Shown: one piece after another, positions 1 to 64,000 of the stretch
How the letters are laid out: each line of letters opens with the position of its first letter
Position numbering within the stretch: position 1 is the first letter of the stretch
Assembly: GCA_963727585.1 (NCBI GenBank)
Contig: CAVSHH010000003.1
Span: 738,493 to 802,492, forward strand
DNA length: 64,000 bases
Source: an uncultured Chloroflexia bacterium
GTDB lineage: Bacteria; Chloroflexota; Limnocylindria; Limnocylindrales; CSP1-4
Direction: 5' to 3'
Position numbers and translations under genes: made by a program
Notes under the pieces: model-generated
The model's database searches: none
What the model was told of the DNA's origin: nothing
The model's input: the letters and a program-made list of their open reading frames with translations, nothing else

Positions 1-752
1 CCCCGGCGCTGGTTCCTCCCACACGCCGCCTCGCGCCCCGGCCGGGCCGCCCCGGCTCTCCTCGCGCAGGCCGGCGCGGGAGACACCCGCTTGTCCCGCT
101 GGGAGGGTGTATGGGCGCAGCGTGCGACGAATGACTCGCTGGGCGGGCCGGTCGACACGTCGGAGGCCTCCCAGGCTGGATTTGCCCCGCTGGGCGGGCC
201 ACCTGGCTCAGCATGCGCCGGTACACCCGCTGGGCGGGACAGGGGGAACAGGCGAGCTGGGCGAGACAGAAGGGCGGCCAAAGCTGGGCAGGCCGGTGGG
301 CGGGTGAGCTGAACGAGCCGGATTGGGCGAGGCAACGGGGCGATTGGCGGGGCGCGCGGAGGCTGTGCTCACACGGTTCGTGCGTCCTCGCATTCAGTCG
401 GGCTGCTCGTCCTCTACAGCCTCTGTGGCCGCCCCGCTGTCGCCCAGGGTGTCGCCAGGCGCCAGGTCCTGGGGTTCGCGCGTGATGGCGCGCCCGCTGA
501 TCGCGCCCGCATCGGCGGCCTCCCGAAGCGCCGCTGCGCTGACGGGGTCCTGGAGTCCCGCACCGTCGTCCCGCTTGGGACCGTCGTTCCGTGTCGCACC
601 CTCGTTCCGCGCCGCACGCTCGTCCCGCTTGGGATCCTCGCCTCCTGCTGAGCCATCCTCGTGCGGCCCGGACGGGTCCCGGCGCCGATCGACGTCATCG
701 TTGCCGTGCATGGCCAGCCTCGTGCGGTCGTTGCGGTCGTGATGCGGAGCCC

Positions 753-827
753 GCATGAAGGCCCGGAGCCAGCATGAAGGCCCGGAGCCAGCATGAGGGC
801 CCGGAGCCAGCATGAAGGCCCGGACCG
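753..827. repeat. 19-bp tandem repeat (gcatgaaggcccggagcca) x about 4
   Basis: Direct reading: three near-identical adjacent 19-bp units plus a partial fourth. Confidence 0.8.
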
Positions 828-881
828 GCACGCGATGTCGCGCGACCAGGTCCGGGCCTCACAGCCCGCTGACAGCGTTGG

Positions 882-1670
882 TTACGGGATCAGGAACGTG
901 ACCTGCACGGAGATCGTGACATCCGAGGTGCCGGCCATCACGGGCGTCGAGGCGGTGTCCTCGGACATCGCGCCGGCGCCATTCGACCGCTCGTACCAGA
1001 TCGGCGTCGACGACGACTCGGACACGGACGCGACGCCCTCGATGCGGACGCCGAGCCCCGAGGCGAGCGCATCGGCCTTGGCCTTGGCGTCGGCCACCGC
1101 TGCCTCGCGGGCCTTGGCCTCGGCGGCGACCCGGTCGGCCACGTCGAAGCTGATGCCGTTGACCGAGGTGGCGCCGGCCGTGACACCGTCATCGAGGACG
1201 TCCGAGAGCTTGTCGAGGTCGCGAACGGTGACCGTGACGGTGTTGTTGAGCTGGTAGCCGCGGATCTTCGGCGCCGAGCTGTTGGGGTAGTCGTAGACCG
1301 GGTTGAGCGAGACGTCGACGGTCTTGATGTCCTTGTCGTCGATGCCCAGCGCCTTGATGGCGGCGACGACCTTGGTCATCGCCTGCGCTGCGGCCTGGCG
1401 CGCGGCCTTGGCGTTGGGCCGCTCGATCACCACGCCCAGGTCGACCGTGGCCATGTCGGGCACGACGACGACCTTGCCCGAACCCGAGACCGAGATGGTG
1501 TGCTCGGGCGGCTGATCGGTGGCGCCGTTGGTCGTGGAGACGGTGCGCGTCGCGATCGTTCCCGCGAGCACCGGCCCGGCCACCAGGCCGACCAGCAGCG
1601 CGCCGACCGCGGTGACGATCAACCAGCGCCAGGCCGGGGTGGGGGAGACGGAACTGGGGGATGCGCTCAT
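882..1670 (-). CDS. SIMPL-domain (DUF541) periplasmic protein
   Basis: 262-aa ORF with an N-terminal TM/signal segment; the rest resembles the YggE/SIMPL family (VSGSGKVVVVPDMA...VSLNPVYDY...). Coding-like composition, unlike neighbouring frames. Confidence 0.65.
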   Translation of the reverse strand: MSASPSSVSPTPAWRWLIVTAVGALLVGLVAGPVLAGTIATRTVSTTNGATDQPPEHTISVSGSGKVVVVPDMATVDLGVVIERPNAKAARQAAAQAMTKVVAAIKALGIDDKDIKTVDVSLNPVYDYPNSSAPKIRGYQLNNTVTVTVRDLDKLSDVLDDGVTAGATSVNGISFDVADRVAAEAKAREAAVADAKAKADALASGLGVRIEGVASVSESSSTPIWYERSNGAGAMSEDTASTPVMAGTSDVTISVQVTFLIP

Positions 1671-1733
1671 CGTGGTGCCTCTCGTCTGGGTCCGGCATGT
1701 TGTCGCCGGATACCGCCCTGACGCTGCAGCGGT

Positions 1734-3638
1734 GTGTTCGGTTGCCTGCCGCCCGGTGCGTGGTGCGTGGCGGCAACACGGATCCGAACAGGCGAGGCCG
1801 GTCGGCCCGGTTCAGCGGGACGGGTGGCCGGGTCCGCCCACGAGCCGCCATCGAGTAGGGTTGGGCGAGATTCGAGACGAACGGCGCGACGGAGGAGCTG
1901 GTTGGGGGATCGGGGAAGGCAGGCCGAGCTCCGCAGCGAGGAGCAGCTTCGCACCGCGCTGCCCGCGGGCGCACGCCTGTACGCGAACGTGCGCTGGCTG
2001 GCGCCGACCCGTGATGGCGGCCCCGCGCGCAACGGCGAGATCGACCTCCTGCTCCTGCTCCCGGAGATCGGCCTGCTGGTGATCGAGACCAAGAGCGGAC
2101 CGGTCCGCCGGGACGGCTTCGGACGCTGGTACGCGGGCAATCACCGCCTCGATCCGCCGCCGTTCGAGCAGGCCGAGACGTCGGGCAGGGCGATGGCCGA
2201 GAAGATCGTCGCCGATCCCCGGTGGCAGGGCGACCTGCGTGTCATCCACGCCGTCGCCTTCCCGGACACCGATCGTGACAGCCTCGCGCTGGGCGGGCGG
2301 GACCTCGGACCCGATGCCCCGATCGACCTCGTCCTCGATCGCTCCGACCTCGCCACGCAGGAGGCCGCATCCGCGGCGCTTGCCCGCGTGGTGCGCCACT
2401 GGTCCGGCGACGGCGCCCGTGACCGGACGTTGAGCGAACGCCAGGTCGCCGTGATCGCCGACGTCATCGAGCCGGAGGTGGTCCTGCGCAGCCTCCTCCG
2501 CAGCGACATCGAGGCGGGCGAGCTCGAGCTCCGTGCCCCCACCCACATGCAGCTGAGCGTGCTGCGGACGCTGCAGTCCCGGCCCCGGGCGTCGATCGTC
2601 GGGTGTGCCGGGGCGGGCAAGAGCCTGCTGGCGATCGAGAAGGCGCGACGGCTTGCCGGCGATGGCTTCGCGACCGTCCTCGCCTGCTTCAACCAGCCGC
2701 TGGCCCGCACGTTCGCCCGGACACCCGAGCTGCAGACCGCCATCGCGGACGGGCGGCTGGTGGTCGGGACGTTCCACGACCTGTGCCTGCGCCTGGCCAC
2801 CGAGGCCGGCACGCTGCCCCCGCAGCCGGCCAATCCTGGGCGCGACTGGTTCGAGAGTGCCCTGCCCGCGGCCCTCGAGCGCGCCCTGCCGCTCGTGGGC
2901 GGGCGGACGCAGGCGCTGGTGATCGACGAAGGCCAGGACTTCGACGAGCTGTGGCTGCTGCTGCTCGAGCAGCTCCTGGCGGATCCCAAGCGCGGCGTGC
3001 TGTATGCGTTCCACGATCCCGCCCAGGCCATCTACCGGCCGGACGCCGTGGGTGCGCTCGGTCTCGAGGAGTTCCCGCTCCCGGACAACTGCCGGAACTC
3101 GCGGCCGATCCATGACTTCGCCTATCGCTTCTACGACGGAGGGCTGGCGGTTGACGCGATCCGCGAGGACGGTCGCGAGGTGCTGGTGGTGGAGGCCGAG
3201 GACCCCCAGGCGGGGCTCGACGCCCTGCGCCGCGTGCTCCACGAGCTGGTGCACACGGAGCGGGTCGACCGGCGCCAGATCGCGGTGCTGACCGGCGTCT
3301 CGCTGGAGCACAGCGCGGCCTGGCGCCAGCGGCGGTTCAAGGGCGACCTGGTGCTGTGGAACGGGAGCGTCGGCGATGATGGGAGGTCGCGGGGCCTGTC
3401 GGCCGAGCAGGTGCCGGACCAGCCCGATGGGACCATCCTGTGCGAGACCATCCACCGGTTCAAGGGGCTCGACCGGGACGTGGTGGTGCTGTGCGAGCTG
3501 CGACCCGACGACACGCGGCTGGAGCGGCTGCTCTACGTTGGGGCCACACGCGCCAAGCACCACCTCGTGGTGATCGCGTCGCCCGCGCTCGCCGCGCGGT
3601 TGGGGGCCGTGAGCCGTGACCACGACGGCGAGTCGTGA
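1734..3638 (+). CDS. NERD-domain protein fused to an SF1 (UvrD-like) helicase
   Basis: N-terminal NERD motif (GEIDLLLLLPEIGLLVIETKSG). Walker A GCAGAGKS and Walker B LVIDEGQDF. C-terminal UvrD_C-like segment HRFKGLDRDVVVL. The true start may lie downstream of 1734. Confidence 0.65.
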   Translation: MFGCLPPGAWCVAATRIRTGEAGRPGSAGRVAGSAHEPPSSRVGRDSRRTARRRSWLGDRGRQAELRSEEQLRTALPAGARLYANVRWLAPTRDGGPARNGEIDLLLLLPEIGLLVIETKSGPVRRDGFGRWYAGNHRLDPPPFEQAETSGRAMAEKIVADPRWQGDLRVIHAVAFPDTDRDSLALGGRDLGPDAPIDLVLDRSDLATQEAASAALARVVRHWSGDGARDRTLSERQVAVIADVIEPEVVLRSLLRSDIEAGELELRAPTHMQLSVLRTLQSRPRASIVGCAGAGKSLLAIEKARRLAGDGFATVLACFNQPLARTFARTPELQTAIADGRLVVGTFHDLCLRLATEAGTLPPQPANPGRDWFESALPAALERALPLVGGRTQALVIDEGQDFDELWLLLLEQLLADPKRGVLYAFHDPAQAIYRPDAVGALGLEEFPLPDNCRNSRPIHDFAYRFYDGGLAVDAIREDGREVLVVEAEDPQAGLDALRRVLHELVHTERVDRRQIAVLTGVSLEHSAAWRQRRFKGDLVLWNGSVGDDGRSRGLSAEQVPDQPDGTILCETIHRFKGLDRDVVVLCELRPDDTRLERLLYVGATRAKHHLVVIASPALAARLGAVSRDHDGES

Positions 3639-3710
3639 CAACCGAGCTGGCACAGAGACGAGGGAGGATCCGGTGCAGATGAACCAGGCTGCAGCGCGAG
3701 GAGGAGTCGC

Positions 3711-4322
3711 GTGACCGAGCCCAACCTGCCGCTGCCGCCTCCGCGGGACCCGGCGTCGGGCCAGGCGCTGCCGGCTGCCACCGCGCCGCCGTTGCCGGCT
3801 GCGGCCGCGCCGCCGGTGCCGCTGCCGGCTGCCGCCGCGCCGCCGGTGCCGCTGCCGGCTGCCACCGCGCCCGGCTGGGGTGCGCCGGGCTACGGCACGC
3901 GACTCATCGCCGAGCGCAAGGCCGGGCCCGGACTGCTGCTCCGCGCGCTGTGGTTCGTCCTGGTCGGCTGGTGGCTGACCGGGATCGTGGCCACGGTCGC
4001 GTGGCTGGCGATGATCACGATCATCGGTCTGCCGCTCGGGATTTGGCTGGTGAACCGGGTCCCCACCGCGCTCACGCTCCGGCCGCGGACGAGCTACGTG
4101 TACGCGACCACGGACGCGTACGGCCGCACCACGTTCACCGAGTCGGCGATGGACCAGCCGCCGTGGTGGGCGCGTGGCCTGTGGTTCATCTTCGTGGGCT
4201 GGTGGGCCTCGGCGGTCGTGATGGGTGCGGGCTACGTGCTGTGCCTGCTGATCATCACGCTGCCCGTCGGGCTGCTCCTGTTCAACCGCGTGCCGTTCGT
4301 GGCCTCGCTGTACCGCTACTGA
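3711..4322 (+). CDS. YccF-domain (DUF307) inner-membrane protein with a Pro/Ala-rich N-terminus
   Basis: Two YccF-like repeats (LLLRALWFVLVGWWL...IIGLPLG and GLWFIFVGWWAS...LPVGL). The N-terminus carries repeated APPVPLPAA units. Confidence 0.7.
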   Translation: MTEPNLPLPPPRDPASGQALPAATAPPLPAAAAPPVPLPAAAAPPVPLPAATAPGWGAPGYGTRLIAERKAGPGLLLRALWFVLVGWWLTGIVATVAWLAMITIIGLPLGIWLVNRVPTALTLRPRTSYVYATTDAYGRTTFTESAMDQPPWWARGLWFIFVGWWASAVVMGAGYVLCLLIITLPVGLLLFNRVPFVASLYRY

Positions 4323-4335
4323 GCAGGGACCGCCG

Positions 4336-7300
4336 GTGACCCTGACCCACACCTCCGCGCCCGCCGCCCGGAGCGCGCTGACGCCCGCGCAGTGCGCCAT
4401 CGTCGAGGCGCCCGACGGGCCGGTCGTCGTCATCGCGGGTGCCGGCACGGGCAAGACGCGGGTCATCGTGGAGCGGGTGTGCTGGCTGCTCGAGACCAAG
4501 GGCGAGCGGACCGTGGCCGGGAGCCCGATCCCCGCGGAGCCCACGCCACGGCACGGCAGACCGTTCGACGGCCCGCTCGTCCCGGAGCAGCTCCTCGTCC
4601 TGACCTACAACGTCAAGGCGGCGGCGGAGCTCGGCCAGCGCATGGACGAGGCGGTGGGGCCGGCCGTCCGGGCCCGGATGACCGTGAGCAACTTCCACAG
4701 CTTCTGCCAGCGGATCCTGACCGAGAATGCCGCCGAGGCCGGCCTGCCCAGCCGCCCCGACGTCCTCGACGGCGTGGGCCAGGTGCTCCTGCTGCGCGAG
4801 GTCGTGCCCGGCCTCGACCTCCGCTACCACGGCAGCTCGCCGTGGTCGCTCGGCGGCATGGTGGGCTTCATCAACCGGGCCAAGGACGAGCTGGTCAGCC
4901 CCGACGGCTTCGACGCCTTCGTGGCCAACGAGCGGGCCATCTACGAGCGCGACTTCGGCGGCTTCGACGCGGCCGTCGAGCGCCTGGACCGGACCGCCCA
5001 CCTGGGGCCGGTGCGAGCCGTCCGGAGCGACTACGCGAGGGTTCGCGCGAACCAGCGGGCCGAGGATGCCGGCCTCCCGGTTCGCTCCTACCGGGACGAT
5101 GAGCACGAGCGGACCGCGGAGCGCGAGGCCCGGCGCAACGTCATCGGCACCGGCGGCCTCGTCGGCCGCAACCGGCTGGACGCCGACCAGCTCGACGCCA
5201 TCGACGCGCTGGCCGACACCTACGTCCGCGACGGTGCCGCCCTCGAGGTGCTGCGCCTCGGCGAGATCGGCCGCGTCTACCGCGCCTACCAGGAGACGAT
5301 CGCCACCCGGGGCCTGCTCGACTTCGGCGAGCAGATCGCCCTGGTCACGCGCCTGTTCAAGACCCGGCCCAACGTCCTGCGGCGCTGGCAGCGCCAGTTC
5401 CGCTACCTGCTGGTGGACGAGTTCCAGGATGCCAACGTCGCCCAGATCGAGCTGATCGAGCTGCTGGGCCGCACGCCGGACCGCCCCGACAACGTGATGG
5501 TCGTGGGTGACGACGACCAGTCGATCTATCGCTTCCGGGGCGCCAGCTATGCCGCGTTCGCCGAGTTCGACGCCCGCTTCGCCCGGCCGCCCGCGCACGA
5601 CCCCGGCGCCATCCCGCCCGGCCCGCCGCCCCGGCTCCACATCGAGCAGAACTTCCGCAGCGTCCGCTTCGTGCTCGACGCCGCGAACCGCCTCATCGGG
5701 AACAACGAGACCCGCTTCGCGCCGGACAAGACGCTGCGCACCGACCGGGCGGCAGGCGACCCCATCGAGCTGCTGGTGTGCGGCGGCGCCGAGGACGAGG
5801 CCGTTGCCATCGTCGATGCCGTCCGCGCCTTCCACGACGCCGGCCGGGCCTGGAACGACGTGGCCATCCTGTACCGCAAGCACAAGCACCGCGACGCCAT
5901 CGTGGACCGCCTGCGGGCCGAGGACATCCCGTTCACCATCGTGGGTGGCCTGTCGCTGTTCGAGACCCCCGAGATCCGCGACCTCGAGCAGGCCCTGCGG
6001 GCCATCGCCGATCCCGAGAACGACCCGGCCCTGGTCCGGATGATGACCGCCGGCCCGTGGCGCCTCGACGCGCTGGAGATCCTGCGCGTCAGCCGCGACG
6101 CCCGGTTCGACCGGAGCCACCTGCTCACCGCCGTCCACCGGATGGTCGAGCGCGGCGAGGCCGCCGAGGCCGTGGCCAGCCGGGACGAGCAGCAGCGCAT
6201 GGCCCCCGTCGATCCCGCGCTGCGGGCCAAGCTCCGCAGCCTGCTCGCGGCCATCGACGAGCTCAACCCGCGGACCTGGCGTGACGGCCCGCACACCATC
6301 CTCGAGCGCTATCTCGAGCTCACCGGGACCGTGCTGGACCTGCTCGCGACCGGGACCCTGGAGGCCAAGCGGGCCGTGGTGGCGATCGCGAGCTTCCTGC
6401 GCTTCACCGCGGACTGGCAGGCGGCCCACCCGGCCGGCACCCTGGCCGGCTTCATCGACTACATCGAGGCGTACAAGGACGCCGGCGGCGAGCTGCCCAC
6501 CAGCGTGGAGCTGTCCGAGGACGTCGAGGGCGTGCGCCTGATGACCCTCTACCAGGCCAAGGGCCTCGAGTTCCCGGTCGTCGTGGTGCCGGACCTGCTC
6601 GAGGGCGAGTGGCCGGTGAAGGAGCAGGGGAGCGGCTGGTTCCCGCGCGAGCTGCTGCGCGAGCAGGTGCCGGACGGCAACCTCCATCTCGACGAGGAGC
6701 GACGGCTGCTGTACGTGGCGATCACCCGCGCCCAGGAGCGGCTGGTGCTGAGCACGCACGGCGGCACTGGGGCGAAGGCCCAGAGCGTGTTCGTGGCCGA
6801 GCTGCTCGACGGGTGCGGGCCGGAGCTGACGGTCATCGACCGCACCCTGGCGGAGGGGGCGGGGGAGGCGGCCGACGGGGACGGCCACGGCACGGGCGAT
6901 GGCGCGACCCCGGGCGACGCGAGCGACGGCACCGCCGACGCGCTGGCGGCCGCCCGCCGGGTCCTGCCGCTGCCCTCGTCGCGCGAGCGCCGGCTGGCGC
7001 TGCGCCTGCGGGCGTCGGAGCTGGTGGGCCTGGTGGAGGCGACCGCCGCCGACGACCCCGAGGCGCGCGAAGCCCGGGCCGCGTTCGAGCGGCAGCTGGC
7101 CGAGGTCGGCCGGGCGGCGGCCATGAGCGCCGACGAGGCACGCGCCGCCGGTCTCGACCCGCTGACCTTCCGGACGGTCGCCCTCGACACCGTCGCCGGC
7201 GCGAGCCTGCTCGCCGTGGCTCCCGTGCCCGACCACTTCTCGTACTCGTCGCTGTCCACGTACGAGGCGTGTCCGCTGCGCTACGCGCTCGCCTACGTCT

Positions 7301-7988
7301 ACCGGATCCCGGAGCCCGCGCGGCCCGTCGGCGCGCTCGCCTTCGGGTCCACCGCGCACGCCGCGTTCGAGGCCTTCACGAGGGAGCGCCGGGAGCGGGC
7401 CGCCCGCGGCGAGGCCCCGCCCACGCGCGAGGACCTGGGGTCGCTGTTCGCCGCCCAGTGGCAGCCCGGAGGGCTTCGCCGACGCCATGCCGAGGCCGGC
7501 TACAAGCGCCGCATCGACACCATGCTCGACAGCTTCTACGCCGGCGAGCTGGCAACCGCCGGCGAGGCCCTCCGCGAGGAGGAGCCGTTCGAGCTGGTGC
7601 TGGTCCCCGACGACGGCGGCGCGCCCGTCCGTCGTCACGGGCGAGATCGACCGCATCGACCGGCTGCCCGGCGGCGGCATCGAGGTCATCGACTACAAGA
7701 CCGGCCGGGTCACCAGCCAGAAGGACGTCCAGCGAGAATCTGCAGCTGACCGTCTACGCCCTCGCCTGCCGCGACGCCCTGGGCCTGGGCACCCCCGAGC
7801 GCGTGACCCTCTACTTCACGGAGTCCGCCCAGCGGATGTCCACGTCCCGCACGGACGACCAGCTGGATGCGGCCCGGGTCGAGATCCTGGAGCGCGTGTC
7901 CCGGATCCGCGCGGGCGAGTTCACGGCGACGCCGGGGAAGGCGTGCCAGTGGTGCGCCTATCGGTCGATGTGCCCGGAGCGGGCGTGA
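4336..7988 (+). pseudogene. UvrD/Rep-type helicase with a C-terminal RecB/Cas4-like PD-(D/E)XK nuclease (AdnB/AddA-like); two apparent +1 frameshifts near 7625 and 7735
   Basis: Walker A AGAGTGKT and UvrD motifs fill the 4336-7749 frame. The conserved nuclease motifs continue in frame +1 (GEIDRIDRLPGGGIEVIDYKTG) and then frame +2 (LQLTVYALACRD...CQWCAYRSMCPE, a Cas4-like Cys cluster). Each junction looks like a single inserted base. Confidence 0.55.
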
Positions 7989-7997
7989 TGGGGACGT

Positions 7998-9428
7998 CTA
8001 GAGGTCGCCGAGGATCTCGGCGGGCAGCCTGCGTGAGAGCCGCCTGTCGTAGTCAGCATCGACGGCCTGTATGTACTCGCTAACCGATGTCCCGCGAAGG
8101 GCCGACTCGCGAGCCACCGCCTCACCAACGTGCCTGCCGTTCAGCATGAGCAACGGGAACCGATCGGATACGACTTCTCGTTGCGCCTGCTCGCTGTAGT
8201 AGCCAGTTGTAACGAATGCGCCCAGCCAGCCTCGATCAAGCCTGGCCACCGTACGAGCCAGGTCGAGGCCACTGGTCACCGGCGCGGCGCCCGCGATGCA
8301 TTTCGCCTGTCCGAGGACGACGAGCTTGAGTGCGGCAGATCCAGATCCGATATCCAGTCGGCTCACGAAGTCGATCCCCCCGTCGCCCGCCCGCTTGGTG
8401 ATCCAGCCCGGTCTGTACTGACCGCTTTGGCGAAGCACGCTGCCGGTGATCTCGGAGGCGAGGCCTTCAAACCGATGTTCCCCGACGCCCGCGTACGGTC
8501 CGATCCGCTTGTAGTGAGAAATCACCTCGCGGAGCGCATCCTCAGCAGGGGTGCCGGCGTCCGGCCGCTGGTCGCCCGGGCTCAGCGTCGCGCTCCGGGA
8601 CATCTGCTGCCGAATGCGATCCTTGACTGACGCCCCCTCGTTGACCCATCTGCGCCAGGCCGACGGAGCCAGGAGGAGGCATTCCTCCAGCGTCTTGGTC
8701 GGATCTCGCCTCGCAGAGATCCACTCCCATGCGAGACGGAGATCCTCGTGGCTAAGATCCACCAGCATGCAGTCGAACACGTAGTTGACGAATGGTCGGG
8801 CCCGTCGATCGACCTGCGTCACCAACTCCGCCCGCTCGAGCAGTCCGACTCCCAAGAAGCGCCAGTAGCCCTTCGCGTAGCCCTCGTGGACGACACTCTC
8901 AAAGAAGAGCAGAGGGGCCGCGCGAAGGCGATCGGCCCTCGTTGTGCCTTGGTGAAGCGGCAACTGCGCGAGGACAGACCGGTTGCCGACGGCGCCGAGT
9001 GGATCAGTCCCCAGATCGGCTTTGTTGTCCCCGAAGTACCGGATGTGCCCTCGCTCTGCGTCCAGCTCGTCGTGCCAAGGGGTCCAGTCAGACCCGGCGC
9101 GGTGCGGCTTGGAGGCGATGAGGATCCCCGGCCTCCGCAGACCATCGACGGCGTCCGTCTGCTTGATGGAGTCGATCCCGTGATCGAGCTGCACGCGTCC
9201 GGCGTTCGCCAACCCCGGCCACTCGGGCCATCGAGTCGCGTGGAAGATGTTCCGGACCCCATCGATGAACTCGATGTCGGGGCCCGGACTGGGCTTCATG
9301 TAGCGGTAGAGCTCGAAGACGCGCACGCTGCCTCGATTATCGGTGATCGTCGTGCAGCTGTTCCGGCTCGTCGGCAGTAGTCGCTGGCACCGGCTCGGCC
9401 TCGGTATCGAGGACGGGTTCGGGCACAC
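7998..9428 (-). CDS. Putative modification-dependent (type IV) restriction endonuclease: N-terminal DNA-binding domain plus a C-terminal Mrr-cat-like PD-(D/E)XK domain (MspJI/Mrr-like)
   Basis: C-terminal D...QAK catalytic signature (DGGIDFVSRLD...LGQAKC). The size (about 430-476 aa) and two-domain layout match the MspJI/AspBHI family. The N-terminal start is uncertain. Confidence 0.5.
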   Translation of the reverse strand: MCPNPSSIPRPSRCQRLLPTSRNSCTTITDNRGSVRVFELYRYMKPSPGPDIEFIDGVRNIFHATRWPEWPGLANAGRVQLDHGIDSIKQTDAVDGLRRPGILIASKPHRAGSDWTPWHDELDAERGHIRYFGDNKADLGTDPLGAVGNRSVLAQLPLHQGTTRADRLRAAPLLFFESVVHEGYAKGYWRFLGVGLLERAELVTQVDRRARPFVNYVFDCMLVDLSHEDLRLAWEWISARRDPTKTLEECLLLAPSAWRRWVNEGASVKDRIRQQMSRSATLSPGDQRPDAGTPAEDALREVISHYKRIGPYAGVGEHRFEGLASEITGSVLRQSGQYRPGWITKRAGDGGIDFVSRLDIGSGSAALKLVVLGQAKCIAGAAPVTSGLDLARTVARLDRGWLGAFVTTGYYSEQAQREVVSDRFPLLMLNGRHVGEAVARESALRGTSVSEYIQAVDADYDRRLSRRLPAEILGDL

Positions 9429-9595
9429 GCTGCCGCTCCAGGTTCTGGCCTCGAGGATCGACTGGCACGGGCCCCCCTGGTGAGCGAGGCGCTGCGGTCG
9501 ATGCTTCGTGCACAGACCCGCCTCTACCGATCGCCAGCGTCGGCGCGGATGTCGAGCGCCTGGTCTCGCCAGAGGCCGAATCGCCAGCCGCGGGT

Positions 9596-9997
9596 TCAGG
9601 CCGGACGGCGCCGGATCCCGGTGATGACGTCGAAGCCGCGATCGAAGGTGAGGATGTCGTCGACACCGTGGCGGCGCATCGCCGCGACGTGCAGGGCGGC
9701 CCGGGCGGACAGGCCATCGACGCGCTCCAGGAGTCGGCTCGCGGCCAGGACGAGTTCCGTGTCGACGGGGATCACCTCGTCCGCGACGGCGAGCAGGACG
9801 TCGATTGCCGGCGCGATGGCCTCCCGTCGGCCGATCGCCGCGTAGCGGTGCAGGATCTCCTGCAGAACCTCGGCATCGGTGACCAGGCGCTCCCCGTCTG
9901 CGATCGCTCGTTCGAGGGCCACTCGAGCGGCATCCTTGTTCGGATGGTCGGCGCCGACGAGGTACATCGGGATGTTCGAGTCGACGAAGACGCTCAC
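9596..9997 (-). CDS. vapC: PIN-domain ribonuclease toxin VapC
   Basis: VFVDSNIPMYL...D...AEVLQEILHRY PIN signature. Overlaps the upstream antitoxin by 4 nt. Confidence 0.75.
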   Translation of the reverse strand: MSVFVDSNIPMYLVGADHPNKDAARVALERAIADGERLVTDAEVLQEILHRYAAIGRREAIAPAIDVLLAVADEVIPVDTELVLAASRLLERVDGLSARAALHVAAMRRHGVDDILTFDRGFDVITGIRRRPA

Positions 9998-10248
9998 CCC
10001 CCGGGGTCCGTGTAGCCCCGCTCGATGTCGGTCAGCATCGTTTCGATGTCCGCGGTCGGGAAGGCGTGCGTGGCTGCCCGGCGGACGGCCGCGAGCTTGT
10101 CCACGGTGGACGGTTCGAGCTCCGCGCGCTGGGCCCGGCGCAGCGTTTGGCGGACCCACTCGGCCGTGGTGAGTTGGTGACGGCGAGCGAGCTGCTGGAT
10201 GTCGCGCAGTTCCGTGTCGGGCAGGAGCACCTGCAGTCGCTTGGTCAT
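9994..10248 (-). CDS. vapB: Ribbon-helix-helix antitoxin (VapB-like)
   Basis: Small (about 85 aa) ORF reading MTKRLQVLLPDTELRDIQQLARRH..., coupled by ATGA to the PIN toxin. Confidence 0.65.
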   Translation of the reverse strand: MTKRLQVLLPDTELRDIQQLARRHQLTTAEWVRQTLRRAQRAELEPSTVDKLAAVRRAATHAFPTADIETMLTDIERGYTDPGG

Positions 10249-10365
10249 TGTGATGATGCTAGGTGACTCATCAGCATGAGTCAAGCCTGCCACGGCGCTC
10301 GCTCAATCCGTGGCGGGGTCATGAAGCCAGACCGCGCCATTACGTCGGCGATGTATGATGGATGC

Positions 10366-10662
10366 CCCATGGAACGAACGAACATCTACCTCGATGAACG
10401 GGAGCTGGCGGGCCTCCGCGCCGTCAGCCGGAGCACCGGACGGCCGGTGGCCGTGCTCGTGCGGGAGGCAGTGGATGCCTGGCTGGAGCAGCATGGGGTC
10501 GTCGAGATCGCGCAGGACGAGTGGAGTCGGCGGTTCGCGGCGCTGCTGGATCGTCGAGACGGGATCGCGGCGGCGGAGGGGTGGTCGCCTGACGCGGTGG
10601 ACGCGGACGTCCTCGCGGCGGTGGCCGAGGTGAGGAGCTCGCGCGCTGCGCGCCGTCGTTGA
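10366..10662 (+). CDS. CopG/RHH-family antitoxin
   Basis: MERTNIYLDERELAGLRAVSRSTGRPVAVLVREAVDAWL RHH fold. Lies immediately upstream of a PIN protein. Confidence 0.6.
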   Translation, partial: PMERTNIYLDERELAGLRAVSRSTGRPVAVLVREAVDAWLEQHGVVEIAQDEWSRRFAALLDRRDGIAAAEGWSPDAVDADVLAAVAEVRSSRAARRR

Positions 10663-11071
10663 CACGAACGTCTGGGTCTCGGGGCTGATCGCGCCGGCCG
10701 GCACTCCCGGGATGGTGATCGAGGCCGTGCGCCGGGGGAGGATCGATGCCGTCGCGTCATGGGCGCTCGCCGAGGAGATCGTGGAGGTGCTGCGCCGGCC
10801 CGCGATGCGACGCTACGGGGTGACCGAGGGCGACATCGAGGAGCTCGTGGAGGTGCTCGGTCCGCTGCTCCCCGACGTGGACGTGACCGTGGCGCTGCGG
10901 GACGCCGATGACGCCGTGGTCATCGCGGCAGCCATCGCCGGACGCGCGGAGGTGATCGTGTCGGGTGACCGGGACAGGCTGGACGATGTCGACCTCGCGA
11001 CCTGGCTGGACAAGCGCGGCATCGCGGTCATGACGCCGGCCGAGGCCCTGGCGATGCTGTCAAGTCGCTGA
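10646..11071 (+). CDS. PIN-family toxin (TIGR00305-like)
   Basis: VVDTNVWVSGLIAP...GRIDAVASWALAEE...VSGDRD typical of the PIN_3 family. No canonical start; the frame opens right at the antitoxin stop, so the exact start is unresolved. Confidence 0.6.
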   Translation: MRAVVDTNVWVSGLIAPAGTPGMVIEAVRRGRIDAVASWALAEEIVEVLRRPAMRRYGVTEGDIEELVEVLGPLLPDVDVTVALRDADDAVVIAAAIAGRAEVIVSGDRDRLDDVDLATWLDKRGIAVMTPAEALAMLSSR

Positions 11072-11102
11072 CCCGGGCACCGCCCGGGCGATACTCGGCC
11101 CC

Positions 11103-13163
11103 ATGACCAGCACCTCCGACGCCCTCCAGGCCCATCTCGAGACCATGCTCGGTCCCCGCGCCGCGTTCCACGAGGGACAGCGCGAGGCGATCGAGGCCGT
11201 CGTGGGCGATGGCTCCCGCACCCTGGTGGTCCAGCGGACGGGCTGGGGCAAGAGCCTCGTCTACTGGATCGCGACCCGGGTCCGTCGCGACCAGGGGCAC
11301 GGCCCCACGCTGATCGTGAGCCCGCTGCTGAGCCTGATGCGCAACCAGATCGAGGCGGCGGACCGCCTGGGGCTGCGGGCGGTGACCATCAACTCGGCCA
11401 ACCGCGACGACTGGGACACGATCGAGGCCGACCTGGTCGCCGACCGGATCGACGTCCTGTTCGTGTCGGCCCAGCGGTTCGCCAACCAGGACTTCAACGC
11501 CCGGCTCCTGCCCGGGATCCGGCGCTCGATCGGGATGTTCGTGGTGGACGAGGCCCACTGCATCAGCGACTGGGGCCACGAGTTCGTGCCGGACTACCGC
11601 CGGATCGGGCGGCTGCTGCCGACGCTGGGGCCGGACGTGCCCGTGCTGGGGACGACGGCAACGGCGAACGACCGCGTGGTCGAGGACGTGGCCCGCCAGC
11701 TGGGCGACGACGTGTCGGTGATCCGGGGCCCGCTCGCGCGCGACACGCTGCACCTGGACGCGATCCCGCTGCGCGACCAGGCGGAGCGGCTGGCCTGGCT
11801 GGCGGAGCACCTGCCGGGGATGCCGGGATCGGGGATCGTGTACTGCCTCACGGTGGCCGACACGCAGCGGGTGGCGGGCTGGCTGCGCGGGCGGGGGATC
11901 GACGCCCGCCCCTACAACGCGGACATCGCGCCCGAGGAGCGCGAGGCGCTGGAGCAGGACCTGCTGGCGAACCGGCTCAAGGCGCTGGTGGCGACGGTGG
12001 CACTGGGGATGGGGTTCGACAAGCCCGACCTCGGCTTCGTGGTCCACTACCAGCGCCCGGGCTCGCCGATCGCGTACTACCAGCAGGTTGGCCGGGCGGG
12101 CCGGGCTGTGGACAGCGCGTTCGGGATCCTGCTCTCGGGGCGCGAGGACGACGCGATCGCCGAGTACTTCCTCTCGACCGCGTTCCCGCCGGCGGCGCGG
12201 ATGCGCGACATCCTGGCGGCCCTCGAGGCGGTCGATTCGGCGACGATCCGCTCACTCCAGGCACAGGTGAACCTGCCGTACGGACAGATCGAGAAGGCGC
12301 TCAAGCTGCTCGAGGTGGACGGCGCGGTCAGCCGCGAGCGGGGGCGGTTCGTGCGCACGGGCGAGCCCTGGGAGCAGGACGAGGCGTGGGTCGCGGGGGT
12401 GATCGAGGCCCGCCGGCGGGAGCTGGCGTCGATGCGCGAGTACGTCGATACGGATTCCTGCCGGATGGCATTCCTCGGCCGGCTGCTCAACGATCCTGCT
12501 GCCGGCGAGTGCGAGCACTGCGCGAACGACGGGGGCGTCCGATGGCCGCGCTCGGTCTCGCCGGCCCTCGTCCAAGAGGCGGTCGCCTACCTGCGGCGCG
12601 ACGTTCGCGGGATCGAGCCGCGCAAGCAGTGGCCGGAGGGCGGGAAGATCGCGAGGCCCAACGAGATCGGCCGGGCGCTGTGCATCCTGGGCGACCCGGG
12701 GTGGGGGAGGGACGTGGCTCACGTCGTGGCCGCGGGTCCGGCGCCGGACCTGCGCTACCCGGAGCATCTCGCCGGGGCCGCGTTCGAGGTCATCCGCGGC
12801 CGCTGGCGCCCGAGCCCGATGCCGGAGTGGGTGACCTGCGTGCCGTCCACGACGCGGCCCGGGTCCGTCGAGGCGTTCGCGACGCGGCTCGCGAGTGCGC
12901 TGGCGCTGCCCTTCTCACCGTGCCTCACGTCGGCCGGGGGCGCGCCCCAGGCCCAGATGGCCAACTCCGCCACCCAGGCCGCCAACGCTCGGGTGAGGAT
13001 CGGGGTGGTGCCGGCGGCGGTTCGATCCGGACCGGTGCTCCTGGTGGACGATCTCGTGGACTCGCGCTGGACGCTCACGGTGGCAGGCGATCTGCTGCGG
13101 GAGCACGGCGGAGGCCCGGTCCTGCCGTTCGCCTTGGGGGTCGCGACGCCGCGCGGGGAGTAG
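11103..13163 (+). CDS. RecQ-family DNA helicase of the RqlH-like clade with a C-terminal ComF/PRTase-like domain
   Basis: RecQ motifs TGWGKSLVYW, DEAHCISDWGHEF and HYQRPGS. Zn/RQC region CEHC. The C-terminal 150 aa have a type-I PRTase-like signature VLLVDDLVDSRWTL. The 686-aa length is similar to mycobacterial RqlH. Confidence 0.85.
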   Translation: MTSTSDALQAHLETMLGPRAAFHEGQREAIEAVVGDGSRTLVVQRTGWGKSLVYWIATRVRRDQGHGPTLIVSPLLSLMRNQIEAADRLGLRAVTINSANRDDWDTIEADLVADRIDVLFVSAQRFANQDFNARLLPGIRRSIGMFVVDEAHCISDWGHEFVPDYRRIGRLLPTLGPDVPVLGTTATANDRVVEDVARQLGDDVSVIRGPLARDTLHLDAIPLRDQAERLAWLAEHLPGMPGSGIVYCLTVADTQRVAGWLRGRGIDARPYNADIAPEEREALEQDLLANRLKALVATVALGMGFDKPDLGFVVHYQRPGSPIAYYQQVGRAGRAVDSAFGILLSGREDDAIAEYFLSTAFPPAARMRDILAALEAVDSATIRSLQAQVNLPYGQIEKALKLLEVDGAVSRERGRFVRTGEPWEQDEAWVAGVIEARRRELASMREYVDTDSCRMAFLGRLLNDPAAGECEHCANDGGVRWPRSVSPALVQEAVAYLRRDVRGIEPRKQWPEGGKIARPNEIGRALCILGDPGWGRDVAHVVAAGPAPDLRYPEHLAGAAFEVIRGRWRPSPMPEWVTCVPSTTRPGSVEAFATRLASALALPFSPCLTSAGGAPQAQMANSATQAANARVRIGVVPAAVRSGPVLLVDDLVDSRWTLTVAGDLLREHGGGPVLPFALGVATPRGE

Positions 13164-13235
13164 GGGCCCCGGCCGAGGCCGACTCGTCGCCCACCCTCCT
13201 TGGGTGGTCTTGCGAGCCGGGCGTAGGGTGGATTC

Positions 13236-14036
13236 ATGGGCGGTGACCCAACCATCGATGACGGCGAGGCGTTCTGGCGCGACTACCTGACCCAGGGCGG
13301 CTCCCTCGAACGCCGGTTCCGCGGCGTGCTCCGGCTGCTGCCGCACGAGCCCCGGTGCCAGTTGTGTGCCGCGCCCTTCGAGGGGCCGGCCGCCCCGGTG
13401 ATGCGGGCGATGGGCAAGCGCCGGTCCGACCTGAACCCCCACGTGTGCCAGTCCTGTTTCTCGTTCGTCCAGAAGCACCATGGCGGGGCCGAGATCGAGG
13501 CCACCTTCCTGTTCGCCGACATCCGCGGTTCGACGACGCTCGCCGAAGGCATGTCGCCGGGTGCCTTCCATGACCTGCTGGATCGCTTCTACGCGACCGC
13601 TGCCAGCGTGGTCGTCGCGAACGGCGGTGGCGTGGACAAGTTCGTGGGTGACGAGATCGTCGCGATGTTCATGCCGCTCATGTCCGGCCCGCGGCACACC
13701 GCGCACGCCATCAAGGCGGCCACGGCGCTTCTCCGGGCGACCGGACATTCGGACCCTGGCGGTCCATGGGTCCCGGTCGGCGTCGGCGTCCACACCGGGC
13801 CGGCCTGGGTGGGGGCGGTGGGCGACGACACGCACACGGAGCTCACCGCGCTCGGCGACACGGTGAACGTGACCGCCCGGCTGGCATCGGCGGCCACGAC
13901 GGGCGAGGTTCTCGTGACGGCGGTCGCTGCCGGCATCGCCGGCCTGGATCCGGCACTCGAACGCCGGGCCCTGGAGCTCAAGGGCAAACAGGCAAAGACC
14001 GAGGTGGTCAGCCTGCGGGTGCGTGACGCCGGCTGA
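13236..14036 (+). CDS. Class III adenylate/guanylate cyclase with an N-terminal Cys4 zinc ribbon
   Basis: FLFADIRGSTTLAE, KFVGDEIVAMF and VGVHTGPAWVGAVG cyclase motifs. N-terminal CQLC...CQSC. Confidence 0.8.
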   Translation: MGGDPTIDDGEAFWRDYLTQGGSLERRFRGVLRLLPHEPRCQLCAAPFEGPAAPVMRAMGKRRSDLNPHVCQSCFSFVQKHHGGAEIEATFLFADIRGSTTLAEGMSPGAFHDLLDRFYATAASVVVANGGGVDKFVGDEIVAMFMPLMSGPRHTAHAIKAATALLRATGHSDPGGPWVPVGVGVHTGPAWVGAVGDDTHTELTALGDTVNVTARLASAATTGEVLVTAVAAGIAGLDPALERRALELKGKQAKTEVVSLRVRDAG

Positions 14037-14048
14037 TCCCCACCGGGC

Positions 14049-14324
14049 TCAATCGTCCTCCTCGTCCTCCTCGTCGAGCTCCTCGAGGATGGCGTCGAAG
14101 TTGATCGCCGCATCGCACTCCTCGCAGATCGGCGGGTCCCAGTCGCCGGCGGGCGCCAGGTCCGATCGGCCGCATTGCGAGCACACGAAGAACAGGCCCG
14201 CGAGCGTCGCCAGGTCGATGGCGTCCGCGTCCTGGTCCGCGTCGTCGGGCGTGGCGATGGGGCGGGCATGGGGGAGATGTGGCCCGGGAGGCTGGTCCCG
14301 GCGCCGGAACGGCCAGCGCATGTC
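14049..14324 (-). CDS. Small zinc-ribbon protein with an acidic tail (hypothetical)
   Basis: CSQCG-x14-CEEC followed by ELDEEDEEDD. Only the C-terminal 91 codons of the 363-aa ORF look coding. Confidence 0.4.
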   Translation of the reverse strand, partial: DMRWPFRRRDQPPGPHLPHARPIATPDDADQDADAIDLATLAGLFFVCSQCGRSDLAPAGDWDPPICEECDAAINFDAILEELDEEDEEDD

Positions 14325-14396
14325 CGATAGCCTGCCGTGTCCCCGTGCCACCTGTCTGTCATCGCCGATCGGGCTCCGGGGCCTACACTCGAGGGC

Positions 14397-15320
14397 ATGC
14401 GATATCTCGACATCGAAGGGATGCGGCTCTCCCGCATCGGGTTGGGCACCTGGCAGGTCGGCACCCGCGAGTGGGGCTACGGCGAGGAGTACGCGACGGT
14501 CACCGCGCCGGCGCTGATCCGCCGGGCGGCCGAGCTCGGGATCACGATGATCGACACGGCCGAGGGATACGGTCCCGGCCGCTCCGAGAAGATCCTGGGC
14601 GAGACGCTTGCCGGCCTGCCCGCGAGCCTCCGGGACCCGCTCACCATCGCCACCAAGTTCACCCCGATCGCCCCCGCAGAGCCGATCGTCGCGTGGCAGG
14701 TGAACGGCTCGCGGCGCCGCCTCCAGATGGATGCGCTCGACCTTCTCTACGTGCACTGGAAGAACCCGTTCGTGTCGGCGCGTCGCGTGATGCAGTCCGT
14801 CCGGCCCCTGGTCGAGTCGGGGGCGGTGCGCCATGCGGGAGTCTCGAACTTCACGCTCCAGCAGTGGCAGGAGGCCGAGCAGGCACTTCGCCGGCCGGTG
14901 GTTGCGAACCAGGTCCAGCTGTCGCTGGCCAAGCCGGGCGCGATCGACGACCTGGTGCCGTGGGCGGCTGGTCACGACCGGGTCGTGGTTGCCTACTCGC
15001 CACTGGGCCAGGGCGTGCTGGCGGGCCGCACGTCGTTCCCGGGCATGCTGGGGATGGGCCGGCCACAGGGATCGCAGGCGATCCGCAGGCCGGGGCTGGA
15101 GGCGCTCAACGCGGTGCTGGGCCAGGTGGCCAGGGCGCACGACGCCACGCCGGCCCAGGTCGCCCTCGCCTGGATCCTGTCGTTCCCGGCGACGATCGCG
15201 ATCCCGGGCGCCCGGACGATGGAGCAGCTCGAGGACAACGCCGCGGCTGCCGACCTGGAGCTCGACGTGGCGGAGATCGCCCGGCTCACCATGGTCGCCC
15301 GCGCGATGAGCAGCCGCTAG
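14397..15320 (+). CDS. Aldo/keto reductase
   Basis: MRLSRIGLGTWQVG...IDTAEGYGPGRSE AKR signature. Start taken at the MRYLD methionine. Confidence 0.85.
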   Translation: MRYLDIEGMRLSRIGLGTWQVGTREWGYGEEYATVTAPALIRRAAELGITMIDTAEGYGPGRSEKILGETLAGLPASLRDPLTIATKFTPIAPAEPIVAWQVNGSRRRLQMDALDLLYVHWKNPFVSARRVMQSVRPLVESGAVRHAGVSNFTLQQWQEAEQALRRPVVANQVQLSLAKPGAIDDLVPWAAGHDRVVVAYSPLGQGVLAGRTSFPGMLGMGRPQGSQAIRRPGLEALNAVLGQVARAHDATPAQVALAWILSFPATIAIPGARTMEQLEDNAAAADLELDVAEIARLTMVARAMSSR

Positions 15321-15418
15321 CCCGGTCCCGGATGGCCCGTGGATTCGGGCCGGGCGCCCGGGTACAGAACGCCCATCGGCCCCTCGAAACGGCGCACCGG
15401 GCAGCCGACACTGCGCAC

Positions 15419-15961
15419 ATGGAGGGTGACCCGCGATCCGTGGTCGAGGCCCCGGTTCGGGGCGCCCTGGCGGGGGTGATGGGGCGAGGGCTGGCGCTCG
15501 TCGCGGCGTTTGTGATGCTCGCGGCGTGGCCGTTGCTCGCCAACCCAGCGGACGAGGTCCGTGACGCCGTCATCGTCCTCGGCATCGGCCTGCTGTTCGC
15601 ATACGCCATCTGGGTGCGCATCGCCCAGCATCTGGGTACCCGGCCCAGCCCCGAGGATCGGGCGTTGGCATGGGATCGCGCCAAGGAGGTTGACGGCGAG
15701 GACGCGACCATGGGCCTGATCGTTGCCGGCTGGGTGCCCGTCGGGCTCGTGCTCGCGATGGGTCTGATGCTGTGGCCCAACCTGACCGACGAGGACCCGG
15801 TTCGCGTCTCGATCTGGGTGATCATGGCCCTGCCTCCCACGACCGTCGGGTGGCTGCTGGCGACGACCGCCTGGCTCGATTCCTGTCGCGACGACCTCGC
15901 CCGTGCGGAAGCGGAGGCACAGATCCTGCTTCGCACCTACTGGGCGAATGTCGGCCACTGA
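15419..15961 (+). CDS. Hypothetical integral membrane protein (4 predicted TM helices)
   Basis: Hydrophobic helices in the + frame. The opposing 226-aa minus-strand ORF is Arg/Pro-rich and looks non-coding. Confidence 0.5.
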   Translation: MEGDPRSVVEAPVRGALAGVMGRGLALVAAFVMLAAWPLLANPADEVRDAVIVLGIGLLFAYAIWVRIAQHLGTRPSPEDRALAWDRAKEVDGEDATMGLIVAGWVPVGLVLAMGLMLWPNLTDEDPVRVSIWVIMALPPTTVGWLLATTAWLDSCRDDLARAEAEAQILLRTYWANVGH

Positions 15962-16082
15962 CCGGATCGCAGGGGCGCGACACCCGGGCTCGGTCATCCG
16001 CGTTGCCGGCTCGCCCGGGTCGGCCCGCCACCCCGGCTCCCGGTCACGAGGCCCGCGGGCGACCGCTCCCTGTTAGCCTCGG

Positions 16083-18140
16083 GTGGTGACGCCCGTCCAG
16101 CCCGAGGAGCTCCTCGCCGATCTCGATCCCGAGCAGCGCGCTGCCGTGCTCGCCGTCTCGGGCCCGGTCGCGATCCTGGCCGGCGCGGGCTCGGGCAAGA
16201 CGCGCGTCATCAGCCGGCGAACCGCATATGCGATCGCGACCGGCGTCGTGCCGGCCGACCAGGTGCTGGTCGTGACGTTCACGGACAAGGCCGCGGCCGA
16301 GATGGTGGGGCGCCTCCGCTCGCTCGGCCTGCCCGGGGTGACGGCGCGGACGTTCCATGCCCATGCGCTGTCCCAGCTGCGGTTCTTCTGGCCGCTCCGC
16401 TACGACGGCGATCCGCTGCCCGGGCTGCTGGAGTCCAAGGGGCTGATCGTGTCCCGGCTGGCCCGCCAGCTGCCCGGCCACTACCGGTTCACGCCGGCCA
16501 AGGATCTCGCCGACGAGATCGAGTGGGCGAAGGCGCGCCGGGTGCCGCCGGACGCGTACGAGGCACGGGCGGCCGCCGGTGGGCGGCAACCCCCGATCCC
16601 GGTCGACCTGTTCGTTCGCATTTACCGGAACTACGAGCGTGAGAAGACACGCCTCGGACGCCTGGACTTCGACGACCTGCTGGCGTGGACCGCAGATCTC
16701 CTCGAAGCGGACGTCGACGCGGCCGCGACCGTCCGCGCCCGCAAGAGCTGGTTCAGCGTGGACGAATACCAGGACACGAACCCGCTCCAGCAGCGCCTGC
16801 TGGAACTGTGGCTCGGCCCCGAGCGGCAGGACCTGTGCGTGGTCGGGGACGAGGACCAGACCATCTACAGCTTCACCGGGGCGACGTCGACATTCCTCAC
16901 CACGTTCGAGGAACGGTGGCCCGGCGCGCAAGTGCTTCCGCTTACGCGGAACTATCGGTCCACGCCGCAGGTGCTGGAGCTGGCGAACCGCCTCGTGGCT
17001 GCGGAGGGCCGCACCAAGCGCCTCGTCCCGACCCGGTCGCCCGGTCCGCCGCCCACGATCTCCAAGCACCGCGACGCCTTCCAGGAGATGGCCGCGCTGG
17101 TGGCCGGGATCCGTGCCCGCCTCGCCGACGACGTCGTGGCATCCGAGATCGCGGTGCTGGTGCGGATGAACGCCCAGCTGGCCCCGCTCGAGGAGGCGCT
17201 GACCCGGGCGGGGATCGCCTACCAGGTTCGCGGCCTCCGGTTCTACGACCGGCCCGAGATCCGGTCGGCGCTCCATTCCCTGCGAAGGTCCTCGATCGAT
17301 GCCGAGGGCCCCCGCCTGCCCGGCGCGATCCGCGAGCGCCTCGCGGAAGCGCTGGGCTGGGAGGAGGACGGCAGCGGGGAGGGTGACGAGGCACGCGAAC
17401 GCCAGGCCGCGCTGGACACGCTGCTCGCGATCGTCGACGAGCATGTCGTTGCCCATCCGTTCGCCGACATGGCCTCGGTGCTGGCGGATCTCGATGCCCG
17501 GGCGGCGCACGAGCGGTCAGGCGCCGTCGAGGGCGTCAACCTGCTCACCTACCACCGCGCCAAGGGCCTCGAGTGGGACGCCGTGTTCCTGCCCGGTCTC
17601 GAGGAAGGGGTGCTGCCCATCCGCCAGGCGAAGGACGACGAGGGCGCGCTGGCCGAGGAGCGGCGCCTGCTGTATGTCGGGATCACGCGGGCCCGCGTTC
17701 ACCTCGCGCTGTCGTGGGCCGAGCGGCGCGAGCAGCGCGGTCGCCCGGTCCGCCGCGAAGTCAGCCGGTTCGTGATGGACCTTCGACCACGGCCCGGGAC
17801 CAGCTTCCGGGACCTGCCGCCGACGGGCCTGATCGCTGCACGCGAGGCGCGCGAACGGGCGATCCGCGGCAAGGAGGGCGATCCCGTGGTGGCCGCCCTC
17901 AGGGCGTGGCGAACGGCCCGCGCCAGGTCCGAGGCGGTGCCGCCGTACGTGATCGCGCATGACGCCACGCTCGCGGCCATCGCGGCTGCGCACCCACGCT
18001 CGTTGGCCGCGCTGCGGCGGGTCAAGGGGATGGGTCCGGCGAAGCTCGATGCCTACGGGGACGAGCTCCTGCAGATCATGGCTGCTGTGGACAGCGACGA
18101 GAGCGACAGGAGCAACGAGGCCGGCCCGGCGGCAGGCTAG
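16083..18140 (+). CDS. uvrD2: UvrD/PcrA-family helicase with a C-terminal HRDC domain (UvrD2-like)
   Basis: AGAGSGKT, DEYQDTNPLQ and YHRAKGLEWDAVFL motifs. C-terminal HRDC (VIAHDATLAAIAAAHPRSLAALRRVKGMGPAKLDAYGDELL). Non-ATG (GTG) start. Confidence 0.8.
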   Translation: MVTPVQPEELLADLDPEQRAAVLAVSGPVAILAGAGSGKTRVISRRTAYAIATGVVPADQVLVVTFTDKAAAEMVGRLRSLGLPGVTARTFHAHALSQLRFFWPLRYDGDPLPGLLESKGLIVSRLARQLPGHYRFTPAKDLADEIEWAKARRVPPDAYEARAAAGGRQPPIPVDLFVRIYRNYEREKTRLGRLDFDDLLAWTADLLEADVDAAATVRARKSWFSVDEYQDTNPLQQRLLELWLGPERQDLCVVGDEDQTIYSFTGATSTFLTTFEERWPGAQVLPLTRNYRSTPQVLELANRLVAAEGRTKRLVPTRSPGPPPTISKHRDAFQEMAALVAGIRARLADDVVASEIAVLVRMNAQLAPLEEALTRAGIAYQVRGLRFYDRPEIRSALHSLRRSSIDAEGPRLPGAIRERLAEALGWEEDGSGEGDEARERQAALDTLLAIVDEHVVAHPFADMASVLADLDARAAHERSGAVEGVNLLTYHRAKGLEWDAVFLPGLEEGVLPIRQAKDDEGALAEERRLLYVGITRARVHLALSWAERREQRGRPVRREVSRFVMDLRPRPGTSFRDLPPTGLIAAREARERAIRGKEGDPVVAALRAWRTARARSEAVPPYVIAHDATLAAIAAAHPRSLAALRRVKGMGPAKLDAYGDELLQIMAAVDSDESDRSNEAGPAAG

Positions 18141-18167
18141 CACCGCCGGACCCGGAGGCCGGTCGGA

Positions 18168-20216
18168 TCAGGCGACCGGGTCGAGCGCCTGCTCGAACTG
18201 GCTCGCGTACAGGTCGTGGTAGAAGCCGTGCCGCGCGAGCAGCTCCTCGTGCGAGCCCTGCTCAACGATCTGGCCCTGGTTCATCACCAGGATGATGTCC
18301 GCCTCGCGGATCGTGGACAGCCGGTGCGCGATGACGAACGACGTCCGGCCCTCCATCAGTCGGTTCATCGCCCGCTGGATGAGCACCTCGGTCCGGGTGT
18401 CCACCGACGAGGTGGCCTCGTCGAGGATCAGGACCGGCGGGTCGGCGAGGAACGCCCGGGCGATGGTCAGCAGCTGCTTCTCGCCGGCCGAGACGTTGGA
18501 CGCCTCGTCGTCGAGCACGGTCTCGTAGCCGTCCGGCAGCGTCTTCACGAAGTGGTCCACGTGGGCCGCCTCGGCCGCCTCGTGGAAGCGCTCCTCGCTG
18601 ACCTCGTCGTCCGTCCCGTAGACCATGTTCTCGCGGATGGTCCCGCTGAACAGCCAGGCATCCTGGAGGACCATGCCGAAGGTGCGCCGCAGGTTGTCGC
18701 GGGTGGCGGCCCGGGTCTCGACCCCGTCGACCGTGATCCGGCCGCCGTCAACGTCGTAGAAGCGCATCAGCAGGTTGACCAGCGTGGTCTTCCCGGCGCC
18801 GGTGGGCCCCACGATGGCCACGGTCTGGCCGGGCTCCACCGACAGCGAGAGGTCCTCGATGAGCGGCTGTTCCGGCAGGTACCGGAACGAGATGTGCTCG
18901 AACGCGACCCGGCCGGCGGCCGGCTCCACGATCTCCTGGGCGGGCACCGGGTCCGGGATCTCCTGCTCCTCGTCGAGCAGCTCGAACACGCGCTCCGCGG
19001 AGGCCACCGCGCTCTGCAGCACGTTGGCGATCGACGCAACCTGGACGATGGGGAAGGTGAACTGGCGGCTGTACTGGATGAACGCCTGCACGTCGCCGAG
19101 GGTCATCTGGCCGGTGGTCACGCGGACGCCGCCGATGACGGCGATGGCCACGTAGTTGAGGTTCGAGATGAACATCATCGCCGGCTGGATCATCCCCGAC
19201 AGGAACTGGGCCCGGTAGCTGGCCTGGTACAGCTCCTGGTTGCGGCGGTCGAACTCCTCGATCGCCTCCTCCTGCCGGCCGAACAGCTTCACGATCGCGT
19301 GCCCCGTGTGCATCTCCTCGATGTGCCCGTTGAGGATGCCGGTCCGCTCCCACTGGGCCGCGAACTGCTTTTGCGAGCGCTTCGCGATCACGACCGCCAC
19401 GAACATCGACGCGGGGACGGCCAGCAGCGAGATGAGCGCCAGGATGGGGCTGATCGTGAGCATCATGATCAGCACGCCGACCACCGTCAGCAGCGAGGTG
19501 ATGAGCTGGGTGAGGCTCTGCTGGAGCGTCTGGCTGATGTTGTCGATGTCGTTGGTGACCCGGGACAGGATGTCGCCCCGGCTCTCGCGGTCGAAGTACG
19601 ACAGGGGCAGCAGGCCGAGCTTGCGGTCGACCCGCTCGCGCAGCCGGTAGACCGTCCGCTGGGTGACGCCGGCCATGATCCAGCTCTGTCCCCACTGGAA
19701 CAGCGAGCTGGCGATGTACACGCCGGCCGCGATCCCGAGGATCTGGGCGAGCCTGCCGAAGTCGATGCCCACGCCGGGCACGACGCCCGGCATCGATGCC
19801 AGCATGTCGGCGAAGTTGTCCTGCCCGGCGGCGCGGAGGCCGGCCACGATCTGGTCGACGCTCATGTTCGCGCTGCCGGGGATCTGGCCCAGCTGCTCGC
19901 CCACCACGCCGGCGAAGATGACGTTGGTCGCCTCGCCCAGGATCTTGGGTCCGATGATCGCGAGGAACACGCTGATCACGGCCAGGACGAACACGACCAG
20001 GACGAGCAGCCGGTCCGGTCCCAGCTCGCGCATGAGGCGGCTGAACGACACCCGGAAGTTGGCGGGCTTGGCGACGGGCATCATCAGCCCCATGTGGGGA
20101 CCGCCGCCGCCCGGACCTCCCCCCGGCCTCGGCCGGCCCGGGGCGGGACCCGTGCCGGAGCCCGAGCCGGGGCCCGCGCCTGGACTCGTGCCGGCGCGAC
20201 CCGTCGGCCCGCTCAT
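18168..20216 (-). CDS. ABC transporter permease/ATP-binding fusion protein (exporter, MdlB-like)
   Basis: 6-TM domain followed by Walker A GPTGAGKTT, signature LSAGEKQLL and Walker B ILDEATS. The start overlaps the upstream ABC gene stop (ATGA). Confidence 0.85.
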   Translation of the reverse strand: MSGPTGRAGTSPGAGPGSGSGTGPAPGRPRPGGGPGGGGPHMGLMMPVAKPANFRVSFSRLMRELGPDRLLVLVVFVLAVISVFLAIIGPKILGEATNVIFAGVVGEQLGQIPGSANMSVDQIVAGLRAAGQDNFADMLASMPGVVPGVGIDFGRLAQILGIAAGVYIASSLFQWGQSWIMAGVTQRTVYRLRERVDRKLGLLPLSYFDRESRGDILSRVTNDIDNISQTLQQSLTQLITSLLTVVGVLIMMLTISPILALISLLAVPASMFVAVVIAKRSQKQFAAQWERTGILNGHIEEMHTGHAIVKLFGRQEEAIEEFDRRNQELYQASYRAQFLSGMIQPAMMFISNLNYVAIAVIGGVRVTTGQMTLGDVQAFIQYSRQFTFPIVQVASIANVLQSAVASAERVFELLDEEQEIPDPVPAQEIVEPAAGRVAFEHISFRYLPEQPLIEDLSLSVEPGQTVAIVGPTGAGKTTLVNLLMRFYDVDGGRITVDGVETRAATRDNLRRTFGMVLQDAWLFSGTIRENMVYGTDDEVSEERFHEAAEAAHVDHFVKTLPDGYETVLDDEASNVSAGEKQLLTIARAFLADPPVLILDEATSSVDTRTEVLIQRAMNRLMEGRTSFVIAHRLSTIREADIILVMNQGQIVEQGSHEELLARHGFYHDLYASQFEQALDPVA

Positions 20217-21940
20217 GCGACCTCCTCCTCGGTGACCTGGGACAGGACGATCTCGCGGTACGTCTCGCAGGTCGCCATCAGCTCGTCGTGGGTCCCGATC
20301 CCGGCGATGCCACCGTCCTCGAGGACCACGATCTGGTCGGCGTGGAGGATGGTGCCCACCCGCTGCGCGACGATCATCACCGTGGCCTGGCCCAGCTCCC
20401 GCGCGATCGCCGCACGGAGACGCGCGTCGGTCCGGAAGTCGAGCGCGCTGAAGCTGTCGTCGAACACGAAGATGTCCGGTTGCCGGGCGAGGGTCCGGGC
20501 GATCGCCAGGCGCTGGCGCTGGCCGCCCGAGACGTTGGTGCCACCCTGGGTGATGGGCGACTCGAGCTGGTCGGCCATCTCGCTCACGAAGTCGTGCCCC
20601 TGCGCGATCTGGAGCACCTGCCACAGGGTGTCGTCGCTGGCGGCCTGGTCGCCGTAGCGCAGGTTGGACCCGACGGTGCCCGAGAACAGGAATGCCTTCT
20701 GGGGCACCATCCCGATCCGCCGCCACAGGTCCTGGCGGTCCATGTCCCTGACGTTCACGCCGTCCACCAGGACCTCGCCGGCGGTGGCGTCGTACAACCG
20801 CGGCAGCAGGTTGATGAGCGTGGACTTGCCCGAGCCGGTGGAGCCGACGATCGCCGTCGTCTCGCCCGGGCGGGCCACGAAGCTGACGTGGCTCAGGACC
20901 GGCTCCTCGGCGCCCGGGTAGCGGAACTCGACGTCGCGGAACTCGACGTGGCCCCGGCGCTCGGGGGAGATCGGCGTGGGCGGATCCCAGATGGTGGGCT
21001 CGGTCTCGAGCACCTCGTTGATCCGGCCCGCGGACACAGCCGCCCGGGGGACCATCACGAACATGATCACCGCGGTCATGATCGCGAACAGGATCTGCAT
21101 GATGTACTGCAGGAAGGCGGCAAGGTTCCCGATCGGCATCTCGCCCGAGTCGACGCGGTAGGCGCCCAGCCACAGGACCGCCACGGTCGACAGGTTCATG
21201 ATCAGCATCAGCGCTGGCATGGTGATCGCGAACAGGCGGTTGACCCGCAGCCCGGTGTCCATGAGGTCGCGCGAGGCGACGTCGAACCGACGCTCCTCGT
21301 GCTCGGTGCGCACGAAGGCGCGGATCACGCGGATCCCGGTCAGCTTCTCGCGCATCACCAGGTTGATCCGGTCGAGCTTCTTCTGCATCGCCTGGAACAG
21401 CGGGATGGCGCGGCTCATCACGACGCCCACCAGGACCGCCATGATCGGGATGATGACGAGCAGGATCCCCGTGAGCGGCACGTCCTGGCGGAGCGCCATG
21501 ATCACGCCGCCGATGGCCAGGATCGGGGCGCTGATCATCATGTTCAGCGCCAGCAGCACGACCTGCTGCAGCTGCTGGACGTCGTTGGTGTTGCGGGTGA
21601 TCAGGCTCGCGGCGCCGAAGTGGTTGACCTCGACCTGGCTGAAGGTCTGGACGGAGCGGAAGATCGCCGAGCGCACGTCGCGGCCGAAGCCCATCGCGAT
21701 CCGGGCGCTGAAGAACACCGAGATGATCGACGCGATCATCAGGGCGATGGTCACCAGCAGCATGAAGCCGCCCGTTTGGATGATGTAGTCGACGTCGCCC
21801 TTGGCGATGCCGTTGTTGATGATGTCCGCGTTGAGCTCGGGCAGGTACAGGTTGGTGATCGCCTGGACCAGGAGCAGCGCCAGGACCAGCACGATCGGCC
21901 ACCGGTACGGCGCGAGGTACCGACGGAGGATGGGGATCAT
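20213..21940 (-). CDS. ABC transporter permease/ATP-binding fusion protein (exporter, MdlA-like)
   Basis: TM domain plus GSTGSGKST, LSGGQRQRL and VFDDSFSALD. Confidence 0.85.
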   Translation of the reverse strand: MIPILRRYLAPYRWPIVLVLALLLVQAITNLYLPELNADIINNGIAKGDVDYIIQTGGFMLLVTIALMIASIISVFFSARIAMGFGRDVRSAIFRSVQTFSQVEVNHFGAASLITRNTNDVQQLQQVVLLALNMMISAPILAIGGVIMALRQDVPLTGILLVIIPIMAVLVGVVMSRAIPLFQAMQKKLDRINLVMREKLTGIRVIRAFVRTEHEERRFDVASRDLMDTGLRVNRLFAITMPALMLIMNLSTVAVLWLGAYRVDSGEMPIGNLAAFLQYIMQILFAIMTAVIMFVMVPRAAVSAGRINEVLETEPTIWDPPTPISPERRGHVEFRDVEFRYPGAEEPVLSHVSFVARPGETTAIVGSTGSGKSTLINLLPRLYDATAGEVLVDGVNVRDMDRQDLWRRIGMVPQKAFLFSGTVGSNLRYGDQAASDDTLWQVLQIAQGHDFVSEMADQLESPITQGGTNVSGGQRQRLAIARTLARQPDIFVFDDSFSALDFRTDARLRAAIARELGQATVMIVAQRVGTILHADQIVVLEDGGIAGIGTHDELMATCETYREIVLSQVTEEEVA

Positions 21941-22458
21941 CGGGACGTCTCCAGGCGTTCGGGAGTGGGGGCGGGGGAGGCTTCATCGTGGGCCGCATGC
22001 AGCTCGTCGTGGAGCCGCTCGCGCACTCGGCGCATTGCCCGCGCGCCGGTGAGATAGGCGGCCAGCTCGTCATCGGTCAGCTCGTCGAGCATCCGGGCCA
22101 GGTGGTCACGCCGTTGGGCGGCCATCCCGTCGATCAGGCGATGGCCCTCGTCGGTGGCCGCGACCCGGATGATCCGGCGGTCAGCCTCGTCGCGCTGCCG
22201 CTCGACGAGCCCGCGCTGCTCCATCCGGTCGACGATGCCGGTCGCGCTGGCCTGGCTGACGTCCATCGCCTCGGCCAGGCCGCGCATCGGGAGCGCGCCG
22301 TCGGCCTCCAGGACAAGCAGCACATTGACGTGGACGAGCGACAGGCGCCCGCCCGGCCAGTGGCGCATCAGCGACATCGCCTTGGCCGGGTTGTGGGTAC
22401 CGATCTCGTCGAGGATCTCGGACAGGAGTGCCGTGCGGTTCTGTGCGTTGCGGTTCAT
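21937..22458 (-). CDS. MarR-family transcriptional regulator
   Basis: wHTH (LPMRGLAEAMDVSQASATGIVDRMEQRGLVER). Overlaps the downstream ABC gene by 4 nt, so this is a MarR-ABC-ABC operon. Confidence 0.8.
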   Translation of the reverse strand: MNRNAQNRTALLSEILDEIGTHNPAKAMSLMRHWPGGRLSLVHVNVLLVLEADGALPMRGLAEAMDVSQASATGIVDRMEQRGLVERQRDEADRRIIRVAATDEGHRLIDGMAAQRRDHLARMLDELTDDELAAYLTGARAMRRVRERLHDELHAAHDEASPAPTPERLETSR

Positions 22459-22602
22459 GTCGTGGCGCTGCGGATCCTGGCCCTTCGCGGCAGGTAGATG
22501 ATCAATGCGGCGTGAAGCATATGCCGGGACGGGGTTCGATGCAACTGCCCGGCCGTGACCCACAGGCGACCCACCGCGGAGACCCGTCGCAGAACCCCTG
22601 AG

Positions 22603-23781
22603 CTACCCGGTGATCCCCTTGCGGAACCGCCACGTCGCGAGCGTCAGCAGGACCACGGCGAAGCCGGCCAGGACCGCGAGGTCTGGCAGCACGGCCTCGA
22701 TCCCGGTGCCGTCGCGGATCGTCTCCTGGAGGCCGAGCAGGGCCCAGGAGTGGGGGACGAACCGGGCGATCGACTGCATGACCGGCGGCATCACCTGGAA
22801 CGGGACCATGCAGCCGCCCAGGGCGGCCAGCGCGAGCCCCGCGAACACGCCCACCGACGAGGCCTGGTCCGGGTTGCGTGCGATGGCGCCCACGAGCAGC
22901 GCGGTCGCGGCCGCCACCAGGCAGAACATCGCGATCAGTGCCCCCGCTGCGAGCGGGTCGCCCCACGAGACGTTGAACGCGACGGCGGTGACGATCACGA
23001 TGTAGGCCGCCTGGAGCAGCGCCACCAGGTACCTGCCCAGCGCCTCGCCGCCGATGATCGTCCAGGTGCCGGTGGGCGTGGCGGTCATCCGCCGTGACAG
23101 CCCCAGCTGCCTGGTCGCGACGAGGCGCCCGGCCGCGGTCATCGAGGTCAGGAAGGTGAACAGGACGAGCTGGGTGGACGCCCCGAAGGTGAACTGCGAG
23201 AAGCCCGCGAACATGCCCGCCTGGCCGACCTGGGTGACGTTGACCGCGATGCCGGGCACGGTGTCGTACTGGTCGATGGCCACCGCCCTCGCCTCGTCCC
23301 ACGACCCGAGGCCCTCGGCCACCGAGACCCGGGCGGCCGTGGTCTCCGCGCCCAGCCGGGCAACGGCGGCATCGATCGGCGCCCGCAGGCCGGTGGTCAG
23401 CGAGTCGATGGTGCCCAGGTACGTCACCTCGACCGCCTGGCCGCTGCCCTGCAGGTCCGCGGCGAACCCTTCGGGGATGACCAGGCCCGCCTCGAGCAGG
23501 CCGCGCTCCACCTGCGAGGTGAGCGTCTCCGGGTCGGCCACGCGGCGGATGTCGAACCGGGTGGCGTCCTGCGCGATGATCGCCACCAGCGCCTCGGCCG
23601 AGGGGTCGCCGGCGGGGGCAACGATGCCCAGCCGGGCCGCGGAGGAGCCGCCAAACTGGATCCCGAGCGCGACGATGATGATCGTCGGCAGGACGAACAC
23701 GAAGAACAGGTCGGCGCGGTCGCGCACCTGGCGCAGGAGGTTGATGCGGCCAAGCTCGAGGGCCTTGCGCAGGCCGCTCAT
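22603..23781 (-). CDS. ABC-2 family transporter permease
   Basis: N-terminal TM, large extracytoplasmic loop and C-terminal 5-TM bundle typical of ABC-2. Confidence 0.75.
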   Translation of the reverse strand: MSGLRKALELGRINLLRQVRDRADLFFVFVLPTIIIVALGIQFGGSSAARLGIVAPAGDPSAEALVAIIAQDATRFDIRRVADPETLTSQVERGLLEAGLVIPEGFAADLQGSGQAVEVTYLGTIDSLTTGLRAPIDAAVARLGAETTAARVSVAEGLGSWDEARAVAIDQYDTVPGIAVNVTQVGQAGMFAGFSQFTFGASTQLVLFTFLTSMTAAGRLVATRQLGLSRRMTATPTGTWTIIGGEALGRYLVALLQAAYIVIVTAVAFNVSWGDPLAAGALIAMFCLVAAATALLVGAIARNPDQASSVGVFAGLALAALGGCMVPFQVMPPVMQSIARFVPHSWALLGLQETIRDGTGIEAVLPDLAVLAGFAVVLLTLATWRFRKGITG

Positions 23782-24959
23782 CGGGCCCGCACCAGGCGCC
23801 GAGCGCGAAGCATGCCGATCCCGCCCGTGACCAGGCCGATCGCCAGCAGCACCGCCGCGGCCGGCAGGCCGTCGGCGAGCGTTCCGCCTCCCTGCATCTC
23901 ACCCAGTCCGCGCATGAACCAGCCGTGCGGTGTGAACAGCGCGACGGTGCCCATGACCTCGGGCGCCTGGGCCGTGGGGGAGAAGCTGCCGCCGAGGATG
24001 GCGAGGGTGATGGCCACCGCCGAGCTGGCCGCCCCGGCCGCCTCGGCGGTCGACGTGAACGAGATGACCAGCAGCGACACCCCGATCGCGGCCACGATGG
24101 CGCCGGCCACCAGCAGCGCCACGCCCACGGGCGAGCCCCATGCCGCGCCGATCAGGAGGGTCGTGGTCGCGACCAGGATCGTCATCGCCACCGCTGCCTG
24201 CACGAACGAGCCCAGTGTCTTGCCGGCCAGCACGGTCCACGGTCGCACCGGCCCGGCCAGGATCCGCCCGAGGGTGCCCTGGCGTCGCTCCTCGAACAGG
24301 CTGACCAGGCCCATCTGGGCCGAGAAGAACAGGAACAGGATCGCCATCGAGGCCGAGAAGTAGGTGGGCAGGGACAGCTGCCGGAGGTCGGCCGCCTCGT
24401 CGACGAGGACGACCGGCCGGGCTGCCGAGGCGGCCGCCCCGGCGACCGTGCCCGCCAGCGCCGGATCGGCCGACGGGCCCGCCAGCTCGGTGGCCGTCGC
24501 GATCGAGAGCTGGACCGCCACGACCCCGTCGCCGAACGCCTGCGCCACCGCCCGCGCGATCTCGGTGGCCAGCCCCGCGTCGCGGGCGCCGAGGACCTCG
24601 AGGGTTGCGGCCTGGCCCGCCTGGATCGCGGCCGTGAACCCGGGCGGGATGATGAACGCGGCGTCTGCCGAACCATCGTCCACGGCCGAGCGGGCGGCCT
24701 CCTCGGTGGGCAGCTCGGCGACGCTGAACCCGTCGCGGTCGGCGAACGATCCCAGAACGTTCACCCGGAACGTCTGCGCGAGCTCGCCGCCGTCCATGTC
24801 GGCGACGACCCAGCTCGCCCCGAACGAGGAGGTGCCGGCCAGCAGCTGGCTGAAGATCACGGCCAGCCCGAGCGGCGCCACGATCGACACCAGGAACGCC
24901 GTCCGATCCCGGAGTCGCTGGCGCAGGTCCTTGGCGGCGATCAGCAGCGCGATGCGCAT
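23778..24959 (-). CDS. ABC-2 family transporter permease
   Basis: Paralogous architecture to the adjacent permease. 4-nt overlap with it. Confidence 0.75.
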   Translation of the reverse strand: MRIALLIAAKDLRQRLRDRTAFLVSIVAPLGLAVIFSQLLAGTSSFGASWVVADMDGGELAQTFRVNVLGSFADRDGFSVAELPTEEAARSAVDDGSADAAFIIPPGFTAAIQAGQAATLEVLGARDAGLATEIARAVAQAFGDGVVAVQLSIATATELAGPSADPALAGTVAGAAASAARPVVLVDEAADLRQLSLPTYFSASMAILFLFFSAQMGLVSLFEERRQGTLGRILAGPVRPWTVLAGKTLGSFVQAAVAMTILVATTTLLIGAAWGSPVGVALLVAGAIVAAIGVSLLVISFTSTAEAAGAASSAVAITLAILGGSFSPTAQAPEVMGTVALFTPHGWFMRGLGEMQGGGTLADGLPAAAVLLAIGLVTGGIGMLRARRLVRAR

Positions 24960-24977
24960 GGACGAACGGTCCGCCGG

Positions 24978-25991
24978 CTACTCGGCGTCGCGCAGCGCGC
25001 GGCCGGTGAGATGGAGGAACACGCTCTCCAGATCGGGCGACACGAGCTCGACGCCGCGAACGTGGGCGCCGGTCGACTCCACCGCCTCGAGCAGCCGCGG
25101 CAGCAGCCGCCCGGCATCGAGCGTGATGACCTCGAGCTCGTCGCCCTTCACCGCGGCGGAGTCGAGACCGGGCAGCCGGCCGGCCGCCTGCGAGGCCGCG
25201 AGCACGTGTCCCGACAGCGCCAGCCGGATGGTCTCGCGCTGGCCGACCAGCGAGATCAGCTCCTTCTGGGACCCCTCGGCACGGATCTCACCGCCGTCGA
25301 TGATCCCCACCCGGTCGCACAGCCGCTCGGCCTCCTCCATGTAGTGGGTCGTGTACAGGATCGCCATGCCGCTGCGCCCCAGCGCGTCGATCGACTCGAG
25401 GATCGCGTTGCGGCTCTGGGGATCCACGCCCACGGTCGGCTCGTCGAGAAGCAGCAGTCGCGGCCCGTGGAGCAGCCCGATCCCGATGTTGAGCCGGCGC
25501 TGCATGCCGCCGCTGAAGTGGTCGGTGCGGTCCTTGGCCCGGTCGGTCAGCCCGATCAGCTCCAGGATCTCGTCCACGCGCGAGCGCAGCGTGGCGCCGC
25601 CGAGGCCGTACAGCCGGCCGAAGAAGACGAGGTTCTCGCGCGCGGTCAGGTCCGGGTAGATCGCCAGCTCCTGGGGCACGTACCCGATCCCGGACTTGGC
25701 GGCCACGGCACCGACGTCGATGGGATTGCCGTCGAGGGTCACCGTCCCGGCATCGCGGCGCAGCAGACCGCAAACCATCGAGATCGTGGTGGTCTTGCCC
25801 GCCCCGTTGGGCCCCAGCAGGCCGTAGGTCTCGCCCTGGTGGATGGTGAACGAGACGCCCCGCACGGCCTCGAGATCGCCGTACCGCTTGCGGAGATCGC
25901 GCACCTCGAGCACGACCGCCGGACCGCCCCGTGCGCCGGTGTGGGGCGCCCCCGGGCGCGCCTCGCTGTCAGCGGGCGTCTCGATCGACAT
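24978..25991 (-). CDS. ABC transporter ATP-binding protein
   Basis: GPNGAGKTT, FSGGMQRRLNI and LLLDEPTVGVD. Confidence 0.85.
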   Translation of the reverse strand: MSIETPADSEARPGAPHTGARGGPAVVLEVRDLRKRYGDLEAVRGVSFTIHQGETYGLLGPNGAGKTTTISMVCGLLRRDAGTVTLDGNPIDVGAVAAKSGIGYVPQELAIYPDLTARENLVFFGRLYGLGGATLRSRVDEILELIGLTDRAKDRTDHFSGGMQRRLNIGIGLLHGPRLLLLDEPTVGVDPQSRNAILESIDALGRSGMAILYTTHYMEEAERLCDRVGIIDGGEIRAEGSQKELISLVGQRETIRLALSGHVLAASQAAGRLPGLDSAAVKGDELEVITLDAGRLLPRLLEAVESTGAHVRGVELVSPDLESVFLHLTGRALRDAE

Positions 25992-26071
25992 CCCTCGTCT
26001 CCCTCACGCGCGTGTCCCCAGACCGGAATGGTGCGTGATCGTGGCCGGCGCCGCAAGGCCGGCCGGCACTC

Positions 26072-26888
26072 TCAGTCGCGCTTGCGGACCTTCCACACCT
26101 CCTCGAGCGGCCACCGGCGCCCCCACTCGTACGGCGCCCATGGGTAGCGGGTCGTCGCGCCTTCGGGGATCTGCGGCTCGAGCAGCTCGAGGATCTCGAA
26201 GCCGGCATTCCTGAACAGCCGGATCCAGGCGCCGTGGGTAGGGTGGAACTCCACGCTGGTGCCACCATCCCACTCGACCCTCGCCGGGGCGAAGAACGGC
26301 CGCGCGAGGCGCTCCTCGAGCGGGTCGTCCTCGCCCGCGTCCCCGGCGGTCGCGAGCAGGGTCAGGTGGTGGTTGGTCAGCACGTGGAGTCGGCCGCCCG
26401 GCCGCAGCAGGCGGGCGGCCTCCGCGACCCACGCGTCCGGATCGGCCCACAGGACCGCACCGTACTCGCTGATCGCGAAATCGAACGACCCGTCCGCCAT
26501 CGGCACTCGCTCGGCGTTGCCGTGGATCAGGGGGAACTCGATCCCGTGCTCGCGCTGGAGCCGGGACGCCGTCTCGAGCTGCTTCGCGGAGTTGTCGACG
26601 CCCACCGGCCGGGCTCCGCGGCGTGCCAACCAGGCCGACACGTACCCGGTGCCGCAGCCGAGCTCGATCGCGTCCAGGCCCTCGAGGTCGTCAGGGAGCA
26701 TCCGGAGCTCCGCCTCCGGGATCCCGTAGATGCCCCACGTCTCCTCGCCGGGCAAGCGGCGCCAGGCGCGCTCGCCGGCTTCGACGTAGTCGGCCGCCTC
26801 GACGTCCCACAGGGCGCGGTTGGCGGCGACATGTCCCGGGAGCTCCTCGTCGTCCCGCGACGACGGCTGATCCGCGGACCCGGTCACG
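26072..26888 (-). CDS. Class I SAM-dependent methyltransferase
   Basis: Motif I ELGCGTGYVSAWLA and the post-I acidic residue VDNS. Probable GTG start overlapping the upstream stop. Confidence 0.7.
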
Positions 26889-27777
26889 GGGTGCCCAGGC
26901 CCAGGTGACGCGCCCGCGCCGCCAGCACCAGGTCCACCGACCGCTCGTCGGCCCGGCCGAATGCGACCTGGAGGTGGCCGACACCCTCGTCGCGCCACGC
27001 GTCGAACGCGCGGGCGATGGTATCGGGGTCCTCGGGCAGGCTCGACCTGCCTTCATCACCGACCGACACGCCGGCCGTCACGAGCATGGTGGCCGGGTCG
27101 CGGCCTTCGGCCTCGCAGCCCCGCACCAGGTCAGCGCGGCGCTGCCGGAAACTCTCGTCCGGGAACCCGAACCAGGCGGCGTTCCAGGCGTCGGCCCAGC
27201 GGGCGGTCAGGCGCATCACGCGCTCGCCCTTGGCGGCGATCAGGATCGGCACCTTGCCGCCCAGGCGGGTGGGTCGGGGCGGCGGCGGGATCAGGAACGC
27301 GTCCTCCACGTGGTGATAGGTGCCCTCGAAGGTCACGTGCTCGCCGCGCAGCAGCGGGATGATGATCTCGAGGGTCTCCTCGAACCGGCTGGCCCGGTGG
27401 TCAAACGGGTAGCCGAAGGCGCGATACTCCGGCTCGTGCCAGCCGGTCCCCAGGCCCAGGATCAGCCGGCCGTTCGAGACCTCGTCGAGGGTGGCGGCCA
27501 TCTTGGCCGTGAGGGCCGGCGGCCGGAAGCCCGTGCCCAGCACGATCGTGCCCAGGGCCACCCGCTCGGTGACCGCGGCGACGGCGGACAGCAGCGTCCA
27601 CGCCTCGTGGATGCCGCCGTCCTCGTCGCCGAAGCCGCGGAAGATGAAGTGGTCGTACAGCCACAGGCTGTCGATGCCGCCGGCCTCCGCCCGCTGGGCC
27701 AGGGTCCGGATCTGTGGCCAGCGGCCAGCCCCGGGGCCGTCCGCCTCCGCCATGGGGAGCACGAGTCCAATCTGCAT
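26884..27777 (-). CDS. LLM-class F420-dependent oxidoreductase (luciferase-like)
   Basis: MQIGLVLP...GIDSLWLYDHF...LGTIVLGTGFRPPALTAKMAATLDEVSNGRLILGLGTGW. Confidence 0.8.
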   Translation of the reverse strand: MQIGLVLPMAEADGPGAGRWPQIRTLAQRAEAGGIDSLWLYDHFIFRGFGDEDGGIHEAWTLLSAVAAVTERVALGTIVLGTGFRPPALTAKMAATLDEVSNGRLILGLGTGWHEPEYRAFGYPFDHRASRFEETLEIIIPLLRGEHVTFEGTYHHVEDAFLIPPPPRPTRLGGKVPILIAAKGERVMRLTARWADAWNAAWFGFPDESFRQRRADLVRGCEAEGRDPATMLVTAGVSVGDEGRSSLPEDPDTIARAFDAWRDEGVGHLQVAFGRADERSVDLVLAARARHLGLGTP

Positions 27778-27834
27778 CGGCCGATGGTAGGCGATCGGGG
27801 AACGGCGGCCCTGCCCGGTTGCGCGGGCGACTGG

Positions 27835-28272
27835 CTACCCGCTCCGTGGCTCCAGGGTCGCCAGCGCCTCGACGATCGCCGCGGCGGCCTCGTCGACGGT
27901 CGCGAGCGGGAGCTCGATGTGGATGTCGGCGGCGCCCACCAGCATTGCGTTGTAGGGCATGTCGGCGGAATCGCCGGTGCCCCGGAAGTCGCCCCGGAAC
28001 AACACGACGGGCTTGCCGCGGCCGTAGGCATAGCCGCACTCCCAGCAGGTGCCCGAGTCCGGGTCCTCGCCGTCCATGATGGCGACCACCCCCTCGGCCC
28101 AGTCGACGCCGCCGCGGTCCTTCTCGAAGATCGATCGCGCCGTGCGCTCCGGCGCGGGGTGCAGGTGGGGGACCCAGACCTCGTGGCCGGCCGCCTCGAG
28201 CCGGTCGGCGAGCGCCTCGTTCCAGTCGCGCTCGGGCCGCGTGAACAGGGGCCCGGCCAGGTAGAGCTTCAT
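27835..28272 (-). CDS. Nucleoside 2-deoxyribosyltransferase-like protein
   Basis: MKLYLAGPLF...CWECGYAYGRGKPVVL. Family hallmark (the YLAGP P-loop-like start plus a catalytic Glu region). Confidence 0.7.
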   Translation of the reverse strand: MKLYLAGPLFTRPERDWNEALADRLEAAGHEVWVPHLHPAPERTARSIFEKDRGGVDWAEGVVAIMDGEDPDSGTCWECGYAYGRGKPVVLFRGDFRGTGDSADMPYNAMLVGAADIHIELPLATVDEAAAAIVEALATLEPRSG

Positions 28273-28283
28273 GGGCGCCTTCG

Positions 28284-29279
28284 CTAGTACATGATCGTGC
28301 GGGTCAGGTGGTGGGGCCAGAACGTGGCGTGGTACGTGCTCCACAGCCGGTAGTCCAGCTGCGGGATCACCAGCCCCTGGTCCGGGGGCCGGCGCCGGTT
28401 GACCGACTCCGTCAGGGCGGCCGTCGCGTACAGGGTGTGGGCGCGGACCTCGATCTCCTCCTCGGAGTCGCGCGGCAGCTCCACGCCCTCGTTGATCCTG
28501 CGCTCCAGCTCCGGGCTGTACTCGAAGATCCGCATCAGCCGCAGGGCGACCGGGACGATGTAGTCGGCGAACGCGCTCATGTCCGCAAGGTCCTCGAGCA
28601 CGAACCGGCCGGTCGACTGGTGCGAGGCGTGGAGCCCCCAGAGCGCGAGCTGGCCGAGCTTGAACAGCCGCACCTCGTGCCCGTGATAGTCGGAGATGTC
28701 GCGGAACCGGGGGAACTCCTCCGGCAGGCGGTCGAGCAGGCCGTCGCCGCCCGCGTACATCCGCGGTGCGCAGGAGCGCACCCAGTTCGCCCAGCGACCT
28801 CCGTACCGGTCGACCAGCACCGCCCCCACGGCATTGAGGATCGCGGTACGTTCCTCGAGCATCGGCAACCGGATGGTGCCGCTGAACACGCGCCCGACAT
28901 CGGACATGGTGGCCTCGGCCATCCAGGCGCCGGTGAGCAGCGGGACCCCCGCATCGCGGGCGTTGAGGATGTTGGCGATCATGCCCTCGCTGTCGGACCA
29001 CAGCCGGCCGTCGCGCTCGGCCTCGTACTTCACCCCGGTCTCGAAGTCGGTGAACGCGAAGTTGAGCGTGTTCACGAACAGCTGGTAGTCGGTCAGAACG
29101 TCTGGATCGTCACCGATCTCGAACGGCGGCACCGCGTGCGGCCAGCCGAACGGCTCGTAGGCGAGCCAGTCCGCGACGCGTTCCACCTCGTCGAGATTGG
29201 TGCGGACGTGGCGCGATGTCTCGACCACCGGCTGGACGGAGGCGAGGACGGGCGTTGACCAGAAGCGGCTCTCGTGCAT
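28284..29279 (-). CDS. Queuosine-salvage family protein (DUF2419/Qng1-like, queuosine-5'-phosphate N-glycosylase/hydrolase family)
   Basis: 331-aa C-terminal portion of a 793-aa ORF. Conserved blocks are FVNTLNFAFTDFETG and GHEVRLFKLGQLALW...DLADMSAFADYIVP. The N-terminal 460 aa of the ORF are low-complexity artefact. Confidence 0.7.
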   Translation of the reverse strand: MHESRFWSTPVLASVQPVVETSRHVRTNLDEVERVADWLAYEPFGWPHAVPPFEIGDDPDVLTDYQLFVNTLNFAFTDFETGVKYEAERDGRLWSDSEGMIANILNARDAGVPLLTGAWMAEATMSDVGRVFSGTIRLPMLEERTAILNAVGAVLVDRYGGRWANWVRSCAPRMYAGGDGLLDRLPEEFPRFRDISDYHGHEVRLFKLGQLALWGLHASHQSTGRFVLEDLADMSAFADYIVPVALRLMRIFEYSPELERRINEGVELPRDSEEEIEVRAHTLYATAALTESVNRRRPPDQGLVIPQLDYRLWSTYHATFWPHHLTRTIMY

Positions 29280-29363
29280 GGCGGGGACCTCGGAGGGACG
29301 ACATTCACGAGCGGGCCGCCCCGCCCCTGAGGATGCCGGACGTGGCAGCATGTCGCGCGCCGG

Positions 29364-30341
29364 TTGCGCGGGCGCTCCCGGCTGGTCGCCGCCCCTGGTG
29401 CCGACCCGGGCACAATGGCGCCCGACGATGCCGCCCCCTGCCGCAGCCCGATGACCGTCGCCTCGACCGCCCGTGCCCTGCCGCGCCCGCGTGTGCTGGC
29501 GGGGATCGCGCTGGCCGTGGTCATGTGGGTCCTGGTCGTGCTCGGCTCCGATCCGACGGTCGACGTCCGGGAGCCGTTCTCGGGCTGGGTCACCGCCCAG
29601 GACGCGCGCTCCTACTACGGCCTCCACCTGGCAGACCTGTACGCCGGGCGGACCGACTGGAACACGATCGGCGCGTACCCGTACTCGCCTGCGTTCGCCC
29701 AGCTGGTGTGGCCGCTCGATCTCCTGCCGTGGCCCGTGTTCGTGGCTGCCTGGACCGCGCTCCTCATCGGCGCGGTGTGGCTGCTGACCGGTCCCGACCT
29801 GTTCCTGGTCGGGCTGCTGGTGGGGGCCATGGAGATCGCAGGCGGCAACATCAGCCTGCTGCTCACCGTGGCGATCGTGTGGGGCTTCCGTTGGCCCGCG
29901 ACGTGGGCGTTCGTCCTGCTGACCAAGATCACGCCCGGCATCGGCCTGCTGTGGTTCCCCCTCCGGCGCGAGTGGCGCCAGCTGGGGATCGCGCTGGGGG
30001 CGACGGCGGCGGTGGTCGGCGTGTCGTTCCTGCTGCTGCCCGGGGCATGGCGCGACTGGATCGACCTGCTCCTCGCGAACACCGGCAAGGGCGGCACCTG
30101 GGCGGCCATCCCGATCCCGCTGCTCGTTCGCGGCCCGGTGGGGGTGGCCCTCCTCGTCTGGGGCGCGCCACGCAACCAGCGCTGGGTGGTGCCGGTCGCC
30201 GCGATGCTGGCGCTGCCGGCCCTGTGGTACGGGTCGCTGTCGATGCTGCTGGGTGTGCTCCCGTTGACGACGCCGGAGGAGCGTCGCCGGGGATGGGCGC
30301 GGTTCCTGGCACTGCTGGGGCGGGGGCGTGCGCCGCGCTGA
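29364..30341 (+). CDS. DUF2029/GT87-family integral membrane glycosyltransferase-like protein
   Basis: Polytopic membrane protein with YPYSPAF and an acidic loop resembling polyprenol-P-sugar dependent GT87 (DUF2029). Start uncertain. Confidence 0.6.
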   Translation: MRGRSRLVAAPGADPGTMAPDDAAPCRSPMTVASTARALPRPRVLAGIALAVVMWVLVVLGSDPTVDVREPFSGWVTAQDARSYYGLHLADLYAGRTDWNTIGAYPYSPAFAQLVWPLDLLPWPVFVAAWTALLIGAVWLLTGPDLFLVGLLVGAMEIAGGNISLLLTVAIVWGFRWPATWAFVLLTKITPGIGLLWFPLRREWRQLGIALGATAAVVGVSFLLLPGAWRDWIDLLLANTGKGGTWAAIPIPLLVRGPVGVALLVWGAPRNQRWVVPVAAMLALPALWYGSLSMLLGVLPLTTPEERRRGWARFLALLGRGRAPR

Positions 30342-30382
30342 TCCAGGAGCCGGCCGGGCCTGCCGCGGGCCCGGGATCGTGC

Positions 30383-31591
30383 CTACGAGCTCGCGATCAC
30401 CGTGGCCAGTGCGTCGGCGAACGGCTCGAGGTTGGCCGCCGTGAAGCCGGCGACGTTGATCCGGCCGCGACCGACGACGTACACGCCATGCTCGCTCCGC
30501 AGCCGGGCCACCTGCTCGGTCGTGAGGCCCAGGAGCGCGAACATGCCGCGCTGGTCCGCGATGGCCGACCAGTCGCCCGGGATCGAGCGTTCCTCGAGCG
30601 CCGCCACCAGCGCCCGCCGGTTGTCGTTGATCCGGTCGCGCATCCCGGCCAGCTCCTGCTCCCATTGGGCGCGCAGCGCCGGGTCGGCAAGGACGGTTCG
30701 CACCACGTCGGCGCCATGGGCGGGCGGGTTGGAGTAGTTGGTCCGGATGGCGAGCTTGACATGGCTCTGGGCGGATGCCGCGTCCTCGGACGACCGGGCG
30801 ACGACGATCAACGCCCCCACCCGCTCGGCGTACAGCGAGAACGTCTTGGAGAACGAGGTCGAGACCAGCAGCTCGGCGCCCGGCCGGACGAGCTCGCGCA
30901 GCCCCGCGGCGTCTTCGGCGAGGCCGTTGCCGAAGCCCTGGTAGGCGAGATCCACGAGCGGCAGCAGACGCCGTTCCTCGATGATGTCACCGACCTGCTT
31001 CCACAGGGCCGGCGACGGATCGACGCCGGTGGGATTGTGGCAGGCGCCGTGGAGCAGCACGATGTCTCCCGGGCTGGCGCCGCGAAGCGCTTGGAGCATC
31101 GCCCCCTCGTCGATCCGCCGGCCCGTGGGATCGGTGTATGGGTAGGTCCGGATCCGGAACCCGGCCGCCTGGAACAGCTGCGGGTGGTTGGGCCACGTGG
31201 GCTCGCTCATCCACAGCGTCTGGCCGGATCCGGTCTGGCGCAGCAGGTCGGCCGCGACCCGGAGACCGCCGGTGCCGCCGGGGGTCTGCGTGGCCAGGGC
31301 GCGGTCCGAGGTCACCGCCTCGTGGCCTGCACCCAGCGCGAGGGATCGGACCAGCTCCCGGTACGCCGCCTCGCCGTCGATGGGCCGGTACAGCTTGGTG
31401 CCCGCCGCGGCGGCCAGCCGGCGCTCGGCCTCCACGACCGTGGGCAGGACGGGAGTCTTGCCGGTCTCGTCCACGAACACGCCGGTGCTGAGGTTGATCT
31501 TGCCTTCGCGCGGATCGGCCTTGTAGGCCTCGGCCAGGCCGAGGATCGGGTCGGGCGGGGCGGGGATGCGGGCGAGCGACGGCAGCGACAC
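30383..31591 (-). CDS. aspC: Aspartate/aromatic aminotransferase (class I)
   Basis: APPDPILGL...GKINLSTGVF...SFSKTFSLYAERVG...NYSNPPAHG. Probable GTG start. The ORF N-terminal extension overlaps ldh and was rejected. Confidence 0.85.
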   Translation of the reverse strand: MSLPSLARIPAPPDPILGLAEAYKADPREGKINLSTGVFVDETGKTPVLPTVVEAERRLAAAAGTKLYRPIDGEAAYRELVRSLALGAGHEAVTSDRALATQTPGGTGGLRVAADLLRQTGSGQTLWMSEPTWPNHPQLFQAAGFRIRTYPYTDPTGRRIDEGAMLQALRGASPGDIVLLHGACHNPTGVDPSPALWKQVGDIIEERRLLPLVDLAYQGFGNGLAEDAAGLRELVRPGAELLVSTSFSKTFSLYAERVGALIVVARSSEDAASAQSHVKLAIRTNYSNPPAHGADVVRTVLADPALRAQWEQELAGMRDRINDNRRALVAALEERSIPGDWSAIADQRGMFALLGLTTEQVARLRSEHGVYVVGRGRINVAGFTAANLEPFADALATVIASS

Positions 31592-31739
31592 GGGCGTGAC
31601 CTCGAGGACGGTGAAGGGGGCGCCGATGAGGAGTCTAGACGGACCGCCGGGTTGCGGGCCGGTGGCGGCGACGGCCGGGTGCTCGTCAACGCCCCGATGG
31701 AACGGGACGGCCGCCATCGGTTCGGGGTACGGTTCCGCC

Positions 31740-32738
31740 ATGGATGCGTCCCAGTCGCCCGGTCCCGCCGCCATGTCCGCACCGGGCCCGCCGGCGGCCC
31801 ATCCGACCCGGGTCGCCGTGGTCGGCACCGGCGCCGTCGGCTCGACCTTCGCCTTCGGCCTGCTGCTGTCGGGGCTCGCCTCCGAGATCGTCCTGAGCGA
31901 CGCCAACGCGCGCAAGGCCGAGGGCGAGGCGATGGATCTGCTCCACGCGGTGCCGTTCGCGCGCACGGCCCGGGTGTGGTCGGGCCCCGTCTCGGAGTGC
32001 CGGGGTGCGGCGGTCACGGTGGTGGCGGCCGGGGCGGCGCAGAAGCCGGGTGAGACGCGCATCGACCTGGTCCGGAAGAACGCCGTCATCTTCCGGGAGC
32101 TGGTGCCCCAGATCGCCGAGGCGAACCCGGACGGGATCATCCTCGTGGCCACCAACCCAGTGGACGTGCTGGCCTATCTCACCTACCGGATCGCGGGGCT
32201 GCCGGCCCAGCGCGTGATCGGCTCGGGGACGATCCTCGACACCGCGCGCTTCCGGGCGCTGCTCGCCGACCACTACGGCGTGGACCCGCGCTCCGTCCAC
32301 GCGCACATCGCGGGCGAGCACGGCGACTCCGAGGTGCCGGTGTGGTCCTCCGCCAACATCGCGGGGATGCCGATCGGGGACTTCGCGGCGGCAGCGGGGA
32401 TCGGTCACGATGACGAAGCGCTGCGCGCGATCTTCGAGGGCACCCGTGACGCCGCCTACCGGATCATCGAGCGGAAGGGGGCAACCTACTACGCGGTCGC
32501 GGCGGGACTGGTCCGGATCGTCCAGGCGATCCTGCGCGACCAGCGGACGGTGCTCTCGGTCAGCACCCTGATCAGCGACTACTACGGGATCGACGACGTC
32601 TACCTGTCGCTGCCGACCGTGGTCGGCCGGCGTGGCATCGAGCGGACGCTCCGGCTGGGTCTGTCGGCCGAGGAGGCATCGGGACTGCGCCGGTCGGCCT
32701 CGCTGCTGCGTGAGGCCAATGCGGCGATCGGGCTGTAG
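31740..32738 (+). CDS. ldh: L-lactate dehydrogenase
   Basis: VAVVGTGAVGSTFAF, DANARKAEGEAMDL, GEHGDSEVPVWS. Start chosen at MDAS; MSAP at 31773 is an alternative. Confidence 0.85.
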   Translation: MDASQSPGPAAMSAPGPPAAHPTRVAVVGTGAVGSTFAFGLLLSGLASEIVLSDANARKAEGEAMDLLHAVPFARTARVWSGPVSECRGAAVTVVAAGAAQKPGETRIDLVRKNAVIFRELVPQIAEANPDGIILVATNPVDVLAYLTYRIAGLPAQRVIGSGTILDTARFRALLADHYGVDPRSVHAHIAGEHGDSEVPVWSSANIAGMPIGDFAAAAGIGHDDEALRAIFEGTRDAAYRIIERKGATYYAVAAGLVRIVQAILRDQRTVLSVSTLISDYYGIDDVYLSLPTVVGRRGIERTLRLGLSAEEASGLRRSASLLREANAAIGL

Positions 32739-32800
32739 CGCCGCGTGTCCGGGCGATCCGCCGGATTGCCCCGGCAGGGAACCTGTCTCACAATCGCCCC

Positions 32801-33088
32801 GTGACCGATCCTGCCGCCCTGCCCGATCCTGCCGCCCTGCCCGTCGCGTCCACCATCACCGTCTACGGCGCGGACTGGTGCGGCGACTGCCGGCGGACGA
32901 AGCGCTGGCTCGAGCGCTCCGGTCTGGCCTGGACGTGGATCGACCGCGACGCGGACCCGGCGATCAGGGCAATGCTCGCGGACGCGGGCTATCTCGCGAT
33001 CCCGGTGGTGGTCGTGCCCGGCGGCGGGGTGCTGGTGGAGCCGTCGGACGCGGAGCTGGCAGCCGCCATCGGGGCCGGCGACGCCTGA
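32801..33088 (+). CDS. Glutaredoxin-like/NrdH-like small redoxin (CGDC active site)
   Basis: ITVYGADWCGDCRR...AIPVVVV thioredoxin-fold signature. N-terminus has an in-frame 18-bp duplication (DPAALP x2). Confidence 0.7.
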   Translation: MTDPAALPDPAALPVASTITVYGADWCGDCRRTKRWLERSGLAWTWIDRDADPAIRAMLADAGYLAIPVVVVPGGGVLVEPSDAELAAAIGAGDA

Positions 33089-33133
33089 CCGACGACGAGA
33101 GCAGCCGGCCGGGCATCGCCTGGTGGTCGGCCG

Positions 33134-33484
33134 CTACTCGATCCCCGCGGCGTCCAGCTCGACCAGTCGCTCGTAGGCGTCCTCGCCCAGGAAGCTGCGC
33201 GCAGCCGCCTCGGCCCGGTCCTCGGCCCTGTTGCCGTCCTCGTCCTCGATCTCGCCCCCGGCGAGGACGGAGAGCACGCGCGACGGGCTGGGCTCCACGG
33301 CCCACTCGTCGCCCGTGTCGGGGTCGACGTCGAAGAACGTCACCGAGTCGATCTCGTAGGTCTCACCGTCGGGCCGGGCCAGGGTGCAGGCCCATCCGTC
33401 CTCCTCGTCCTCGGCGGCGCGGACGGACAGCGTGAGCCCGAGCGATCGGAACAGCTCGCTCAGGCTGGTCGGGATGACGGCCAT
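33134..33484 (-). CDS. Hypothetical acidic protein
   Basis: 116-aa ORF with coding-like composition; no recognisable family. Confidence 0.35.
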   Translation of the reverse strand: MAVIPTSLSELFRSLGLTLSVRAAEDEEDGWACTLARPDGETYEIDSVTFFDVDPDTGDEWAVEPSPSRVLSVLAGGEIEDEDGNRAEDRAEAAARSFLGEDAYERLVELDAAGIE

Positions 33485-33638
33485 TCGGGGATACCTCGGG
33501 AACGGTGCATGTAGGCAACAACGCTACCCCGGACCGCGCCGCGGCGTCGCGATGTTCTCCCGTCCCCCGGTGCGGCGGTCCCGGTCCGCCGTCCCCGGTG
33601 CGCCGTCCCCCGTGCGGCGGTCCCGGGGCAGCGCCGGA

Positions 33639-33785
33639 TCACGTGGCGCGGCGACCCTGCAGCAGCTGCACGACGAACACCACGAGCGCCACGACGAGCA
33701 GGAGGTGGATGAGCCCGCCGGCGACGTTCGCGACGAAGCCCAGGAGCCAGAGCAGCAACAGGAGGCCGATGATCGCCCAGAGCAT
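33639..33785 (-). CDS. Small membrane protein (lmo0937-family-like, about 48 aa)
   Basis: MLWAIIGLLLLLWLLGFV...IHLLLVVALVVFVVQLLQGRR. Confidence 0.45.
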   Translation of the reverse strand: MLWAIIGLLLLLWLLGFVANVAGGLIHLLLVVALVVFVVQLLQGRRAT

Positions 33786-33962
33786 GGAAGCACCTCGTTG
33801 ACCGGAGCCCGCTCGGTGCGGGCCATTGAGCGACGATCGCAAGTCACCGGTCACGGCTGGGCAACAGCCGCCACGACTGGTGGTGCGGAAGAGTTGCAGC
33901 CTGCGTTCCACCGGGCGGCCCGAACGCCTCCTCTCCCGGGGGTGTGACTACCATCGGGGACC

Positions 33963-35348
33963 ATGACACGGGCGCCAACCTTCTGGCTCGAGACGTCCGG
34001 GGACGACCTGGCGCCGCGGCCGCCGCTCGACGGTTCGCTGACCACCGACGTCGCCATTCTGGGTGCCGGCCTGACGGGGCTGTGGACGGCGTGGTACCTC
34101 GCGCGCCGGGATCCGTCCCTGCGGATCGTGGTTGTCGAGCGCGAGATCGCGGGTTTCGGCGCGTCCGGCCGGAACGGTGCCTGGTGCGCCCCCGACCTCA
34201 ACATCTCGATCAGCAGGCTCGCCCGGCTGCATGGCGATGACGCGGCCCGGGCGATGCAGCAGGCCACCTACGACGCCGTGGACGAGGTGGCGCGGGCGGC
34301 CGACGAGGCGGCGATCGACGCCGGGTTCCACAAGGGTGGCTCGATCATCGTCTCCCGCGGTCCGGCGGGGCTGCCCTCCCTCGAGGCGTCGCTCCGCGAG
34401 TACGAGCGGTTCGGGTTCGGAGAGAGGTACCGGCTCGTCGACACCCCTGAGCTCGCGGGACGGATCCGGATCGCCGGGGCCACTCGCGCCCTGGTGTCGG
34501 ATGACGCTGCGGTCGTCCACCCGGGGCGCCTGGTGCGGGGCCTGGCCCGCGCCGCCGAGCGGCAGGGTGTCCGGATCGTGGAGGGCACCGAGGTCACCGC
34601 GTTCCGGCCGCGCGATGCCACCGGCCACGCGACCCTGGTCACGCCCCGCGGCGACGTCCGGGCTCCGGTCGTGGTGCTCGCCGGCGAGGCCTGGCTGGCG
34701 GGCCTGCCCGGCCTGCGGCGCCAGCTGATCCCGGTCTACTCGCTGATCGTGCTCACCGAGCCGCTGGGTGATGCCCGGTGGGCCGAGATCGGCTGGGCGG
34801 GGCGTGAGGTCGTGGCGTCCACCCGGCTCTCCGTCGACTACCTGTCGCGGACGGAGGACGGACGGATCCTGTTCGGAGGGAGAGGAGCGCCGTACCGGCT
34901 CGGCTCGCGGGTCCGCCCCGAGCTCGACCGCCATGACCCGACCCACGAGCGCCTGCGCGGGTTCGTCCGGGATTGGTTCCCGGTCCTGCGCGACGTGCGG
35001 TTCACCCATGCCTGGGGCGGGCCGCTGGGCATGCCGCGCGACTGGCACCCGACCGTGGCCTTTGACCCCTCGACCGGGATCGCCACGGCTCGCGGCTACA
35101 TCGGCCATGGCGTCTCGACGAGCAACCTCGCCGGGCGCATCCTGGCCGAGCTGGTCACGGAGGGGGACGGGCCGCTGACCCGGCTGCCCATCGTCAACCA
35201 CCGGTCACGCAACTGGGAGGTGGAGCCATTCCGCTACCTGGGCGTGCGCTACACCCAGTGGGCCATCGGCCGGCTGGACCATGCCGCCGCCCGGACCGGG
35301 AGGCCGCCCACCGGGCGCAGTCTCGCCGAGCGCATGTCGAGCCACTGA
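33963..35348 (+). CDS. FAD-dependent oxidoreductase (DAO family)
   Basis: VAILGAGLTGLWTAWYLARR...ERE..GFGASGRNGAW. Confidence 0.8.
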   Translation: MTRAPTFWLETSGDDLAPRPPLDGSLTTDVAILGAGLTGLWTAWYLARRDPSLRIVVVEREIAGFGASGRNGAWCAPDLNISISRLARLHGDDAARAMQQATYDAVDEVARAADEAAIDAGFHKGGSIIVSRGPAGLPSLEASLREYERFGFGERYRLVDTPELAGRIRIAGATRALVSDDAAVVHPGRLVRGLARAAERQGVRIVEGTEVTAFRPRDATGHATLVTPRGDVRAPVVVLAGEAWLAGLPGLRRQLIPVYSLIVLTEPLGDARWAEIGWAGREVVASTRLSVDYLSRTEDGRILFGGRGAPYRLGSRVRPELDRHDPTHERLRGFVRDWFPVLRDVRFTHAWGGPLGMPRDWHPTVAFDPSTGIATARGYIGHGVSTSNLAGRILAELVTEGDGPLTRLPIVNHRSRNWEVEPFRYLGVRYTQWAIGRLDHAAARTGRPPTGRSLAERMSSH

Positions 35349-35391
35349 CCGGCCTGTTCCCGGGAGCAGGCCCCGCGGGGGTGCGGGTCGC

Positions 35392-35530
35392 AACCGCGCC
35401 GGCGATCACCTGACCGCGCCGGGACTCACGCGACCGCGCCGGCGATCACCTGACCGCGCCGGGACTCACGCGACCGCGCCGGGACTCACGCGACCGCGCC
35501 GGGACTCACCGACCCGCGCCGGCGATCACC
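35392..35530. repeat. Intergenic 20-bp tandem repeat array, about 7 units in two alternating variants
   Basis: accgcgccggcgatcacctg and accgcgccgggactcacgcg units read directly. Confidence 0.8.
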
Positions 35531-35752
35531 GCTGATGCTATGCGGCGACTCTTCGGCGGAATTTTGAGCCGGGCCGCGGCGAATCACGTCGGACCGGTCA
35601 TCGAAATCATGGGCCGTGCTAAGGGTGCGGAGTCAGGACCTGGTGGGCGTCGCCGCGGGCGTCAAACACGACCAATAGCACCGGTGGTGATGCGCGGCAC
35701 GAGTCCGGGGCCTGGTGATGCGCGGCACACGCGCGGCTCGGGTGGTGCGGCG

Positions 35753-36274
35753 TCAGGCCTCGGCCAGCTCCATTGCGAGCCTCGTTTCGGCCCGCCGAAC
35801 CACCGCGTCGGCGGATTCACCCTGGCGGGGGCTCGCCCAGCCGAAGCTGAAGCGCAGGTCGTCGAAGCCGCGCGGCATCGAGCGCGGCCCATTCTCGCGA
35901 ACTCGCTCCACGAAGTTGATCGCGGCGATCTCGTCCGTGTCGGTCAGGACCACGCCGAACCGCGCCGGCCCGATCCTCGTGGCGTAGTCGCTCGTCCGCG
36001 AGGTCCGGCGCAGACACTGGGCAGCCTCGCGCACCGCGTGGCGGGCGACGTCCATCCCCCACGTCTCGCCTAGGGACTCGAGCCCGGCGAGCTCGACGAT
36101 CACCACGGCCAGCGACCGCCGGTAGCGGGCGCTGCGCCCGACCTCGGCCACGAGGATTCGCTGCCAGAAGTCGGGCCCGTTCAGGCCCGTAAGCGGGTCC
36201 TCCCAGCCGGCAGGCTCGGAAATGCCGGTCGCGTCCAAGCGGTCTCTCCCATTCCACTGGGCACGCCACCCCAT
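35753..36274 (-). CDS. Stand-alone GGDEF-domain protein with a degenerate active site
   Basis: DPLTGLNG...RYRRSLAVVIVELAG...RIGPARFGVVL, where canonical GG(D/E)EF is replaced by GPARF. Confidence 0.6.
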   Translation of the reverse strand: MGWRAQWNGRDRLDATGISEPAGWEDPLTGLNGPDFWQRILVAEVGRSARYRRSLAVVIVELAGLESLGETWGMDVARHAVREAAQCLRRTSRTSDYATRIGPARFGVVLTDTDEIAAINFVERVRENGPRSMPRGFDDLRFSFGWASPRQGESADAVVRRAETRLAMELAEA

Positions 36275-36467
36275 AGGACCCCGGAGGGGCGACGCGCAGG
36301 CACTCGGTTCCGGCGGTCATGCTCTGCCGTGGTGCGCCCCCGCGCCAGTGGACCGTCGTAGGGGCCGCGTCGCCGAACGTACCAGTCGGGGGCCGTGCCG
36401 GCTGCGCCGCGCCCCGGCCCGCCGGACGCGGCGCCCCCGGCCCGCCGGCGGCGCCGCGTCCCGGGGA

Positions 36468-37382
36468 CTATCCGAACAACGCCTCGACCGACAGGTACCG
36501 CTCGCCGGTGTCGTAGCTGAAGGTCAGGATCCGCGAGCCGTCCGGGACCTGCGGAAGGAGCTCGGCGACCGCGGCCAGCGAGGCGCCCGACGACACGCCC
36601 ACCAGGAGCCCCTCCTCGCGCGCAGCCCGCTGCGCGTACGCGAACGCGTCCGGGGGCTCCACCTGGAGGATCCCGTCCAGCAGGTCCGTGCGCATGACGC
36701 CCGGGACGAACCCGGCGCCGATGCCCTGGATCGGGTGGGGCCCCGGCTCGCCGCCGGACAGGACCGCGGACAGCGTCGGCTCGACGGCGTACACCTTGAG
36801 GTTCGGCCAGCGGGGCTTGAGCACCTCGGCGACCCCCGTGATGTGGCCGCCGGTGCCCACCCCGGTGACGATGTAGTCAAGCCCGTCGGGGAAGTCGCGG
36901 GCGATCTCCTCGGCCGTCGTCCGGCGGTGGATATCGACGTTGGCCGGGTTGTCGAACTGCATCGGGACCCAGGCGCCGGGGGTCTGCTCGGCGATCTCGT
37001 TCGCACGCGCGATCGCCCCCTTCATCCCCAGCTCGCGCGGCGTGAGGTCGAGCTCGGCGCCGTACAGCTGCATCAGCTTCCGCCGCTCGATCGACATCGA
37101 TTCGGGCATGACGAGGATGAGGCGGTATCCCTTGATGGCGGCCACCAGGGCGAGGCCGATGCCGGTGTTGCCGGAGGTGGGCTCGACGATGACCGAGCCG
37201 GCCTTGAGCACGCCGCGCGCCTCGGCGTCCTCGATCATCGACAGGCCGATGCGGTCCTTGATCGAGCCGCCAGGATTCTGGCGCTCCAGCTTGGCCCAGA
37301 CGGTGACCCGGGGGTCATAGAGCTTGTTGATCCGGACATGCGGCGTGTTGCCGATGACCTCGAGCATGGAGTTGAAGGGCAC
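36468..37382 (-). CDS. cysK: Cysteine synthase A (O-acetylserine sulfhydrylase)
   Basis: [11 protein letters not shown]-lysine motif; [10 protein letters not shown]; GTGGHITGV. Confidence 0.9.
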
Positions 37383-37395
37383 GGGACGCTTCCTT

Positions 37396-38295
37396 TCAGA
37401 TCACGAAATCGACGGAATCGACAACCTCGGCCACGGTCCGGACCCGGACCTGGCTCTGGTGGTACACGAGCGAGTTGGCCGGTACCGAGTGGGTCAGCCA
37501 CACGTTGCCGCCGATGACCGAGTCGGCGCCCACGACGGTGTCGCCGCCGAGCACCGTGGCGTTGGCGTAGATCACCACCCGGTCCTCGATGGTCGGGTGG
37601 CGCTTGGTCCCCGACGCCTGCTTGGTCACCGAGAGCGCTCCGAGGGTGACGCCCTGGTACAGCTTGACGTTGTCGCCGATGAGCGCGGTCTCACCGATCA
37701 CGACGCCGGTGCCGTGGTCGATGCAGCAGCCGCGGCCGATCGTGGCGCCGGGGTGGATGTCGACCCCGGTCCGACCGTGGGCGATCTCGGAGATGATGCG
37801 CGGCACCAGCGGGATCCCGGCGCGGTGCAGGGTGTTGGCGATCCGGTGGAAGGCCAGGGCGAGAAATCCGGGGTAGGCGAGAACGACCTCCATCGTCCCG
37901 TGCGCCGCCGGGTCGCCTGCCTCGATCGCCTCCGCGTCGAGGGTCACCTGCTCGTGGATCTCGGGCAGGGCGAGATGGAAGTCGTGCGCCAGCTCCTCGG
38001 GCGTCGCCGGCAGCTTGTCGCGGAGCGACGCGAGAACCGGGACCAGCGCCCGGCAGCGGGCGTCCAGCTCGGCATGAATGCCGGCCGGGGTCCGCGGCGC
38101 GTGGCGGCCGTCGGGGAACAGCAGCGAGACGATGCCGTCGGCGAAGGCCCCGACCTGGTCGCGGTCGGGGAGCCGGTGGAACATCGCCGCCTCATCCTCG
38201 GCGATGTGCGCGGAGAGGGCCGCGAGGTCGGCTGGGTGGGCAATCTCCTCGTCATGCGGATGGACGAAACGACGTGATGACATGGGCAGCACCAA
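37396..38295 (-). CDS. cysE: Serine O-acetyltransferase
   Basis: Left-handed beta-helix hexapeptide repeats and the SAT N-terminal domain. Lies 14 nt upstream of cysK. Confidence 0.85.
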
Positions 38296-38608
38296 GTGGT
38301 GGGAACGGAAACGTGGCGAGGTCGGGGCCCGGGCGCGGGTCGGGCGGTCCGGGTCACCGTGCTCGGCCGGAGGCGACGCCAGGTGGACGTGACGCCAAGC
38401 GGAGGTTGGGCCGGCGTGCGTGGCGCGTCAGGCGCGCGGAGGAGGCGGCGTTATCGCCGCCGAGGACACGCGCAGGAGAGTCGCAGGGACGCCATGGCGC
38501 AAGGGTGCCGGGGAACTGGGCGCACGTCAACCGGCGGCGGATCGTCAACCGGCGGCGGATCGTCAAGGCGAGGTCGAGGGCCCGTTGGCACATGTATGCT
38601 CCGGGCAG

Positions 38609-39082
38609 ATGACAGACGAGCACCGACCCGCCGCGCGCGGCGAGGGGTCTGCGTCCGACGCCGGCTCCCCGCTTCGCATCGCCTCCGCCCTCGATGTCCA
38701 TGGCGCCCCGGTTCACCGCGGCTGGGCCCAGGTCGGCTCGCACCACCGGTGGATGGAGCCGTTCGTGCTCGCCCTGCTGGCCAACGGGACCGGCCACGGC
38801 TACGCGATCGTCGGCGAGCTCGCCCAGCTGGGCATCACCAACGGGCCGGTGGACGTCGGCCAGGTGTACCGGACGCTGCGCGACCTGGAGCGGACGGGCC
38901 AGGCCCGCTCGACCTGGGCGACCGGCACGGGCCCCGCGCGACGCGACTACCAGCTGACCGAGACGGGGTGGGATGCGCTCGACGAGTGGGCGGCCGTGAT
39001 GAAGGAGCGGGGCCGGCTGGTGGCGGAGTTCGACGCCCTCTACCTCCCGTGGGTCGCGATGTCCCGCAAGGTGGCCCGGTGA
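38609..39082 (+). CDS. PadR-family transcriptional regulator
   Basis: FVLALLANGTGHGYAIVGEL...VYRTLRDLERTG. The true start may be the internal Met (MEPF). Confidence 0.7.
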   Translation: MTDEHRPAARGEGSASDAGSPLRIASALDVHGAPVHRGWAQVGSHHRWMEPFVLALLANGTGHGYAIVGELAQLGITNGPVDVGQVYRTLRDLERTGQARSTWATGTGPARRDYQLTETGWDALDEWAAVMKERGRLVAEFDALYLPWVAMSRKVAR

Positions 39083-39699
39083 ACGATGCGGCGGCGGGGC
39101 CGCAGCCGTCGCGCCAGGAGCTGTGGGATGCGCGCCACGCGGCTCACGACCCGATCGAGTCGCACGATCCCGACCCGACCCTGGTCATGGTGGCCGGCGG
39201 TCTCAAGCCGGGTCGCGCCCTGGATCTCGGGACGGGCGACGGGCGGAACGCCGCGTGGCTCGCGGCGAACGGCTGGCGGGTGGTCGCCGTGGACTTCTCC
39301 CGGGTGGCCCTCGAGCGGGCCGGCGCGAGCGCGCGTGCGCGGGGGCTGGAGGTCGAGTGGCGCCAGGCCGACCTGCTCGGGTGGCGCCCCGACCCCGCGG
39401 CCTTCGACCTCGTCATCCTGGTGTTCATCCATCTCCCGCCCGTCGAGCGCGACGTCGTCTACCGGGCGGCGGCCGAGGCGGTGGCTCCCGGCGGCCGGCT
39501 GCTGGTGGTGGGCCATGATCGGGACAACATCGCCCATGGGGAGGGAGGGCCGCAGGACCCGGAGCTGCTGCTCACGCCGGCCGGCGTGACCAGTGGCCTG
39601 CCGGCGGGCTTCGTGGTGGAACGCGCCGAGACGATCCGGCGCGACGGCGGCGCGAGCGGCCCGATCGACACGGTGGTGCTCGCTCGCCGCGACGCCTGA
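39079..39699 (+). CDS. Class I SAM-dependent methyltransferase
   Basis: ALDLGTGDGRNAAWLAANGWRVVAVDFS. GTG start overlapping the padR stop. Confidence 0.75.
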   Translation: MNDAAAGPQPSRQELWDARHAAHDPIESHDPDPTLVMVAGGLKPGRALDLGTGDGRNAAWLAANGWRVVAVDFSRVALERAGASARARGLEVEWRQADLLGWRPDPAAFDLVILVFIHLPPVERDVVYRAAAEAVAPGGRLLVVGHDRDNIAHGEGGPQDPELLLTPAGVTSGLPAGFVVERAETIRRDGGASGPIDTVVLARRDA

Positions 39700-39891
39700 C
39701 CCGGCCGGGCTTCGCCGCCCACCGGCCGAGCTTCGCCGCGCCCCGCCCGCGGCGTCGGGGACGGACCGTGACCTCCGGCAAGGCTCCACGAGCGCTCCAC
39801 TGTCACTCCATGTCCCAGGCGGATCGTGAGCTCCGGCGCCGAGATCCGGGCCGCCGCACTTGCGGCACACCAGCAAGGACACCTGCCGACG

Positions 39892-40548
39892 ATGAAGCGT
39901 CTCGCCATCCCGCTCACCATCGGGGCCCTCGCCGCGCTTGGCGCGGTCGCAGCCGTCTCGGCCGCCGATCCCGATGCCACGCCGGCCCCGGTCGCCACCG
40001 AGGCCCCGGTCGCCACCGCCCCGGTCGCCACCGAGGCCCCGGCGGCAACTCCCGCACCCGTCGCCAATCCGCCCCTGGTCCGTGGTCCGGACACCGGCAC
40101 GCTGAGCGGCATCCTGGGGATCAGCCAGTCCGAGCTCGCCCAGCTGCGCGCCCAGGGCCAGACGCTTGCCCAGGTCGCCGAAAGCCGGGGCATCGATCCC
40201 CAGCGGCTGATCGAGGCGCTGGTCGCCCAGTGGGGCGCCCGCATCGACGCCCGCGCCGCCGCCGGAGCACTGACCGCCGACCAGGCCGCGGCGCTCAAGG
40301 CCAATCTCCAGGTCGAGGCCAAGGCCATGGTCAACCAGGCCACGCCGGGCGGCATGCGCGGTGGCGCCGTCGGTGCAGGTCCGGGAGCCATGGGCGGCCG
40401 CGGGCCAGGCAACGGCACGGGCGGCGGCATGGGCCGCTGGAGCACCGACGACGGCGGCCAGCCCCGGGGCATGGGCCGCTGGGGCAACGGCTCGGGCGCC
40501 GGGAACGGCACCTGCCCGATGACCACTGCTCCGGGCACCGCTTCCTGA
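39892..40548 (+). CDS. Secreted protein with a Thr/Pro/Ala-rich linker and a Gly-rich C-terminus (hypothetical)
   Basis: Signal peptide MKRLAIPLTIGALAALGAVAAVSA. Sits upstream of the two-component system. Confidence 0.5.
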   Translation: MKRLAIPLTIGALAALGAVAAVSAADPDATPAPVATEAPVATAPVATEAPAATPAPVANPPLVRGPDTGTLSGILGISQSELAQLRAQGQTLAQVAESRGIDPQRLIEALVAQWGARIDARAAAGALTADQAAALKANLQVEAKAMVNQATPGGMRGGAVGAGPGAMGGRGPGNGTGGGMGRWSTDDGGQPRGMGRWGNGSGAGNGTCPMTTAPGTAS

Positions 40549-40616
40549 TCCGTCTCGAGGCGGGACGGCCGAGCGAGCTTGACGCTGCCCGGCCGTTCCC
40601 GCCTATGCTCGCGACC

Positions 40617-41324
40617 ATGCCGCGCATCCTGGTCGTCGACGACGAGCCCCACATCACCGAGGTCGTGGGGGCATATCTGGTCCGCGATGGCCACGAGGTG
40701 CTCACGGCGGCCGACGGCGACGCCGCTCTCGACCTCGCCCTCAACGGTTCGCCCGATCTCGTGGTTCTCGACGTGATGCTCCCCGGGCGGGGCGGGTTCG
40801 ACGTCCTGCGAGCGCTGCGCCGGGCCGGCAGCGAGGTGCCGGTCGTGATGCTGACGGCGCGCGACGATGTGATCGACCGGGTGGCCGGCCTCGAGATCGG
40901 CGCCGACGACTACGTCACCAAGCCGTTCGAACCCCGGGAGCTGGTCGCCCGGGTGAGCGCCATCCTGCGCCGCACGGGCGGGATCGCGATCGCTCCGCTG
41001 GCGGCAGCCGGCGACGGCCCCGATCCCACCCGCTGGTTCGACCTGCACATCGACACGGCCGCGCGCGAGGTGCGCCGCGGTCCGGGCGCGCTGCCCCTCA
41101 CCCGGGCCGAGTTCGACCTGCTGGTGGCGTTCGTGGAGCGGGCCGGCATCGCCCTCACGCGCGAGCAGCTGGGGGAGCGGGTGTTCGGCGAGGCGTTCGA
41201 CGCCTTCGACCGCACCATGGACAGCCACGTCAAGAACCTCCGCCACAAGCTGGGCTCTCGGCCCGGTGGCGGCGCCTACATCGAGACCGTGCGCGGGGTC
41301 GGCTACCGGGGCGCCCGGCCGTGA
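40617..41324 (+). CDS. OmpR-family response regulator
   Basis: Receiver domain (ILVVDDE...DLVVLDVMLP) plus a winged-helix output domain (VETVRGVGYR). Confidence 0.9.
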   Translation: MPRILVVDDEPHITEVVGAYLVRDGHEVLTAADGDAALDLALNGSPDLVVLDVMLPGRGGFDVLRALRRAGSEVPVVMLTARDDVIDRVAGLEIGADDYVTKPFEPRELVARVSAILRRTGGIAIAPLAAAGDGPDPTRWFDLHIDTAAREVRRGPGALPLTRAEFDLLVAFVERAGIALTREQLGERVFGEAFDAFDRTMDSHVKNLRHKLGSRPGGGAYIETVRGVGYRGARP

Positions 41325-42472
41325 GCCTCCGGGTCCGGCTGGCCGCGGCGATGGCCCTGGTGGCCGTGCTGACAGCTGCGGCCGTCGCACTGGCGGCGCC
41401 GGCCATCGTGGGGCGCGGGTTCGCCACGGCACTGTCCGGGGTGACCGGCGTGCCGGGCGCCGGGCCCGGCGTCGGGCCCGGCGGGATGGGCAATGGCATG
41501 GGACCCGGCGGGGGCGCGGTCGGCGGCATGGGTCCGGGCGCCATGTACTGGCAGCAGGTCCAGCAGGACACCATCGTTGCCCTGCTCCTGGTTGCGGCCG
41601 GGGCCGCCCTGATCGCCTCGCTGGTCGGGGTCGTGATCGCGGCCCGGACCGTGCGACCTCTCGGCCGGCTCCAGGCCACCGCCGACGCGGTCGCGCGCGG
41701 CGACCTCGACGCCCGGTCCGGGCTCGGGGACCGTACCGACGAGATCGGAGCCCTCGGCCGCTCGTTCGATGCCATGGCGGCCGACCTGGGGGCGACCGAG
41801 GCCGCCCGGCGGCGGTTCTTCGCCGACGCGGCCCACGAGCTCAAGACGCCCCTCTCGGTGATCGATGCGACCACGTCCGCCGTGATCGACGGCGTCTACC
41901 GGCACGAGGACCGGCATCTCGGGACGATCCGCGACCAGGCCCGGCTGCTGAGCCGGATCGTGGACGACCTGCGCACCGTGTCGCTCGCCGAGACCGGGTC
42001 GCTGCCGCTCCGGTCGGAGGTCGTGCCGCTGGCGCCGGTCCTGGCCGCCGTGGCCCAGGATCTGGCCGCGCGCGCATCGGTCGCGGGCGTGCGGGTCGAC
42101 GCGACTGACGCCGGCGTTCTCGCCGTGCGCACGGACCCGGACCGGCTGCGCCAGGTGCTCAACGCGCTGGGCGACAACGCCCTCCGCTACGCAGGCCCAG
42201 GGGGCTGGATCCGGCTGTCCGCCGCCGCGGCGACCCCGGGACGAGTGTGGCTGTCGGTGGTCGATTCCGGCCCTGGCATCGCGCAGGCGGACCTGGCCCA
42301 CGTGTTCGATCGCTTCTACCAGGCCGACCAGGCGCGCGACCGGGCGACCGGGACCAGCGGACTGGGGCTCGCCATCGTGCGGGCCCTGGTCGAGGCGTCC
42401 GGTGGGCACGTCCGAGCCGCCAACGAGCCCGGGGCCGGCGCCCGGATCGACCTGGACTTGCCGGCCGCCTGA
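41321..42472 (+). CDS. Sensor histidine kinase (HAMP + HisKA + HATPase)
   Basis: H-box AAHELKTPLSVI. N, G1 and G2 boxes present. Two TM helices flank a periplasmic loop. Confidence 0.85.
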   Translation: MSLRVRLAAAMALVAVLTAAAVALAAPAIVGRGFATALSGVTGVPGAGPGVGPGGMGNGMGPGGGAVGGMGPGAMYWQQVQQDTIVALLLVAAGAALIASLVGVVIAARTVRPLGRLQATADAVARGDLDARSGLGDRTDEIGALGRSFDAMAADLGATEAARRRFFADAAHELKTPLSVIDATTSAVIDGVYRHEDRHLGTIRDQARLLSRIVDDLRTVSLAETGSLPLRSEVVPLAPVLAAVAQDLAARASVAGVRVDATDAGVLAVRTDPDRLRQVLNALGDNALRYAGPGGWIRLSAAAATPGRVWLSVVDSGPGIAQADLAHVFDRFYQADQARDRATGTSGLGLAIVRALVEASGGHVRAANEPGAGARIDLDLPAA

Positions 42473-42702
42473 GCCGGGCGTCCCGGCCGGCTCAGCTCGC
42501 GGGAGCGGCAGGCACCGGGTCGACGTGCCGGCGGCGCCACCGGCTGACGAGCCAGATCGCCGCGACCATCAGGGCCGCCACGTCGGCGAAGCCCAGGATC
42601 GCCTCCACCGGCGGCGACACGTCGCACGGTGCCGGTGACGTGACGATGCGCATGTCCGGTCGGGTCCGGGTCCCGGTCCGATCATGACCTCCGGCCCGAG
42701 TC

Positions 42703-42745
42703 TGATATATGTCACAAGCATATAGATATGCATGACAGACATCAG
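42703..42745. promoter_or_regulatory. AT-rich imperfect inverted repeat overlapping the ArsR start (putative ArsR/SmtB operator)
   Basis: tgatATATGTCAcaagcatatagATATGCATGACAgac in an otherwise 70% GC context. Confidence 0.5.
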
Positions 42746-43135
42746 CGCATTGGCAGGAGCCACGTGTTCGACCCCGTCAGCGAGATTGACCTGATCCAGA
42801 TCGGGCTCATCCGGGCGCTCGCCGGCACACACCGGCTGCGGATCGTCCACCTCCTCGGTGCGCAGCGGATGGAGGTGCGGGAGCTGGCCCTGGCGCTCGA
42901 CCTCCCACAGGCCACTGTCTCGCAGAACCTCGCCGCCATGCGGGCCGCCGGGCTGGTGGAGGCGACCCGTGAGGGCCGTACCGTCACCTATCGCCTCGCC
43001 GATCCCGAGATCCTCGCCGCCTGCGACCTCATGCGCAGCGTCATCATGCGACGGCTCTCGGCCATGGGCAGCCTCGCGGCGGCCGCCAACGATGTCCCGG
43101 CCATTCCCCAACCCGCGCAGGTGACCCACCGATGA
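42728..43135 (+). CDS. ArsR/SmtB-family transcriptional regulator with a single Cys
   Basis: HTH (RLRIVHLLGAQRMEVRELALALDLPQATVSQNLAAMRAAGLV). Alternative GTG start at 42764. Confidence 0.8.
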   Translation: MHDRHQRIGRSHVFDPVSEIDLIQIGLIRALAGTHRLRIVHLLGAQRMEVRELALALDLPQATVSQNLAAMRAAGLVEATREGRTVTYRLADPEILAACDLMRSVIMRRLSAMGSLAAAANDVPAIPQPAQVTHR

Positions 43136-43542
43136 GCGACGCGCCTCTCAACCTCGTCCTGTTCTCCGGGACCGCCGACAAGCTGCATGCGGCGGCCACG
43201 CTGGCCGCCGGCGCGGCGGCCATGGACCGGCCGGTGAACATCCTGCTCCAGTACTGGGCTCTCGACGCGTTCCGCACCGAGCGGCTGGCCGAGAGCCACG
43301 GCCTGGCCTGGGACAGCACCGCCGACGGTGCCAGCCGCCCGGTCAACGGTGTCCGATCCATTCCCTGGCTGGACACGTTCCGGATGGCCAAGGAGCTCGG
43401 GACGATCTCGATCAACGCCTGCTCGGGCTCGCTCGACACGCTCGGGATCGAGGTCACCGAGCTCGACCCGATCGTGGACTCCGCCGGCGGGATCGCCACC
43501 TTCCTCATGACCGCCGACGACGGTCAGATCGTCTTCATCTAG
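43132..43542 (+). CDS. DsrE/DsrF-like sulfur-relay family protein
   Basis: LVLFSGTADKLHAA...INACSGS. ATGA overlap with arsR. Confidence 0.65.
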   Translation: MSDAPLNLVLFSGTADKLHAAATLAAGAAAMDRPVNILLQYWALDAFRTERLAESHGLAWDSTADGASRPVNGVRSIPWLDTFRMAKELGTISINACSGSLDTLGIEVTELDPIVDSAGGIATFLMTADDGQIVFI

Positions 43543-43570
43543 CCCGCGTCGGGAGCAGCAAGGAGCCCCA

Positions 43571-43939
43571 ATGGCCGACAACGAGAAGCTGGTGTTCATG
43601 GTCACGCACGGTCCCGACCACCCGGAGCACGCCACGATCCCGTTCGTGATGGCGGCGGCCGCGCTGGCGTCCGACGTGGCCGTCTCGATCGGCCTCCAGG
43701 CCGACGCCGTGACGATCGTCAAGCGGGGCGTCGCCGAGACCGTCGAGGCACCGGGCTTCCCACCCCTGGCCAAGCTGCTGGCCGACGTCCGCGAGCTGGG
43801 AGCCTCCCTGCTCGTCTGCAACCCGTGTCTCAAGAGCCGGGGCATCGCCCCGGACGAGCTCGTCGAGGGTGCCGAGATCGTCGCGGCCGCCCGCTTCGTC
43901 GTCGAGCTGACCTCTGCCACCAACGCGCTGTCCTACTAG
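43571..43939 (+). CDS. DsrE-family protein (TusD/DsrE-like, Cys-containing)
   Basis: LVFMVTHGPDHPE...LLVCNPCLKSRG. Confidence 0.7.
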   Translation: MADNEKLVFMVTHGPDHPEHATIPFVMAAAALASDVAVSIGLQADAVTIVKRGVAETVEAPGFPPLAKLLADVRELGASLLVCNPCLKSRGIAPDELVEGAEIVAAARFVVELTSATNALSY

Positions 43940-43954
43940 GAGGATTCCAGCACC

Positions 43955-44215
43955 ATGACCACCACCGCGACCGAGCTCGAGGCCATCACCGACGCTGCTG
44001 TCATCGACGCACGGGGCACCGCCTGCCCCGGCCCGCTGCTCGAGGCCAAGAAGGGCATGACCGGCGTTCCCGTGGGATCGACGATCGAGATCTGGTCGAC
44101 CGACCCCGCCACCAAGAACGACATCTCGGCCTGGTCCGCCAAGGTCGGGCACGACTTCCTGGGCGTGCTCGAGGCCGACGGCTACGACCGCGTGTTCGTC
44201 GTCCGCCGCAAGTAG
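43955..44215 (+). CDS. tusA: TusA-like sulfurtransferase
   Basis: IDARGTACPGPLLEAKKGM, the canonical CPxP motif. Confidence 0.8.
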   Translation: MTTTATELEAITDAAVIDARGTACPGPLLEAKKGMTGVPVGSTIEIWSTDPATKNDISAWSAKVGHDFLGVLEADGYDRVFVVRRK

Positions 44216-44300
44216 CCAACCCATTCCAGGTCGCCGCGGCGCGCTGCCACTTCGGGGGAGGCGCGTCGCGGCGGCACCACCGCGCAGGAGCCAGGCGTCG

Positions 44301-44756
44301 ATGACCGTACCCGTCGCGACGGAGCCACCCGCACCCGGGGACACGTTCACCCCCCGGATCCTCGTGTTCTCCACCAACAACATCAGTGACCCCGGCATCG
44401 ACTTGGCCGGCAGCTCCCACATGCACTACTCGCCCGGCGTGAACGTGATCGGGCTGCCGTGCACCAGCGGCATCCGCCCATCGTGGATCGTCCACGCGTT
44501 CGAGGCCGGGTTCGACGGCGTGTTCATCGCCACGGACGGCGAGGAGTGCTCGTACCTGCCCGATTGCGCCAAGCGCTCCAACCGGATCGTGCAGAGCGCC
44601 CAGAAGACCCTCAAGGAGCGTGGCCTGGACGCCGGCCGCGTCCGGGTCGCGGCGATCTGCTCGGTCTGCGCCGAACCGTTCACCAAGCACATGGTCACGT
44701 TCGCCGAGGCGCTCAAGGGGATGGGTCACGCCACGTTCCAGGGAGCAGCCCGATGA
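44301..44756 (+). CDS. MvhD/FlpD-like hydrogenase iron-sulfur subunit domain protein
   Basis: PRILVFSTNN...GVNVIGLPCTSGIRPSWIVHAFEAGFDGVFIATDGEECSYLPDC resembles pfam02662. Confidence 0.6.
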   Translation: MTVPVATEPPAPGDTFTPRILVFSTNNISDPGIDLAGSSHMHYSPGVNVIGLPCTSGIRPSWIVHAFEAGFDGVFIATDGEECSYLPDCAKRSNRIVQSAQKTLKERGLDAGRVRVAAICSVCAEPFTKHMVTFAEALKGMGHATFQGAAR

Positions 44757-47527
44757 CCGAGACGCTCGACGTCTGCGCGACGCGCGACGAGACGGCCCCG
44801 CTCGACTACGACGTGCTCGTGGTGGGCGCCGGCATCGGCGGCATGGAGTCCGCGCTCAAGCTGGGCGACATGGGCTACAAGGTCCTGCTCGTGGAGAAGG
44901 AGGCCTCGGTCGGCGGCAAGATGATCCTGCTGTCCAAGGTGTTCCCCACGCTCGACTGCGCGTCCTGCATCTCGACGCCCAAGATGGCCTCGACGATCCA
45001 CCACCCGAACATCACCCCCTACACCTACAGCCACGTCGACTCGATCAAGACCCGGGCCGACGGCTCGTTCACGGCCACGGTGATCCGCCAGGCCCGGTTC
45101 GTCGACATCGACGCCTGCACCGGGTGCCAGAAGTGCGAGACGGCCTGCACGGTCGCGGTGCCCGACCAGTTCAACGCCGACCTGGTCGCCCGGCGCGCGG
45201 CGCACATCACGTTCCCCCAGGCGGTGCCCAAGAAGGCCGTCATCGACCGCCAGGGCTCCTCGCCCTGCTCGTTTGCCTGTCCGGCCGGCATCGCCGCCCA
45301 CGGCTACGTGAGCCTCATCCGCAGCGGGCTCGACGAGGAGGCCTACCGGCTGGTGCTCGAGGCGACCCCGCTCGTCGGCACCCTCGGGCGCGCCTGCTAT
45401 GCGCCGTGCGAGGGCGAGTGCACCCGGGGCAGCCTGGAGGGAACGCTGCCGATCCGCCGTCTCAAGCGGTTCGCCTCCGACGCGCACGACGCGTCGGGCA
45501 GCGACAACGGGATCGAGCTTCCCGAGCCCAACGGCAAGCGGGTCGCGATCGTCGGCTCCGGGCCCACCGGCCTGACCGCCGCCTTCCAGCTCGCCCGCCG
45601 AGGATACGGCGTCAAGATGTTCGAGGCGGCCCCGGTCGCCGGCGGGTTCCTGCGCCTGGGCATCCCGGCCTACCGCCTGCCTGCCGCGGTCGTCGAGCGT
45701 GACATCGAGAACGTCACCGGGCTGGGCGTCGAGATCGCCGTCAACACCCCGGTCAATGACCCTGGCGCCCTGCGGGCCGACGGCTTCGACGCTGTGCTGG
45801 TGGCGACCGGCACCCACCGGTCGACCGGCCTGGGCGTGCCCGGCGAGGACCGCCTGGGTGTCATGGGCGGCACCGACTTCCTGCGCAAGGTCAACCTCGG
45901 CGAGCCGATGGATGTCGCCGGCAGGCGCGTGGTCGTGGTCGGCGGCGGCAACGTCGCGATGGACGCCGCGCGCGTCGCCCGCCGGCTGGGGGCCGCCTCG
46001 GTGACGGTCGCCTACCGGCGGTCGCGCGACGAGATGCCCGCCCACCACGTGGAGTCGGTGGACGCGGAGAAGGAGGGGGTCCAGTTCCGCCTCCTGGTCG
46101 CCCCGGCCGAGGTCATCGGCAACGCCGACGGTGCGGTCACCGGCCTTCGCTGCACCGAGATGCGTCTGGGCGCTCCCGATGCCTCGGGCCGCAAGTCGGT
46201 CCAGCCTGTCCCGGGCTCCTCGGTCACCATCGGCGCCGACCTGATCGTCGCCGCCATCGGCATGAAGCCCGACACCACCGCCTTCGGCGACCGGGTCGCG
46301 GTCCTGCCCAACGGGCGGCTCGCGGTCGACACGGCCAGCTGCCAGACCGCCGTCGAGCACGTGTTCGCCGCGGGCGACGCGGTCAACGGGCCCACCGACA
46401 TCACCCGGGCCGTGGGCGAGGGCCGCAAGGCCGCGTACCAGATCGACGCCTGGCTCAACGATCGCCCGTTCGACAGCTGGGACGACCGGCTGCCGGTGGT
46501 CGACAAGGAGCAGGTGCTGGCCCGCCAGAAGGCGTACACGGCCTCTGCGCCCACGCCCGACGGCATGGATCTGCAGCCGAGGCCCACCGACTTCCACGAG
46601 ATCGAGGCGCCGCTCACCGAGGCCGAAGCCCGGCGCGCCTCCGGCCGGTGCATCGACTGTGCCACCTGCTCCGAGTGCCGCGAGTGCGTCAACGCCTGCC
46701 CCGTCGACGGCTGCATCGACCTCCGCGCCACCGACCAGGAGCAGGAGATCCGGGTGGGGGCCGTCGTGGTCTCGACAGGGTTCAAGCTGTTCCCGGCCGA
46801 CCTCAAGCCGGAGTATGGGTACGGCGTGTACAACAACGTCATCACCGGGATGCAGATGGACCGGCTGCTCGCCCCGACGCGACCGTTCAACACCATCCTG
46901 CGGCCGGGCGATGGCAAGGTCCCCGAGCGGATCGCGTACATCCTGTGCACCGGGTCGCGCGACCAGACCGTCGGCAACCCGCTCTGCTCGCGCTTCTGCT
47001 GCATGTACTCGATCAAGCAGAACCAGCTGCTCATGGGGGCCCTGCCGCTGGCCGACGTGACCGTCCACTACATGGACATCCGCGCCCCCGGCAAGCGCTA
47101 CGACGAGTTCTACGAGCAGGCCAAGGCAATGGGCGCCAACTACGTGAAGGGCCGCGTCGCGGACGTCACGGAGACGCCCGCCGGCGACCTGGTGCTCAAG
47201 TACGAGGACATCGAGAACGGCGGCGCGATCACCGAGGCCGAGTACGACCTGGTCGTGCTCGCGGTGGGCGTGCAGCCCAACAGGGACGCCGAGCGGCTGT
47301 TCAACGTCGGCGAGCTGGCACTCGACGAGTGGCGGTACGTCGACGAGCCGGAGGAGGACGTGAACCCGGGCCAGACCAGCATCCCGGGCGTCTACGTGGC
47401 GGGGGCCGCGTCGGGCGCCAAGGACATCGCGGACTCGATCCTCCACGCGGGCGCGGCGGTGGCCCAGGTCGCCGCTCACCTCGAGCGGACCAAGCCGCTG
47501 CCGACGATCGAGATGGTGCCGGCATGA
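44753..47527 (+). CDS. HdrA-like flavoprotein with an inserted GltD-like NAD(P)H-dependent oxidoreductase module (QmoA-like + GltD)
   Basis: N-terminal HdrA FAD domain (VLVVGAGIGGMESAL...EKEASVGGKM), then a GltD Fe-S domain and two Rossmann folds (KRVAIVGSGPTGL...VVVVGGGNVAMD...AAGDAV), then the HdrA C-terminal ferredoxin and CSRFCCMYS signature. Confidence 0.8.
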   Translation: MTETLDVCATRDETAPLDYDVLVVGAGIGGMESALKLGDMGYKVLLVEKEASVGGKMILLSKVFPTLDCASCISTPKMASTIHHPNITPYTYSHVDSIKTRADGSFTATVIRQARFVDIDACTGCQKCETACTVAVPDQFNADLVARRAAHITFPQAVPKKAVIDRQGSSPCSFACPAGIAAHGYVSLIRSGLDEEAYRLVLEATPLVGTLGRACYAPCEGECTRGSLEGTLPIRRLKRFASDAHDASGSDNGIELPEPNGKRVAIVGSGPTGLTAAFQLARRGYGVKMFEAAPVAGGFLRLGIPAYRLPAAVVERDIENVTGLGVEIAVNTPVNDPGALRADGFDAVLVATGTHRSTGLGVPGEDRLGVMGGTDFLRKVNLGEPMDVAGRRVVVVGGGNVAMDAARVARRLGAASVTVAYRRSRDEMPAHHVESVDAEKEGVQFRLLVAPAEVIGNADGAVTGLRCTEMRLGAPDASGRKSVQPVPGSSVTIGADLIVAAIGMKPDTTAFGDRVAVLPNGRLAVDTASCQTAVEHVFAAGDAVNGPTDITRAVGEGRKAAYQIDAWLNDRPFDSWDDRLPVVDKEQVLARQKAYTASAPTPDGMDLQPRPTDFHEIEAPLTEAEARRASGRCIDCATCSECRECVNACPVDGCIDLRATDQEQEIRVGAVVVSTGFKLFPADLKPEYGYGVYNNVITGMQMDRLLAPTRPFNTILRPGDGKVPERIAYILCTGSRDQTVGNPLCSRFCCMYSIKQNQLLMGALPLADVTVHYMDIRAPGKRYDEFYEQAKAMGANYVKGRVADVTETPAGDLVLKYEDIENGGAITEAEYDLVVLAVGVQPNRDAERLFNVGELALDEWRYVDEPEEDVNPGQTSIPGVYVAGAASGAKDIADSILHAGAAVAQVAAHLERTKPLPTIEMVPA

Positions 47528-49326
47528 GCGAGCAGCAGCTGCCCGCCGGCACGCGGCCGGTCGTCGCGGCGCCCGAGGGCAACAGCGAGGGTGGGGCCGG
47601 CGGACGCCGGATCGGCGTCTACGTCTGTCACTGCGGCGGCAACATCTCGGACTACGTCGACGTGGACAAGGTCATCGACGGGATCAAGGACGACGGCGAC
47701 GTCGTGGTGTCCCGGACCACGATGTTCGCCTGCTCCGACGCGTCGCAGCAGGAGATCGAGGCCGACATCAGGACCAACGACCTCGACGGCCTGGTCGTCG
47801 CCTCGTGCTCGCCCAAGCTCCACACCTACACCTTCCGGGGAGTAGCCTCGCGAGCCGGGCTGAACCCCTACGAGTACACCCAGGTCAACATCCGGGAGCA
47901 GTGCTCCTGGGTCCACACCGACGACCACGAGGGCGCCACGGCCAAGGCCACCGCGCTCGTCGCGGCCGGCATCGGGCGGACACGGAACACCGTGCCGCTC
48001 GAGCCGATGGTCGTGGACACGATCCCGCACACGCTCGTCGTCGGGGGTGGCATCGCCGGTCTCCGGGCTGCGATCGGCCTGTCCGACATCGGTCTCAAGG
48101 TCACCCTCATCGAGCGCGAGCTCGAGCTGGGTGGCTGGGTCCGCGAGCTGGGCCCGATGTACCCCCACGACCGCAAGGGCGCCGACCTGATCGAGGGCCT
48201 GGTCGCCGAGGTCCACAAGCGCGAGGCGATCACCGTCCTCACCGGGACCGAGCTGGCCGGCAAGTCCGGCAGCTTCGGCAACTACCGCGTCAGTCTCCGG
48301 GTCGGGGGCGAGGGCGCAGGCACGATCGACGTCGCGGTGGGCACGATCGTCGTGGCCACCGGCTTCGACGAGTACCGGCCCGAGGAGGGCGAGCTCGGCT
48401 TCGGGCTCGACGGTGTCGTCACCCTGTCGCAGTTCAAGGCACTGGTGGACGGATCCGAGCGGGAACGCCTCGCCTGGAACGGCCGCCCGGTCCGCAGCGT
48501 GGCCTACGTCTATTGCGTCGGCAGTCGCGGCACGGCCGGCTGCGCGAACCAGTACTGCTCCCGGTTCTGCTGCGCGGCAACGGTGCAGACTGCGGTGCAG
48601 GTCTCGGGCCTGGACCCGTCTATCCGCCAGTTCCATCTCTACCGCGACATGCGGACCTACGGCAAGTTCGAGCCGCTGTACACCGAGGCCCGCGACCGCG
48701 GGTCGGTGTTCCTCAAGTTCGACAACGACGAGCCACCGGTGGTCGCGACGGCTCCTGGCGGATCGCTCACCGTGACCGTCCGGGACCTGCTCACCGAGCG
48801 GACCCAGCTCGATCTGCCGGTCGATCTCGTGGTCCTCGTCACGGGCATGGTCCCGCGCGAGAACCAGGGGCTGGTCGACATCCTCAAGCTGCCGGCCGGC
48901 AGCGACGGGTTCTTCAACGAGATCCATCCCAAGCTGCGGCCGGTCGAGACCGTGGTCGACGGCGTGCTGATCGCGGGCGCCTGCCAGGGCCCCAAGACGT
49001 CGGCCGAGTCGGTCACCTCGGGCCTGGCCGCCGTGACCCAGAGCGCCGCGATCCTCAAGAAGGGCTTCACCGAGCTCGATCCGCTGGTGGCGGTCGTCGA
49101 GCCCGATGCCTGCACGGCCTGCGGCGACTGCCTCACGGCGTGTCCCTATGACGCGATCTCGATGGCCGAGGGGGCCGACCGGCACATCGCGGCCATCAGC
49201 GCCACCGGCTGCAAGGGCTGCGGCGGCTGCGTGCCGATCTGTCCCGAGAACGCGATCGACCTGCTCGGCTACACCGACGCCGAGATCACCTCGATGATCG
49301 AGGGCCTGGTGGAGGTGCCCGTCTGA
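47524..49326 (+). CDS. hdrA: Heterodisulfide reductase subunit A-like protein (HdrA/QmoB-like)
   Basis: N-terminal Cys cluster VYVCHCGGNI...MFACSD...VVASCSPK. FAD domain LVVGGGIAGLRAA. C-terminal 2x[4Fe-4S] CTACGDCLTACP / CKGCGGCVPICP. Confidence 0.85.
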   Translation: MSEQQLPAGTRPVVAAPEGNSEGGAGGRRIGVYVCHCGGNISDYVDVDKVIDGIKDDGDVVVSRTTMFACSDASQQEIEADIRTNDLDGLVVASCSPKLHTYTFRGVASRAGLNPYEYTQVNIREQCSWVHTDDHEGATAKATALVAAGIGRTRNTVPLEPMVVDTIPHTLVVGGGIAGLRAAIGLSDIGLKVTLIERELELGGWVRELGPMYPHDRKGADLIEGLVAEVHKREAITVLTGTELAGKSGSFGNYRVSLRVGGEGAGTIDVAVGTIVVATGFDEYRPEEGELGFGLDGVVTLSQFKALVDGSERERLAWNGRPVRSVAYVYCVGSRGTAGCANQYCSRFCCAATVQTAVQVSGLDPSIRQFHLYRDMRTYGKFEPLYTEARDRGSVFLKFDNDEPPVVATAPGGSLTVTVRDLLTERTQLDLPVDLVVLVTGMVPRENQGLVDILKLPAGSDGFFNEIHPKLRPVETVVDGVLIAGACQGPKTSAESVTSGLAAVTQSAAILKKGFTELDPLVAVVEPDACTACGDCLTACPYDAISMAEGADRHIAAISATGCKGCGGCVPICPENAIDLLGYTDAEITSMIEGLVEVPV

Positions 49327-49571
49327 TGACTGTCGCGAACCGGGACATCCGGGAGGTGATCCGGGAGGAGCCCGTGATGCGTCCCAGGATCCTTGCCGCG
49401 CTGGCGGGCGGACCGCTGTCCGTGCCCCAGATCGCCGAGGCGATCGGCGCCCCGACCCACGAGGTCGTGTTCTGGGTCATGGGGATGCGCCGCTACGGCT
49501 GGCTGGCGGAGATCAAGGGGTCCGACGCCGACGGCTTCTTCACCTACGAGACCACGGGGCGGAACCACTGA
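49326..49571 (+). CDS. Small winged-helix DNA-binding-like protein (hypothetical)
   Basis: 81 aa; start/stop overlap both neighbours; helix-turn-helix-like PRILAALAGGPLSVPQIAEAIGAPTHEV. Confidence 0.45.
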   Translation: MTVANRDIREVIREEPVMRPRILAALAGGPLSVPQIAEAIGAPTHEVVFWVMGMRRYGWLAEIKGSDADGFFTYETTGRNH

Positions 49572-50800
49572 TGACCGCGACCACCGTTCCGGCCGGCAGC
49601 ACGCCGGCCGCACCCGCCGCCGTCCGGCTCGACCTCGGGCTGTATCCCGAGATCCAGCGGTACGGGGCCAGCGACATTTCCGCCTGCTTCTCGTGCGGGA
49701 CCTGCTCCGCGACCTGCCCCATGAGCCAGACCGACGGAACCTTCCCGCGGCGGATCATCCGCTACGCCCAGCTGGGCATGAAGGACGCGCTGCTGAGCTC
49801 CAAGGAGCTCTGGACCTGCTACCAGTGCGGCGAGTGCGCGGAGACCTGCCCCACCCAGGCCGACCCGTCCGAGTTCATGGCCGCGACCCGGCGCTACGCC
49901 ATCGCCGGCTATGACAGGACCCGCCTGGCCGCCACGATGTACACGCGCCCCGTCCTGGCAACCGTCGTCGCCGTCGCCCTGGCGCTGTTCTTCGCCGCGT
50001 TCATGCTCTCGGCGCGCGGGCCGATGGACTCGGCCACGCTCGCGATCTTCGAGTGGATCCCGTCCGAGCTGATCCACAACCTGGGCATCGTGCTCATGGT
50101 CCTGGTCGTGCTCGCCGGGGTCGTCGGAATCGCCTCCATGGCACGTGGCATCGCCCGGCGCGAGGGCGAGAGCCTACGCTCCGTGCTGGGCTCCCGGGCC
50201 GCGCTCGCGCGGACCGGCCGCGCGCTGGCGTACTCCGTGGGCCGCGAGTCCCTGGCCCAGGCCCGCTTCCGGGGGGAGTGCGAGGCCGACGACGTCGCCA
50301 TGGCGGTGCCCTGGTACCGCCGCCGGTGGCTGGTTCACGCGCTCGTCGTGTGGGGCTTCCTGGGGCTGCTCGCGGCCACCGGGCTGGACTACGGCCTGGC
50401 CCTCATGGGCATCAAGGAGACGGGGACGCCGGTGCCGATCTGGTATCCGGTCCGGCTCCTGGGCACGGTCGCCGGTGCGGCGCTGGTGTACGGATCCACG
50501 GTCCTGATCGTCGACCGCTACCGCGCGGCCAACCGGTCCGTGGTCAAGTCGACGACGGCCGACTGGCTGCTGCTGGCCCTGTTGTGGGTCACCGCGGTCA
50601 CCGGCTTCGCGATCGAGCTCGCGCTCTACCTGCCGGGCGCCCCGGTGTGGGGCTACTGGCTGTTCCTGGTCCACGTGGCGGTCGCGATGGAGCTCGTGCT
50701 CCTCGCCCCGTTCATGAAACTCGCCCACGCGGTGTACCGCCCCGTGGCCCTGTTCTTCGTGTCGCTGGCGCGAGAGCCCAAGGAAGGAGCCCAGGCATGA
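49571..50800 (+). CDS. HdrC-like 2x[4Fe-4S] domain fused to an HdrE/DsrM/NarI-like membrane domain (QmoC-like)
   Basis: CFSCGTCSATCP and CYQCGECAETCP, followed by 5-6 TM helices with conserved His. Confidence 0.75.
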   Translation: MTATTVPAGSTPAAPAAVRLDLGLYPEIQRYGASDISACFSCGTCSATCPMSQTDGTFPRRIIRYAQLGMKDALLSSKELWTCYQCGECAETCPTQADPSEFMAATRRYAIAGYDRTRLAATMYTRPVLATVVAVALALFFAAFMLSARGPMDSATLAIFEWIPSELIHNLGIVLMVLVVLAGVVGIASMARGIARREGESLRSVLGSRAALARTGRALAYSVGRESLAQARFRGECEADDVAMAVPWYRRRWLVHALVVWGFLGLLAATGLDYGLALMGIKETGTPVPIWYPVRLLGTVAGAALVYGSTVLIVDRYRAANRSVVKSTTADWLLLALLWVTAVTGFAIELALYLPGAPVWGYWLFLVHVAVAMELVLLAPFMKLAHAVYRPVALFFVSLAREPKEGAQA

Positions 50801-51288
50801 CCACGCAGTCGCTGCCGAAGGCGGCCCACGACCATCACGATCGACTCCTGGAGCAGGTGAACCGCATCCCCGATGCGGCCGACGCGCTCCTCGTCGACAA
50901 GCCGACCGAAGCGTGCGCCCGGATCGCGGACATCCGCCGGTTCCTCGAGGGGATGCTCCTGCCGCACATGGCCGCTGCCGAGCGGGCCCTGTATCCGGAG
51001 CTCGAGCGGATGTTCCAGAACCGGCACTCGATGGCGCCCATGCGCCGGGAGCACGACCGGATCCGCGAGCTGGCCGCGGAGTTCGGAGCCATGGTCGACA
51101 AGGACCGCGGCTCGGTGAGCCTGGGGCGCGTCCTGGCCATGCGCCGGGTGCTGTTCCAGCTGTACGCGTTGCTCAAGGTCCACATCGCCGAGGAGGAGGC
51201 CTACCTCCGGATCGTCGAGCACGGCGTGTCGGACGACGTGGCCGAGGCGGTGACCGCCGCGCTCGCGCATCCCGTGGCGGGCTCCTGA
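50797..51288 (+). CDS. Hemerythrin-like HHE cation-binding domain protein
   Basis: H...HxxxE...H...HxxxE spacing (HDHHDRLLE, HMAAAERALYPE, HDRIRE, HIAEEE). ATGA-coupled to the qmoC-like gene. Confidence 0.6.
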   Translation: MTTQSLPKAAHDHHDRLLEQVNRIPDAADALLVDKPTEACARIADIRRFLEGMLLPHMAAAERALYPELERMFQNRHSMAPMRREHDRIRELAAEFGAMVDKDRGSVSLGRVLAMRRVLFQLYALLKVHIAEEEAYLRIVEHGVSDDVAEAVTAALAHPVAGS

Positions 51289-51346
51289 GCCTGCTCCGGG
51301 TCAGGATCTCCGGGCCGGCTGGAGCGTGACGGACTAGGATGCGGGG

Positions 51347-51889
51347 GTGACCGACAACCCTCCTCCTGCCGACGCGGCCACGGCCGAGCTGGCAGCCGAC
51401 CCGGGGCTTGACTCGCTGCTCGCCACCAGCGAGGCATACCACGCGCTCCTGATGCCGCACGTTGACCGGCTCCTGACCCTCGCCGAGATGGTCGGGCGCG
51501 TGGATTGCTCGGCACTGCACGCGCTCTACAACGAGGAGTACCGGTTCATCTCCGGCCAGTACCTGCCGCACCAGGACGCCGTCGAGGCGAACCTGTACGA
51601 CCGGCTGGAGTCGATCATGGGACCGCGCCACACGATGGCTCCCATGCGCGAGGAGCACAAGATCGTCCGGGCCCTGATCGACGAGCTGGGCAGCTACCAG
51701 GTCCACGAGGACAACTGCAGCTGGGATGAGCTGCAGGGCCTCGCCGTCCGGCGTGTCCTGTACCGCCTGCACGCCCTGCTCAAGGTGCATCTCGCCGAGG
51801 AGGAGCAGTACCTCGCCGTCCTCGATCGGAGCCTCCCGGACATCGAGAAGGACGAGCTGGCGCGGCGCCTCGACCACGCCACGATCTAG
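51347..51889 (+). CDS. Hemerythrin-like domain protein (paralog of 50797-51288)
   Basis: Shares the TMAPMREEH...LHALLKVHLAEEE blocks with the upstream gene. Confidence 0.65.
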   Translation: MTDNPPPADAATAELAADPGLDSLLATSEAYHALLMPHVDRLLTLAEMVGRVDCSALHALYNEEYRFISGQYLPHQDAVEANLYDRLESIMGPRHTMAPMREEHKIVRALIDELGSYQVHEDNCSWDELQGLAVRRVLYRLHALLKVHLAEEEQYLAVLDRSLPDIEKDELARRLDHATI

Positions 51890-51910
51890 CCACCCCAGGA
51901 GCTGCTCACG

Positions 51911-52201
51911 ATGGCCCGCTACCGCGTTCTTGGCTGGCGCGACATCCCCACCCAGGTCCAGGTCGCCGACCCTGCGGGGACGACGGTCAACCGCCAGATG
52001 GCGCGCTGGTTCATGCACGAGATCAGCCGGGTGACGATGCGCGAGGGCCTTGCCGGAACCGACGATTACCTCGCGGAGTTCGCGTGGAGCGACTGGACCG
52101 AGCGCGACGGGGAGCCGGAGGCCGTGGCCGACGCCGTCGTCGAGGAGCTGGCGGCCCGCTTCGGACGACGCGCCGACGGCCACACCGTGCGCGACGTCTG
52201 A
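51911..52201 (+). CDS. Hypothetical protein
   Basis: 96-aa ORF with coding-like composition; no family recognised. Confidence 0.35.
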   Translation: MARYRVLGWRDIPTQVQVADPAGTTVNRQMARWFMHEISRVTMREGLAGTDDYLAEFAWSDWTERDGEPEAVADAVVEELAARFGRRADGHTVRDV

Positions 52202-52255
52202 TCCCGGTCGGTCCTGTCGGCCGGGGTCGAGCGCCCTGGAACGCGACCCGCCGGC

Positions 52256-53191
52256 TCAGGCGGCCGGCCGCCGCCCGTAGCCGCGTCCGGCCCGGAACAG
52301 GACCACGTGCAGGAACGCGATGTAGAGCAGGAGCAGCACGAGGGCGAGGGCGACCATCGTGATCGCGCTCGTGAGCGTCGATGCGAAGTCGGCGACGTTG
52401 GTGCGCAGCTGCTCGATCCGACCTGCGATGTCGTCGAACCCGCCGCTGACCGAGTCGAGCGAGGCTTCGATTGCGCGGGCGCGGTCCGCGATCCGCCCGG
52501 CGGCGCCGGTCACGGCTCCCAGGTCCTGCCCGGCCGAGATGAGCGCCATGACCTTGTCGTCGATGGCCTGCACCTGCTGGTCGATGGCCGCCAGCCGGTC
52601 CGTGGGACCCTGCGGCACGGCGATCCCCGGCGCAAACTGGGCGACCATCTGCAGTCGGTCGCCGACCGAGACCACTTTCTCGCGCAGGCCCGCATAGGCG
52701 TCGTGGAGGGCGAGGAAGCGCGAGGAGGCGGCGGTCAGCCGCTCGGCGATGGCCTGCAGCGCCGGCGGTGCCGCCTCGGGACTGGCGGCGACGGCATCGG
52801 CCGTGTCCGCGAGGTTCGCCATGCGCTCGGCGACCCCATCGATGGCGAACTTCGCGGCGCCCACGAAGGGCAGCGTGCGGGCGATGGTGGCATCGACCTC
52901 GCCCGCGGCGGCGTCGACCCGGTCGACCAGCCAGCCGCGTCCCAGGATCACGCCCGCCACCAGCACCAATGCGACCACGATCCCGATCATGCCGACCGCC
53001 TGGCCGGCCAGCCCTGCCGTCTGCCGGCGGCGGCTCCGGGCGGCGGGCGCAGCCGGCTCCGGTGAATCGACAGGGGCGGGTGAACCGGCGGGGGCGGGGG
53101 AACCGGCCGCGACGGGTGCGGGTTCGGGCACGGGTTCGGGCGCCGGCGTTGTGGGATCCGGTCCGGAGCCGACAGTGGGATCGTCGTGCAT
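52256..53191 (-). CDS. Hypothetical membrane protein with a Pro-rich N-terminus and two TM helices flanking a helical domain
   Basis: TM at about residues 65-90 and 275-300. Repeated PAPxxS units near the N-terminus. Confidence 0.45.
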   Translation of the reverse strand: MHDDPTVGSGPDPTTPAPEPVPEPAPVAAGSPAPAGSPAPVDSPEPAAPAARSRRRQTAGLAGQAVGMIGIVVALVLVAGVILGRGWLVDRVDAAAGEVDATIARTLPFVGAAKFAIDGVAERMANLADTADAVAASPEAAPPALQAIAERLTAASSRFLALHDAYAGLREKVVSVGDRLQMVAQFAPGIAVPQGPTDRLAAIDQQVQAIDDKVMALISAGQDLGAVTGAAGRIADRARAIEASLDSVSGGFDDIAGRIEQLRTNVADFASTLTSAITMVALALVLLLLYIAFLHVVLFRAGRGYGRRPAA

Positions 53192-53329
53192 GTTGGTGCT
53201 CCAGGTGCGTGCCCGCCGGCGGGTGACGGTGCCGTGGCGAGCCGTCGAAGCCTACCGCACGGTGGACCGCCTCATGGCGCCCGCCGGGGCGGCACCCCGT
53301 CTCATCCATCGATCGGGCACGATGTGCAC

Positions 53330-54604
53330 ATGCCGTCAGCCCGGGTCGCGCGCGCCGCCCTGGTCCGTGGAATCACGCGCAACGTCGTCGTCCTGGGCCT
53401 GGTCAGCCTGCTGACCGACGTCTCGAGCGAGCTGCTCGTGGTCGTGGTGCCGCTGTTCCTCGCCAACGTCCTCGCCGCCACGCCGGTGGTCATCGGCCTC
53501 ATCGAGGGGATCGCGGAGTCGATCGGCGCATTGCTCAGGCTCGTGTCCGGCGCGCTCTCGGACCGGTTCCGGCGCCGGACGATCCTGGTGGGTGCTGGCT
53601 ACACGACCTCGGTTGTCGCCAAGTCCCTCTACCTCGTGGCTGCGACCTGGCCCATCGTGCTGGCCGCCCGGGTGGGGGACCGGCTGGGCAAGGGGATCCG
53701 GACCGCGCCACGGGATGCCCTGATCGCCGACTCGACCCGGCCCGAGGCGCGCGGACGCGCCTTCGGGCTGCACCGGGCGATGGACACCGCGGGAGCGGTG
53801 ATCGGGGTGGCCCTGGCCGCGCTCGTGATCGACCGCGCGCAGGGTGGCGACCTGCTGCTGGAGGCGGAGACCTTTCACCAGCTTGCACTCGTCGCGCTCG
53901 TGCCGGGGGTGCTGGCGGTGGTGGTCATCGCGGTCGGGGTGCGTGACGTGCCGCGACGGAAGCCGGCCATCCCGGTGGAGCCTTCGGCGCAGGCGGAGAT
54001 CGTGCCCGGTCCGTCGGCCACCACCGGCCAGCGGGGTGTCCGCGACCTGCCGCGGGCATTCTGGCTGCTCACGCTGGCGATCGGGCTGTTCACCCTCGGC
54101 AACTCGTCGGATGCGTTCCTGAGCCTGCGATCCCAGGACCTGGGCGTGGGGGTCCGTGACCTGGTGCTGATCGTGGTCGCGTTCAACATCGTGGATGCCG
54201 TCATCGCGTGGCCGGTGGGAGCACTCTCGGACCGCGTCGGCCGGCGGCGGCTGATCGCCCTCGCCTGGGGCCTCTATGTCGTCGCCTACGCCGGGTTCGC
54301 GCTGGTCGCCGGACCCGGGGCGGTGCTGCCGTTGTGGCTCCTGTACGGCGTGTACTACGGGGTCAACGAGGGCGTGGGCCGGGCGCTGGTGGCCGACCTC
54401 GCGACGCCCGAGCGCCGGGCGACCGCGTACGGGATCGTGAACGCGGTCACCGGCCTCGCGATCCTGCCGGCCTCGGTGGTGGCCGGGCTGCTGTGGGACG
54501 GCATCGGTCCAGCGGCGCCGTTCTGGTTCGGGGCCCTGTGCGCGGCCGCGGGGATCGTCGTGCTCGCCTTCGTACGGCCCGCCCCCGCGCCGCACGACGG
54601 CTGA
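53330..54604 (+). CDS. MFS transporter
   Basis: 12 predicted TM helices; GDRLGKGIRTAPRDALIAD and SDRVGRRRLI MFS loop motifs. Confidence 0.8.
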   Translation: MPSARVARAALVRGITRNVVVLGLVSLLTDVSSELLVVVVPLFLANVLAATPVVIGLIEGIAESIGALLRLVSGALSDRFRRRTILVGAGYTTSVVAKSLYLVAATWPIVLAARVGDRLGKGIRTAPRDALIADSTRPEARGRAFGLHRAMDTAGAVIGVALAALVIDRAQGGDLLLEAETFHQLALVALVPGVLAVVVIAVGVRDVPRRKPAIPVEPSAQAEIVPGPSATTGQRGVRDLPRAFWLLTLAIGLFTLGNSSDAFLSLRSQDLGVGVRDLVLIVVAFNIVDAVIAWPVGALSDRVGRRRLIALAWGLYVVAYAGFALVAGPGAVLPLWLLYGVYYGVNEGVGRALVADLATPERRATAYGIVNAVTGLAILPASVVAGLLWDGIGPAAPFWFGALCAAAGIVVLAFVRPAPAPHDG

Positions 54605-54728
54605 GGAATCGCCCGCCGCGGCCGACGAATTCGCCCGCCGTGGATGATGCGCACGGACCCCCCGGGTACCGCAGAATGGTGACCTACATGAGGGGCTCCC
54701 GTTGCGGCCCACATAACGAGGTGAGGGA

Positions 54729-55094
54729 ATGTTCGGCGATCTATTCCAGTTCTTCTGGGGCCTGATGATCCTGTTCTTCTGGATCACGGCCTTCATGATC
54801 TGGTTCCAGTGCTTCTTCGACCTGTTCCGGCGCGACGACCTGAGCGGCGTCTGGAAGGGGATCTGGGTGGTGGTGCTCGTGATCCTGCCCTGGCTGGGGG
54901 CCCTGATCTACATCATCTCGCGGCCGAAGGTCACGGCGACCGACGTCCAGACCATGGTCCGCGCCGATGCAGCGTCCAAGGCGGCATCCGGCGTGTCCAC
55001 GGCGGACGAGCTGCAGAAGCTCGCCGCGCTCAAGGCAGCCGGCACCATCAACGACCAGCAGTACGAGGATCTCAAGGCCAAGCTGCTCGCCTGA
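54729..55094 (+). CDS. PLDc_N-domain + SHOCT-domain small membrane protein
   Basis: GLMILFFWITAFMIWFQCFFD...RPK (PLD-nuclease N-terminal TM domain), and a C-terminal SHOCT (ELQKLAALKAAGTINDQQYEDLKAKLL). Confidence 0.7.
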   Translation: MFGDLFQFFWGLMILFFWITAFMIWFQCFFDLFRRDDLSGVWKGIWVVVLVILPWLGALIYIISRPKVTATDVQTMVRADAASKAASGVSTADELQKLAALKAAGTINDQQYEDLKAKLLA

Positions 55095-55278
55095 CCTTCG
55101 AGCTCTGCGCGCCGGCCCGACCACCAGGAAGGGCCGGCGTCTTCATGTCCTGCCAGCGTCACCCTGGGAGGTGGCGACGGAGGTGGCGGTCCTGCCCGGC
55201 AGGCGTCCCTCGGCAGCCGCCACGCGGACGACAAGTCGGGAGCGGCCGTGCCTGCACCGTGCCCCGCAGCCGGATGTG

Positions 55279-55707
55279 TCAGGCGCCCAGCGCGGACCGC
55301 ACGGGGCCGAGGAGCACCCGGGTCGCCTCGGCTTTGGCGACGATCGCCACCACCGAGGGGATGGCCCGGGCCACGTCATCCAGGGCGGGGTCGGCGACCA
55401 GGACGATGACCCCCAGGCCGGACGCGTGGTCGGCGATCCGGCGGGCCAGCTCCAGGCCGTCGATGCCGCCCGGCATGTCGGTGTCGGTGATCACCAGCGC
55501 GAAGCCCGGTCCGTCGGCGGCCAGGAGGGCGAGCGCGTCGTCGGCGCCGCCGCAGGTCACCACCCCGTACCCGGCGTGCTCCAGCAGCCGGGCCACGGCA
55601 CCTCGCACCCGCTCCTCGTCGTCGACGACCAGGATCCGCCGGCCACGATCGGGCGAGCGGCGGCGGGCGCGGCGTGACGACCCCGGCAGTGCCATGGCGC
55701 GCAGCAT
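55279..55707 (-). CDS. Single-domain response-regulator receiver protein
   Basis: RILVVDDEERVR...LVITDTDMPGGIDGLEL...AKA. Confidence 0.65.
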   Translation of the reverse strand: MLRAMALPGSSRRARRRSPDRGRRILVVDDEERVRGAVARLLEHAGYGVVTCGGADDALALLAADGPGFALVITDTDMPGGIDGLELARRIADHASGLGVIVLVADPALDDVARAIPSVVAIVAKAEATRVLLGPVRSALGA

Positions 55708-55769
55708 GGCGGGTGGTGCGCGGACGCGCCACTCGGGCGATGTGCGTACCCGTGGTGGGGAGGCCGTCC

Positions 55770-56723
55770 CTATCGTTCCGGGAGGGGGCCCACCACCGTC
55801 ACCCACGGGTGCACGAGCTGCTCGAACAGCTCCTCCGGGATCGCCGACCGGTAGCGCATGGCGGCCCACGCGTTCCACAGCGCCACCAGGCCATGCTGGC
55901 CGGGCTCGCCGGCGCGGTCCATGACCGACGCGGCCTCGTTGGCGACCGGATCCGCGCGTGGCAGCAGCGACCCGAACAGGGAGCCCATCAGGCCCGGCGA
56001 CGATGCCTGGGGTTCGGCCCGCAGGTCGTGGCCGGCGAGCACTCCGCAGACCGTGACCTGGAGCTCCGTGAAGGCGTGGAACGTCGCCTCGAAGCCCGAT
56101 CCGGGCACGTGGACGCCGCCGGTCCAGGTGACCCCGAATCCGCGCGCGAGGTCCTTCGACCCGCCACGGGCGATCATGTCGCCGACGACGCGGCCGATGG
56201 TCAGGATCTCGTCCCGCGTCAACCGGCCTGCCCAGCCGAACATCGCGTCCGGGTCCAGCGTGATGTCGCCGGCAGCCACCATGGCCGCCGAGCGCGCCAG
56301 GAGCATCGAGCGGACGGGAACGGCGTCGCCGGCGGCCCCGTCCCCCACGGGCTCGCCGGCGGTCTTGTCCCCCGCGGGCGGGACAGGGGAGCGGGCGGCG
56401 TCGATCGTGGCCGTTTCGGTTTCCCCCGCCGGCTCAGGGTTGTCGAGAGCCTCGAGCAGCCGCCGGGCCCGGTCCGGGTGCTCGAGGCCCAGCCGCAGGC
56501 CGACCGCCAGCGTGGCCCGGTCGACGGTGGCCCGCTCGATCGCCCCCGGGTCGATCCCGGCCACGGCCAGCGCGGCGGACAGCGCCTCGTCGTCGTGCAG
56601 CCCGGCCTCGCCGCCCGGCCGATCGCCGGGGGCCGGCCCGTCCTGGTTCAACATGGCCTGACGATACTCCGCCGGCGAGCCGGGCGAACCTGCGCCCGGC
56701 CCCAGGCGGTCGTGCAACATCAC
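55770..56723 (-). CDS. Hypothetical protein
   Basis: 317-aa ORF with coding-like composition, divergent from dnaG. Confidence 0.4.
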   Translation of the reverse strand: MMLHDRLGPGAGSPGSPAEYRQAMLNQDGPAPGDRPGGEAGLHDDEALSAALAVAGIDPGAIERATVDRATLAVGLRLGLEHPDRARRLLEALDNPEPAGETETATIDAARSPVPPAGDKTAGEPVGDGAAGDAVPVRSMLLARSAAMVAAGDITLDPDAMFGWAGRLTRDEILTIGRVVGDMIARGGSKDLARGFGVTWTGGVHVPGSGFEATFHAFTELQVTVCGVLAGHDLRAEPQASSPGLMGSLFGSLLPRADPVANEAASVMDRAGEPGQHGLVALWNAWAAMRYRSAIPEELFEQLVHPWVTVVGPLPER

Positions 56724-56751
56724 GGGTCACGACGATTTGCGTGGTCGTCCA

Positions 56752-56832
56752 GGGGCTTGACACGGGCGTCTTGTCAAGCCCCCTGACCGGGGGTACCCTC
56801 GGCCGCGGCGAGGCCTGTCAAGACTTGACAGG
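56752..56832. promoter_or_regulatory. Two palindromes sharing a CTTGACA/TGTCAAG core in the divergent promoter region upstream of dnaG
   Basis: GGGGCTTGACA-n9-TGTCAAGCCCC (56752-56782) and CCTGTCAAG-ac-CTTGACAGG (56814-56832). Confidence 0.6.
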
Positions 56833-56884
56833 TCCGCAGTCATTTCCGCCGGAGCGCGTGTCCTGAACCGGGGAGGAGCTGCGG

Positions 56885-58807
56885 TTGGCCGTCGGCGTCG
56901 TCGCCGAGATCAAGGGCCGTCTGCCCGTCGCCGACGTGGTGGGCGAGGTGGTCCAGCTGAAGAAGGCGGGCACCACCCTCAAGGGGCTGTGCCCGTTCCA
57001 CGGCGAGAAGACCCCGTCGTTCGTGGTGACGCCGGCGCGCGACACCTGGCACTGCTTCGGCTGCGGCAAGCACGGCGACATCTTCACGTTCGTGATGGAG
57101 CGGGACTCGGTCGGCTTCCCCGAGGCGCTCAAGCAGCTGGCCGCACGGGCGGGCGTCGAGCTCGACGAGCGGACCAAGGCCGAGGACGCGCGCAACGCCC
57201 GACTGCGCACGGTGCTCGAGGCGGCGATCGCCTTCTACCACGCGGTGCTCACCAGGTCCAGGACGGGCGAGGCGGCGCTGGCGTATCTCCGCGACCGCGG
57301 GTTCACCGACGAGACCATCGAGAAGCACCAGCTGGGGTGGGCGCCTGGCGGCTGGGACACGCTGGTCCGCCAGCTGGCCACGAAGCGCCAGATCAACCCA
57401 CCCGAGCTGCTCGACGTCGGCCTGGCGAGCCCTCGCCAGCGCGGCGGTGGGGTCTACGACCGGTTCCGGGAGCGGGTGATCTTCCCGATCCGCGACGCCA
57501 ACGGGCACCCGGTCGGCCTGGGCGGGCGGATCCTGGGCAAGGAGGGCTCGGCGCCGGACGGGAGCGACCGCGGGCCGAAGTACCTCAATTCGCCGGCGAC
57601 CCCGCTGTTCGACAAGAGCCGCACGCTGTACCTCATCGATCGCGCCAAGACCTCGATCCGCAAGACCGGGCAGGCGGTGATCGTCGAGGGGTACACGGAC
57701 GCCCTGATGGCGCACCAGGCGGGCTTCGAGAACGTGATCGCGAGCCTGGGCACGGCGCTGACCCCCGGACAGGTGGCGCTCATCACCCGCTACGGCAAGC
57801 GGATCGCGCTCGCCTACGACGTCGACGCGGCCGGCGAGAAGGCAGGCACCTTCGGGGCCACCGCGCTCGAGGAGCTCATCCGGCAGCTGGCCGCCGACTC
57901 CTCGGGCGTCGAGCTCGACGACGTGCGGGTCGTCCGCCTGCCCGAGGGCAGGGACCCCGACGAGGTCCTCCGCGACGACCCCGACCGGTGGCGCGAGGAG
58001 GTCCGGACGGCACGACCTATCGTCGACCACCTGGTCGATGTCCACGCCCGGGCGAACGACCTCAAGGCGGCCGGCGGCAAGGCCCGCTTCGCGGAAGCGG
58101 CCCTGGACGTGGTCCGCAGTCTGCCGCCGCTGATGCGCGACCCGTATCTCCAGCAGATCGCCCAGCTCTCGGGCATCGGGCCGGGCGCGCTGATGGTGGC
58201 CCTCCGGGAGGGGAGTGGCAAGCGCTCGGACACCCGGTTCACCGCGAGCGCCGTGGTGGCCGCGGCGGACGCGCTCCCGGTCAACGACATCCTGCGCGGC
58301 GTCTCCCGCACGGAGCAGGAGCTGCTGCGCCTGGTCCTGCTCGTGCCCGAGGCGCACGACGAGCTGCTCGACGGCGTGGGGCCGGACCGGATGGCCAGCC
58401 AGGTCGCGCGCGAGCTGTTCCGGGCGGTGGCCGTGGCCCGCGCCCGCGACGACCACGGGGTCCGCCCGCCGTTCGCCCTGGCCGCAATCCTCGAGGGCCT
58501 CGACGAGGAGAGCCGGGCGCTGGGACAGGCGCTGGTGTCCCGGCCAGGACCCGATTCCCGCGGCCACTCCGACCGGTCGCTGGCCTACGAGATCCAGCGC
58601 CTCGTGCTCGAGCTCGACGACGCGGACTGGGACGAGAAGAGCGGCTACAACCGGGACGCCCTCGGCGAGGCCGAGCGCGACGGTGACGCGCCCGCCGTCG
58701 AGCGACTGATGCTCGAGCGTCGGCTGCTCAACGAGCAGCGCCGGTCCCTCGACCGCCGCCGTGACCAGACCCGCCTCCTCAACCGCACCGCCGCCGCAGC
58801 GAGGTGA
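56885..58807 (+). CDS. dnaG: DNA primase
   Basis: Zn-ribbon [11 protein letters not shown]...CFGCG, TOPRIM ([10 protein letters not shown]), DnaB-binding C-terminal domain. Non-ATG (TTG) start. Confidence 0.9.
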
Positions 58808-58874
58808 ACCCGATGCCCCAGTCCATTCCCCGCGTCCCCCCGCACGGCGAACCCGATCTCCGGAGGTCCCGCTG

Positions 58875-60635
<1,761 letters not shown>

Positions 60636-60648
60636 GAGGAGACAGTTC

Positions 60649-61029
60649 ATGAAGTTCGTCGTCGGGTTCCTGGGGGGCATGATCGTGGGTGCCGTGGGTG
60701 CCGTCGCATACTCGGTCCAGACTGGGCGCGACCTGCGCGAGGAGTTCGAGGGAGTCCGCTCGGATCTGGCCCGGCGCGACCTTGATGCGCTGGGCTCACG
60801 CCTCGAGTCGCGCGTCACGGAGATGCAGGCGCAGTTCGAGACCCGCATGAACCAGGTCCGTGAGCGGGCCGGCGCAGCGGTCGATGAGGCACGGTCGGGC
60901 GGGACCGATGAGGCCGGGGTCGCCGAGGCCGCGGAAGGGGCGGTGACCGCCGCCGCCGATGCCGCCGAGGCGGCCAGCGAGGCCGTCGCCGAACAGGCCG
61001 AGGCGGCGAAGGAGCAGGCGGAGGGCTAG
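60649..61029 (+). CDS. YtxH-like membrane-anchored coiled-coil protein
   Basis: MKFVVGFLGGMIVGAVGAVAYSVQTGRDLREEF, then a Glu/Ala-rich helix. Confidence 0.5.
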   Translation: MKFVVGFLGGMIVGAVGAVAYSVQTGRDLREEFEGVRSDLARRDLDALGSRLESRVTEMQAQFETRMNQVRERAGAAVDEARSGGTDEAGVAEAAEGAVTAAADAAEAASEAVAEQAEAAKEQAEG

Positions 61030-61234
61030 ACCCCGCACTCGGAGTATCCCGCCACGCCGCCGGCTCGCTCGAGCCGGCGGCGTTGTCATGTCCGCGGAGG
61101 GATGGCCTCGACGGGTGGCGACACTGGTCGCCCCGGCGTGTGGTGCGGCTTCCTTCCAACCAAGCGGAACCACGAGCGCGAACCATCCCGGCCAGGCCGG
61201 TGATCCGGCGGTGCCACGGTGGCAGGCACGGGTG

Positions 61235-61636
61235 CTACCAGTCCATCCTCCAGTCACCACCTCGTAGCGATGCGGCGACATCGGGTTCCCTTGCCAGTTC
61301 CTCGGCCAGGCTCGATCCCGCACTCAGCTTGCGTCCACCTGCCCGGACCCGCTCATCGAGGCCGACCTCGGTGCCGGCCAGCCAGGCGACGATCCGGCCG
61401 ATCTCGGCGGGATTCAGCCCGAACAGGGCGCCACGACGGTCGTGCGGGACCGGAAGCTCCCGGATGATCCCGGCCTCCCGCAGGATGCGCAGCTGGCGGC
61501 TCATCGCGGGTCGACTGCGACCCACAAGGAGGGCGAGCGCGGAAGGTCGACGGGGCCTGACCGCGATGAGTTGAACGATCCGGCGGCGCGTCGGGTCCGC
61601 CAGTAGCGCGACCCCGCTGCCATTGTGCCTGGGCAT
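61235..61636 (-). CDS. ArsR-family-like HTH transcriptional regulator
   Basis: LADPTRRRIVQLIA...MSRQLRILREAGII. Confidence 0.55.
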   Translation of the reverse strand: MPRHNGSGVALLADPTRRRIVQLIAVRPRRPSALALLVGRSRPAMSRQLRILREAGIIRELPVPHDRRGALFGLNPAEIGRIVAWLAGTEVGLDERVRAGGRKLSAGSSLAEELAREPDVAASLRGGDWRMDW

Positions 61637-62019
61637 CGACGAAGCATTGCACCGTGGCCTTGGCCGGCGCTTATGGGATTGGCTCGTTCACGCTCGTCGT
61701 TCCGCTTGCGTGGAACGATGTGCCGCCGGCGCCGAGAGCGAAGGTCCCGCCCCCGCTGGCTGCGGGTGGACGCTGCGGACGGATGCTGCGGACGGACGCC
61801 GCGGGTGCACGGCGCACCAGCCGGCCCCAACCGGGACGCTCGTCCGGGGTGCGAAGCCCACCCGACCGCACCCCACCATCCTTCACCGGGCCCAGCGGCA
61901 GTGGCAGGCCGCGGGACCAAAGTCTGGCCCCGATGGCTCCCACGGGCGATCCCGGCGAGCAACGCGAGAGCGGACGCTTCCACTGCATCCCCGCGCGCAT
62001 CTGAACTGACCGGAGCCAC

Positions 62020-64000
62020 ATGCGTCACGCCCTGCACGTCCTCGCTGCAACCCTGCTCGCCGCCATGGTCGCGGCACCAGCCGCCGCCGTCACAGTGGGT
62101 GGCGCCGCCGAGGAGACGCTCACGGGCATCGTCGAGAGCGCCTATGTCGAGCTGGGGGACGGCCGGGACCACTTCCTCTACTCGCTGCGCGACCGGGACG
62201 GCCGGATTACGCCCCTCGAGTTCGCGAAGGGCAACCCACGCTCCCTGTCGGGCGCCAGGGTGACGCTGACGGGCATCCGCGACAAGGGTGCGCTGCGGGT
62301 CAGATCGACGGAGCCGGGCGCCGGCCTGCGGGTGCGCGCGAGGGGCAGGAACACGGGGACTGGCACATGGGCGGCGGAGACGGGCGGCACCGCGACCCTC
62401 TCGGGCGGCACGGGGACGAATGCGACCACCTCGTCGGGCGAGACCGTGGCGAAGTCGGTCGCGGTCGTCCTGTTCAACTTCACCGACCTCAGGACGACCC
62501 CGTTCACCAGGTCGCAGGTCTCCCAGGCCCTCCTCGGCAGCTCGACCGGCACAAGCCGGTTCTTTGAGGAGGAGTCGAAGGGCCGGATGAGCATGACGGG
62601 TTCGGTGTTCGGCTGGTACACGATCAACGACACGACGGCCGGCTGCGACTGGCCCACCTGGACGACGCTCGCCTGGGACGCGGCCGCGGCGGCCGGACAC
62701 GATCTCAACGCCTACACCAACGTGATGTTCGTGTTCCCCAACACGAGCGCGTGCGGCTGGGCCGGCCTGGGCTACGTCCCCGGGCGCTACACGTACCTCA
62801 ACGGCAACATCAGCGTGCAGGTGATGACCCATGAGCTCGGCCACAACTTCGGGCTGAGCCACAGCAACGCCGACGACTGCAGGGTCAACGGGACGCGGGT
62901 GATGATCGCGGCCCCGGCCGACTGCCAGACCGTCGGCTACGCGGACCCGTTCTCGACCATGGGCAACAACGCCCTCCGACACAATCATGGATCCCACCTG
63001 GGCGAGCTGGGCTGGCTGGCACCGGGCGACAAGGTGATCGGCGTCCCTGGCAACAGCTACACGATCACGCCGTACTTCGGTGGCTCGGGGATCAAGCTGG
63101 TGCGCCTGCCGCGAGGCGACGGCTCCTACTTCGATCTCGACGTGCGGGCGACCTACGGCGCCTTCGACACGTTCGGGGCGGGATCGCCGGCGACCGTGGG
63201 GACGACGATCCGGATCGGGCTGGGGAGCGCGAGTCCCACGACCTCGCCCAAGGCGACGTTGCTGCTCGACTCGACGCCCGGTACTTCGTCCCTGGCCGAC
63301 GCCCCGCTGCTGGTGGGCAAGACCCTGACGGACCCGGTCTCGACGATCTCGATCAGGACGATGGCCTCGGACGGCTCCGGCGTCGTGGTCCGGATCCGCG
63401 AGGGCATCGATCCCACCGCGCCCCGCAGCCTGCAGGCCGGGTCAACGGCCGATGGCGTGGCTCTGACCTGGACGGCTGCGACCGACAACACGGCCGTGAC
63501 CGGATACCGCGTGAGCCGTGACGGGACGCTGCTGGCCACGATCGGTGGCGACCGAACGGGTTGGACCGATGGCACCGTGGTTCCCGGCTCGCGGTACACG
63601 TACAGCGTCGTCGCCGTGGACGGGTCGACCAACCAGGGACCGGCCGCGACGGTCGCGGTCACCGTGGCCGGCGATGCGGGAGCGAGCCTGTCTCCGACCC
63701 CCACGGCAAGCCCGACCCCCACGGCCAGCCCGGTCCCCACCGCAACCCCGGCTGCAACGCCGACGCCGACGGCCCCGCCGAGGCACGACGTCCAGGCGCC
63801 CACGCCGCCCGATGCGGTGAGTGGCGACGCCACGGCGACGACCGTGGCCCTGACATGGGAGCCGGCCACGGACGACACCGGCGTGGTTGGCTACCGCGTC
63901 ACGCGTGACGGCCAGCTGGTCGCCTCGCCCTCGAACGTGACCTTCAAGGACACGGCCCTCCGGCCCCGGACCACGTACCGGTACACCGTCGCGGCGCTCG
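62020..64000 (+). CDS. Secreted M11 (gametolysin)-like zinc metalloprotease with C-terminal fibronectin type III repeats (partial, 3' end outside window)
   Basis: Signal peptide MRHALHVLAATLLAAMVAAPAAA. HELGHNFGLSHSN zinc motif. Two or more FN3-like modules (TAVTGYRVSRDG, GVVGYRVTRDG) separated by a PT-rich linker. The frame stays open to position 64000. Confidence 0.6.
   Translation, partial: MRHALHVLAATLLAAMVAAPAAAVTVGGAAEETLTGIVESAYVELGDGRDHFLYSLRDRDGRITPLEFAKGNPRSLSGARVTLTGIRDKGALRVRSTEPGAGLRVRARGRNTGTGTWAAETGGTATLSGGTGTNATTSSGETVAKSVAVVLFNFTDLRTTPFTRSQVSQALLGSSTGTSRFFEEESKGRMSMTGSVFGWYTINDTTAGCDWPTWTTLAWDAAAAAGHDLNAYTNVMFVFPNTSACGWAGLGYVPGRYTYLNGNISVQVMTHELGHNFGLSHSNADDCRVNGTRVMIAAPADCQTVGYADPFSTMGNNALRHNHGSHLGELGWLAPGDKVIGVPGNSYTITPYFGGSGIKLVRLPRGDGSYFDLDVRATYGAFDTFGAGSPATVGTTIRIGLGSASPTTSPKATLLLDSTPGTSSLADAPLLVGKTLTDPVSTISIRTMASDGSGVVVRIREGIDPTAPRSLQAGSTADGVALTWTAATDNTAVTGYRVSRDGTLLATIGGDRTGWTDGTVVPGSRYTYSVVAVDGSTNQGPAATVAVTVAGDAGASLSPTPTASPTPTASPVPTATPAATPTPTAPPRHDVQAPTPPDAVSGDATATTVALTWEPATDDTGVVGYRVTRDGQLVASPSNVTFKDTALRPRTTYRYTVAAL

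Follow-up and report, generated by a model that had tools for sequence, protein, structure and literature searches.

A candidate leader RNA with a -35-like core at the head of the dnaG-rpoD operon in Limnocylindria

Introduction

Stem-loops at the 5' terminus stabilise bacterial mRNAs (Emory, Bouvet and Belasco 1992, cited in the review PMC3997798), and RppH is described in that review as requiring at least two unpaired 5' nucleotides (PMC3997798). How the level of the housekeeping sigma factor is controlled, and how it is coupled to the replication primase, is poorly understood beyond a few model organisms. In Escherichia coli, dnaG and rpoD are transcribed together in the rpsU-dnaG-rpoD operon, with regulatory signals concentrated at its head. 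The locus described here resembles that operon in both respects and differs in having no rpsU upstream; we found no counterpart at this locus of the internal heat-shock promoter or the nut-like site of the E. coli operon. In turn, we know of nothing in the E. coli macromolecular-synthesis operon that resembles the hairpin reported below.

Limnocylindria are an abundant, uncultured class of soil and freshwater bacteria. We analysed a stretch of 64,000 nucleotides from one such genome (hereafter the window), in which an initial annotation had noticed two palindromes, IR1 and IR2, sharing a CTTGACA word upstream of dnaG-rpoD. The two are different things. On balance, we favour the view that IR2 encodes an RNA stem-loop with which the dnaG-rpoD mRNA begins, acting in cis and read in a sequence-specific manner, with sigma A or RNA polymerase as the preferred reader.

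Results

The palindromes lie at the head of an operon for primase and primary sigma factor. They had been placed between the start of a minus-strand reading frame (56723) and that of dnaG (56885), a position borne out by the open reading frame calls (Table 1). Pfam domains identify the products of dnaG (zinc ribbon, DNAG_N, Toprim and DnaB_bind) and rpoD (Sigma70 r1_2, r2, r3 and r4), and the minus-strand frame has the GC content by codon position of coding DNA (0.78/0.55/0.92). Our comparison set comprised 80 Limnocylindria-type (Chloroflexota) dnaG loci with DnaG identities of 59–89%. In 79 of them rpoD lies downstream of dnaG in the same orientation, and the genes on the left-hand, upstream side differ between loci. 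The region had been called a divergent promoter region; a divergent layout is present here, but it is incidental, since relatives do not conserve the gene on the left.

Table 1. Features at the head of the dnaG-rpoD operon (positions in the window)
Feature	Position	Strand	Description
IR1	56752-56782		GGGGCTTGACA (56752-56762), 9 nt, TGTCAAGCCCC (56772-56782); perfect 11-bp inverted repeat
Distal TTGACA hexamer	56757..56762	+	inside IR1 left arm, ~14 bp upstream of the -35 box
P1 -35 box TTGTCA	56771..56776	+	overlaps IR1 right arm (56772-56782)
P1 -10 box TACCCT	56794..56799	+	17-nt spacer from the -35 box
Predicted transcription start	56805..56808 (~56806)	+	placed by the usual 6-8 nt after the -10 box
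Leader stem-loop GGCCUGUCAAGACUUGACAGGUC	56812..56834	+	23 nt, 10-bp stem, GAC loop; contains IR2 (56814-56832)
IR2	56814-56832		CCTGTCAAG (56814-56822), 'a' (56823), CTTGACAGG (56824-56832)
Conserved block CGCAGTCATTTCCG	56835..56848	+	consensus C.CAG.CAT.TCCG, directly 3' of the hairpin
Shine-Dalgarno GGAGGAG	56872-56878	+	sequence reading, before the dnaG TTG start
dnaG	56885-58807	+	TTG start codon 56885-56887; ORF call
rpoD	ATG 58875 to 60635	+	downstream partner of dnaG in the operon led by the element

Both palindromes are real, and the shared word, rather than palindromy alone, is the real signal. Their arms are as first described. IR2 does lie downstream of IR1, at a distance of 31 nt rather than 32, and its spacer is the single nucleotide 'a' rather than 'ac', the C having been counted twice. 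Perfect 9-bp inverted repeats with a short loop are unremarkable (the window has 11, where chance predicts 12.7 ± 3.2); longer arms, of at least 11 bp, are rarer and occur three times, against 0.55 expected. Four of the six copies of CTTGACA in the window fall inside 75 bp at the palindromes, the same stretch that holds four of its seven copies of TTGACA, and TGTCAAGACTTGACA has no second match in the window at up to three mismatches. The evidence that we regard as decisive for an element is the conservation of the 15-mer at the heart of IR2 upstream of dnaG in relatives: it stands there exactly, once per locus, in 78 of the 80 loci, and the remaining two depart from it at a single base each.

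The element is single-copy and specific to this operon. R1, a covariance model built from the family (hairpin and 3' block) and run over 1.3 Mb, gave one full match in the window (56810..56852, plus strand; 63.2 bits, E = 5.6e-12), a signal of only 24 bits on the minus strand that is due to the palindromic core, and no other window match below E = 0.1. It matched exactly once in each of the 80 loci and 18 times among 120 metagenome contigs bearing the bare 15-mer. Every contig long enough has dnaG and/or rpoD downstream of the element; two short ones (L100, L174) show the leader architecture only. The element directly precedes a Pfam-confirmed sigma-70 gene on two contigs (L113, L187) and an RpoD tblastn match on two others that have no DnaG match (L180, L188). 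In the metagenome sample, every high-GC full match sits at dnaG or rpoD, and no second context for the motif appeared in the window, in ~0.56 Mb of related flanks or among the high-scoring metagenome matches. A phage-borne copy was considered and rejected, the sole R1 match in the viral collection being a cellular fragment with dnaG and rpoD downstream.

This distribution disposes of a dimeric-repressor operator shared by a regulon, because the motif, present once in the 64-kb window and once per locus elsewhere, shows no enrichment in other intergenic regions of the sequence searched, the outcome that the initial annotation had named as refuting. The element is clearly functional despite its single copy. 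No Rfam 15 family matched the window at gathering thresholds; between 56650 and 56950, a search at E up to 10 returned five matches of 12.6–15.9 bits, against thresholds of 39–95. Our literature search returned nothing relevant on the sequence, on regulation in Limnocylindria, on sigma-factor leaders or on rpoD autoregulation.

IR1 reads as part of a promoter. By its sequence it is not a separate device but the -35 box of a promoter, P1, together with a conserved extra TTGACA upstream. P1 has the make-up of a sigma-70 type promoter, with a -35-like hexamer, a spacer of 16–18 nt, a TAnnnT hexamer and a gene downstream. Its TTGTCA-17-TACCCT (56771-56799) is the only TTGNCA-N16-18-TAnnnT match in 64 kb, where 0.19 are expected; a scan with a stricter sigma-70 consensus did not call it. 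Among 99 elements, the -35 hexamer is TTGTCA in 62 and TTGACA in 22, and lies 16–18 nt (mostly 17) upstream of TAnnnT. The latter takes the form TACCCT, TAACCT, TACAGT, TAGAAT or others and stands 14–17 nt (mostly 15–16) before the palindrome core in the 97 elements scored.

The palindromy of IR1 is not general among relatives. Of 96 distinct related upstream regions, 70 carry a perfect TTGACA at 62–66 nt before the centre of the hairpin, and the two upstream hexamers are either inverted (N6–10) or direct (N4–8), with extra flank pairing of mostly 0–1 nt. Because their orientation and spacing vary with lineage, IR1 is not conserved as a palindrome; the inverted hexamers and the complementary G/C runs that flank them here are happenstance. 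The distal hexamer has no -10 box at 16–18 nt, where the sequence is CCCCTG.

IR2 lies within a stem-loop whose base co-varies on the sense strand. The stem comprises four co-varying basal pairs and six invariant or near-invariant apical pairs, and the hairpin (-13.2 kcal/mol) is predicted in every leader folded. At positions ±8 to ±11, all 324 cells are paired in 81 genome-derived elements, and pairing ends sharply at ±12. Over 59 distinct sequences, 590 of 590 cells are paired, a figure matched by none of 500 shuffles in a test that ignores relatedness. All four basal pairs have changed on both sides, none of the 500 shuffles reaches any of the measures, and slid controls are only 13–45% paired. 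The enlarged oriented set of 99 elements holds nine variants of the basal stem. Two stepwise routes among them pass through sense-strand G.U pairs: GGCC/GGCC to GGCC/GGTC to GACC/GGTC, and GGCC/GGCC to GGCT/GGCC to GGCT/AGCC. Since 21 G.U cells occur and no A.C cells, G.U is confined to the sense strand, and only the dnaG-sense strand pairs throughout. These are compensatory changes that keep pairing on the strand of the downstream gene, as in a structured cis-regulatory RNA; they cluster by phylogeny and amount to a handful of independent events. For the close clade, RNAalifold supported the hairpin only, the alignment elsewhere being unreliable, and the whole leader, folded as a single sequence, is not unusually stable (z = -0.9). 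A terminator was rejected as the identity of the hairpin: a scan of 56000–57500 found no intrinsic terminator, and the hairpin is followed by CGCAGTCATTTCCG rather than a T-run. The suggestion of overlapping promoter and hairpin elements controlling the operon was thus essentially right, the right arm of IR1 holding the -35 box and IR2 being a conserved hairpin predicted to be transcribed at the outset.

The apical stem behaves differently and brings a DNA operator into consideration. The 15-nt core, TGTCAAG-W-CTTGACA, is essentially invariant across elements: there is no change and no G.U at ±3 to ±7 on either arm, and one substitution is seen at -2 and one at -1. Such invariance on both arms around a free centre base is the classic operator pattern, which sites for a dimeric protein show more typically than RNA helices do, and it is unusual for a perfect RNA helix to be read in a sequence-specific way. 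A dimeric helix-turn-helix repressor on the duplex TGTCAAG-N-CTTGACA, at ~+11 to +25, would block open-complex formation or promoter escape at P1, and the hairpin would be a by-product; the site is indeed fixed in phase relative to the -10 box and falls inside the RNA polymerase footprint. We nonetheless consider this account unlikely. It does not predict that ±8 to ±11 co-vary, with 20 G.T combinations that are not palindromic as DNA and pair only in sense RNA, and no A.C. The centre base, which can be A, T or G, is strand-biased (90:8:1), with a sense-strand A in 90 elements out of 99. The site is single-copy and serves one operon, and no conserved regulator gene adjoins it, the upstream neighbours differing between loci. 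The initial proposal of paired operators for a dimeric regulator is likewise unsupported: the flanks of IR2 co-vary as in RNA, with G.U on the sense strand only, the palindrome of IR1 is not conserved, and the motif is single-copy.

A conserved block follows the hairpin. It is gap-free and in register in 83 distinct sequences, with T at +20 and G at +25 each present in 77 and T at +22 in 78. It usually supplies the 5' strand of a second, variable helix, in which its partner depends on the clade; in the window's own fold it pairs with GGAGG and the bases preceding the TTG start. An anti-Shine-Dalgarno helix, or an operator occluding the ribosome-binding site, is not supported as a general feature: shuffled controls hide that site at least as much, and the partner varies. 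Over 79 leaders, the mean unpaired probability of the site is 0.444 natively and 0.43 when the central part of the leader is shuffled, and it falls below the control median in 33 of the 79, with this window at the 17.5th percentile. A leader reading frame from an ATG or GTG in the block was also rejected: it meets no in-frame stop ahead of dnaG, runs in a different frame from that gene, and the window has ATT instead. We judge long-range pairing of the block segment TCATGTCCG with the rpoD codons for ADMI to be coincidental, together with a similar 9-mer after the hairpin at 61054-83: codon choice fixes the match, no covariation is seen, and the 9-mer is common in coding DNA.

Block and apex together bear on whether the hairpin needs a partner at all. 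A passive 5' hairpin would shield the message from 5'-end-dependent RNases on its own, with the invariance of the core reflecting some unrelated overlapping constraint. Its short, fixed distance from the inferred start (~4–6 nt) and its stability suit such a role, and 5' stem-loop stabilisers are well established. Protection, however, requires pairing alone, yet the bases flanking the loop and the 14-nt 3' block are conserved, and five apical pairs stay unchanged, without G.U, in 59 sequences in which the basal four vary freely. We rate this reading as distinctly unlikely.

The hexamers themselves could act as DNA. Four TTGACA hexamers, two upstream and two in the palindrome, might dock region 4 of sigma A, so that abundant holoenzyme on orphan hexamers downstream of P1 would hinder initiation or escape, a form of negative feedback. 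Two perfect copies of the -35 consensus hexamer make up the core, and the concentration of TTGACA at this spot in the window is in keeping with a trap. At least two perfect hexamers occur in 93 of the 96 related upstream regions, in any orientation, which suggests a monomeric reader, and the element stays with the sigma gene on contigs that lack a DnaG match. On two contigs (L141, L196), moreover, the bare 15-mer serves as two genuine -35 boxes set back to back in divergent promoters (TTGACA-18-TATGGT and TTGACA-19-TATGAT). At this locus, by contrast, neither hairpin hexamer has a -10-like box 16–18 nt away in either direction: the window has GCCGGA/CCGGAG rightward and GGGTAC leftward where TAnnnT would stand, and relatives lack such a box as well. 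Binding of holoenzyme to a lone -35 box is weak, and a trap leaves unexplained the flank covariation, the conserved C/G beside the hexamers and the 3' block. We therefore hold it to be improbable. A second, antisense or divergent promoter arising from the hairpin hexamers was rejected for lack of a -10 box at the right distance in both directions.

rpoD is heat-inducible in some bacteria, and the HspR-associated inverted repeat (HAIR) is CTTGAGT-N7-ACTCAAG. A heat-shock operator of this type in IR1 (CTTGACA-N9-TGTCAAG) is very improbable: the half-site shares CTTGA as a resemblance only and differs at two of seven positions, the arms stand 9 nt apart here and 6–10 nt apart in relatives, many lineages have direct repeats, and the 15-mer that adjoins a J-domain gene on L141 and L196 has unpaired flanks and is explained by the two divergent promoters there.

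Discussion

The element is best interpreted as a new 5' leader RNA that would regulate the primase/primary-sigma operon in cis and has no Rfam family. P1 would fire and the transcript would start at ~56806. After some 4–6 unpaired nucleotides, a number that follows from the spacing of the -10 box, the RNA would fold into the hairpin at 56812-56834, with the conserved block (56835-48) next to it in single-stranded form. The hairpin probably has a protective or recognition role at the 5' end. Acting in cis, this 5'-proximal structure would govern survival or processing of the transcript and would thereby set the level of primase and sigma A.

The stem-loop may also have a reader. Because the apical five to six pairs and the loop are invariant while the base needs only pairing, we infer that the apical part would be recognised by a sequence-specific partner. 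Sigma A or RNA polymerase holoenzyme is our favoured candidate, because the core equals two sigma A -35 hexamers and the element follows the sigma gene without dnaG. The -35-like core thus suggests feedback by sigma A or RNA polymerase on its own synthesis. In a more specific and distinctly tentative version, with a modest chance of being right, sigma A would sense its own abundance through the palindromic -35 mimic at the transcript start. Sigma A or holoenzyme would bind the mimic, whether as nascent RNA hairpin or as duplex DNA a little downstream of the start, and so limit how much dnaG-rpoD message is made, escapes or survives. To our knowledge, an autogenous feedback loop of this sort has not been described for a housekeeping sigma factor, and no direct precedent is known to us for the region-4 helix-turn-helix of a sigma factor binding A-form RNA.

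The element is a sharply defined, class-wide control site heading the dnaG-rpoD operon. It unites an RNA-type, co-varying stem base with an invariant core that spells the DNA recognition sequence of the sigma factor, an unusual combination. If sigma A or the polymerase does read the core, this would be the first autogenous sensor of a primary sigma factor and a new case of target mimicry; even as a mere stabiliser or processing hairpin, it would be a clean new RNA motif. The covariance model is ready for annotating Limnocylindria genomes and marks true promoter architecture in a lineage without genetics.

Known systems resemble the element in part. The sigma-70 -35 element has the identical TTGACA, and the proximal upstream copy lies 17 nt from TAnnnT as in a promoter; unlike it, the hairpin and distal hexamers fall outside the promoter definition because they have no -10 partner at 16–18 nt. 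Fur, PerR and Zur boxes (TGATAAT-N-ATTATCA) share the 7-1-7 layout, the free centre, the invariant arms and the overlap with the start region, but their sequence is another one, and the present element shows RNA-like flank covariation, a single copy and strand bias. Autogenous leader operators, such as the ribosomal-protein leaders, thrS and T4 genes 32 and 43, are likewise single-copy, operon-specific hairpins that head the message of a putative binder and copy its usual target, which here would be the sigma A -35 hexamer. They differ in that the target of sigma A is double-stranded DNA and in that we found no occlusion of the ribosome-binding site. The stabiliser stem-loops of E. coli ompA and papA also place a stable hairpin a few nucleotides from the 5' end, as predicted for this leader; in both, the basal stem needs pairing only and 5'-end-dependent decay would be blocked. 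Stabilisers of the ompA/papA type vary across distant species, whereas in this leader neither arm of the apical stem nor the loop varies, and a conserved 3' block is added.

Results

IR2, the second of two palindromes upstream of dnaG-rpoD and the core of a leader stem-loop (56812–56834), marks a conserved leader element of the operon and is worth more than the initial annotation could know. Both palindromes are present at 56752–56832 as first described, small corrections aside: IR2 is an inverted repeat, but its spacer is one base rather than 'ac'. Short perfect inverted repeats are frequent in DNA of such composition (window G+C 72%); 11 have arms of at least 9 against 12.7 ± 3.2 expected, and 3 have arms of at least 11 against 0.55 expected. 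What is unusual here is the word common to both repeats, not the repeats as such: 4 of 6 copies of CTTGACA and 4 of 7 copies of TTGACA in the 64 kb fall within this 75-bp stretch. The two flanking gene starts also hold, and the minus-strand ORF has a clear coding pattern (GC by codon position 0.78/0.55/0.92) without any Pfam domain.

Coordinates of the leader features, flanking genes and dnaG-less elements
Feature	Position	Strand	Description	Basis
IR1	56752-56762, 56772-56782		left arm GGGGCTTGACA, 9-nt spacer, right arm TGTCAAGCCCC	read from sequence
IR2	56814-56822, 56823, 56824-56832		left arm CCTGTCAAG, single base a, right arm CTTGACAGG	read from sequence
Block	56835-56848		C.CAG.CAT.TCCG, here CGCAGTCATTTCCG; directly 3' of stem	
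Left-hand ORF	starts 56723	minus	bounds region with palindromes	
dnaG	TTG start 56885		bounds region on other side	Pfam
rpoD	ATG 58875		after dnaG	Pfam; start read from sequence
Element in contig L113	2444-2486		dnaG-less contig	
Element in contig L187	2311-2353		dnaG-less contig	

Two further features of the operon deserve mention. The RpoD N-terminus (58875–59380) carries a long extension before region 1.2, in which a stretch rich in Lys and Arg is accompanied by a GNGNGNGNG repeat and an acidic tract. About 25 nt past the stop of the ORF after rpoD (60457–61029) lies the longest short-loop hairpin of the window, a G+C-rich repeat whose inverted 14-bp arms match perfectly around a 2-nt loop (61054–61083, ACGCCGCCGGCTCG-ct-CGAGCCGGCGGCGT); no T-run follows it, and it is probably the terminator at the operon end.

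The IR2 core accompanies dnaG throughout its relatives. A DnaG search yielded 80 loci (DnaG identity 59–89%), 79 of them titled uncultured Chloroflexia/Chloroflexota or Candidatus Limnocylindrales and one, L055, labelled Verrucomicrobiia. At all 80, TGTCAAGACTTGACA lies 43–141 nt upstream of dnaG, exact in 78 and with one substitution in the other two, and no second copy occurs in the roughly 8 kb of each locus. Downstream of dnaG, 79 loci have rpoD on the same strand; the remaining contig stops inside dnaG. Because the gene upstream of the leader element differs from locus to locus, the 'divergent' arrangement emphasized initially is incidental.

Covariation identifies IR2 as an RNA-type stem. 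In sequences aligned on the palindrome centre (window 56823), stem positions ±3 to ±7 are invariant, and −2 and −1 have been substituted once apiece. Variation is seen at ±8 to ±11, yet these are paired in 324/324 cells of genome-derived elements; pairing ends abruptly at ±12 (33/81). Adding the metagenome members, in the orientation set by the gene downstream, gave 99 elements with 59 distinct 29-mers and nine basal-stem variants (GGCC/GGCC, GGCC/GGTC, GACC/GGTC, GGCT/GGCC, GGCT/AGCC, GGCG/CGCC, GCCT/AGGC, GCCG/CGGC, CATC/GATG). Two compensatory routes run through G·U intermediates, from GGCC/GGCC via GGCC/GGTC to GACC/GGTC and via GGCT/GGCC to GGCT/AGCC. The wobble cells, 21 in total, are G·U without exception when read on the dnaG-sense strand, with no A·C, so an opposite-strand RNA or a strict DNA palindrome would be mismatched in one third of the distinct sequences. 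A formal count found 590/590 cells paired and 4/4 basal pairs altered on both sides, counts that come from related sequences and reflect a limited number of independent events. None of 500 shuffles matched any of five covariation measures, and sliding the partners lowered pairing to 13–45%. The centre base on the sense strand is A in 90, T in 8 and G in 1 of the 99 elements. In RNAfold every leader is predicted to form the hairpin, which in the window is GGCCUGUCAAGACUUGACAGGUC with a GAC loop at −13.2 kcal/mol. On this comparative evidence, IR2 is an RNA-type stem-loop that is class-wide, single-copy and strand-specific.

IR1 belongs, as judged from sequence, to a promoter. Across elements a TAnnnT hexamer stands 14–17 nt (mostly 15–16) ahead of the 15-nt core, as TACCCT in the window (56794–99) and as TAACCT, TACAGT, TAGAAT, TAGATT and others elsewhere; a −35 box, TTGTCA (62 cases) or TTGACA (22 cases), precedes it by 16–18 nt, mostly 17. 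The window version, TTGTCA (56771–76)–17 nt–TACCCT, is the predicted promoter P1 and the sole TTGNCA-N16–18-TAnnnT match in 64 kb (0.19 expected), although a stricter consensus scan did not call it. Counting about 7 nt from the −10 box, transcription would start near 56806, with the stem 4–6 nt later. IR1's right arm therefore supplies the −35 box: CTTGTCAAG can be read as TTGTCA or, on the complementary strand, as TTGACA. An extra TTGACA sits in the left arm, about 13–14 bp upstream of that box. This distal hexamer is conserved too: at least two perfect hexamers occupy two preferred positions in 93 of 96 distinct upstream regions. They are inverted (N6–10) in 49 regions and direct (TTGACA-N4–8-TTGWCA) in 71, the latter including cases with a −35 box readable both ways, and the complementary flanks behind the 11-bp repeat are mostly missing (0–1 nt in 34 of the 49). 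Given this variable arrangement and the mostly missing flanks, IR1 is neither a conserved hairpin nor the dimer operator first proposed, but ordinary −35 box and promoter architecture plus one unexplained additional hexamer. No −10 partner was found for the hairpin hexamers or the distal hexamer, so these are not promoters. The second reading offered initially, a promoter with a hairpin, was essentially right: a P1 box lies in IR1 and a conserved stem-loop at IR2.

The promoter region holds several other repeats. Only three TTGACA hexamers occur elsewhere in the 64 kb; either the promoters of this organism are mostly far from consensus or the sigma operon promoter is exceptionally strong. The P1 spacer (56779–56793) contains a small inverted repeat, CCCCC-tgacc-GGGGG, and CCCC..GGGG just ahead of the −10 box is kept in most of the close clade. 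A palindrome absent from the window, gATACyCC-N3-GGrGTAT, adjoins the distal TTGACA, 5–25 nt upstream of it, in 38 of 95 related upstream regions (L059–L080, L081, L094, L100, L121, L187 and others); the inner stem shows apparent covariation (ACTCC/GGAGT, ACCCC/GGGGT), and the palindrome may be a binding site in its own right or an insulating hairpin. Upstream of its hairpin, L199 (~5655–5700) carries GGTATTGACAAA three times in direct orientation at a 12-nt period; L005 (~2840–2900) carries three upstream TTGACA hexamers but has lost the proximal TTGTCA box. Hexamer number and placement are evolutionarily fluid.

The block that follows the hairpin is gap-free and conserved in 83 distinct sequences. 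Its partner in the window fold is the Shine-Dalgarno GGAGG together with the bases ahead of the TTG start, whereas leaders of other clades fold it onto nearby sequence. We do not claim translational occlusion, because the ribosome-binding site is about as open in native leaders as in those with a shuffled middle (mean unpaired probability 0.444 versus 0.43; 33 of 79 leaders under the control median). Complementarity of TCAT(G/T)TCCG in the block (56840–56848) to the rpoD ..ADMI.. codons (59242–59250, minus strand), just ahead of sigma region 1.2, and a near copy of this 9-mer at 61086–61094, after the 61054–61083 hairpin, were judged a coincidence, since codon choice fixes the match, covariation is absent and coding DNA often contains the 9-mer.

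Beyond these loci, the element tracks the sigma gene. A metagenome scan with the bare 14 specified bases, flanks free, matched at least 120 contigs; most of the matches listed are low-GC chance matches or unrelated palindromes. R1, a covariance model of hairpin and 3' block built from the family, scores 18 of the matches listed as full members (48–67 bits). These precede dnaG and/or rpoD wherever the contig reaches; the short L100 and L174 show the leader architecture alone. In L113, L180, L187 and L188 the complete promoter-hairpin-block directly precedes a sigma-70 family gene with no primase gene between, which indicates that it tracks the sigma gene. That gene is 52–73% identical to the window RpoD, and Pfam confirms regions 1.2, 2, 3 and 4 in L113 and L187. 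R1 matches the window once (56810–56852, 63.2 bits), the opposite strand of the element reaching only 24 bits and nothing else falling below E = 0.1. Each of the 80 loci has exactly one full match, as expected of the training set, so the informative part is the absence of additional copies.

Among 2.9 million viral contigs the single match is L201 (IMG/VR, IMGVR_UViG_3300009549_000150; 2154–2196), in which dnaG (59% identity) and rpoD (83%) come after a full leader element; its appearance is that of cellular Chloroflexota sequence or of DNA flanking a prophage, not of a phage. In L141 (2623–2637) and L196 (2901–2915) the 15-mer TGTCAAGTCTTGACA is instead two back-to-back −35 boxes of divergent promoters: TTGACA-18-TATGGT faces the gene of a small J-domain protein, and TTGACA-19-TATGAT points the opposite way. 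The flanks of this 15-mer are unpaired and R1 finds no match. The J-domain/zinc-finger protein (189 aa) begins with an ATG 9 nt past TATGGT, so its mRNA would be leaderless.

Discussion

The leader hairpin heads the primase/primary-sigma operon at a fixed distance from conserved promoter boxes. It would be transcribed as the 5' end of the dnaG-rpoD message and act on it in cis as a 5' protective and recognition structure. While the basal stem is free to change if paired, five apical pairs are frozen on both arms, with not even G·U admitted; this exceeds what pairing needs, so some factor presumably reads the sequence. The frozen part spells out the −35 hexamer of sigma A twice, and a random 7-nt arm would contain this hexamer in about 0.1% of cases by our order-of-magnitude estimate. 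Because the element also follows the sigma gene without dnaG, we favour sigma A or its holoenzyme as the reader, feeding back through the core as an RNA hairpin or as duplex DNA at about +11 to +25; the reader may instead be a dedicated repressor.

On balance, and with modest confidence, we consider that the element probably acts in cis at the RNA level, whether or not a DNA-level component is involved. A pure DNA operator for a dimer of unnamed identity would suit the frozen core but, as a strict palindrome, would be mismatched in a third of the distinct sequences, and we regard it as unlikely. Slightly more doubtful is a passive stabilizer without a partner, which agrees with the maintained basal pairing, but pairing by itself fails to explain the frozen apical pairs. 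Least probable is a DNA-level sigma trap, which would draw on the same hexamers and leave the exclusively sense-strand wobbles to one side.

Known systems offer functional analogues. Rfam 15 gave no matching family, whether gathering thresholds were applied to the whole window or E up to 10 to this region. No terminator signature was found at the hairpin region, and IR1 resembles the HspR HAIR repeat only superficially: half-site and spacing differ, and the spacing varies. The literature searched contained no report on the sequence, on Limnocylindria regulation or on a primary sigma gene leader or its autoregulation. The nearest functional analogues are 5'-terminal stabilizer stem-loops (Emory et al. 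1992, as cited in review PMC3997798) and autogenous leader operators that mimic their product's normal target. The decapping enzyme RppH requires unpaired 5' nucleotides (review PMC3997798). Set beside these, the dnaG-rpoD leader element that IR2 marks is deeply conserved and previously undescribed.
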